The notes: generated from the sequence alone by a model not told the origin. A stretch of 38,401 nt of DNA from Candidatus Babelota bacterium (GCA_049325595.1 JBMOLF010000023.1:1-38401), one strand, 5' to 3'. Numbered from the stretch's first letter, positions 1 to 38,401 are shown. Translations and numbers: made by a program.

Positions 1-802
1 CTGCTTGACCACTTCATCAACAATCCAGTATAGTTCTACTATATTTTTCATGGGTAGCTCCTCTCTTTTTGCTTCTAGGAGCTATCCTATCTCTCTTTTA
101 ACTTCTTTTGAATTTCACAATTCGACTACTAATTTTGTTAAGTCTTGATGTTGTAATAGTTTTTTTAATATCGTAACTTCTCCTTTAATTACCAGTACAT
201 CGATAAAGGAATTAACCATATTTTTAATTACTTTTTGATTATTCTCAAATAATGTTGTTGCAATATCAACATCGTTTAGTGTTACTAGAAAAAGATATGC
301 TAATTGAGCATTGGGTAATATCAATGCAAGATTTTTCTTTTACACAGACCAAATAGTTCAATTCATCTGAATAAAGATTAATGTTATACTCAATCTCTTC
401 TTTTTTTTCTTGCTCAGAACGGGTCATCAATTGTTCTTTGTAATCTGCAATATCATCTTTAAGATTAGCTACATAGGTATTATTGAAAGCAATTCCTAAA
501 ATGTCACCTTCTTCAATATTTTGCAGTTCTTCATATGGGAAAAGTTCTGCTAAACATCTAATAGTGTTAACAATCGCAAAGCTACCTCTAAGCTCAATCG
601 GAAGAGCTTCCTGCTTAAATGCTTGCCTATATTCTTCATTTAAAAGCAAGTTTTTTATAAGTTGCAAACTACTTTCTTCCACCAAACTCATTGGCCGAGC
701 CGTAAAAAATACTCCTGGCTGCTTTACAATTTGTTTTTCCAAACCGGTTACTACCGTTGTAGCTATGCATAAAATAGTTATAAATTTAACAAAAAAATTC
801 AT
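1..802 (-). pseudogene. Probable degraded secreted hypothetical protein (frameshift plus in-frame stops)
   Basis: ORF 266..802 starts with a signal-peptide-like N-terminus (MNFFVKFITILCIATTVVTG). Protein-like sequence continues in another frame (115..324) from an A-rich tract near 330-342, then past TGA (115) and TAG (82) to the window edge. Confidence 0.5.
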
Positions 803-879
803 TATATTCCTTTACTTGTCCTTAATTTAATTTACAAACAGAATATCATTTTTGTTGAATTGTTCGCTAGATAAAAGAA

Positions 880-1102
880 AACTGGCATAGTTTAACGAAG
901 CGGGATGCCAGGCGAAGCCCTGGCAAATAGCCCATGCTATGCTTATCCAGGTCTTCCGGCTTGGCACCGCGTGCGGCATAGCCTTGGCGGCGACGCAAGC
1001 TTCCGTCTTCGCTGGTAAGCTTCGCCGGACACAGACGCAGGGCATGCTTCGTTATCAAAGTCATTTTATGGCTGCGCCATGCGTAGTTCGCAGAACGAAG
1101 CA
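880..1102. repeat. GC-rich palindromic (REP/MITE-like) element abutting the tRNA-Ala 3' end, copy 1
   Basis: 933-966 matches 6967-7000 with 2 mismatches; 1035-1102 matches 7005-7072 with 2 mismatches. Internal inverted repeat catgcttcgtt...aacgaagcatg. Confidence 0.85.
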
Positions 1103-1178
1103 TGGTGGAGCTGACCGGGATCGAACCGGTGGCCTCATGAATGCCATCCATGCACTCTACCAACTGAGCTACAGCCCC
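1103..1178 (-). tRNA. tRNA-Ala (GGC)
   Basis: Reverse complement GGGGCTGTAGCTCAGTTGGTAGAG...ATGGCAT...GGTTCGATCCC...CAGCTCCACCA; 76 nt, G3:U70 pair, anticodon GGC, encoded CCA. Confidence 0.97.
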
Positions 1179-1270
1179 ACAAATATTTAATGTTCTACTC
1201 AAATATAAAAGAAAAGATATACTAGATTGTACGTTAAAAGCACAAAAAATCAACTTACTACGAGGTCCTT

Positions 1271-3031
1271 ATGCGTACAAAAATTATGCTTGGATTATTT
1301 ATTTTACAGAGCTATATGATCGCTGCTGAAAATAATCAACCCATAGATGCTGCTGTTCATTATCGATCTGAAGAAGATGTAGATATTAGCGTAGTGTTAC
1401 CCGCCTCTTCACAAAATCTTATTTATGCTGATTCTTTGCATTTTTCAGTGGATAACCCTGAATGTGAAATTATGAGTTGGAATTCGTCTGCTGAACCTAT
1501 AGTTCATTTTGACTCATCATTTAAAGAAAATAAAAAAGCATACGACACCCCTACTGTTGTGCACATTAAAGCAAAAGGGAATCAAGAACAATTAGCTCAA
1601 ACCAATTTGCATGTTACCTATTACAGTAAAGCACAAAAAAAGATTATTGAAGAAATTATTACCCTAGTTCCTACGGTAAAAACAAATGAACCTGAGCTTG
1701 TCACTGCACTTGATATTCCTGACAATCAAATCCCAGCTCAAAGTGTAATACCACTTCCTAAATCAGAAAATAGCAAGGACCAATCGATTACGGATTATAT
1801 TTCCTATTTAATACAAGGAACAGAATCCCGCTGTATACAAATCTTGTTGGTTTTTATTTTAGGGATTCTTATGAGTTTAACGCCCTGCATTTATCCTATG
1901 ATCCCTATTACTGCCGGCGTATTACAGGCGCAAGGAACTAAATCTGTTCTTAATAGCTTTTTATTAACCCTCAGTTATACGATGGGTATTGCTACTACCT
2001 TCGCCTTATTAGGACTTTTAGCATCTTTTGCGGGTCAAGCGTTTGGCTCATTCATGACCAATCCATTTGTGGTATGCACGATTGTAGCGTTACTCATTTA
2101 TCTTGCATTTTCTATGCTTGGCTTATATGAAATGCATATTCCACGATTTTTACAACCAAAAAATCAGTCGGTAAAAGGCGGCTCTTGTATTTCTGCCTTC
2201 ATTTTTGGTGCGGTTAGTGGAACAGTTGCCTCACCATGTTTGTCTCCCGGTTTAGTATTACTGTTAAGTATTGTAAGTACGCTTGGTAGTAAAATGCTTG
2301 GGTTCTTACTGTTATTTGTCTTTGGCTTTGGCTTAAGCGTACCGCTTTTATTGGTAGGAACATTTTCTAGTTCATTAAGCTTATTACCACGCACAGGCAT
2401 GTGGATGATTGAAGTAAAGCGTATTTTTGGATTCTTGTTATTAGCAATGTGCTTTTACTTTATGAACAATTTACTGCCATGGTATCTCATGCTGTGGGGA
2501 CTTGCATTCTTTGTTTTAGCAAGTGGAATTTTCTATCTTTATAGCGCACAAGGTAATTCTTCTTACACTCGTGCTACCAAACATATTGTTGGTATTTTAT
2601 TGGTGAGTAGCTCAGTGCTATTAACTTTCAAAGGCTACCAAGCAGCTTATGCTACTGCTCCTATCATGGAAAATAAAGCATCGTGGTATCACGAATATCA
2701 AGAAGCAAAACAACAGGCTATTGCCCAAGGGAAAAAATTATTTATCGATGTTGGTGCTTCATTCTGTTCAATTTGCAAAGCAATCGATCGTGAAATATTA
2801 ACAGATGACAGTGTAATTGCTGCGCTGGATGCTCACACCATTCCCGTTAAAATTGATGGCTCTGATGCCAATGAAGAAAATTTCGCTTATGTAAAAGCAC
2901 ATTACAAAGTGATTGGATTCCCTTCAATCTTCTTGGTTGACCCATCAACAGAAACCGTTATCAAGCGCTGGGGACCAGAATTATATAGCACCCCAAAAGA
3001 ACAATTTATTAAAGAAATTAAAGAGTTATAA
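1271..3031 (+). CDS. dsbD: Thiol:disulfide interchange protein DsbD-like (N-terminal periplasmic domain, CcdA/DsbD transmembrane domain, thioredoxin domain)
   Basis: SLTPCIYPMIP and ASPCLSP transmembrane cysteine motifs, about 8 TM helices, C-terminal FCSICK thioredoxin motif and GFP cis-Pro loop. Confidence 0.9.
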   Translation: MRTKIMLGLFILQSYMIAAENNQPIDAAVHYRSEEDVDISVVLPASSQNLIYADSLHFSVDNPECEIMSWNSSAEPIVHFDSSFKENKKAYDTPTVVHIKAKGNQEQLAQTNLHVTYYSKAQKKIIEEIITLVPTVKTNEPELVTALDIPDNQIPAQSVIPLPKSENSKDQSITDYISYLIQGTESRCIQILLVFILGILMSLTPCIYPMIPITAGVLQAQGTKSVLNSFLLTLSYTMGIATTFALLGLLASFAGQAFGSFMTNPFVVCTIVALLIYLAFSMLGLYEMHIPRFLQPKNQSVKGGSCISAFIFGAVSGTVASPCLSPGLVLLLSIVSTLGSKMLGFLLLFVFGFGLSVPLLLVGTFSSSLSLLPRTGMWMIEVKRIFGFLLLAMCFYFMNNLLPWYLMLWGLAFFVLASGIFYLYSAQGNSSYTRATKHIVGILLVSSSVLLTFKGYQAAYATAPIMENKASWYHEYQEAKQQAIAQGKKLFIDVGASFCSICKAIDREILTDDSVIAALDAHTIPVKIDGSDANEENFAYVKAHYKVIGFPSIFLVDPSTETVIKRWGPELYSTPKEQFIKEIKEL

Positions 3032-3034
3032 CTC

Positions 3035-3080
3035 AAAAAAGAATCGGGGCCGTTTTTAAACGAGCCCCGATTGCTTTTTT
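3035..3080. terminator. Bidirectional intrinsic terminator between convergent dsbD and hpf
   Basis: aatcggggc...gccccgatt stem with an A-run before and a T-run after. Confidence 0.85.
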
Positions 3081-3423
3081 AACGTTGTTTTTTAAACTCT
3101 TCGTGACGACCAACCATTTTACGATCTTCTACCCGCTTATCTTTTGCTTCTAGTAGTTTGCGATACATACCATCAATTACTTTATCAACCACATCATAAA
3201 AATCTGGTCCGGTATAACTGTAAAATTCATCATAATTTGGGCTGCTTACTAGTAATTCAACATGATGATGCGCATGCACCTTTGAAGGAGTAAAAGTTAA
3301 CTCTACATATACGGGTGATGGTTCATTCTCTAAAAAAGAAATAATACGCGCTAATTGGCCATTGGCATAATCATCTAAAACTTGCGAATGCTCCATGTGT
3401 CTAAAGGTAATCTTTTTGTTCAT
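3079..3423 (-). CDS. hpf: Ribosome hibernation promoting factor / RaiA family (short form)
   Basis: ITFRHMEHSQVLDDY and DFYDVVDKVID..YRKL..KDK motifs; AAGGAG RBS upstream of the ATGs at 3423/3426. Confidence 0.85.
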   Translation of the reverse strand: MNKKITFRHMEHSQVLDDYANGQLARIISFLENEPSPVYVELTFTPSKVHAHHHVELLVSSPNYDEFYSYTGPDFYDVVDKVIDGMYRKLLEAKDKRVEDRKMVGRHEEFKKQR

Positions 3424-3516
3424 CATCTTCTCCTTTGCCATACTAACTTAGTACTAACGTAGCGCTATAATTTTTTATTGGTTATAGCGCACTGACAAAC
3501 AAAAAGTAAATGCTCT

Positions 3517-4827
3517 TTAGGCTTTGCGTACTATAAATTTAACGGGTACCCCTTGTAAATTGAAATTATTTCTCATTACATTTTCAAAGAACGCTATTTG
3601 GCTTTGTTCAAACCACAATGGTTCATTTACAAACATAATAAGAGTAATTGGGGCCGTTTTAATTTGCTTTACTTTATAGACACGCAATTCACGTTCGTGT
3701 TTGAAAATCGGGCTTTCAATCAATGCCTGCTTAAATAATATGGTAAGTGCTTCATCAGAGAATTTTTGTGAATAGCGTTCCCATACTTCTTGAACTAACG
3801 GTAGTATTTTACCAATATTCTTTTCGGTCTTGCATGAAATAGAAAGTTGAGAAACTTTTCTCATTAACCATGGATAACGATCAAGTGAATTTTGCAATGC
3901 TGCTTGTTTTTCTTCATCCATTAAATCTTGCTTATTAAAGAGTAAGATTAATGCTTTGTAGTGTTCAATTGCATAAAATGCTAATTTGAGTTCTTGATCT
4001 GAAATGGCACCTTCACTTGCATCAATAAGCAATAACGCTATATCAGCATCTTCTAAAGCCCTGAATGAGCTTTTAACCATCATAGTTTCTAATGGCTCAT
4101 CTATAGATTTTTTTCGACGAATCCCAGGAGTATCAGTTAATTCAATATCTTGCTGATAAAAGGCAATTTTTTCGCGCAAGGCTTCACGCGTTGTTCCAGG
4201 AACTGGCGCTACAATCGCACGTTCTTTTTTAAGTAATGCATTAAGCAATGATGATTTACCCACATTAGGCTTACCAAGAAGTACTACTCTAAAAGCTGGT
4301 TCATCTTCTTGTTGAGAACCGGTCACTGGTAATACATTCGTCATTGCATCAAGTAAATCTGCTATACCAGTCCCATGTGTTGCTGAAATAGGAATGACTG
4401 GTTTATGACCAAGTCTTTCAAACTCGTATAAATGCTCAGCAGCATCTTTACTATCGGCTTTATTAATTACCACAATTGTTTTCTTACCCATTTTATGGCA
4501 TAATTGCGCAACTTCACGATCTTCAGATTGGATACCCACTGCAGCATCACACACTAGCAATAAAAGATCAGCTGTTTCTAGCAAACTTATTGCTTTTTGT
4601 CGTACTGCTTCATTAATAGGGTCGGTGGTTTTCTTTAAACTAATACCACCAGTATCGTAAAGTTCAAAGCATCGATCTTTCCAGCATACCGTATCTTTTA
4701 TAAAATCACGGGTAACACCGGAATAATCATATGCCAAGCTTTTTTCTTGAACAGACAATCGATTAAATAAGGTAGATTTACCAACATTGGCTCTACCAAC
4801 AATAACTACTTTAGGCAATTTACTCAT
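3517..4827 (-). CDS. der: Ribosome biogenesis GTPase Der (EngA)
   Basis: Two G domains (GRANVGKS, GKPNVGKS; DTGG/DTPG; NKAD/NKQD) plus a KH-like C-terminus. Confidence 0.97.
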   Translation of the reverse strand: MSKLPKVVIVGRANVGKSTLFNRLSVQEKSLAYDYSGVTRDFIKDTVCWKDRCFELYDTGGISLKKTTDPINEAVRQKAISLLETADLLLLVCDAAVGIQSEDREVAQLCHKMGKKTIVVINKADSKDAAEHLYEFERLGHKPVIPISATHGTGIADLLDAMTNVLPVTGSQQEDEPAFRVVLLGKPNVGKSSLLNALLKKERAIVAPVPGTTREALREKIAFYQQDIELTDTPGIRRKKSIDEPLETMMVKSSFRALEDADIALLLIDASEGAISDQELKLAFYAIEHYKALILLFNKQDLMDEEKQAALQNSLDRYPWLMRKVSQLSISCKTEKNIGKILPLVQEVWERYSQKFSDEALTILFKQALIESPIFKHERELRVYKVKQIKTAPITLIMFVNEPLWFEQSQIAFFENVMRNNFNLQGVPVKFIVRKA

Positions 4828-6590
4828 GGTTGATTCTCTTTAACTTCTGTTACTATGCCCGGAAAATGTTTTAATAATATATGTGATTTTTTCCACAAAG
4901 AAGCATCTGAAACATCGACTACTGCTTCAGGTGCAGATACTTTTTGCTTAGGTTTAAATGTTCTTGCTACGGGATTAAATTTAGGAGCAGCATTTTGCAA
5001 AACTTTAGGTTTAGGTTGCTCATTAACCACTGGCACATTTGTTGATTGTGATGCTGAAACATTAATTGTTTTCGGTTTTTGCGCTGCGGTAAACATCGGA
5101 TTAAAAATTACTGATGACCCAAATTGCTCTTGCAAAAGCGGCATCCAAATGGTGGTTGCATTTTGTAACCAATCTTTGAAAAAGACAAATTCTTTTGAAA
5201 ACTCTACATCAAGTTGGCTCTTTAAAGAATGCCATTCTTTCAGAGTTCCTTGCTTAAATATTGAAGTAAGTAAAGGATCTTTTACTTTTTCAATTTCTAA
5301 AACAAATCGATTCCATGCATGAGTGCTATTAAATTGGGCAATTGTTTCTTCTTCATCATCATTCTGCTCATCCTCTTCCTCAGACAATTCTTCAGACTCA
5401 TCATCAATCACTATTTCTTCTCCTATTCCAGAAGCAGTAAGTGGGCTACCACTAGAAGAATCGGTAGAATTTTTTTTATGACAAAGTCTAAGCAAAGCAA
5501 TTTCAAAAAGCGAATGTTGTGCAGCGGTTTTTAAAAAGAGCGGTTCATATTCGTAGAGCACCTGCAATAATTCTTGTAGGCGAGCTATACTGCAACCGGT
5601 AACAATCTTTTTCAATGATGGAATATACTCATTAAAGGTATTTGGTTGTACGCCACACTTAACCCATACAGCAGCTCTAATTACTTCAACAAATCTATTC
5701 CAAATACGTTCAGCATTATAATTAGTAAAATCAATACGCTGCAAATAAGATAATAAATCAGCTGCGTTTTTATACAAAACAACATCTAACAAAGAAACCA
5801 TATAGGCATCATCAATATGCCCTAAAACGGCAAGAACTGATTTTTTATTAATGCGCGCAGAAGAAAAACGCACTTGTTCAAGCAAATTCAGTGCATCTCG
5901 CACAGAACCACTTGTTTGATTAATAATACAATCAATTGCATCATCATCTATGCTAATATGTTCTTGTTCGCAAATCGTTGCTAAATGATTATGCAGAGAA
6001 TTGTTTTCTACGGGTTTGAAAAACAACTGAAAGCATCGCGATCGAACGGTTTCAATAATTTTTTGTGTATCGGTTGTTGCTAAAATAAAAAGTACTGATG
6101 CTGGCGGTTCTTCCATTATTTTTAGAAATGCATTAAATGCTGCTCGACTTAACATATGCGCTTCATCGATCAAATAAATTTTTTTACGGCCCATAAGAGG
6201 TAAAAATGATGATGAATCAATAATATTACGCACATTATCAACACCAGTGTGAGAAGCCGCATCAATTTCTATAAAATCAGGATGATTTCCTTGCTGCATA
6301 GATCGGCACGAGTAACATTCAAGGCACGGAACAATCACATTTCGTGGATCTTTTTGAAATGAAGGTAATTGCTCACAATTAATAGCGGCACCAAAAATAC
6401 GAGCCGTACTTGTTTTTCCACAACCTCTTTGTCCTGCAAAAAGATAAACAGGAAAATAATGTCCGCGATAAAGACTATTTTTTAAAATTTTAACGCACAG
6501 ATTTTGCCCTATGAGCTGATCAAAGGTCTTTGAACGCCATTTTCGTGCGAGATTAAGATTTTGTGATGTGGTCGTCATGGGCATACTCAA
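4824..6590 (-). CDS. dnaX: DNA polymerase III subunit gamma/tau
   Basis: LARKWR..F..LIGQ, Walker A GQRGCGKT, zinc-binding cysteines, EIDAAS, IDEAHMLS, SRC motif. Confidence 0.97.
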   Translation of the reverse strand: MSMPMTTTSQNLNLARKWRSKTFDQLIGQNLCVKILKNSLYRGHYFPVYLFAGQRGCGKTSTARIFGAAINCEQLPSFQKDPRNVIVPCLECYSCRSMQQGNHPDFIEIDAASHTGVDNVRNIIDSSSFLPLMGRKKIYLIDEAHMLSRAAFNAFLKIMEEPPASVLFILATTDTQKIIETVRSRCFQLFFKPVENNSLHNHLATICEQEHISIDDDAIDCIINQTSGSVRDALNLLEQVRFSSARINKKSVLAVLGHIDDAYMVSLLDVVLYKNAADLLSYLQRIDFTNYNAERIWNRFVEVIRAAVWVKCGVQPNTFNEYIPSLKKIVTGCSIARLQELLQVLYEYEPLFLKTAAQHSLFEIALLRLCHKKNSTDSSSGSPLTASGIGEEIVIDDESEELSEEEDEQNDDEEETIAQFNSTHAWNRFVLEIEKVKDPLLTSIFKQGTLKEWHSLKSQLDVEFSKEFVFFKDWLQNATTIWMPLLQEQFGSSVIFNPMFTAAQKPKTINVSASQSTNVPVVNEQPKPKVLQNAAPKFNPVARTFKPKQKVSAPEAVVDVSDASLWKKSHILLKHFPGIVTEVKENQP

Positions 6591-6732
6591 TCAAAACTGT
6601 TAGTGGGAAATACCACACATTACGTACTCTTTTTTATGAGTTGGTATTTGTCGAATTAAAATGATGAGTAGGTATGATCGCGTACATCGACAAATGATAA
6701 TGCTTTTATTACTTCTTCTTATTTTACCGAAC

Positions 6733-6818
6733 GAGGAAGTATATACAAGAACTTTGTTGCCCCTGCTGCTTCTTTTCAGACCTGACAGATTCTGCAACGG
6801 CTCTTTATATACTTCCTC
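6733..6818 (-). ncRNA. ffs: Signal recognition particle RNA (4.5S)
   Basis: Minus strand TCTGTCAGGTCT-GAAA-AGAAGCAGC matches the SRP helix-8 consensus, with U-A replacing the usual C-G before a GNRA loop. Closed by a 13-bp terminal stem gaggaagtatata/tatatacttcctc. Classic position upstream of dnaX. Confidence 0.92.
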
Positions 6819-6899
6819 AATTTTTATTTCATGCTATTAAAGACTTGCATCTTTAATATTTTATGGCCAAGTATCAAAACAATGACCAATTTTGCAAAG

Positions 6900-7072
6900 T
6901 GCGTAGAACTAAATGTATAGTCTACCTTAGCATGGCTTGCCAGTCGAAGCCTTATCGGCGAAGACTCATGCTACGCTTATCCAGGCCTTCCGGCTTGGCA
7001 AGCTACGCAGAGCATGCTTCGTTATCAAAGTCATTTTATGGCTGCGCCATGCGAAGTTCGCAGAACGAAGCA
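6900..7072. repeat. GC-rich palindromic element abutting the tRNA-Ser 3' end, copy 2
   Basis: Near-identical blocks to 933-966 and 1035-1102; contains gtcgaag-ccttatcgg-cgaagac and ccatgcgaag-ttcgcagaa-cgaagcatgg hairpins. Confidence 0.85.
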
Positions 7073-7164
7073 TGGTGGAGAGAGAGGGATTCGAACCCTC
7101 GATGCCCCTTTCGAGACATACACGATTTCCAATCGTGCTCCTTCAACCACTCAGACACCTCTCC
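7073..7164 (-). tRNA. tRNA-Ser (GGA)
   Basis: Reverse complement GGAGAGGTGTCTGAGTGG...CACGATTGGAAATCGTG...long variable arm...GGTTCGAATCC...CTCTCCACCA. Confidence 0.97.
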
Positions 7165-7198
7165 AGCCTATCAGCAATAAAATGTTTTGCACACTTTA

Positions 7199-8128
7199 TT
7201 ACTCATCTTTTTTTCTAGGTGCTGGTCGAGGACCACGCTCATCAGACTTTTTAAACTCAGTACGTTTTGGACGCTTAAGTTTATTAGCAGCCTCAACTTT
7301 ACGACCTGGTTTATTTTCATCTGATTCAGCTTCACCCTCTTCAGCATCAATTAATGACAGATCAACTGATTCTTCTTCAAGTCTAATAGCTTCTGGGCGC
7401 GCTACTGCTTTAGTTGCTGCAACCTCAACACCTTTTTGTGCTGCTTGAGCAAGATAATCTAAAACAAGTTTAATTGCGCGTGGAGAATCATCATTTCCTG
7501 GAATTACGTAGTCTACCATTGATGGATCAGCATTAGTATCAACTAAAGCTACTACTGGAACACCCATACCAACCGCTTCTTTAAGCGCTGAATGCTCTTT
7601 AATCACATCAACAATAACCACTGCGCCTACTGGCCAGGTTAATGTACGAATGCCGCCAACGTTCTTTTTAAGACGGTCATGCGCTTTTTGCAATACAACC
7701 ATTTCTTTTTTAGTATGAAATTGGCGATCACCTGAATTTTTTTCTGCTTTTGCTAATACATCTTCATAGTAAAGCAATTTGGTAACTGATTTTTTTACTT
7801 GACCAAAGTTACTTAATGTACCACCAATCCAACGGTGAGTTACATAAGGCATATTTAATGATTGAGCAACAGTCATAATACTATCTTGTGCTGGCTTTTT
7901 AGTACCAACCCATAAAATACAACGACCTTCGCTTGCAACTGACTCCAAGAATTTAGATGCTTTGTCTAATTGGATAGCAGTTTTTGAAACATCAATTAAA
8001 TGTACGTTATTTCTTTTACCCCAAATATAGGTTTTCATTTTTGGGCACCAGCGAGATGCTTGATGGCCAAAATGAATGCCAGATTGGATAAGGGTTTTTA
8101 AAAATGATTGATTTGTTGCAGATGACAT
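7199..8128 (-). CDS. rpsB: 30S ribosomal protein S2 with a charged C-terminal extension
   Basis: GIHFGH, W.PKM..YI, RWIGGTLSNF, VDTN.DP and IPGNDDS motifs. Confidence 0.97.
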   Translation of the reverse strand: MSSATNQSFLKTLIQSGIHFGHQASRWCPKMKTYIWGKRNNVHLIDVSKTAIQLDKASKFLESVASEGRCILWVGTKKPAQDSIMTVAQSLNMPYVTHRWIGGTLSNFGQVKKSVTKLLYYEDVLAKAEKNSGDRQFHTKKEMVVLQKAHDRLKKNVGGIRTLTWPVGAVVIVDVIKEHSALKEAVGMGVPVVALVDTNADPSMVDYVIPGNDDSPRAIKLVLDYLAQAAQKGVEVAATKAVARPEAIRLEEESVDLSLIDAEEGEAESDENKPGRKVEAANKLKRPKRTEFKKSDERGPRPAPRKKDE

Positions 8129-8134
8129 ATATAC

Positions 8135-8215
8135 CTTTCAGGGTTATATCTATTGCCTTCTAGGATTTGGCGCTGTTTTACCGTGCCAAGTACCACCCTA
8201 AAAAGAAGACAAGTT
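8135..8215 (-). promoter_or_regulatory. Structured rpsB 5' leader (possible S2 autoregulatory, t44-like element)
   Basis: Minus-strand nested pairings ttgtcttc/gaaggcaa, tagg/ccta and ttggc/gccaa, followed by TAACCC just upstream of the RBS. Confidence 0.5.
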
Positions 8216-8249
8216 TTTATAATATTAATGGTTGATAGTGTAACAAATA

Positions 8250-8277
8250 AAGCGGGAATTGCAATGAATTCCCGCTT
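8250..8277 (-). terminator. Intrinsic terminator after the NTT genes
   Basis: Perfect stem aagcgggaatt/aattcccgctt directly after the stop codon. Confidence 0.8.
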
Positions 8278-8282
8278 ATTTT

Positions 8283-9680
8283 TTATCGATCAATACCTAT
8301 TACTTCATTATTGGCTACCGCTTTATCAAAACGTCTTCCCAATAAGATAGCTGCAAAGATCCATACCCCAATAATCAAAGCAAAAAAACCTGAATAAAGG
8401 GGGATTAATAAAAGTGGCGCTGCTAGGTCCACTACATAGTTAAATACCGAACCGGTACTTTTAGCGAATTTACTGCCAAAAGCATCAATCCATGATTTCG
8501 ATTTAAATTTAATTTCTTTTACTGTTGGAATGTATAAACTTTCACGAACTGGATAACTAAAGCCATAGTTAATCCCTCTCATAACCACATACACCACAAT
8601 TAAAGCAAATTGCGTGTAACTAATCATGAGATACAACAATAAAAGTCCGGTTGCTGCTGGAATAAGAACTAAACAAAGACGCTCTCCAAGCTTATTAAGA
8701 AGAGCTTTGGTACCGAAAAATGAAATAGCAAAACCGGTTATATGGGTAGCAAGAATAACCAAGAATAAATATCCACTCACATCTGAAAGCGATTCAGAAT
8801 TTGACTGAGCAAACCCTATTTTAAGGTATCCAAGTACCGAATTTATAATTTCATAAAAGAATACCATGCAAAATATCCCTAACAAATAAGGATGTTTTAC
8901 AAACATATGCAATCCTGAAAATATACCGGTCCCTGATTCACCTTCTTTTGCTCGTTGTTTTTCCACCCTATAAGCAGCTTCATAGCCATGCAAATATTTA
9001 CCAGAAACCGAGCGAATCATGCGCATAATTACCAGCGGCACTACCAGTAAAAGTATCGAGGAAAACCCAAGTAATACTTGGTGTTTTGCAATATCAGAGG
9101 TTACTAAATAGCAAAATGGACGGCATTCTTTAAGAGTAGCCCAGGCAATAATTGCACTAATTATACCCCCAAGTTTTGATCCTGATACCATAATACCATA
9201 ATTATTTTTGGCCTCGGCAGGATCATTAATGGAGTTAGCAAATGCCCAAAACACACTTACTAAGAACGGTGAATAACCCTCCACAAAAAAGTAAAATATC
9301 CACCCAAAAAATCTGAAAGGACTTGTTGCGGTATTAGCAATACCAATCGTTGGATGCCCCAATAGAAAAGCAAAGAGCAATCCCATAGCACCAAAAAACA
9401 TGCTGTAATAGCACAATAATTGATAACGTCTAATTTTATCTACCAAGAAGGAATAAAATAAAATTGGTGGAATAAGTATTACCAGCGTAAGAATTTTTGC
9501 TATAGGCAAATAACTTTTACCAACAATTGCAACAAAAATTGAATCTTTTAGTTCTCGCGCTATGGTGTATGCCGCAATAATTAAAAAGAATGAGATGGTT
9601 AAAGAAAAAACTTTAACACGTTCGTGTTTTTCTATAGAAAATAATGATCTAAAAAATTTGCCAAACCGCGAGCTCATCAA
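8283..9680 (-). CDS. NTT/TLC family nucleotide (ATP/ADP-type) transporter
   Basis: About 12 TM helices; RELKDS, FWAFANSI, YIP....KFKSKSWIDAFGSKFAKSTGS motifs. Confidence 0.88.
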   Translation of the reverse strand: MMSSRFGKFFRSLFSIEKHERVKVFSLTISFFLIIAAYTIARELKDSIFVAIVGKSYLPIAKILTLVILIPPILFYSFLVDKIRRYQLLCYYSMFFGAMGLLFAFLLGHPTIGIANTATSPFRFFGWIFYFFVEGYSPFLVSVFWAFANSINDPAEAKNNYGIMVSGSKLGGIISAIIAWATLKECRPFCYLVTSDIAKHQVLLGFSSILLLVVPLVIMRMIRSVSGKYLHGYEAAYRVEKQRAKEGESGTGIFSGLHMFVKHPYLLGIFCMVFFYEIINSVLGYLKIGFAQSNSESLSDVSGYLFLVILATHITGFAISFFGTKALLNKLGERLCLVLIPAATGLLLLYLMISYTQFALIVVYVVMRGINYGFSYPVRESLYIPTVKEIKFKSKSWIDAFGSKFAKSTGSVFNYVVDLAAPLLLIPLYSGFFALIIGVWIFAAILLGRRFDKAVANNEVIGIDR

Positions 9681-9812
9681 TTAGCCCTTTTACTGATAGA
9701 GTGTTTGTTCTACCTTATCTTTTGAGCTTCTTCTCTACTCCTTTTTTCTCCAATTTTTACGTTATAAGCTTGAAAAGCCTTCTTGTTACAGAAGGCTTTT
9801 CATATGTTTTAA

Positions 9813-11204
9813 TTAGCAAACAACTTTATCTTGATCAACAGCTTTTTGATAGGTTTTGCCAAGATAGAGGGCAACAACTAACCATGCAGCTAGTAATCCA
9901 AAAGAAAGATAGGTCCCAATTGCGATGAGGTAAGAAATACCTTGCACCTCACCAAATGATCTAGTAAATGGCTTATCAAGTAAGTTAAACGCAGACCCAG
10001 TCGCTTTAGAGCTACGTGAACCAAAGGTTTCAATCCATGCTTGTGATTTATATTTCACATCATGACTGGTTGGAACATACAATTGTTTTAATGCAGGCCC
10101 ATTCAATGCATAGTTTACTGCTTTAGCAAACACCATGATCCAGAACAAGGTTTGTACTTGTGGGAACATATAGAAGCTAAGTACCATAGCAGCAACGATA
10201 AACGGCATAAGCACCAAGGATGCCTTAATACCAAGACGACGTTGAATGTTACTAATACCAAAGAACAAGCAGAAGAAAGAAACTACGTTTACCCATACGG
10301 CATAATCACCTAAGTAAGCTGAACGCTCAACTTCGGTTGCTAAGGTTGAAGTAACCATGAATTTAAAGCGGTAATCAATAATGGTTACAATAATTTCATA
10401 AATAGAAATTACACCAAAAATACCAAGCAAGTATGGCTGGCTTAACATAAGCTTTAAGCCTTCCAAGAAACCAGGCTCTTCATCCTTATGGCCTGCAGCT
10501 TTTGCTTGTTGGCCATATCCTTGAAGTTGATCTTTAGGAGTAGTAGCCATGAAGTAATAAACAGCTCCCATCATAAGTAAGATTAACGCACCGCAAATTA
10601 ACACCGTAGGTCCACTGTTACCAAAAACATTTTTACCAAGTGGGGTTAAGAATTTAGGCCCAAAAATAGCGCCTAATTGTCCAAGCATAACTACAAATGG
10701 GAATCCACGCTTAGCGGCATCAGGAGACACCATGTCAGCTGCAAATGCCCAGAAGAGCGCTACAACGATTGAACCGTAGCTTTCTACAAACACATACCAA
10801 ACCCAAGGCAAGATACGGAATGGATCTTCAACTACATTACACAAACCAATGGTTGGGTGTAAGAAGAGGGAACCAATAATCAATGTTCCAAGGAAATAAA
10901 TACCACCAATAATGTAGAACAAGCGATGACGGGCAACTTTGTCAACAAGCTTGCTATATAAAATAACTATTGGGAATAAGGTGAAAAGAGAAACCCATTT
11001 TGCAATAGGCTGATTTGTTTTTCCGCAAAGAGATAAGAAGATACTATCTTTGAGTGGGCGAAGAGTCCAATATACTCCAATAACGAGCGCAAAAATTACG
11101 CCAAGTTTTAAAAACTTTTTAAATTCTTCCTTACTGAAGTCTCCAAACCATTTTTTTAGAAACCCAATAAAACCGCGTTTTATACTACCAGCTTGTGTTG
11201 ACAT
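9813..11204 (-). CDS. NTT/TLC family nucleotide (ATP/ADP-type) transporter, paralog
   Basis: RPLKDS, FWAFA, LYVP....KYKSQAWIETFGSRSSKA motifs. Start moved to the ATG at 11204 (MSTQAG) because of the AAGGGA RBS and promoter position. Confidence 0.88.
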   Translation of the reverse strand: MSTQAGSIKRGFIGFLKKWFGDFSKEEFKKFLKLGVIFALVIGVYWTLRPLKDSIFLSLCGKTNQPIAKWVSLFTLFPIVILYSKLVDKVARHRLFYIIGGIYFLGTLIIGSLFLHPTIGLCNVVEDPFRILPWVWYVFVESYGSIVVALFWAFAADMVSPDAAKRGFPFVVMLGQLGAIFGPKFLTPLGKNVFGNSGPTVLICGALILLMMGAVYYFMATTPKDQLQGYGQQAKAAGHKDEEPGFLEGLKLMLSQPYLLGIFGVISIYEIIVTIIDYRFKFMVTSTLATEVERSAYLGDYAVWVNVVSFFCLFFGISNIQRRLGIKASLVLMPFIVAAMVLSFYMFPQVQTLFWIMVFAKAVNYALNGPALKQLYVPTSHDVKYKSQAWIETFGSRSSKATGSAFNLLDKPFTRSFGEVQGISYLIAIGTYLSFGLLAAWLVVALYLGKTYQKAVDQDKVVC

Positions 11205-11266
11205 AGTAATTATCCCTTTAGAAACAAAAGAAATTAATAATTGTTGTACAACGTAATTTACTAAAA

Positions 11267-11295
11267 ATTTTATCAGAACAAATAGAACTTGTAAA
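11267..11295 (-). promoter_or_regulatory. Sigma70-type promoter of the NTT genes
   Basis: TTTACA-17 nt-TAAAAT with an extended -10 TG. Confidence 0.55.
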
Positions 11296-11399
11296 AACAA
11301 AATTAAAAAAAATAGCCTACTCGAATAAACACACTCCTTTAATTTTTCAGACTGTCAATTTAATCATGAATTTTAATACTAATTTACTTTAATCTTTAT

Positions 11400-11426
11400 T
11401 TAGCATGCTAGACACACACGTGCTAA
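11400..11426. promoter_or_regulatory. CIRCE-like (HrcA) operator upstream of lon
   Basis: TTAGCATGC-N9-ACGTGCTAA versus consensus TTAGCACTC-N9-GAGTGCTAA: 7/9 in each arm, exact spacing. Confidence 0.65.
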
Positions 11427-11436
11427 GTATATCACC

Positions 11437-11465
11437 TTGTCAAAAAGTTCAAAAAAACCTATATT
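11437..11465 (+). promoter_or_regulatory. Sigma70-type promoter of lon
   Basis: TTGTCA-17 nt-TATATT. Confidence 0.6.
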
Positions 11466-11499
11466 TATATAAGATAAAAACATCTAACTATGGAATTCT

Positions 11500-13947
11500 A
11501 TGTCTGAAACAGAAATCGTTGCAACAAGCAATTCAACTCAGCATACATTGCCGCTTCTTCCTCTCAAAAATGTAGTAATTTTGCCCAAAAGCATTATTCC
11601 TATTATTGTAGGAAGACAGTCCTCAATACAAGCAGTTGAATATGCCCTAAAACATAATCAAACCCTTTTTATTTCGGCACAGAAAGATTCTCGTACCGAA
11701 AACCCTACCGCAGATGACGTGTTTACCTATGGCACGCGTTCGTCTATTTTGCAAGTAATGCGTATGCCTAACGGCTCTTTAAAGCTTCTGGCTGAAGGGA
11801 TATGTCGAGCTCATATGACCAGCTCGCGACAAGCTGATGGTTTTATAGAAGTAGAATGTGAAGATTTGCAAACTACCAGCATTGAACAAACAATTGAGCT
11901 TGAAGCGATTTGGCGTCAATTAAAAACACTTTATGGTACCTATGCACAATTAAAAGAAAATGTTCCTGCCGATTTAGTAACTATGGTTAAAACGGCCCAA
12001 GACATGGATTACATTTCTGATACTATTGCCGTGCAAATTCGCAATCTATCATTTAATGATCGCCAAAAGCTCTTAGAAACCGTTGATCTGCAAGAACGCA
12101 TGATCCTGCTCTGTGGCTTCTTAACTAAAGAAATAGAAATTTTAGAAACCGAACAACGCATTCGTGGCAGAATTCAAACGCAGGTTGAAAAAAGTCAAAA
12201 AGAATATTATTTAACCGAACAGATGAAAGCGATTCAAAAAGAATTAGGTCGCGAAGATCAATCGGTTGAAATTGCACAAATTAGAAGCAAAGTTAAAACT
12301 CTTGGTCTTACCAAAGAAGCTACTGAAAAAGTAGAAAAGGAATTGCGCCGCCTTGAGCAAATGCCACCTTTATCATCCGAAGCAGTTGTTAGCCGTAATT
12401 ATGTTGATTGGATTATTTCTTTACCTTGGAAAAAGATCAGTAAAGATGCTATCAGCTTAAGCCATGCAGAAGAAATATTAAATCAACATCATGCAGGGTT
12501 GCATAAGGCAAAAGAACGCATTATTGAATTCTTAGCTGCAAAAAAATTCTCAAAAACCCTCAGTCGTTCACCTATTATCTGCCTGGTTGGTCCTCCAGGA
12601 GTAGGTAAAACATCACTGGCAAGCTCTATTGCAAAAAGTCTTGGTCGTGAATTTGTCCGTATTTCATTAGGTGGTGTCAAAGACGAGGCAGAAATACGTG
12701 GCCACCGTCGTACCTATATTGGTGCAATGCCAGGTAAAATTGTACAGGCAATGAAAAAGGCAAAAACTATTAATCCGGTAATTTTGCTTGATGAAATTGA
12801 CAAAATGGGCCGCGATTTACATGGTGACCCAGCAGCTGCATTACTTGAAGTGCTTGACCCAGAACAAAACAAAACATTTGTAGATCACTACCTTGATGTA
12901 GAATATGATCTTTCTAAAGTAATGTTTATTGCTACTGCCAATATGCTTGAAGGCATTCCATATCCTTTATTTGATCGTATGGAAATTATTGGACTTTCAG
13001 GTTATACCGAAGATGAAAAAGTTGCCATCGCTCAAGAGTTTTTAATCCCAAAGAGCTTAGCTGAGTATGGATTAAATGGCACTCAATTTAAAATTTCAGG
13101 CAATGAATTACGTGTCATAATTAATGAATACACTAAAGAAGCTGGTGTTCGCCAACTTGAGCGTACTATTGCAAAGCTTATGCGTAAAGCAATACAGGTA
13201 TTGCTCAAAGACAAAAACACTACTTCAATCACGATAACTGATAAACTTATTAAAGAATGGCTCGGTAATCCTAAGTTTAAAAAAACCAGCTTAAGTCTTA
13301 AAAAAGAACGCATTGGTTTAGCAACTGGTCTTGCCTGGACAGAAGTTGGTGGGGATGTTCTTGAAATTGAAACAACAGTGCTTAATGGTAAAGGTGGCTT
13401 AACTCTTACCGGTCAGCTTGGTGATGTAATGCAAGAATCAGCACATGCCGCTTTGAGTTATATTAGGTCCCGTGCTGCAGAATTAGGACTAAAAAGTTCG
13501 TTTTATACCACTAAAGATATTCATATTCATATTCCTGAAGGCGCAACCCCTAAAGATGGCCCTTCAGCGGGTATTACTATTTGTACAGCAGTAATTTCAG
13601 CTTTAACCGGTAAACCTATTATTAACGACCTTGCAATGACGGGTGAAATTACCCTACAAGGTCGCGTACTGGGTGTTGGTGGTCTTAAGGAAAAGCTTTT
13701 AGCAGCAAAACAGCATAATATTAAAACTGTTATTTTACCTCAAGAAAATTTGGATGAAATTCAAGAAGTTCTTAAGGAAGTTAACTTAACAGACCTTAAA
13801 TTAGTATATGCATCTAATATGGATGAAGTTTTAGCTACCGCATTTCCTGAACCGATTTTGAAAAAAGAATCTGAAACGGTAGTTAAAAAAGAATCAAAAA
13901 AGAAAAAGCCTGCTACTAAAAATAATAATCGAAAGAAACCTGCATAA
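11500..13947 (+). CDS. lon: ATP-dependent protease La (Lon)
   Basis: LON N-domain, [21 protein letters not shown], catalytic PKDGPSAG and GGLKEK. Confidence 0.98.
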
Positions 13948-14010
13948 TTATAAACATCTCTTCTTTGCTTCAGATTGCATTTAACAATAAAAAAATTGTT
14001 TTAAAAAATA

Positions 14011-14040
14011 TTGCAAACTGAAATGCTGTTTGGTTATAGT
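14011..14040 (+). promoter_or_regulatory. Putative sigma70-type promoter of the Cys-rich protein gene and hairpin array
   Basis: TTGCAA-18 nt-TATAGT; AAGGAG RBS before the ATG at 14088. Confidence 0.5.
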
Positions 14041-14087
14041 GATTATTAGAAATGTAATTATTATTAACCAACCAAAAAGGAGAAGAG

Positions 14088-14396
14088 ATGAAGAATCTTC
14101 TTAAATTAGCAGTATTTGCTGTAGTAGCTTTTGCTATGGCACAAGTTGAAGCACGATGTCCGGGCAGATGTCCAGTTAAAAGAGAATGCCCAACCAAATG
14201 TGCTGCGCAAACTTGCAAAGTTCCTAAATTAGCACCGGTAAACTTCCAATGTACTCATACCAAATGTGTACCTGGTAAATATCGTTTAGTTTGCCGTATT
14301 GAAAGAGAAGAACCACAACAAGTTTCATATACAACCGAAGAATGCATCGGTTACCAATATGAAGGTTGCTTCATGGAAGGTGAATACGCTGAGTAA
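14088..14396 (+). CDS. Small secreted cysteine-rich protein
   Basis: Sec signal MKNLLKLAVFAVVAFAMAQVEA; 10 Cys in about 80 mature residues; strong RBS. Confidence 0.85.
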   Translation: MKNLLKLAVFAVVAFAMAQVEARCPGRCPVKRECPTKCAAQTCKVPKLAPVNFQCTHTKCVPGKYRLVCRIEREEPQQVSYTTEECIGYQYEGCFMEGEYAE

Positions 14397-14416
14397 TCTC
14401 ACGTATTACCAAAAAA

Positions 14417-14658
14417 TTGGTAAGGCTTAGTTTGGCATCTTGATGTCCTCATTATGTAGGCGATAAAGATGAAAGGCTTGCCTTACCGAAAAAAGTGGTA
14501 AGACTAGGTTTTTTGAGCGATGATGGAGTTTCTAACGAAGCGTCTCATTTTTAAAGCTTGGTCTTACCCGCAAAAAGTTGGTAAGGTTTTCTTTAGGCTC
14601 ATCTGACTCATGATCTGATGAAGATCAGAAACAAGATGAAAACAAGTTAACCTTACCG
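14417..14658 (+). ncRNA. Array of three tandem ~75-80 nt hairpins with a conserved GGTAAG/CTTACC basal stem (unknown RNA)
   Basis: Units 14417-14489, 14495-14571 and 14579-14658. Stem covariation GGTAAGGC/GCCTTACC, GGTAAGAC/GTCTTACC, GGTAAGGTT/AACCTTACC. A-run linkers. G-U pairs work only on the + strand. A T-run follows unit 3. Confidence 0.7.
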
Positions 14659-14802
14659 TTTTTATTTATTTATTTTTCTTATCTTTTTTTATTTCTCTTT
14701 TTTTTAATCACTCAACATTAATAAAACTTGCCTACTACTCAAAAAAATTATTATGGTGTAAGGTGCTATACTTTAGTACAACCCTCTTTTTAAGGAGAAA
14801 AG

Positions 14803-15291
14803 ATGAAACAATCATCTTTGAAAAAAGGCATGTTAGCCCTTACTCTTGGTTTAATTGCATTAGTACCAGCTTGTAGAAGAAGATGCTACGACTGCCCACC
14901 AAAATGTGAAGAACAATGCTATGAAGAAGAAACATGCTACGACAACAACACCCACTATACTGGTGAAAATGCCGTAGTTGAAGAGCATGGCTATAGTCAT
15001 AAAGAATATATCGAACCAGTTGAAGAAGATGATGCGGTAGTATATAACTCTCGCGCTAAAAAAGTACGTAAAGTAAACAAACGTTACAACAATAAGCGTT
15101 ATAATAACAACAAAAAATATGCGACCGAAGAAATCGTAGAAGAGCAAGTTGTTGGCAATAACGATGCTGATTTCGTAGAGGTTGAAGAAATGGATGTTCA
15201 ATATCCACAACAAGCTGCTCAACCTGCTGGTAAGCCTGTATTACCTGAAGCACCAGATACTCTTGATAAAGTTCTTCAATTTGAAGAATAA
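14803..15291 (+). CDS. Lipoprotein with a Cys-rich N-terminus and a charged low-complexity tail
   Basis: Lipobox-like LVPA-C followed by RRRCYDCPPKCEEQC...C; AAGGAG RBS. Confidence 0.8.
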   Translation: MKQSSLKKGMLALTLGLIALVPACRRRCYDCPPKCEEQCYEEETCYDNNTHYTGENAVVEEHGYSHKEYIEPVEEDDAVVYNSRAKKVRKVNKRYNNKRYNNNKKYATEEIVEEQVVGNNDADFVEVEEMDVQYPQQAAQPAGKPVLPEAPDTLDKVLQFEE

Positions 15292-15311
15292 TTTTTTTAA
15301 AGAAAATTATG

Positions 15312-15340
15312 AGGGATGGTTAAATCCATCCCTTTTTTAT
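15312..15340. terminator. Intrinsic terminator between the lipoprotein gene and cmk
   Basis: agggatgg-ttaaat-ccatccct followed by a T-run. Confidence 0.8.
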
Positions 15341-16008
15341 TATGTAATATGTGCGATAATTTTTTCTACCGTTTGCTCGATAGTTAGGTTTGAATTATCA
15401 ATTACGCAGGCATCTTTTGGACATGCAAGCGGCGAAAATTCTCTCATTTGATCGCGCTTGTCTCGCTCAATAACTTCTACATATGCCTGATCATATGAAT
15501 AATGAATACCTTTATGCGCTTGGTCTTTTTGCCAACGCTTTACACGCACTTCATCTGAAGCAGTTAAGAAAAATTTAAATTCGGCATGAGGAAATACGGT
15601 TGTTCCCATATCTCTACCTTCTGTTACTACATTGTGTGATTGAGCAAGATTACGCATATACTCATCTATTGCTTGTCGCACTCGTTGGTCTTGCGCGCCT
15701 ATTGAGGCATATTGATCAATCAGATTTGTTTTAAGATTGGGCGTAATATCTTGACCCTCATAAAATACCTGCTCATGACCATTTTCATATTTGTATACCA
15801 ATCGTTCAGAATTAATAATTTCTTTAATTTTTTCATCTGAACTATGTAACAATGCATCATGATCATACATACCATGCTTACTTGCAATGTAGGCAAATGC
15901 TCTAAATAATAAACCTGAAGCAAGATAATAAAAATTAATTTTACGAGCCACTTCACGCGCTACGGTTGATTTACCACTCGCACTTGGTCCATCTATGGTG
16001 ATTATCAT
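15340..16008 (-). CDS. cmk: Cytidylate kinase
   Basis: ITIDGPSASGKST, EGRDMGTTVFP.A..KFFLTAS, ERDKRD..R..SPL. Confidence 0.96.
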   Translation of the reverse strand: MIITIDGPSASGKSTVAREVARKINFYYLASGLLFRAFAYIASKHGMYDHDALLHSSDEKIKEIINSERLVYKYENGHEQVFYEGQDITPNLKTNLIDQYASIGAQDQRVRQAIDEYMRNLAQSHNVVTEGRDMGTTVFPHAEFKFFLTASDEVRVKRWQKDQAHKGIHYSYDQAYVEVIERDKRDQMREFSPLACPKDACVIDNSNLTIEQTVEKIIAHIT

Positions 16009-17756
16009 ACAACTCTTTCGGTAAATGCTATATCAATACCCATCAATTCAACTGATGATTTACCATTCCAATGATTTTCGCTCACATTCACTGCCATAGC
16101 AAACGCTCTGCCTTCATAATCAAGTAACTGATGATACAACTCTGGTCGATTAAAGAAAATTACCGGTTTAATTACGCCATCAGCAAATACCAAACACTTA
16201 ACATGGGCATCTTTGAGCAATTGTGGTTTTTGTACCATTACTACATCTTTAATATAAAATGATGGTACTGCATTTTCATTACCAAATGGCTCTAAATGTT
16301 CTAAATCGCTCATTAATTTTTTGGTAATATCAGACATTTTTAATTCAGCATCAATAGTAATTTTAAGCTTAAGATCATCTGCAGTGAGCTTACTTGCAAT
16401 TAACGATTCAAGATTTTCTTTAAGCTTAGGTAAATTTTCAAGCGGCAAACTTAAGCCTGCTGCCATAGGGTGCCCACCAAATTGGGTTAATAACTCAGCT
16501 GATGCTGATAATGCTTCAAACATATTAAAGCCTGTTATTGAACGGCATGAACCTTTTATCATACCATCCGCTGTTTTATGAAACAGCAACGTTGGTCTAC
16601 CATAGGCACCAACCAAGCGCGATGCTACTAATCCTATTACACCAGGTGGCCACTGGTCACTTGATGCCATAATAATATTTTCTTGATCAAGATTTATGGT
16701 TTTACTTTTAATAAGTACATCAACATCATTAAATATTGAACGTTCAATTTCTTTACGAGCTCGATTCAACTCAAACAAAACTGAACCAACATGCTGCACT
16801 TCTTGTACATCGGTGCCAATTAAAAATTTAACACCTTGCCGTGGATCTTCTAATCGACCAAGAGCATTAATTTGTGGCGCAATGCTAAAACCAATATCAG
16901 TAGCCGAGACACGCTCTTTAGTTACTTTGCCATTTTGCTTAAGTACTTTAAATGACAAACTTTGATATGAATTTACATAGCGCAAACCATGCCGCACCCA
17001 AAATCTATTTTCGCCCGTTAACGGTACTACGTCAGCAATCGTACCAAGTAACAAAAGTTCATATGCTTTAGTTGGTAATGGTAATCCTTTTTGTTCATAC
17101 AACAACGATAATACTTTAAACGTAACCCCTACTCCAGCAAGTACTTTAAAAGGATATCCACAATCTATTTGATTAGGATTCACAATAGCATATGCCTCAG
17201 GTACATGCTCATGTGGTTTGTGGTGATCGGTAATAATTAAATCAATACCCAACTCACGCGCTTTTTGCGCAGGTTCAAACGCAGTAATGCCATTATCAAC
17301 CGTAATAATAAGCTTATAATTATTTTCAGCAGCACGTTGTACTATTTTGGTAGAAATACCATAGCCATCACGCACCCGGTGTGGTAAATAAAAATTTACA
17401 TCGGCGCCTAAAGGCTTTAAGCAAATCATCATCAACGACGATGAAGTAATCCCATCAACATCGTAATCACCAAAGATTAATATTTTTTCTTTATGCTCAA
17501 TAGCATGCAATATGCGATCAACAGCTTTTTGAGCATCTTTCATTAATACTGGTGATGCAACATCTTTTTCATATGAACTAAATAAAAATGCTTGGAGCAA
17601 TTCAGGAGTTGTATATCCACGCGAGAGCAATGTTTGCACAATAGGAACTGATAAATTATATTGGCAAGCAAGTGGCAATAATGAATCATAAGAATTTGCA
17701 GAAGGAAGCTTCCACAAATATTTTTCACCCTGAAGCGCGTTCATGTTGTCTTTCAT
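16005..17756 (-). CDS. recJ: Single-stranded-DNA-specific exonuclease RecJ
   Basis: GDYDVDG, TVDNG, TDHH, GTIADVVPL, GSCRS, FGGHPMAAG, LEPFG..N motifs. Confidence 0.97.
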   Translation of the reverse strand: MKDNMNALQGEKYLWKLPSANSYDSLLPLACQYNLSVPIVQTLLSRGYTTPELLQAFLFSSYEKDVASPVLMKDAQKAVDRILHAIEHKEKILIFGDYDVDGITSSSLMMICLKPLGADVNFYLPHRVRDGYGISTKIVQRAAENNYKLIITVDNGITAFEPAQKARELGIDLIITDHHKPHEHVPEAYAIVNPNQIDCGYPFKVLAGVGVTFKVLSLLYEQKGLPLPTKAYELLLLGTIADVVPLTGENRFWVRHGLRYVNSYQSLSFKVLKQNGKVTKERVSATDIGFSIAPQINALGRLEDPRQGVKFLIGTDVQEVQHVGSVLFELNRARKEIERSIFNDVDVLIKSKTINLDQENIIMASSDQWPPGVIGLVASRLVGAYGRPTLLFHKTADGMIKGSCRSITGFNMFEALSASAELLTQFGGHPMAAGLSLPLENLPKLKENLESLIASKLTADDLKLKITIDAELKMSDITKKLMSDLEHLEPFGNENAVPSFYIKDVVMVQKPQLLKDAHVKCLVFADGVIKPVIFFNRPELYHQLLDYEGRAFAMAVNVSENHWNGKSSVELMGIDIAFTERVV

Positions 17757-17854
17757 CTGAGATTAGCTTTTTGATATTAAACTAACATATCGTAAATTAG
17801 CTCAAATGAGAAGATATAACACAAACGATCACGGCTTGTATTTTTTGTGCGCTT

Positions 17855-18385
17855 TTAGCCCTGCTGCAAATAACGTAGCATCTCTTGATCGCGCTGAATT
17901 CGCTCATTTAGCCGTTTGGTATAAGTACAAAGATTTTTTAAGAATAATCCTAAAAATATTGAGTTAATACCTATTGGTATAGACAAGAGCACGTGCAGCA
18001 AATTTCGATCACCTTCTGATGTAATGTCTTTTTTGTAGCGATATTCAACCAATGCGCTCAAGCTCAAAAAAATAGCTAAAATTCCTGTTAAATATTTTAC
18101 ACCCCTATAGCATTTTGATTGTTGCCACGGGCATGACAACAATATTTTCTTTTTAAGACCTATCAAATGCTCTTTAACTAAATCGGTGTAAAATTCGCGA
18201 TCAAATTGAATACGCTTTAATTTATAAAATGACGGGCTTTTTTTGTATTGTTCAGACAACCATTTAATGGTTGTCTGGTCTTCAAATACAAGTTTAACGC
18301 GTTTATCAAAATAACTACTTTCATAAGCACATAAAAAATTAATACCACACAAAAAGAATACCGTTAACTGCAAGCAAAATTTCAT
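17855..18385 (-). CDS. Hypothetical signal-peptide + 2-TM protein, paralog 3
   Basis: Shares KWL..QY....F..L......Y...V..H and Y.KRL..RI.R...L..LQ with the two upstream genes. Start moved to MKFCLQ (18385). Confidence 0.75.
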   Translation of the reverse strand: MKFCLQLTVFFLCGINFLCAYESSYFDKRVKLVFEDQTTIKWLSEQYKKSPSFYKLKRIQFDREFYTDLVKEHLIGLKKKILLSCPWQQSKCYRGVKYLTGILAIFLSLSALVEYRYKKDITSEGDRNLLHVLLSIPIGINSIFLGLFLKNLCTYTKRLNERIQRDQEMLRYLQQG

Positions 18386-18402
18386 GGATATCTCCGACAC
18401 TG

Positions 18403-18942
18403 TTATTGTGATTGTTGCAAACAATTAAGCATATCAGTATCACGAGCAATACGATAATCAAGACGTTTTGAATAAGTAAACCATTTTTTTAAATTAGGAG
18501 CTGCCAATAGCGCTATGAGTATATTTATTACAGAACAATACCCATGTCCATTAGCACGATCATACGAATCTAAAAATTTTTTCCTGTAACCGACCTCAAT
18601 TAACGCCTGAATCCCTAAAATAATACTTGTTAAAATTCCAGCATTCTTTGTAACTCGCCAGCATTCAGAATAAGCCCATGGCTTAGCTGCATCTTTCTTT
18701 CTTTTAAGATAATTTAAATGATCTTGCACTAATGCAATATAATAATTTCTATCTTTAGCAACTTTCTTTAACTGAGTAAATTGACGTGTTCGGTAATACT
18801 GGTGCGTCAACCATTTTAGCGATGTTTTTTCCAGAGGAGCAATATAATGAGTTGTATGCCAATATACAAAATTATTTGTTGCCGATAAATTAAAGCTTAA
18901 AAAAGTTATAAATGCAAATAATTGAAGTTTTTTAGAAATCAT
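18403..18942 (-). CDS. Hypothetical signal-peptide + 2-TM protein, paralog 2
   Basis: SLKWLTHQYYR...YYIALVQDHL...YSKRLDYRIARD; hydrophobic hairpin. Confidence 0.8.
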   Translation of the reverse strand: MISKKLQLFAFITFLSFNLSATNNFVYWHTTHYIAPLEKTSLKWLTHQYYRTRQFTQLKKVAKDRNYYIALVQDHLNYLKRKKDAAKPWAYSECWRVTKNAGILTSIILGIQALIEVGYRKKFLDSYDRANGHGYCSVINILIALLAAPNLKKWFTYSKRLDYRIARDTDMLNCLQQSQ

Positions 18943-18970
18943 AGTTTCCTTATTAATGTATAGCTAAAAT

Positions 18971-19498
18971 TTAAATGTGTATTTCATGTTGCAAACATGA
19001 AAGTATATCTACATATCGATTAATTCTTTTATTAAGACGCTTATTATAGGTTGCTAATTTTATTGTTGTATGTATATAAAAAGGAAGACTAAGAAATCCT
19101 ATAATTTTAGCAAGCGTATAAGTACTCGCATCAATTTTTTTACTTATTAGAACAGTTAATGCATTAAATAAAGTTAAAACAAATAATCGTTTGCTACTTC
19201 CCGATGACAAAATTCCATTTGTTTTCATGTTTTTATTTTTTAAATAATCGATATGTTCCTGCACCATATCACTATAAAAATCTTTATTTAATTGAACTTG
19301 TTGTAGTTTATAAAAAGACCTTGTTTTCGTATATTGTTTACACAACCATTTAAGTGATAGTTGGTCTTCTGAAATAATTTTAACATTGCTATAATACACA
19401 GCGGTTCCTATAGCATTAATGTTACCCGTCAATAATAAACTAATAGATAAATATTTTAACAAAGAATCGAACAGATATAACATAAGTTGCCTTACCAT
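18971..19498 (-). CDS. Hypothetical signal-peptide + 2-TM protein, paralog 1
   Basis: SLKWLCKQYTK...FYSDMVQEHI...YNKRLNKRINR; overlaps the AAA gene stop; start uncertain. Confidence 0.75.
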   Translation of the reverse strand: MVRQLMLYLFDSLLKYLSISLLLTGNINAIGTAVYYSNVKIISEDQLSLKWLCKQYTKTRSFYKLQQVQLNKDFYSDMVQEHIDYLKNKNMKTNGILSSGSSKRLFVLTLFNALTVLISKKIDASTYTLAKIIGFLSLPFYIHTTIKLATYNKRLNKRINRYVDILSCLQHEIHI

Positions 19499-20784
19499 GG
19501 GAATGGGATTTTTTTAATCCATTCTTTAGCTAATTCTAAAACAGCATCCGTTACTTTTCGGCTTGTCTGATCTATTGCTCCTTGCATAGCAATCTCAACC
19601 ACCTTATTTTTGTGCAATCTTTCGCTTTGTTGTCTTTCATATTGCTGTAAGGCAAGATCTTCTTGAAATTTTTGATTTTGTTCTTGGAGCTCTTGACTAA
19701 TTTTTTGTTGTGCAATTAAATTTTTTGCAGCTTGGTCAATTTGAAACTGTTGCGATTGGAGCATTGAGCTATAGCTATAATCAAGTTGTTTCTTGGTAAG
19801 ATATGCTGAGAGCACCATGCCACTTATAGTAAGCATGTAGGGGAAAATTTTTTTACCTACATCTGAAACTCTTGTAAGCATCAAACCAAAATCCCATCTA
19901 ACCTTTTGTTCATCAAGTGCTTTAAGTAGTTGTTTTAAATCAAGCATTTCATTATCATCTGCCGCATTCTGAACCGCACCGAGTATCATATCTTCAATAT
20001 CGCGATAAGATTTTTTATTAGTTTTTTTAGCTAAATTTTTTATATCAGTGATCGTGCACTCATGATTATTTTTATTAAGATAATAAAAAATCATCTCTTC
20101 TCTTTGCTGCAAATCAGGCATTGGCACGTTGATAATCAAACGAGGATTGAATCTGCTTTTAACAGGTGCAGGAAGATTGCTAACGTCATTGGTAGTTCCC
20201 ACAAAAAAGAGGTTATTCGATTTAGCGCACTTATCTAACAATAACCAAAAGGCTGTTATAGTTTTTGCAACTTGCTCATCTTTCTTTTCATCTTGCTCCA
20301 GCAAGCAGCTCATTTCATCCAGTACAATAATACCTTTTCTCTTAGATTCAATAAGTGGATTTAACATATCTTGTAAATTTTGTGGTCCAGAATTTCTAAA
20401 TTGATCAGCAATAAATGGGCCTTCTAAAAATTTGTAATCCCATCCTTTATGAACAAGCTTAGTCATCACAGCCAATGCTAAAGTGGTTTTACCAGTACCC
20501 GGTTTACCTACAAGAATAAGCCGTTTTGGCTTTTGGTTATCAGATAAATTATTATTTAATAAATTGCGAGTGATTTGTTTAACTTTTTCAGGAGCATTTG
20601 CCATTACTTGTTTAGTAAGATCCTTTGAAAGTAACAGCGAATTACTTTCATTTATAGATGATTCAGGATCTTGTGCACCTAAATACATCTTCTTTAAAGC
20701 TGTTGGGGTAATTCCACCAGCATCGTTATTATCCATTGCCAGAACAATATTGCTCAATAAGCATAGAATTAAAATTTTTTTCAT
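19492..20784 (-). CDS. Signal-peptide-bearing AAA ATPase with a C-terminal TM segment and Gln-rich coiled coil
   Basis: Walker A GKPGTGKT, Walker B IIVLDE, sensor-1 GTTN, SRH LPAPVKSRF; N-terminus MKKILILCLLSNIVLA-M. Confidence 0.88.
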   Translation of the reverse strand: MKKILILCLLSNIVLAMDNNDAGGITPTALKKMYLGAQDPESSINESNSLLLSKDLTKQVMANAPEKVKQITRNLLNNNLSDNQKPKRLILVGKPGTGKTTLALAVMTKLVHKGWDYKFLEGPFIADQFRNSGPQNLQDMLNPLIESKRKGIIVLDEMSCLLEQDEKKDEQVAKTITAFWLLLDKCAKSNNLFFVGTTNDVSNLPAPVKSRFNPRLIINVPMPDLQQREEMIFYYLNKNNHECTITDIKNLAKKTNKKSYRDIEDMILGAVQNAADDNEMLDLKQLLKALDEQKVRWDFGLMLTRVSDVGKKIFPYMLTISGMVLSAYLTKKQLDYSYSSMLQSQQFQIDQAAKNLIAQQKISQELQEQNQKFQEDLALQQYERQQSERLHKNKVVEIAMQGAIDQTSRKVTDAVLELAKEWIKKIPFPW

Positions 20785-20817
20785 ACATACTCTCCGTTGT
20801 TAATAATTTGCGGAAGA

Positions 20818-20846
20818 ACTATACGAAAAAAAATCAGGTATGGCAA
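20818..20846 (-). promoter_or_regulatory. Sigma70-type promoter of the AAA ATPase operon
   Basis: TTGCCA-17 nt-TATAGT; closely resembles the promoter at 25363-25391. Confidence 0.65.
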
Positions 20847-20849
20847 ATT

Positions 20850-21890
20850 TTAATTAAATAAGGCGCCTATTGATTTAACCCTAAAATAATTACCAGGGTA
20901 TCTTAAAATAAAATCAAGCTCATATGGGGTTAGCAACTGATCGGCTATAAAGAAATGTTTTTTATAATAAATGATTATTATAAGATGGCTTTTTCTTGCC
21001 ATAAGCTTTAAGCCTTCATCAACAATATCGATAAGTGTATCTTTTAAGAGGGTTATGTAGTGTTCTTCCAAACTACTTAAAACTGCTTTTAAATAAATTT
21101 CTATTCCATTTGTAACATAATAAAATGTCTCATTGTTCCAAACCTGTTCACCTTTTTTTGATAATAGTTTTTTAAAACGCATTACCTCTTGCAAAGATTG
21201 GGAAAAAATCAATGATAAAATAAAAAATTTAATGTTTTTGGGGTATCGAGGAATATAAAGTTGTTTATTTTTTTCAAGTATTGTATAAATAAGCTGATTT
21301 TCGTACTGATGATCTGTAATAGCGACAATAGGATATTGATGAGAATTTTTTTTTAAAACAATATCTAAATCATGCTTAGATGGTAAACAATCAGCAACAA
21401 AATAATAATTTTTATAATGCACTATCAATATATTTTGACTGTCATTTTCTATTAACTTAAGTACTTCTCTAATAATTAATACCAAACTATTCCAGTGAAT
21501 AGCTGTTTGATAGTTGTTAAAACAATCTTCGAGCATGCCATTGTTTTTATCAAAATCGTATGCTCTTAAATAGACTAACTCATTATTAACAAGATTAACG
21601 TGCAAATAACTAGTCATTCCTTTTGTAACTATATTATCATATACAATAAGATCATATATTTGTTGAGCACAGCCATCAAGAAACAATAATGCTATTGTTA
21701 CTATTTCTGCATCATTATTATCACCTATTACATACCTATTTATTTTTCTATCTTTCTTGATTGAGACATATTTTAATATATTGCTATAAGACAATAACAC
21801 TTCATCACATAAGTAGGTAATAAGATCTTCTTCGCTCTGTATTTTTTGCAATTGATTAAAATCCTTTGAAGTATCTGTTACATGCCCCAT
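20850..21890 (-). CDS. Putative immunity protein with two tandem copies of the domain in 21911..22381
   Basis: HYKNYYFVADCL...DLDIVL and YYKKHFFIADQLLT..ELDFIL both match HYKNHYFVADRVLT.DELNAIL; no signal peptide. Confidence 0.7.
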   Translation of the reverse strand: MGHVTDTSKDFNQLQKIQSEEDLITYLCDEVLLSYSNILKYVSIKKDRKINRYVIGDNNDAEIVTIALLFLDGCAQQIYDLIVYDNIVTKGMTSYLHVNLVNNELVYLRAYDFDKNNGMLEDCFNNYQTAIHWNSLVLIIREVLKLIENDSQNILIVHYKNYYFVADCLPSKHDLDIVLKKNSHQYPIVAITDHQYENQLIYTILEKNKQLYIPRYPKNIKFFILSLIFSQSLQEVMRFKKLLSKKGEQVWNNETFYYVTNGIEIYLKAVLSSLEEHYITLLKDTLIDIVDEGLKLMARKSHLIIIIYYKKHFFIADQLLTPYELDFILRYPGNYFRVKSIGALFN

Positions 21891-21910
21891 ATTCTTCCTT
21901 TTACCAAAAT

Positions 21911-22381
21911 CTAGTTATCTTTAATTGCCACTATTTCTTGATTCTGTGAATCGCGCAATATTGCATTAAGTTCATCTTCGGTAAGCACTCGATCAGCTAC
22001 AAAATAATGATTTTTATAATGCATAAAAACTACTCGATCAACTTCCTTTTTCATCCATTTCATGCTTTCATCAATAATTGCGAGCAAAACATTTCTAGGG
22101 ATAATTATTTGGCAGGTGTTGGGTTCATCTTCCTCTAGGTTATCATCACCCCAATAGCGCGGCTCAAGATATGCCAAGTTATTAGTTATATAAAGATGCA
22201 ACAAATTCCCTCCCCCACCTGTTGTTTCTTTTTCTTCAATCAGTTTTTTTTTATTATCTTCTAAAAAAGAAAAACCTTCAGAAAAAAGTAATGCTAAAGT
22301 CGATAATTTATCATCATTAGCTAAGTCCCAAGAATAACGGTCTCTAACATTTTGCACCGTAGCCCATTTTATTTCATTCAT
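21911..22381 (-). CDS. Putative cognate immunity protein of the EndoU toxin
   Basis: Small acidic cytoplasmic protein starting 6 nt after the toxin stop. Confidence 0.72.
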   Translation of the reverse strand: MNEIKWATVQNVRDRYSWDLANDDKLSTLALLFSEGFSFLEDNKKKLIEEKETTGGGGNLLHLYITNNLAYLEPRYWGDDNLEEDEPNTCQIIIPRNVLLAIIDESMKWMKKEVDRVVFMHYKNHYFVADRVLTEDELNAILRDSQNQEIVAIKDN

Positions 22382-22387
22382 AAAAAC

Positions 22388-25315
22388 TCAATCGATATCA
22401 GGATATGCGGTAACTATTTTTGCTTCTTTATCAAATAAATCTATTACAATTTCTAATTTGATTCCCTCATTTGTATATCCAGTGACTACATATCTATCCA
22501 CTTTTCTACCTGGAGCTATTCTAATATTATTTTTTAAAGCCTCTTCAATTTTTTGAATAACTTTTGAAGGTGTCCAATCTTTTGGAAAAAAAGTAGAAGG
22601 TTTTGAGGCCCCTTGATAGTGCCATTGAACTTTGTAAATACCATCTTTTCCATATTGTATGTTCTTGAACTCAAAAATACCCGTATCTTGGATTTTTCCC
22701 AAATAATCATGATGAAAGCCATCTAGTTTAAAAAAATTTCTTTTACAGTTTTTGCTCAAGCAGGGCATGAAGATATGTTCATAATCAATCCAAATTGGGT
22801 TCTTTACTCCAACGCCTTCTGGAGTAGTAAAAGTAAAATCAAAAACTTTACATAACTTTTCACACCCAAGATAGCCAAAACCTATTTCTTCTAATTCTTT
22901 AATAAAGAACCGATGCATCCCGCCGCTGGTTGCTATTGGCTTTCCGGTACACATGCAAAAGTTACCGTTCAACTTTTGCTTTATTTGTAAAAGATAAGGC
23001 TTAATTTTAGTATATGCGCCTTTAGGAAAATATCCCTTACCATTTACTCTTATCACTTCCTCAACCCATTCAAGTTCCCGCATAATACATTCAGGAACTT
23101 CTTTGAGTCGTGGCGCACTGGATTTAGCAGCTTGTAATGCATTAGCTAACAAAGGAGCTTCTTGTGACGCTTTAACAGCCGTATTGGCCAAGCCTTCTAC
23201 ACTGGCAACATATGAACCTTCTTTAGCAAGTGCCGTTGCCAATTTTTTACCAAGATTAGCAACGGGTAATCCAGCAGTTTTTAATGCAACTGAACCTATC
23301 TTATTAAGAAGCGGAAATCCAACAAAATTTTCAGCCAATGTACCAATAATTGCCTCAACTTTTTCAGGTCCTGATGTAGTATCAATTAGATCTTTAATAC
23401 CATGCGTGCACCCTTGCATTTCATTAACTTGCTCTTGTATTAATTGAACTGCACGATCAGGACTGCTCAAAAGATAGTCATTAATTAAATCTTCACGAAC
23501 AGCACAGCGAAAGTATTGTATTGCTGCAAGGCTAATACCTTGGCAGGTTTCTTTAACAGTTTTTATCGGATGCAAAATAGGATTTAATGTTTTGAGCAAT
23601 CCCCTACCCGTGGCATAAATATAATCTTTGATGGTGGATGGTGATTGCGTTACTACAGCTTTTTGATGAAGCTTTAATAGATTATTTACCAATGTCAGAT
23701 CAGCATCTTGAGTCCCATATAAGCGATATTCATTTTGCTGCATTGCAAGTATCGCATTCAGTTTATCAACTAAAATATTTGCTTGATGTGCTTCTTGCTG
23801 TATTACAATGGGTTGTTCAGATATAGAATGCATAACCATATTTGCAAGCGCATTAAGTGTATTTTTAGTTGCAAATTCAAGATTGCTTATAGTTTTACCC
23901 AGCGCCATTACACTTGTTTGAGCTGAAACCTTAGCATATTCATATACTGCCCAACAAAAATCCGCTATGCTTGTTGCTTTTTGTATACTGCCCACTTGTG
24001 TCAAATTGCAGCCAGTTGCTGCGCAATGAGTAATAAGTGAAGCTAAATCTTTTTGCTCGTGTGCAAGCGGTGCAATCTGGTTAACCACACAAACAAACTC
24101 AGATTGCAATTGATGTTGATACGCATCACCGTAACAAGCAGTAAGATCTATTGTTTCTATATTATTTCGCTCTAATAACGTGGCACTTGCTGCCTCAAGT
24201 TGATATTGTTGCCAGGTACGCGGTCCATCTGCGTGTATTGCTTGAGATAATGCATTATTTCTTTGATTTAATAACTCTTGTGAACATGTTGGCGGTAAAT
24301 ATAATGCAGAGTTTATACCGTCTTTGCCATAAAGTTGAGTAAGTTCTTGTTGGTATTTATCTTGTATTGTCGCAAAATGCTGATCAAGAATCTGTTGGGC
24401 TTGCTGAGTTTGTGTTAACTGAAAACTAGTATCTACCGGATAGGGAGTTAAATGTTCCTGAGGCACAATATGATGTGTATCAATCAAACGCGTTTTAAGT
24501 TGCTCATATAAATGAGGATATTGAGTGACAATGGTACTATCTCTACTTAATGCTAAAGCTTCATGAAGTTTTTTCCGGTCAATAAGTTGGGCAATAACTG
24601 ATAGTTTTTGATTAACCGGATGAGATTGAATAAGCGTAAGTCGCTCAACATCAATTGGCTGTGGCAATAATTCTTTAAGATCATTACCAAGACGATGCAT
24701 AAATTTATTAAAGCCATTTTTATCATACGCTAAAATTTCTTTAAAGGTTGGACAAACCTGAGCCAATCTTTCTAGTTGCTTAAAATATACTTGATCATTG
24801 GGACAAAATTTAAGCATAAAATCAGCATACAGACGCGCAATCTGTAACGGTGTCTCAGAAGCTATATGTGTTTTTAAAGAGCCGTTTTTATCAAAGAGCA
24901 AATCTAGTATCTGTTGGCGAACAGCATTAAATGGCTCATTAATATAAGCACTTGTATGAGAAAGATTTATCAGATTCATTTGTGCACTAAGAATATCAAT
25001 AGGATTATGACAATCAGCACATAGTGATTGTAAAACAGTAATAATTGCATTGGTTTGCTCGTGCATAACCGATTTAGCAAGTGGATGAGCGCATTGAAAA
25101 TGATAATCGAGCTCTTTATAGTTAAGACTTGATTTTTGATATGACGGAGAAATATCAATTGATAGATTATTAGATTTATTTTGATAAAAATGTGATTGAT
25201 TTGAAAAATGTGCAACAGGAACCAACCGTGAATCCATCGCTAATAGTGAGCTAGCTAAAATCAGGCTGAACAATATTAATTGCACAATACTATATTTTCT
25301 TAAGGCATTCTTCAT
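22388..25315 (-). CDS. Secreted polymorphic toxin with a C-terminal bacterial EndoU ribonuclease domain
   Basis: C-terminal EHIF...GFHH...GIY...KPSTFFPKDW...KIEEA...G..LEI...TAYP is the bacterial EndoU signature. N-terminal signal peptide and a long helical body. Confidence 0.85.
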   Translation of the reverse strand: MKNALRKYSIVQLILFSLILASSLLAMDSRLVPVAHFSNQSHFYQNKSNNLSIDISPSYQKSSLNYKELDYHFQCAHPLAKSVMHEQTNAIITVLQSLCADCHNPIDILSAQMNLINLSHTSAYINEPFNAVRQQILDLLFDKNGSLKTHIASETPLQIARLYADFMLKFCPNDQVYFKQLERLAQVCPTFKEILAYDKNGFNKFMHRLGNDLKELLPQPIDVERLTLIQSHPVNQKLSVIAQLIDRKKLHEALALSRDSTIVTQYPHLYEQLKTRLIDTHHIVPQEHLTPYPVDTSFQLTQTQQAQQILDQHFATIQDKYQQELTQLYGKDGINSALYLPPTCSQELLNQRNNALSQAIHADGPRTWQQYQLEAASATLLERNNIETIDLTACYGDAYQHQLQSEFVCVVNQIAPLAHEQKDLASLITHCAATGCNLTQVGSIQKATSIADFCWAVYEYAKVSAQTSVMALGKTISNLEFATKNTLNALANMVMHSISEQPIVIQQEAHQANILVDKLNAILAMQQNEYRLYGTQDADLTLVNNLLKLHQKAVVTQSPSTIKDYIYATGRGLLKTLNPILHPIKTVKETCQGISLAAIQYFRCAVREDLINDYLLSSPDRAVQLIQEQVNEMQGCTHGIKDLIDTTSGPEKVEAIIGTLAENFVGFPLLNKIGSVALKTAGLPVANLGKKLATALAKEGSYVASVEGLANTAVKASQEAPLLANALQAAKSSAPRLKEVPECIMRELEWVEEVIRVNGKGYFPKGAYTKIKPYLLQIKQKLNGNFCMCTGKPIATSGGMHRFFIKELEEIGFGYLGCEKLCKVFDFTFTTPEGVGVKNPIWIDYEHIFMPCLSKNCKRNFFKLDGFHHDYLGKIQDTGIFEFKNIQYGKDGIYKVQWHYQGASKPSTFFPKDWTPSKVIQKIEEALKNNIRIAPGRKVDRYVVTGYTNEGIKLEIVIDLFDKEAKIVTAYPDID

Positions 25316-25362
25316 TACTACTTTTTTTCGTATTTTTTAGTTTTGACTCTTTTGCGCAAAAC

Positions 25363-25391
25363 ACGATACGAAAAAAATAAGTTCTTTGCAA
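25363..25391 (-). promoter_or_regulatory. Sigma70-type promoter of the toxin operon
   Basis: TTGCAA-17 nt-TATCGT; overlapped by one arm of a perfect 12-bp inverted repeat (25322-25333 / 25366-25377). Confidence 0.6.
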
Positions 25392-25405
25392 TCTTTGAGC
25401 GATTA

Positions 25406-27307
25406 TTATTTTTTTGTTTTTCTATTAATCAGTGCATCTATTTCTTTTAAAATAATCCCACTGCATGCTTTTACATTACATTCCATAACTGCTGCCATTT
25501 GACGAGCTTGCCATTCATTGTAGGTAAAGTTGAATGTTCCACAGTGTTCGTTAGCAATACAATTTTTTACATTAAAATGTTCTAGGTACATGTAATAGGG
25601 TTTAAATTCTGGCTTATCTTTTATTGTATTCCATAATTGTCGATCGATCACCAATGGTAGGTAAATAACGACCGGTACTGATGAATCTTTCTCATCCTTA
25701 AATATTGAGATGGCTTTTTTATCTAGACCTGTGTAATTAATTTTTGGAAACTTAAGACCATGTTTTCGTGCGTATTGCTCAACCCGCACAAATTCCTCAG
25801 GTATTGCTGCTGAAGCATCAATAAAAATAATAATATCAGCTTTACGCTCAGGTCTACGGCCACTAATAGGTGGATAAGGTAAATTAAAATCAAATCCAGC
25901 ATCACCAAGAGCTAACAATGGGGAATGCGGTGTTTTGCTCTGCGTAATCCCCTTCATAAAATTGGGTACATAGGCAGGAACAAATGGTCTTACCTCTCCC
26001 GTTGGTGATTCAAGAATACTCGAAATTGTATTACGCACCATTTCAATTTTTATCCCGTTTTCAATATATTCTTTGTATATTTTTCGTGCAGTGGCAGCAA
26101 ATGCTGAACCAAAAATACCCATTAAAAACCCAAAGCTTTGTTCTACTGCAAAATCAATCGAAGCACCATTTTCAAATTTTCTGCCAAATGCCCAGGAGGG
26201 TATGTATACTCTTTGCCATGGACTACCTATTTCGTAGGGTGTAAATTCATACCACTCTTCAGGTTGTGCTATTTCTGCGTGCACTGCCGTGTAAATGGGA
26301 AAAGGATCTTGCGCCTTTTCGATTCGTTTTACTTGCTCAGATAATACCATGCGTTGACGTTTATCAGGTGAAAACCGAAAAATAAGATTTGCTAACAAAG
26401 CGCCGTATAAATCAACCAATCCTGTAGGCTGATTAAATGATTTTTTAAGTAATAATACATTTGATATACCACTTAACTCACCCAGCGAAGGAGCTAATCC
26501 TTGTTTTAAACTTTTTACTGCCCATTCTTTATAATCACTAATATTCATGGGGGAAGATAAATACCCACCAACCGTCCAGGTGGAGCCTGATAAAGCACAA
26601 AGATACATTAAAATGTCGTACAAACCCGTAAGGTAACACCCATTAATTGCACCGAGTGCAGAAAGCATGGCTCGTGTACCCCCGCCGCTACAGACTAAAG
26701 CAATTTCAGGAACATACTCAATTTTTTTGTTAAATAACCGCTCAAGCTTGTCTGTAATTACCTTTTTTCGTCGGTCGCGATATATTTTTTCAGCAGATAT
26801 CAGTTCATTACCAATTCGTGCATGAGCAACCGTATTTCGATATGGGTTTTGCGCAATCATCGTAATCAGTTCAGTTGAAGTTCGGCGCAAATCTTCTACT
26901 TGTTTTTCAATTGATTCAATAACTGGTTTTACCGCATTCCATTGCGTTGTGTTATAACCGGTTAATCCGTTATCACTTTTTGCAATGTAAAAACTAGTCC
27001 CCTCCCCTATTCCTACATTTTTTGATCGCAATGCTTTAAATTCTGCTGCGCTAAATGATGGCTTTAAATCTAACTCTTTATGGGCAAAAGCCAACTCGCG
27101 ATAGTGAAATGGTTTAAAGGGAAGTAACTCCATTATTGTCGATGATTCTTGCTCCATTTTTTTTGGAAGCGTTGCCCGTGTTGCTTTATTATTAAAAAGA
27201 TAATATTGAGCTATGTAAATATCATCACCGGTTTTATTATGAATAGTGATCCGATCAGCAAATAATGTCACTGGTATGAATATTATTAATAATATACCAA
27301 CTTTCAT
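25406..27307 (-). CDS. Secreted cPLA2/lysophospholipase-like (PLA2_B) phospholipase
   Basis: SGGGTRAM oxyanion motif, LSGSTW nucleophile, PFPIYTAV, W.EFTPYEIG, L.DAG catalytic Asp, RPERKADIIIFID; signal peptide. Confidence 0.88.
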   Translation of the reverse strand: MKVGILLIIFIPVTLFADRITIHNKTGDDIYIAQYYLFNNKATRATLPKKMEQESSTIMELLPFKPFHYRELAFAHKELDLKPSFSAAEFKALRSKNVGIGEGTSFYIAKSDNGLTGYNTTQWNAVKPVIESIEKQVEDLRRTSTELITMIAQNPYRNTVAHARIGNELISAEKIYRDRRKKVITDKLERLFNKKIEYVPEIALVCSGGGTRAMLSALGAINGCYLTGLYDILMYLCALSGSTWTVGGYLSSPMNISDYKEWAVKSLKQGLAPSLGELSGISNVLLLKKSFNQPTGLVDLYGALLANLIFRFSPDKRQRMVLSEQVKRIEKAQDPFPIYTAVHAEIAQPEEWYEFTPYEIGSPWQRVYIPSWAFGRKFENGASIDFAVEQSFGFLMGIFGSAFAATARKIYKEYIENGIKIEMVRNTISSILESPTGEVRPFVPAYVPNFMKGITQSKTPHSPLLALGDAGFDFNLPYPPISGRRPERKADIIIFIDASAAIPEEFVRVEQYARKHGLKFPKINYTGLDKKAISIFKDEKDSSVPVVIYLPLVIDRQLWNTIKDKPEFKPYYMYLEHFNVKNCIANEHCGTFNFTYNEWQARQMAAVMECNVKACSGIILKEIDALINRKTKK

Positions 27308-27388
27308 TATTTACCCCCTTTTTGCATATCATTTATTATATAAGGAAAGATAACCCGCTTTGTCTATAAATCACAATATTTTTTGCTC

Positions 27389-28456
27389 TCATTCTTTTTG
27401 ACAAAATGGATTTTCTCGTGGTTTTTCATCCACTTGATTTGATTTGTTGGTGTAATTAAGAAAATAACTACCTGTTACCATCCTAGCTTGAGGCTTATTA
27501 AGAACAGTTATGTTTCCCCTACATGTAGCTTCATGGTTAATTAATTCTTCTCGAGAACCCATATTTGTAGCGCAACGATTACAAACAAAAATGTTTTGAT
27601 TTTGTGATCGCAAATAACATTCTAATGCTTTAGTACAACTTTTATATTCAGTATTACAATGAGGACATTCAAATGTTTTATTTTTCGCCCTCGGTGTTCT
27701 ATAAAAAGAGTGCCATCGACTAAAATGATTAATTGCAAGAGTCCAACTATTCAGATTTTGTTTGTTACAAATACATGTTATTACACTAATTAAAGAATCT
27801 AGTCTCGTTTTGATTGATTCCGTATCTTTTTTATCGTCAACGAAAGTGAGTTGATTATTTTTAATCTCCTGAAAAGATGGTTCTAAATTATTTTGATTAG
27901 TCGTATATTTTTTTAACTTCTTTTTCAAATTACAAGGAAAATGTCGTTTAAGATATGCTTCTGAACTAAAATCTTCCTTGCAAAAAGGACAGCGAAAAAG
28001 ACTTTTGTATATATGACTGGCAATATGATCACGCCCTATAGACACATTCGCATGCGAGCTCGCACAGTAAGGACATTTAACAGCCTCTTTGATTACATAT
28101 TTGCCGCATAGTAATATTCGGTGGAAGTCTTTAACATGTTTATTAAACTCTTCCCAACTCAATTTTTGATTGCAACAAGAAAGTTGAACTTCACTATATT
28201 TCTGGTGTAACAAATCAAGAAGGATTTCATTATTTTTTTCGTCAGAGTTGCTCGTTTTAAAAGTGCATCCTTTTATAGTAACAGCAACTATCTCATGCAT
28301 TTCAGGAATTCTTTCTAATTCAACATTGGTAGAATTGGCAATGAAAGCAAGTGACATTTTATTTTCGGTATTAGACGTTGAATAAGAATAATTTTTTTCA
28401 AAACTACTGGTAAACATGGGAGTAAATAAAAGAACTACCAGTCCACAATTTTTCAT
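27389..28456 (-). CDS. Secreted C2H2-like zinc-finger protein, paralog 3
   Basis: CPYC..HIASH, CPFC..LKRHFPC, CPHC..ALEC, CNRC..H...C; signal-like N-terminus from MKNCGLVV (28456). Confidence 0.82.
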   Translation of the reverse strand: MKNCGLVVLLFTPMFTSSFEKNYSYSTSNTENKMSLAFIANSTNVELERIPEMHEIVAVTIKGCTFKTSNSDEKNNEILLDLLHQKYSEVQLSCCNQKLSWEEFNKHVKDFHRILLCGKYVIKEAVKCPYCASSHANVSIGRDHIASHIYKSLFRCPFCKEDFSSEAYLKRHFPCNLKKKLKKYTTNQNNLEPSFQEIKNNQLTFVDDKKDTESIKTRLDSLISVITCICNKQNLNSWTLAINHFSRWHSFYRTPRAKNKTFECPHCNTEYKSCTKALECYLRSQNQNIFVCNRCATNMGSREELINHEATCRGNITVLNKPQARMVTGSYFLNYTNKSNQVDEKPRENPFCQKE

Positions 28457-28610
28457 GAAGTTGCCCACTCTACTAACAAATGTTTAATGTCTTGCTTTAT
28501 TGTTCAACTAAAAGATAACAATGCAGGTGCTATGACACTTTATCAGTAGCATAAAAAAGTGCTTAAAATAAATATTTTTGATATTGGGTCGTCAATACCG
28601 TTTACTAGGA

Positions 28611-30164
28611 TTAATTTTTAGATGAAAAAATATTTCGACACTCATTTACCGAGAGCTCTATCCAATCATTTGCTTGGGTTGCCTGAGCTGGGACTATCTG
28701 ATTTGTATTATTACTTTGTGTATTAACATCTCTTATTTCTGAGACATTATTCTTTGTTAATGTTTGTTTAATACACTTTTTAAAATGACTATTTAATAGC
28801 ATTTTATACTCATAATTTATTACTTTTTTCCCTGCATGAGAACAAAGTGGACACTCAAATAAGGCAGGATAGGAATGCCAGGCAATATGCTCACAAGCAC
28901 TGTTGGGATTTTTAAGAGATTTATTGCAATGCGAGCAGTTAATACGTTTTTGTCCATTTACAATCGCAGAGTGCTTTTCTTTTTGATGCATGCAAAATTC
29001 TTCCCAATTCATATTTTCCAAATCACAACAGGAATAGTGCTTAGAATTGATTCTTTTCTGAATAATGCCTGTAAGACTCAGCGAATTATAGGAAGAAGGT
29101 TGACTGGCATCAAACACATAATCCTCTATGGTGATTTTTGTTTTATGCGCAGAGCTACTCTTGGCGATTCTTAACGCTAATGGTGTATCTATTGCTGGTG
29201 AATCTGGACACGGAATAACCAATTCAGCAGATTCTTCTGGTTGCAATGAATCACTGTTTACTTGAGGCGTACTAATATTAGCATACAACATAGTAGTAAA
29301 TGGCGTTTGGGGAATACTTTTATTATTTTGATTATTAGTATGAATTTGATCTGCTACTTTCTCACTTGAAATTTCATGCGGCGAATTACTACTCATTTGT
29401 GGTGTGTTACTATTCCTATAGAGCATTTCAGTAAACGGGGTCATAGGAATCATCCCATTATTATTGTCAACGTCAATAACTTGATTTGCTGGTTTTTCAA
29501 TTGGCGTTGGTATTGAATTACTTTTCAAATGAGAAGTATTACTATTGGCATATAACATAGCAGTGAATGGCGTTTGTGGAGTATTCCCAGCACTATTACT
29601 GCTGTGAGAAAAATTATAAAATAAATTATTTTCAGTACGATTTGTGATTGGGCGTGTGCTAAGCAATGAATTATTTTCACGATATGCAGAAGCAACTGGT
29701 ATACTTAAAATATTAGGCTGAGAATAAATATTTGATGGATTTTGTTCAATAACGTCATTTTCAAGAAAATTACCACTCATTGTACAAACATGATCGATAA
29801 GACTTTGGCGTGACTTGTAGGCAACACCGCACAAAGAACAAGTAAAAATAGTTGAATCTCTGTGCTGCAAAAAACATTCAAGCGCTTTTGTAGAAGACCA
29901 ATAACGAATATTACAAAAATAGCACGCATATCTATCGATAACTTTGTGGCGACTACCTATGTGGTTTAATGCTACAGGCCAACAGCCTAGACTTATTCCA
30001 CAACAAACAATTGCTGCTATTTTTTTATCAACAATATTTTTTGGAGCATCATTGCCGTCTTCACTTAAATGATAATCAGAAATAGCTTGAGAAGAAAATT
30101 GATTTTTATGCATACCTAACAGATAGGTATTTATAAGCAATAGCCCAATTAATATTTTTTTCAT
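28611..30164 (-). CDS. Secreted C2H2-like zinc-finger protein, paralog 2
   Basis: Two zinc-finger clusters separated by an N/S/P/Q-rich linker. Start moved to MKKILIGLL (30164) because of the promoter position and signal peptide. Confidence 0.85.
   Translation of the reverse strand: MKKILIGLLLINTYLLGMHKNQFSSQAISDYHLSEDGNDAPKNIVDKKIAAIVCCGISLGCWPVALNHIGSRHKVIDRYACYFCNIRYWSSTKALECFLQHRDSTIFTCSLCGVAYKSRQSLIDHVCTMSGNFLENDVIEQNPSNIYSQPNILSIPVASAYRENNSLLSTRPITNRTENNLFYNFSHSSNSAGNTPQTPFTAMLYANSNTSHLKSNSIPTPIEKPANQVIDVDNNNGMIPMTPFTEMLYRNSNTPQMSSNSPHEISSEKVADQIHTNNQNNKSIPQTPFTTMLYANISTPQVNSDSLQPEESAELVIPCPDSPAIDTPLALRIAKSSSAHKTKITIEDYVFDASQPSSYNSLSLTGIIQKRINSKHYSCCDLENMNWEEFCMHQKEKHSAIVNGQKRINCSHCNKSLKNPNSACEHIAWHSYPALFECPLCSHAGKKVINYEYKMLLNSHFKKCIKQTLTKNNVSEIRDVNTQSNNTNQIVPAQATQANDWIELSVNECRNIFSSKN
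29260..29590 (-). repeat. Three intragenic peptide repeats P[QM]TPFT.MLY.N..T
   Basis: PQTPFTAMLYANSNT, PMTPFTEMLYRNSNTP, PQTPFTTMLYANISTP; one copy PMTPLTALLYANVQTP in 30309..32951 (~31800-31850). Confidence 0.85.
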
Positions 30165-30200
30165 AACACATTCCATTTGTTTTAATACTAAGTAATAAAA

Positions 30201-30228
30201 AGTATACCATGCAATACAATTATTCCAA
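30201..30228 (-). promoter_or_regulatory. Extended -10 promoter of zinc-finger gene 2
   Basis: TTGGAA-16 nt (ending TGG)-TATACT; same layout as 32992-33019. Confidence 0.6.
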
Positions 30229-30308
30229 TTATGCAATACATTAAAAATGCAAACAACTCAATCAAGACAAATCGTAACCTATCACTCGAAATATCGGAAT
30301 TACTTCTC

Positions 30309-32951
30309 TCACATAGTAAGAGAAGAGTAATGGTTACCAAATTGAATCGTAGAGTGGTATTCATCTACCGATTGATCTATCCAATTATCTATTTCAGGAC
30401 TAGCCTGTTGTATTTGATTCGTATTATTTACTTCAGGTAATTCAGCATTGCGCAGAGAAGAATTATTGATTGAAAATTCGCTATCGGTATTTTCATACGC
30501 TATTGGTTTGTATTTTGTTACAAAGCATTTTTTAAAATGTTTATATAAATTATCCTCGTACGGAAATTCAGTATATTTTTTTTCTGCTGCGCAAACCGGA
30601 CAGCTAAACAATTTAGGATGCTGATGATTAGCAATGTGCTGACAACCATCTCTAACATGTCTAAAAGATTTGTTACAAACCTTACAAGCTACACTTTTTT
30701 TACCTTTTTCTTTTATAAGATGCTTTTCTTTTTGATGTTGACAAAACCTTTCCCAATCAAGATTTTGCAGCTCGCAACACGAATAATAATTTGACTTTAA
30801 TCTTGTTGCAACTAACTTGCTAAGAACATTGAGGTTATTATCAATGGTATCTTTAGGATTAAAAACAAATCCCTCAAGTTCAATTGATTGCATCGCGTCA
30901 GAAGATGATTGATTTGTATTGTTTACCAAATATCTATCATTATTAAAATATTCTTCAGACTCGTATATATTTTTGTCTGTATTATTGATAGAAATATTGT
31001 CAATTACAGGTACCCCTAAATCAGATAGATTAAGAGGATTACTACCCTCTTCAGTCATTTCTAGTGGCTTAAGACCTTTAGAGCATTTTTCTAAATGACA
31101 GGTTAAAAAATATTCTGATCTATAGTTATTATTGCAAAATATGCAAACATATTTTTCTGAATTTGTTTTATTTTTCTTATTTTTCTTCATAAAACAACTT
31201 TTAAAGTGAGAGATTAAAAGTTCTCTATTATCTCGAGAATTATTTTTTGCGTCATCTTTTATGGGACAATTAAATAAATTAGAATGCGTGTGCCAGGCAA
31301 TATGGTCATACCCCCACGAATTACTAGAAGTAACTACCTCACACATTGGACAAATAACTTTATTTTTATCTACCTTGTCACGATGGGCAACTCTTGTATG
31401 TTTACGAAGTTGTTCCCACGTCAAATTATCAATACCACAACAGGAATATAACTTTTTTATTATTCTTTGCGCGATAAGTTTTTTTAAAATTTCAACATTA
31501 TCGTTAATAGGAAGTTTCTTATTAAATTCAAAATTTTCTAGTATCACAACTTGATCTTTGTCTTCTATATTCACTATAGCACGAGGAAGCTTAAAAACGG
31601 ACATCATAGATTTTTGATGATCACGATGGATAACTTGTGGCGAGTTAGTTGCTAAATTAGGATAACTAGCTGTTAAAGAATTTTGATTATTATATAAATT
31701 TTCTGGTGGGGACGATGATAAGTAATTATTGCTGTTTGGAGCAATAATATTTGTATGTTGTGAAGAATAATCTAATGGCGTTTTATTAAATTGATCACTA
31801 TTAGGCGTTTGAACATTTGCATACAACAATGCAGTAAGAGGTGTCATAGGTTGTTGCATTGGTGTGTAAGGTACCTGATTTTCATTTATAAATGACTCAT
31901 TTTCATTGGTATAAAACTGATAAGACTGGGGTGTTTGATAATAAGGTGAATTACCATAATTATAATATGAACTATTTAAATTATAATTTGGTTCAGGTTC
32001 CTGATATGGATAATTTGCATTGTTAATTACATTGGTATTATTTGTTTGGTAATTGTTTGAGTAATATACCGGTGTAACTGGTTCAATTTGTCCAAGCGGT
32101 TGTTGCTGGTCTAAATTATTACAACTATGGCTTAGAAAATTTTGATGAGTTGCACAATCAACATTACAAAAAGAACAAGTAAAAATAGTTGAATCACCAT
32201 GTTTTAAAAAACATTCAAGAGCTTTTTCGGATGTTTCATAGCACGTACGGCATACATTACAAATATAGGCCTTTGCTCTTTTTTTATGTTGGCTTGCAAT
32301 GTGATTAAGCGCGGTAGTCCAATTACCAAGATTAATACCGCAACAATTAATCGCTGCTATTTTCTGATTAAGAATATTTTTTGCAAAATCATCATCTATA
32401 TCAATTATTTCATAAACAGGGCTAATTATTTTGGTAGTTTTGGAACAGTTATCACTATGTTTTTGGTAGGATCTAAATGTGTCATGTTTACTAGCACATT
32501 GTTCGCACGTGAAAATATTTTGATTAAAATGCAACAAAAAACAACTTGCTGCGCTGGGAGCTTGAGAAAAATTTTTATTACAAAACGGACACATGAATTT
32601 GTTATTTTCTTGTACATCTTGGATGTAATTGATAATTCCAAACCAACTAGTAAATGGTTGTCTTATACCAGCAACTTGACTGTTTTTTAAAGCAACTATT
32701 TTTTTATTTAATTGTATTATCTCTTTTGAATTGCGATAACCACGCGGAGTATTAGTATTTTCATTGACTATATTTAATTCCTGATTTTTTCGGGTAAAGA
32801 TTTCTTCTATTGAATTATCATTATCAGAATCAATTATTACAGTCTCTTGAATTCTTTGATCAGGATAAATCTGAGAAAAACTTCCCTGATCTAGTTGCAT
32901 TGCAAAAAATTGAATATTTATAAACAATAAAGCAATTAATACTCTTTTCAT
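30309..32951 (-). CDS. Secreted multi C2H2-like zinc-finger protein, paralog 1 (880 aa)
   Basis: Signal MKRVLIALLFINIQFFA-M; four zinc-finger clusters (e.g. CPFC, CEQC, CC..W..H...H, CNVC, CPMC, CKVC, CPVC); N/Y/Q/P-rich region; basic KKNKKNK patch. Confidence 0.87.
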   Translation of the reverse strand: MKRVLIALLFINIQFFAMQLDQGSFSQIYPDQRIQETVIIDSDNDNSIEEIFTRKNQELNIVNENTNTPRGYRNSKEIIQLNKKIVALKNSQVAGIRQPFTSWFGIINYIQDVQENNKFMCPFCNKNFSQAPSAASCFLLHFNQNIFTCEQCASKHDTFRSYQKHSDNCSKTTKIISPVYEIIDIDDDFAKNILNQKIAAINCCGINLGNWTTALNHIASQHKKRAKAYICNVCRTCYETSEKALECFLKHGDSTIFTCSFCNVDCATHQNFLSHSCNNLDQQQPLGQIEPVTPVYYSNNYQTNNTNVINNANYPYQEPEPNYNLNSSYYNYGNSPYYQTPQSYQFYTNENESFINENQVPYTPMQQPMTPLTALLYANVQTPNSDQFNKTPLDYSSQHTNIIAPNSNNYLSSSPPENLYNNQNSLTASYPNLATNSPQVIHRDHQKSMMSVFKLPRAIVNIEDKDQVVILENFEFNKKLPINDNVEILKKLIAQRIIKKLYSCCGIDNLTWEQLRKHTRVAHRDKVDKNKVICPMCEVVTSSNSWGYDHIAWHTHSNLFNCPIKDDAKNNSRDNRELLISHFKSCFMKKNKKNKTNSEKYVCIFCNNNYRSEYFLTCHLEKCSKGLKPLEMTEEGSNPLNLSDLGVPVIDNISINNTDKNIYESEEYFNNDRYLVNNTNQSSSDAMQSIELEGFVFNPKDTIDNNLNVLSKLVATRLKSNYYSCCELQNLDWERFCQHQKEKHLIKEKGKKSVACKVCNKSFRHVRDGCQHIANHQHPKLFSCPVCAAEKKYTEFPYEDNLYKHFKKCFVTKYKPIAYENTDSEFSINNSSLRNAELPEVNNTNQIQQASPEIDNWIDQSVDEYHSTIQFGNHYSSLTM

Positions 32952-32991
32952 GAACTCACTCCATTTTTTTGATCTAAAACTTGTACAAAAT

Positions 32992-33019
32992 AGTATACCA
33001 AGTCGATTTTTTATTTCAA
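32992..33019 (-). promoter_or_regulatory. Extended -10 promoter of zinc-finger gene 1
   Basis: TTGAAA-16 nt (ending TGG)-TATACT. Confidence 0.6.
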
Positions 33020-33153
33020 GTAGAATAATTTTGAGATGGCTTGATATTCAGTTTAGGCAGATAATTATAACATAACCAACTGTTATTAAATTTTTAGATA
33101 TCCAGTTATCATAGACAATAGTTTAAACGAAAAGGAAATACGGAAAAGCAACA

Positions 33154-33219
33154 TTAAGTTAAATAAAAACCTTCAATAATCATTAAAATAGAATCCGCTG
33201 ATTATTGAAGGCAACTTAA
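33154..33219 (-). terminator. Terminator after the collagen-like gene cluster
   Basis: 13-bp stem ccttcaataatca/tgattattgaagg with a U-rich tail on the minus strand. Confidence 0.7.
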
Positions 33220-33222
33220 ATT

Positions 33223-34092
33223 TTAAATACGTTTATATTTTAGCGATAGGCTAATTAAAAAAAAGGGGCCTCCATATTCATTAGTTGATGGAGCCGTTCT
33301 GCTAATGGTAACAAATGCAAGTGCTCCCCCGGTTAAACCTGTAGTTGATAAGGGAATTTCTACTTCTAAGGCTAGATTTTCATTTTCAGCCACACTATGT
33401 GGCACCGCTATATCTCCACTTAAAATATTCGGTTGAGCGTACGATGTACCAATTGTTCCATTTGGCGCCACAAAATCAACATTCACTCGTAATTGAATGA
33501 AATCTTGTTCCGATGGCGCTGTAGTTGATGCAACAGCACCATGAACTACTAGAACAGGAGCATAGTTAGTATCAATATTAGTTGGCACATTGAAAGTTAT
33601 CGACACTGGTGAATCTGGCGATGAGGGATTAAGTATTGCAGTCGTTAATCGTGTACTGGTTTCTGTTGCATTAAACAACAATAAAGACTCTGTTTGATAA
33701 TTCATATCGAGAGTATTAAAAATTAGTATGTCAGTTACTCCTTGACCAGTAGGACCTTGGGGTCCATTGGCACCAGTATTCCCTGTATAACCCGTAGGAC
33801 CGGTAAATCCTGTATAACCGGTATCTCCAAACATTCCTCTTGGCCCTGTTATGCCAGTAATTCCAGTAAATCCCGTAGCCCCAGTAAAACCAGTGTTTCC
33901 TCTTAATGCACTAGATAATAATTGATTATTAAATCCTTGTGCAAATAATTGACCATGAATAATTAAATGATTTACTGCCATTTGATTTACACATGCATTA
34001 TATGTTTGAAGACAATCCATTTTTTTTATTTTGTATATTTTGGCATAACAAAGCATATTACATATAAGTAATAATAATATTTTTTTTATCAT
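33223..34092 (-). CDS. Secreted collagen-like protein with a C-terminal beta-rich head
   Basis: Signal peptide, uninterrupted Gly-X-Y run rich in GxT (GNT, GFT, GPT), C-terminal domain ending SLKYKRI. Confidence 0.9.
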
Positions 34093-34093
34093 A

Positions 34094-35011
34094 TCAAACC
34101 TTGCTATATTTAATGCTTGGTGAGGTTAAGAGTACCGTAGCCGAAAAAGAGGGGGAGACAAGAGGTTCAATTCTTTTAACCGTCAAAATAGCCAATTTTC
34201 CTGGTGTTAAAGGAACTGGTTGATTTACGGTAATTGTTATTAAGGTAGTTTCTATTCTACTACTTGCAGGAAGATTTACGTCTTCCGTTTGATATTCATT
34301 TACCGTATCATTTATAATGGCGCCATCATTAAAACTTCCTAATTGTACTATGAAACGAACATTTCCAGGATTAAGAGCTGGACTAAATATTAGAGGGAAT
34401 TGCAATGTAATTGGCTGATTGACATCTAGAAATTCAGGAATTTTAAATGTTAGTACAACCGCTTGCGAGCCAAAGTCACTAAAACCTTCCACCATTCTCC
34501 AGCAAAGAATCCTCTGGGAAACAATCGGAATAAATGGTGCAACAGTTATTGCATCGTTCGGACCATTTATTTGATTTGGACTATCATACCGAGTTGTTTG
34601 TCCTGGAATGAAATTTAGTACATCGGTCCCACCCGATTCAGCATCTGGTCCGGTAAACCCGGTAAACCCCGTGAACCCTGTGTTACCTTGAATGCCTCGG
34701 TCGCCAGTAAAACCTCTAGCGCCTTGTGGACCAGTATTTCCGGTATTGCCTGTTATTCCTTGATTACCTTCTGCTCCGGTAAAACCAGTTGGTCCAGTAG
34801 CCCCTGTTTGAGTAGTGTCAGAATAAATGTTAGAAATCGTGTGTGTCGAAATTAATCCATTAACAGTTACGTTGCCTAAAACTTGGGCATATTGTTTTAC
34901 TTTGGCAACATTTGTTGTCAATGATTGAGAAATATATAATTTTTTATATTTAGCTAAACATGTAGCGGTAAGCAACATACCTAATAAAATATATCGTGAA
35001 CTATACATCAT
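34094..35011 (-). CDS. Secreted collagen-like protein with a C-terminal beta-rich head
   Basis: Signal peptide, Gly-X-Y run, LTFKIP..LDV.QP head motif, ends SIKYSKV. Confidence 0.9.
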
Positions 35012-35019
35012 AAAAATCC

Positions 35020-35856
35020 TTATGATTTTGCATACCTAAATTCAACTGATGCAAGATAAACTGGTGATGAAAATTCATTATTAGGAGGTGTTGCAGCAAC
35101 ACGATTAATTTCAATTACTCCTAAAGTATTTGGTGCAGCAAAATTACTATCCGAAATAGGAACAGAAATTACAATATGTTGCGCACTTGGCCCCGGTGTA
35201 ATCAAAACATCAGAAACGGTGGCATTGTTTATACTCCAATCATCGCCCAGGTAAGTATATGTTACGGTAAATCCAACATAGCCCGCATCTGCAGGATTGC
35301 CAGCAAGAACAATTAAATGAATATCAACTGTTTTTGTTGCAAAAGTATTAATATTGCTTGGAGACGTAAATGAATAAATTTGATAGTTGCCAACAGTAAA
35401 TGACTGCACATTAAAAGTGCCACCTGCCGTATATAAATTGGTAACAGTGGTAGTAGGAAATTGGTTTGGACCTCCAGCTGTAAATACATATGAATCAACG
35501 CTAGAAACAATTGATGCCCCTACAGGCCCACGTAATCCTACTGCACCTATTGCTCCTTGAGCACCAACACCACCAACACCTCCACTATTGCCAGTGAACC
35601 CAGTAAATCCGGTTTCCCCTTGTATCCCGGTATCTCCAGTAGTACCTTGTGCTCCTTGATTGCCTTCAGCACCGATACTTTGCGATCCCGAAGAACACAT
35701 CAATATAGTATTTGCACACAAATTATGCACTACCAAATCATTGCACACTCTTAATTTACATGCATCAATACATGATGCCTTAATGCAATTTATTTTTTTT
35801 ATTTTACCTAATAAACAGGGGGTTAAAAAAAGTAAAAAAAATGTTATTCGTCTCAT
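35020..35856 (-). CDS. Secreted collagen-like protein with a C-terminal beta-rich head
   Basis: Signal peptide, Cys-rich N-region, Gly-X-Y run, ends SVEFRYAKS. Confidence 0.9.
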
Positions 35857-35955
35857 TACTATTCCTTGAAGTAATTTATTTATTTACTTTAAAAAAAATA
35901 ACCAACTCAAAACAAGTTTTGGGTCAACAATAATTTAATTATTTTATAAATGATA

Positions 35956-35981
35956 AAGGACTGGCAAAGAATCCAGTCCTT
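35956..35981 (-). terminator. Terminator-like hairpin after the pseudogene
   Basis: aaggactgg/ccagtcctt 9-bp stem with a T-rich tail on the minus strand. Confidence 0.7.
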
Positions 35982-35994
35982 AATTAGAAATTTG

Positions 35995-36460
35995 TTATAT
36001 ACGTTTATAGGTCAATGCAACACTGACTGTCAAAAGTACCAGTAAATTCACTTCCGATAGGTAGAATGCGATTTATTGAAATAAGTGCCATGCAGCTTGA
36101 CTCAACCCCGCTGTTGTTAATTGCACCAGGTATATTCATTGCAAGAGCATTTACAATAATTGATGCCGGTACCGGCATATCCCTGTGGTAATTGTTTGGT
36201 TGTAGCTTATGTTACCACTGGAGCAAATCCTGCGTTTATCTCAAGATTAATAAATTGATCTTGTGTAATACCATTAGCAGCTGCATGAATAGTTAAAATT
36301 GGTGGGTATAAGATATGTCTATGTTATCTGGTAAATTAAACAGTATAGATACTGAAGTACTAGCACTAGAAATTGGCAATGCTGAGATAGTAATTCGATT
36401 AGGCGGAAGTTCTGGTAAAGCCCAACAGATGTTGGAGCTTTTATCGTAACTGAATAGCAT
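35995..36460 (-). pseudogene. Frameshifted remnant of the collagen-like protein head domain
   Basis: Fragments in different frames (SVSILFNLPDNIDIS, PPILTIHAAANGITQDQFINLEINAGFAP, ALISINRILPIGSEFTGTF, VSVALTYKRI*) align with the heads of 33223..34092 and 36463..37350. No signal peptide or Gly-X-Y run remains. Confidence 0.85.
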
Positions 36461-36462
36461 TA

Positions 36463-37350
36463 CTAAATAGTTCTATATAGCAATGAATAAGAAATCAATT
36501 TAATAGATCCTGCCCACTCAGTTTGGCCGCTAGCAATTCTATTTATAGTAACAATCATAAGAGCTTCTGGAGTTACACCAACCGTAGTAAGAGGAAATGT
36601 TACATGAAATTCTGCATCAATACCCAATTGACCGCTAAATGGAACTGCAATGGCGCCAGAATTAATATTCGGTTGACTGTAGGAACCCCCAACAATACCT
36701 CCTCCTGTTGGAACAAAATCAACATCTGCTTGCACTTGCACGAACCCTTGCCCAGCTGCGGTGGTTGATACGGTAAAATGCGCCACCAAAGACATTGGTT
36801 GACTCACATCTAAATTGCTTGGCAAATTGAACATTAAGGTAATTGGTCCATTTGGATTTGGCACACCAGTCAATGAACCACCTTCTACAAAATCTGCACC
36901 GGTAACACTGTAAATACCGACAGCCCCAGGAAGAAAAATATCTTCTAAAACTGCATCTGCATCATAGATATTAAAAATTAAAGAATCCTGCAAGGTTAAT
37001 CCAGTACTACCAGTAATTCCTGCTGGTCCTGTATTACCTTGCGCTCCCGCAGCACCAGTATTACCAGTTAAACCCATAGGCCCTAATGCTCCGTTAGCAC
37101 CGATATTTCCAGTCGGGCCAGTAAAGCCGGTGAATCCCGTAGCGCCTGTATTACCCGTATTACCAGTTAATGAAAATATCACACTGGGATTATTCAAGGG
37201 AGGCAAAGTAATACCACATACTGCACCTTGTACTATAAGATTGTTTACTTTCATCGCTCGAGTGCACAAATTTTTTTTAACAACCGTAAGATTATTTACT
37301 GCATGCAAATTAGTTATGGATAAAATAAACAAGCTAAGACTTTTTTTCAT
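36463..37350 (-). CDS. Secreted collagen-like protein with a C-terminal beta-rich head
   Basis: Signal peptide, Gly-X-Y run, [14 protein letters not shown] head motif, ends SLLYRTI. Confidence 0.9.
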
Positions 37351-38267
37351 ACTTGAACTCGCGCATATTTAAAATTAACACCGATTAAGTTAACAATTAC
37401 TTGTGCTTCATTAGAAGGTACTGAAGTAGGAATTCTGATAAATCCTAACACTAAATAATTTCCCGGTACTGCATCCGTCAAAGTAAATGTCACTGAAGTT
37501 GTCTCTAATGTTAATCCTGCATTAGGAATTGGTGGCGCTATGGTAATATCGTTGGTAGTAGTTGCATGAAATAAAGGAAATATAAAAGGCTGTGCAGCCG
37601 TTGAAAAAGCTGCCCATTGTATTCCTAACTTAAAAGATCCTAATGCTGCAGAATTAATAAATGTTAAACCAAGAGTTACTGGTTGGGTAACATCCATATT
37701 TTCAGGTATTTTAAGCATGAGTGCTGCAAGTGCGTTACTTTCATCTGATGGCGGTAAGAAAATAGAACTAATATTAAAACCGGTTACGCTTGTTACTCCA
37801 ACAAAATTACCGGGTGTTAAGGGATTTTCAACCTCGTTATCAAACTGACCATCCCAAATAGACATTTGATTAGCTGAAAAACTAATAGCATTAGTTCCCG
37901 TTGCAGCAGATGGACCAGTCGGCCCAGTAAAACCGGTAAATCCTGTCGGACCTTGAGGGCCGGCGTTACCAGTTTCTCCTTGTGGCCCAGTAGGACCGGT
38001 ATTTCCCGTATTACCAGTTTCTCCTTGTGCTCCAATTGCACCATTATTGCCTGTGGGGCCGGTAAAACCAGTCGTCCCCGTAAATATACCAGTTAAGAAT
38101 ATAGGGTCAAACGGAATATCAATACTACAAATCGTATTGCAACCAGGCGCACACAAATCACCACAAATTATTGCATTTTTAACACATACTGCTTTTTTAA
38201 TTTTAAGAGAATTATAACACTTGTTGTCTTTAGCAGTAATCACAAACGAAGTTGTTAGTAATATCAC
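37347..38267 (-). CDS. Collagen-like protein with a C-terminal beta-rich head (start uncertain)
   Basis: Cys-rich N-region, Gly-X-Y run, [12 protein letters not shown] head motif; ATGA overlap with the next gene. GTG start; the nearest upstream ATG (38308) is out of frame. Confidence 0.85.
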
Positions 38268-38401
38268 TATTTTAATTAGGTTCTGTGAACAAATTTTATC
38301 TGACCCATATTAAAGTTCCAACAAAATGAAGAAATGATAAATAAGATTGAGCAGATTTATCAAATCTGGAGAAAATTCTACGAAAATGCTTGATTTTGCC
38401 A

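What the first reader, a model, noticed from the sequence alone, without database searches (positions are those of the whole stretch)
14391..14670. Unannotated array of three covarying ~75-80 nt RNA hairpins between two Cys-rich envelope genes
Seen: three tandem units (14417-14489, 14495-14571, 14579-14658), each opening TGGTAAG and closing CTTACC, joined by A5-6 linkers. A fourth TTACC-A6 half-site follows the stop codon of 14088..14396. Positions next to the invariant 6-bp stem change compensatorily (GC/GC, AC/GT, GTT/AAC). Inner stems rely on G-U pairs that work only on the + strand. Units 1 and 3 share an inner CATCT/AGATG helix while their loops differ, and unit 3 is followed by a T-run. 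Inference: this is selection on RNA structure, consistent with a polycistronic precursor cut in the A-linkers into discrete rod-shaped sRNAs with a common protein-binding base and variable top. They could act as a sponge, as guides, or as pre-miRNA-sized RNAs aimed at the host. I recognise no known family for it.
Basis: partly seen in the sequence, partly recalled or inferred. Interest (0 to 1): 0.85.

Follow-up and report, generated by a model that had tools for sequence, protein, structure and literature searches.

The report
Three-hairpin RNA tail after envelope gene
Three large RNA hairpins with an identical base sit in a row just after a small secreted-protein gene of an amoeba-infecting bacterium; they most likely end and protect that gene's messenger RNA, and no evidence yet shows them to be free small RNAs.

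Summary
Three tandem 73-82 nt hairpins (GGTAAG...CTTACC bases, A5-6 linkers) lie at 14417-14658. The motif matches 3 times against 0.04 expected. Each unit folds at about -30 kcal/mol, z -5.2 to -5.8.

Selection acts on the + strand RNA fold. Minus-strand folds are much weaker for units 1 and 2. In the only same-genus genome (Dependentiae isolate Noda2021), 8 substitutions at paired columns break 0 of 52 pairs, and two pairs changed on both sides (P <= 0.0016).

The array is unique. There are no further copies in its own genome, in 78 other family genomes (CM) or in 259 other phylum genomes (junction pattern). Rfam, phage and plasmid searches found nothing.

It starts 21 nt after the stop codon of a 102-aa Cys-rich signal-peptide gene and ends in a T-rich tract. 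One metatranscriptome contig joins the coding sequence, unit 1 and the start of the next unit. Distant homologues of the gene carry one hairpin plus T-run at this place.

Best reading (0.55): a structured 3' UTR acting as terminator and layered barrier to 3' exonuclease. Processing into discrete trans-acting sRNAs is untested (about 0.17). Interest is moderate.

The parts
14011..14040 (+). Promoter-like site of the Cys-rich gene (TTGCAA, 18 nt spacer, TATAGT)
   Evidence: Consensus scan. The block is conserved in the sister genome (alignment). RNA contigs begin downstream of it, at 14067 and 14105. Function is inferred.
14088..14396 (+). Gene for a 102-aa Cys-rich protein (10 Cys) with an N-terminal signal-like sequence; the hairpins form its 3' UTR
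   Evidence: ORF. 86% identical in the sister genome. Homologues next to lon in genera g18 and g29. An RNA contig identical over 14105-14380 occurs in a metatranscriptome. No Pfam family.
14417..14489 (+). Hairpin unit 1 (base UUGGUAAGGC/GCCUUACCGA; inner CAUCUU/AAGAUG helix)
   Evidence: An orthologue exists in the sister genome, where all 3 substitutions at paired columns keep pairing. It lies inside the RNA contig of run X17.
14489..14494 (+). A6 single-stranded linker between units 1 and 2 (a similar A6 lies at 14411-14416 before unit 1)
   Evidence: Sequence; unpaired in the context fold. That it is an endonuclease entry site is inference only.
14495..14571 (+). Hairpin unit 2 (base GGUAAGAC/GUCUUACC; 8 G-U pairs; top unrelated to units 1 and 3)
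   Evidence: + strand -30.6 against - strand -12.5 kcal/mol. Absent from the sister genome. Present up to 14559 in the DNA contig of run X3, and the X2 contig spans it.
14572..14576 (+). A5 linker between units 2 and 3
   Evidence: Sequence.
14579..14658 (+). Hairpin unit 3 (base GGUAAGGUU/AACCUUACC; inner UCAUCU/AGAUGA and UGAUCU/AGAUCA helices); candidate intrinsic terminator together with the T-tract that follows
   Evidence: In the orthologue, CAUCU/AGAUG has become CAUUC/GAAUG, so two pairs changed on both sides.
14659..14706 (+). T-rich tract beginning TTTTTATTTATTTATTTTT directly after unit 3
   Evidence: Sequence. The sister genome has GC + T8 after its last unit. G029 has CGTTTTCTTTTTT after its single hairpin.
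14764..14772 (+). Extended -10-like TGCTATACT of the downstream lipoprotein gene, which marks a separate transcription unit
   Evidence: Read by eye; conserved in the sister genome. An RNA contig piece begins at 14785. The scan did not list it.
14803..15291 (+). Downstream gene: 162-aa protein with a lipobox-like LVPAC and a Cys-rich N-terminal part
   Evidence: ORF; orthologue; no significant Pfam match.
15313..15335 (.). Ordinary short GC-stem bidirectional terminator (GGGATGG-TTAAATC-CATCCC + T6) between the lipoprotein gene and convergent cmk. It shows this genome's usual terminator style and shields the array from cmk/recJ read-through.
   Evidence: Sequence. Similar short terminators occur across the genome.

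Best explanation
The array is the structured 3' untranslated region of the mRNA for the 102-aa Cys-rich secreted protein.

Proposed steps. Transcription starts at that gene's promoter and runs through the coding sequence and all three hairpins. The last hairpin with the following U-tract ends transcription. That terminal hairpin then blocks 3'-to-5' exonucleolytic decay.

The upstream hairpins would be reserve barriers. If an endonuclease cuts in an A-rich single-stranded linker, the new 3' end is again a stable hairpin, so the coding part survives.

Shown: the + strand RNA fold and selection on it; the position directly behind the stop codon; one RNA contig that joins the coding sequence to the hairpins; hairpin plus T-run terminators at the equivalent place in homologous loci.

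Inferred: termination at unit 3, stabilisation of the mRNA, and cleavage in the linkers.

The invariant GGUAAG/CUUACC base implies a sequence-level constraint as well. That could be a bound protein or RNase, or homogenisation between repeats. It remains unexplained.
For: (1) Position. Unit 1 begins 21 nt after the stop codon at 14396, and no promoter-like site lies between them. A T-rich tract follows unit 3. The next gene has its own conserved -10-like element.

(2) Co-transcription. Run X17 (RNA-Seq library) holds one 445-nt contig covering 14067-14468 and running on 43 nt. The first 30 of these are printed, and they read as the 3' arm of unit 1, a linker, then GGTA. Run X14 (RNA) holds a contig identical over 14105-14380.

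(3) Strand. + against - strand energies are -30.1/-21.5 and -30.6/-12.5 kcal/mol for units 1 and 2, and -37.1/-12.7 for the sister genome's unit 1.

(4) Selection on pairing. Of 52 pairs in the G000 minimum-energy folds of units 1 and 3, the sister genome keeps 42 unchanged, 4 changed on one side, 2 changed on both sides, 0 broken and 4 gapped. With 3+5 random substitutions, 0 broken pairs has P between 0 and 0.0016, depending on transition bias.

(5) Homologous loci. Downstream of 19 homologous gene copies in genera g18 and g29 (six loci), the local fold lists a GC-rich hairpin of about 30-45 nt followed by a T-run in about three quarters. The rest: G062a ran into coding sequence; G063b showed none that I could name; for G068b and G018b the palindromes are visible in the sequence but were not listed by the fold. 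In G029 the base reads GGGTAAGGAG/CTCCTTACTC.

(6) Enzymes. The genome has PNPase, RNase E/G, RNase Y and Rho. No RNB-family RNase R/II was found. In E. coli, RNase R is thought to be the enzyme that degrades stable REP stem-loops, PNPase is hindered by secondary structure, and RNase E cuts A/U-rich sites next to stem-loops (review PMC2777011, passages read).

(7) Unit number differs between the two species, 3 against 2. That fits redundant barriers.
Against: No RNA 3' end, half-life or termination measurement exists. The RNA evidence is assembled contigs, which cannot show ends or strand, and RNA libraries can contain DNA (caveats).

The terminator scan did not call any unit a terminator, because the loops exceed its limit. 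This genome's ordinary terminators are short GC stems, so 75-nt rods are not needed merely to terminate.

A pure decay barrier needs structure only. It does not explain why 6 bp of the base are identical in all three units while the units are only 56-65% alike overall.

Units 1 and 2 have no U-tract on the + strand.

Only two species could be compared, and the tested structure was derived from one of them.
Confidence: 0.55

Rival explanations
1. The 3' UTR is cut in the A-rich linkers into discrete, stable hairpin RNAs of about 75-80 nt (3'-UTR-derived sRNAs). They would share a protein-binding base and differ in their tops, and would act in trans as a sponge, as guides, or as RNAs delivered to the amoeba host. 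This is compatible with co-transcription and could coexist with the best explanation.
For: The base GGUAAG/CUUACC is invariant in three paralogues that are only 56-65% alike overall. The linkers are single-stranded and A-rich. RNase E/G and RNase Y are encoded. The tops differ between units. An intracellular amoeba pathogen translocating sRNAs that mimic host microRNAs is reported for Legionella (PMC8828724; title and start of the abstract seen in the listing).
Against: There is no evidence of processing; only contigs were available. No Hfq, ProQ or Ro/TROVE protein was found. The best antisense match of any unit in its own genome is one 16-nt palindromic stretch (E 0.016), which is chance level. 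One unit is missing in the sister species. The element is confined to one genus.
Confidence: 0.17
2. The units serve the minus strand. Read on that strand, each hairpin is followed by a T4-6 run, which is the A-linker. The array would then be a triple terminator or insulator that stops antisense transcription coming from downstream.
For: On the minus strand every unit is followed by 2-3 nt and then T5-6 (sequence). The Watson-Crick base stem is equally stable on both strands. Unit 3 folds almost equally on both strands (-29.9 against -28.8 kcal/mol).
Against: The upper stems of units 1 and 2 fold far more weakly on the minus strand (-21.5 and -12.5; sister unit 1 -12.7), because several pairs become A-C mismatches there. 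The one-sided substitutions keep pairing on the + strand, whereas on the minus strand each such pair is mismatched in one species or the other. A normal bidirectional terminator already stands between the convergent cmk gene and the lipoprotein gene. In the sister genome the inter-unit linker is only A4.
Confidence: 0.08
3. The array is a binding platform for an unidentified protein that recognises the conserved base. It would control translation, localisation or turnover of this envelope-protein mRNA rather than act as a passive barrier.
For: Sequence-level invariance of the base across paralogues. The base of the single hairpin in distant G029 also reads GGTAAGG...CCTTAC. This is 1 of 19 homologous gene copies examined, so it is suggestive only.
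Against: No candidate protein was identified. The other homologous copies in genus g18 have unrelated hairpin sequences. Homogenisation by unequal recombination between repeats could also keep the bases identical.
Confidence: 0.1
4. The array is a selfish or decaying palindromic repeat (REP, MITE-like element or tandem duplication remnant) with no function for the cell.
For: The units look like inverted-repeat ends flanked by A-runs. Copy number differs between species. One related strain carries a 17-nt tandem duplication inside unit 3 (run X2).
Against: No other copy exists in this genome. The pattern search gave 3 other hits with unrelated content against 2 control hits, and the CM search found none. 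Nothing was found in 78 other family genomes, 259 other phylum genomes, phages or plasmids. Pairing is kept by compensatory change, and a neutral remnant would not keep it.
Confidence: 0.05

Closest known systems
REP/BIME stem-loops in 3' or intercistronic regions of E. coli operons, and other 3' 'retroregulator' stem-loops. The malE-malF and Bacillus thuringiensis cry examples are recalled, not checked here.
   Same: Transcribed, stable stem-loops behind a coding region, sometimes in tandem, that impede 3' exonucleases. REP stem-loops are described as stable structures that RNase R is thought to degrade (PMC2777011, passages read).
   Different: REPs are 20-40 nt (recalled) and occur in many dispersed copies. 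Here the units are 73-82 nt, all in one orientation, at one locus in a 1.29-Mb genome. No RNB-family RNase R/II was found in this genome.
Rho-independent (intrinsic) terminators, including tandem terminators behind highly expressed genes
   Same: Unit 3 is a stem directly followed by a U-tract and preceded by an A-tract. Homologous genes elsewhere have a hairpin plus T-run at the same place.
   Different: Units 1 and 2 lack a U-tract on the + strand. The hairpins are about twice as long as, and less GC-rich than, the ordinary terminators of this genome. The scan tool did not classify them as terminators.
3'-UTR-derived sRNAs released by RNase E (for example CpxQ and SroC in enterobacteria; recalled, not checked here)
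   Same: An RNA element co-transcribed with an envelope-protein mRNA, with A/U-rich single-stranded sites next to hairpins and an RNase E/G homologue present.
   Different: Known examples are single sRNAs that depend on Hfq or ProQ. Here there are three tandem rods, neither Hfq nor ProQ was found, and no processing has been shown.
Type III toxin-antitoxin antitoxin RNAs (ToxI-type tandem repeats cut at A-rich sites; recalled)
   Same: Tandem RNA repeats separated by A-rich sequence.
   Different: ToxI-type repeats are about 36 nt (recalled) and precede an endoribonuclease toxin gene. Here the units are 73-82 nt, they follow a secreted-protein gene, and the next gene encodes a lipoprotein-like protein with no significant Pfam match of any family.

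Membership tests
Any Rfam family (release 15) | Covariance-model match at or near the gathering score | tested here: not met
   in 13900-15000, both strands, E up to 10, the best overlapping hit is the patAB leader at 20.9 bits against a gathering score of 92; the whole-window scan at gathering scores finds only 2 tRNAs and SRP RNA.
Intrinsic terminator | Stable stem-loop immediately followed by a U-tract on the transcribed strand | tested here: inconclusive
   Unit 3: a 9-bp base stem, then G, then U5AU3AU3AU5. Units 1 and 2 are followed by A-runs. The scan accepts only loops of 3-8 nt and did not list any unit. No termination assay was possible.
REP/BIME | Many dispersed copies of a short (20-40 nt) imperfect palindrome across the genome | tested here: not met
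   only 3 other pattern hits in 1.29 Mb against 2 control hits, with unrelated content; the CM finds only the three units in G000; this is the only three-member array of rod hairpins found outside the rRNA and tRNA/REP-like regions.
REP/BIME | Transcribed location behind or between genes | tested here: met
   The array begins 21 nt after the stop codon, and an RNA contig joins the coding sequence to unit 1.
MITE | Terminal inverted repeats with target-site duplication and multiple genomic copies | tested here: not met
   No copies elsewhere. Unit 3 has an A-run on one side and a T-run on the other.
Type III TA antitoxin RNA | Tandem repeats immediately upstream of an endoribonuclease toxin gene | tested here: not met
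   The downstream ORF has a signal or lipobox-like N-terminus and no significant Pfam family (best E 0.035, below the cut-off). It also has its own promoter-like element.
CsrB/RsmZ-type protein sponge | Repeated GGA motifs exposed in hairpin loops (motif recalled) | tested here: not met
   The apical loops read CAUUAUG-type, UCUAAC-type and GAUGA (folds). None carries GGA. The only GGA in the array lies in the stem of unit 2.
Bacterial Y RNA | Ro/TROVE protein encoded in the genome and a Y-RNA-like stem | tested here: not met
   No TROVE match in G000 (95% complete). No Rfam Y RNA hit.
Hfq- or ProQ-dependent 3'-UTR-derived sRNA | Chaperone present; discrete processed species | tested here: inconclusive
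   Hfq and ProQ were not found in the 95%-complete draft. Processing cannot be tested with contigs.
Cross-kingdom miRNA-like bacterial sRNA | Export to the host and loading into the host RNAi machinery | not testable with these tools
   No host or small-RNA data were available.

The most novel reading that the evidence does not exclude
After transcription as the tail of an envelope-protein mRNA, the array is cut in its A-linkers into two or three stable rod RNAs of 75-80 nt. These would share a sequence-specific 'handle' (GGUAAG/CUUACC) bound by an unknown protein and carry different tops. That would be a genus-specific family of 3'-UTR-derived hairpin RNAs in an obligate amoeba parasite. It could act in trans inside the bacterium or, being pre-miRNA-sized, in the Vermamoeba host.
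Probability: 0.15. Interest if true: 0.75.

Novelty: new variant of a known kind. Interest (0 to 1): 0.4.

Why it matters
RNA biology in Dependentiae (TM6) is barely explored. One search for Dependentiae together with small RNA or hairpin terms listed no relevant paper among the 10 shown; this is not an exhaustive check.

This is a structured RNA element with comparative support, attached to what may be a major envelope-protein mRNA. Its sister species can be grown in Vermamoeba (PMC8812299, whole text read), so the element is experimentally accessible.

If it is only a terminator and stabiliser, it shows how a genome in which no RNase R/II or RNase III was found builds very long-lived 3' ends. 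If the units are released as RNAs, it would be a new sRNA family. The range is narrow, two genomes of one genus, which limits the general impact.

Tried and rejected
Metagenome searches for relatives of the Cys-rich protein found nothing, either with the single protein or with the alignment. The genome-contig search found only the Noda2021 genome. Covariation therefore rests on two species.

BLASTN of the array against 60 relatives found only the sister genome; all other hits were short, with E >= 0.0015 per genome.

CM R1 against 80 family genomes: the non-training hits had E >= 0.036 per genome, and the five best were unrelated sequences.

The junction pattern in 261 phylum genomes gave 9 hits outside the genus against 7 control hits. 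All 9 were coding or unrelated.

ARAGORN found no tRNA-like gene in the array.

Target search: the best complementarity to the organism's own genome was a 16-nt palindromic intergenic stretch (E 0.016), judged chance.

Anti-Shine-Dalgarno mimicry by the CUUACC arm: the 16S 3' end reads CACCUCCUUUC, so this was dropped.

Protein Atlas look-up for the Cys-rich protein: scores <= 0.83, not informative.

Parts of the array without RNA-contig cover in runs X14 and X17: no conclusion drawn.

A whole-genome Lfold run timed out. It was replaced by a scan of 612 intergenic stretches totalling 152 kb.

Earlier findings of this scan: none bears on this locus.

RNase III was not found with two Pfam models. 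The control genomes rang in only 8 of 14, so absence is not proven.

Full report
WHAT IS THERE. Between 14396 (stop codon of a 102-aa ORF) and 14803 (start of a 162-aa ORF) the + strand carries three head-to-tail units. Each opens (T/G)TGGTAAG and closes CTTACC(G/C).

The pattern GGTAAG-N40-70-CTTACC matches at 14419-14487, 14497-14568 and 14580-14657, and nowhere else in the 38-kb window (3 matches against 0.04 expected). A-runs lie before unit 1 (14411-14416) and between the units (14489-14494, 14572-14576). A T-rich tract (14659 to about 14706) follows unit 3.

Each unit folds into a single rod of 24-32 base pairs at -29.9 to -30.6 kcal/mol, z -5.2 to -5.8; 0 of 200 shuffles fold as well. 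The whole 321-nt region folds into the same three separate rods (z -7.0). The 'fourth half-site' exists but is not conserved in the sister genome.

WHICH STRAND AND WHICH MOLECULE. The folds depend on G-U pairs (3, 8 and 0 in units 1-3). They are much weaker on the minus strand for units 1 and 2 (-21.5 and -12.5 kcal/mol). This argues for an RNA read from the + strand, which is the strand of both flanking genes. It argues against a double-stranded DNA cruciform.

COMPARATIVE EVIDENCE. The window is contig C23 of a 1.29-Mb, 24-contig, 95%-complete genome. The only same-genus genome held is the complete genome of 'Candidatus Dependentiae bacterium Noda2021' (AP025250.1). That organism is a parasite of Vermamoeba vermiformis (PMC8812299, whole text read).

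Its syntenic locus reads lon, Cys-rich gene, hairpins, T-run, lipoprotein gene, then cmk and recJ on the opposite strand. It has orthologues of units 1 and 3 but no unit 2.

Taking the G000 minimum-energy structures of units 1 and 3 (52 pairs), the sister genome keeps 42 pairs unchanged. It changes 4 on one side to another standard pair: A-U to G-U, C-G to U-G, U-G to U-A, U-A to U-G. It changes 2 on both sides (CAUCU/AGAUG to CAUUC/GAAUG). It breaks 0, and 4 fall in gaps.

With the 3' partner slid by 1-3 columns, only 6-14 of 21-25 columns pair. In simulations that place 3+5 random substitutions on paired columns, 0 broken pairs occurred with frequency 0 to 0.0016, depending on transition bias.

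For each of the four one-sided changes, the corresponding minus-strand pair is an A-C mismatch in one species or the other. The sister unit 1 folds at -37.1 on the + strand against -12.7 kcal/mol on the minus strand.

Caveats: only two species; the structure was derived from one of them; and overall divergence is modest. The units are 84-86% identical, the flanking intergenic DNA 76-78%, and the coding sequence 86%.

HOW WIDESPREAD. The array is not a dispersed repeat. In its own genome the loose pattern has 3 further hits with unrelated content against 2 for the control pattern.

A covariance model built from the five units finds only those five units (73-86 bits) in 80 family genomes including G000. 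All other hits have E >= 0.036 per genome, and the five best of them are unrelated.

The inter-unit junction pattern occurs in 2 of 2 genomes of the genus. In 259 other Dependentiae genomes it gives 9 hits against 7 control hits, all coding or unrelated. Rfam, phage and plasmid collections and two metagenome scans for the neighbouring protein gave nothing.

A local-fold scan of all 612 intergenic stretches of the genome shows two things. Ordinary terminators here are short GC stems flanked by A- and T-runs. This is also the only three-member array of rod hairpins that all reach -30 kcal/mol or better.

CONTEXT. The upstream ORF encodes a 102-aa protein with a signal-like N-terminus and 10 cysteines. 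It has a strong Shine-Dalgarno-like AAAGGAGAAG and a promoter-like TTGCAA-18-TATAGT that is conserved in the sister genome.

Profile search finds the protein family, with clear scores, only in three genera of the family: g1 (2 of 2 genomes, G000 included), g18 (8 of 8, with 2-4 tandem paralogues) and g29 (1 of 1). In the loci inspected it lies beside lon.

Downstream of 19 homologous gene copies (six loci), the local fold lists a GC-rich hairpin of about 30-45 nt followed by a T-run, an ordinary intrinsic-terminator shape, in about three quarters. The exceptions are these. G062a ran into coding sequence. G063b showed none that I could name. For G068b and G018b the palindromes are visible in the sequence but were not listed by the fold.

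In G029 the single hairpin's base reads GGGTAAGGAG...CTCCTTACTC, resembling the base here. This is 1 of 19 copies: suggestive of common descent or a common constraint, not proof.

The downstream 162-aa ORF has a lipobox-like LVPAC and a conserved extended -10-like element of its own. A normal bidirectional terminator separates it from the convergent cmk gene.

RNA EVIDENCE. Of 24 public runs listed for the locus, 6 are RNA libraries with small shares of its words. I laid two DNA and two RNA runs, all as assembled contigs.

RNA run X14 holds a 277-nt contig identical to 14105-14380. RNA run X17 holds a 445-nt contig from a related strain (9 differences). It covers 14067-14468 and continues for 43 nt. 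The first 30 of these are printed, and they read as the rest of unit 1's 3' arm, a linker (GGAAAATA), then GGTA.

So the coding sequence, unit 1 and the start of the next unit stand on one RNA-library contig. That fits a 3' UTR. Contigs cannot show ends, strand or abundance, and RNA libraries may contain DNA. Parts without cover say nothing.

DNA run X2 (one 34.5-kb contig) spans the locus. It shows a 17-nt tandem duplication inside unit 3 and one T fewer in unit 2. Run X3 confirms units 1 and 2 up to 14559.

MECHANISM. The simplest account is a structured 3' UTR. Unit 3 plus the U-tract terminates transcription. The terminal rod blocks 3'-to-5' decay. The upstream rods are reserve barriers that become the 3' end after any cut in the A-rich linkers.

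The genome encodes PNPase, RNase E/G, RNase Y and Rho. No RNB-family RNase R/II was found. In E. coli, RNase R is thought to be the enzyme that degrades stable REP stem-loops, PNPase is hindered by structure, and RNase E prefers A/U-rich sites next to stem-loops (PMC2777011, passages read). RNase III was not found in G000, G001 or G029; the control sensitivity was imperfect.

Unit 2 is only 56-60% identical to units 1 and 3. It is therefore older than the split of the two species and was probably lost in Noda2021, by recombination between the repeated linker and base sequences (inference). Single units would then be dispensable, as expected for redundant barriers.

WHAT THIS DOES NOT EXPLAIN. 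Six base pairs at the foot of each rod are identical in all three paralogues, with one A-to-G wobble in the sister unit 1. The rest of the units has diverged or is unrelated.

Structure alone would allow covariation there. So either a factor reads this sequence or the repeats homogenise each other.

I found no support for it beyond anatomy. Hfq, ProQ and Ro were not found. No convincing target complementarity turned up. There are no processing data.

The minus-strand terminator reading is weakened by the poor minus-strand folds and by the existing terminator at 15313-15335. In that reading each unit is followed by T4-6 on the minus strand. The selfish-repeat reading is weakened by the absence of other copies and by the compensatory changes.

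VERDICT. This is a real, strand-specific, selected RNA structure confined to one genus of Dependentiae. The best reading is a new variant of the known class of protective and terminating 3'-UTR stem-loops (confidence 0.55). An untested possibility is that the units are released as RNAs: about 0.15-0.17, which overlaps the best reading. Interest is 0.4. The sister strain is cultivable, so Term-seq, small-RNA-seq and Northern blots can settle the question.

Noticed in passing
G000 contigs C7:69417-69467, C10:149688-149777, C10:153508-153557, C12:30782-30845, C15:225316-225470: A different hairpin of about 30 nt, consensus roughly GCTTATCC(A/G)GGCC...GGC(T/C)(T/C)GGCAAGC, recurs at several intergenic places, some in clusters. 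It looks like a true dispersed REP-like family of this genome.
   Followed up: no
G000 C9:90199-90297 and C17:2119-2215: Two copies of a palindromic element of about 97 nt beginning TGCTAAGCTTCTAAAA fold on both strands at -29 to -35 kcal/mol. It may be a MITE or an IS end.
   Followed up: no
window 900-1100 (+): A cluster of very stable local folds (down to -38.8 kcal/mol) lies next to tRNA-Ala (1103-1178, minus strand). No Rfam family at gathering score covers it.
   Followed up: no
window 14382-14408: In the context fold, a small hairpin AAUACG-C-UGAG-UAAU-CUCA-CGUAUU places the UAA stop codon of the Cys-rich gene in its loop. It is only partly conserved in the sister genome.
   Followed up: partly
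G000 whole genome; G001, G029: No RNase III (PF14622, PF00636), RNB-family exonuclease, Hfq, ProQ or TROVE match was found in G000. PF14622 is also absent from the complete sister genome and from G029. RNase E/G, RNase Y, PNPase and Rho are present. The RNase III control rang in only 8 of 14 reference genomes.
   Followed up: partly
loci L062-L090 (genus g18), L067 (G029): The Cys-rich signal-peptide protein family beside lon is found with clear scores in only three genera of the family. In genus g18 it stands in 2-4 tandem paralogues, most with their own hairpin and T-run terminator.
   Followed up: partly
window 14597 and 14509 (run X2 contig): A related strain (57 differences over 1601 nt) carries a 17-nt tandem duplication, CTCATCTGACTCATGAT, in the 5' arm of unit 3 and one T fewer in unit 2. 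Its effect on folding was not examined.
   Followed up: no
window 6728-6820 (-), 1103-1178 (-), 7073-7164 (-): SRP RNA, tRNA-Ala(GGC) and tRNA-Ser(GGA) lie in the window.
   Followed up: yes
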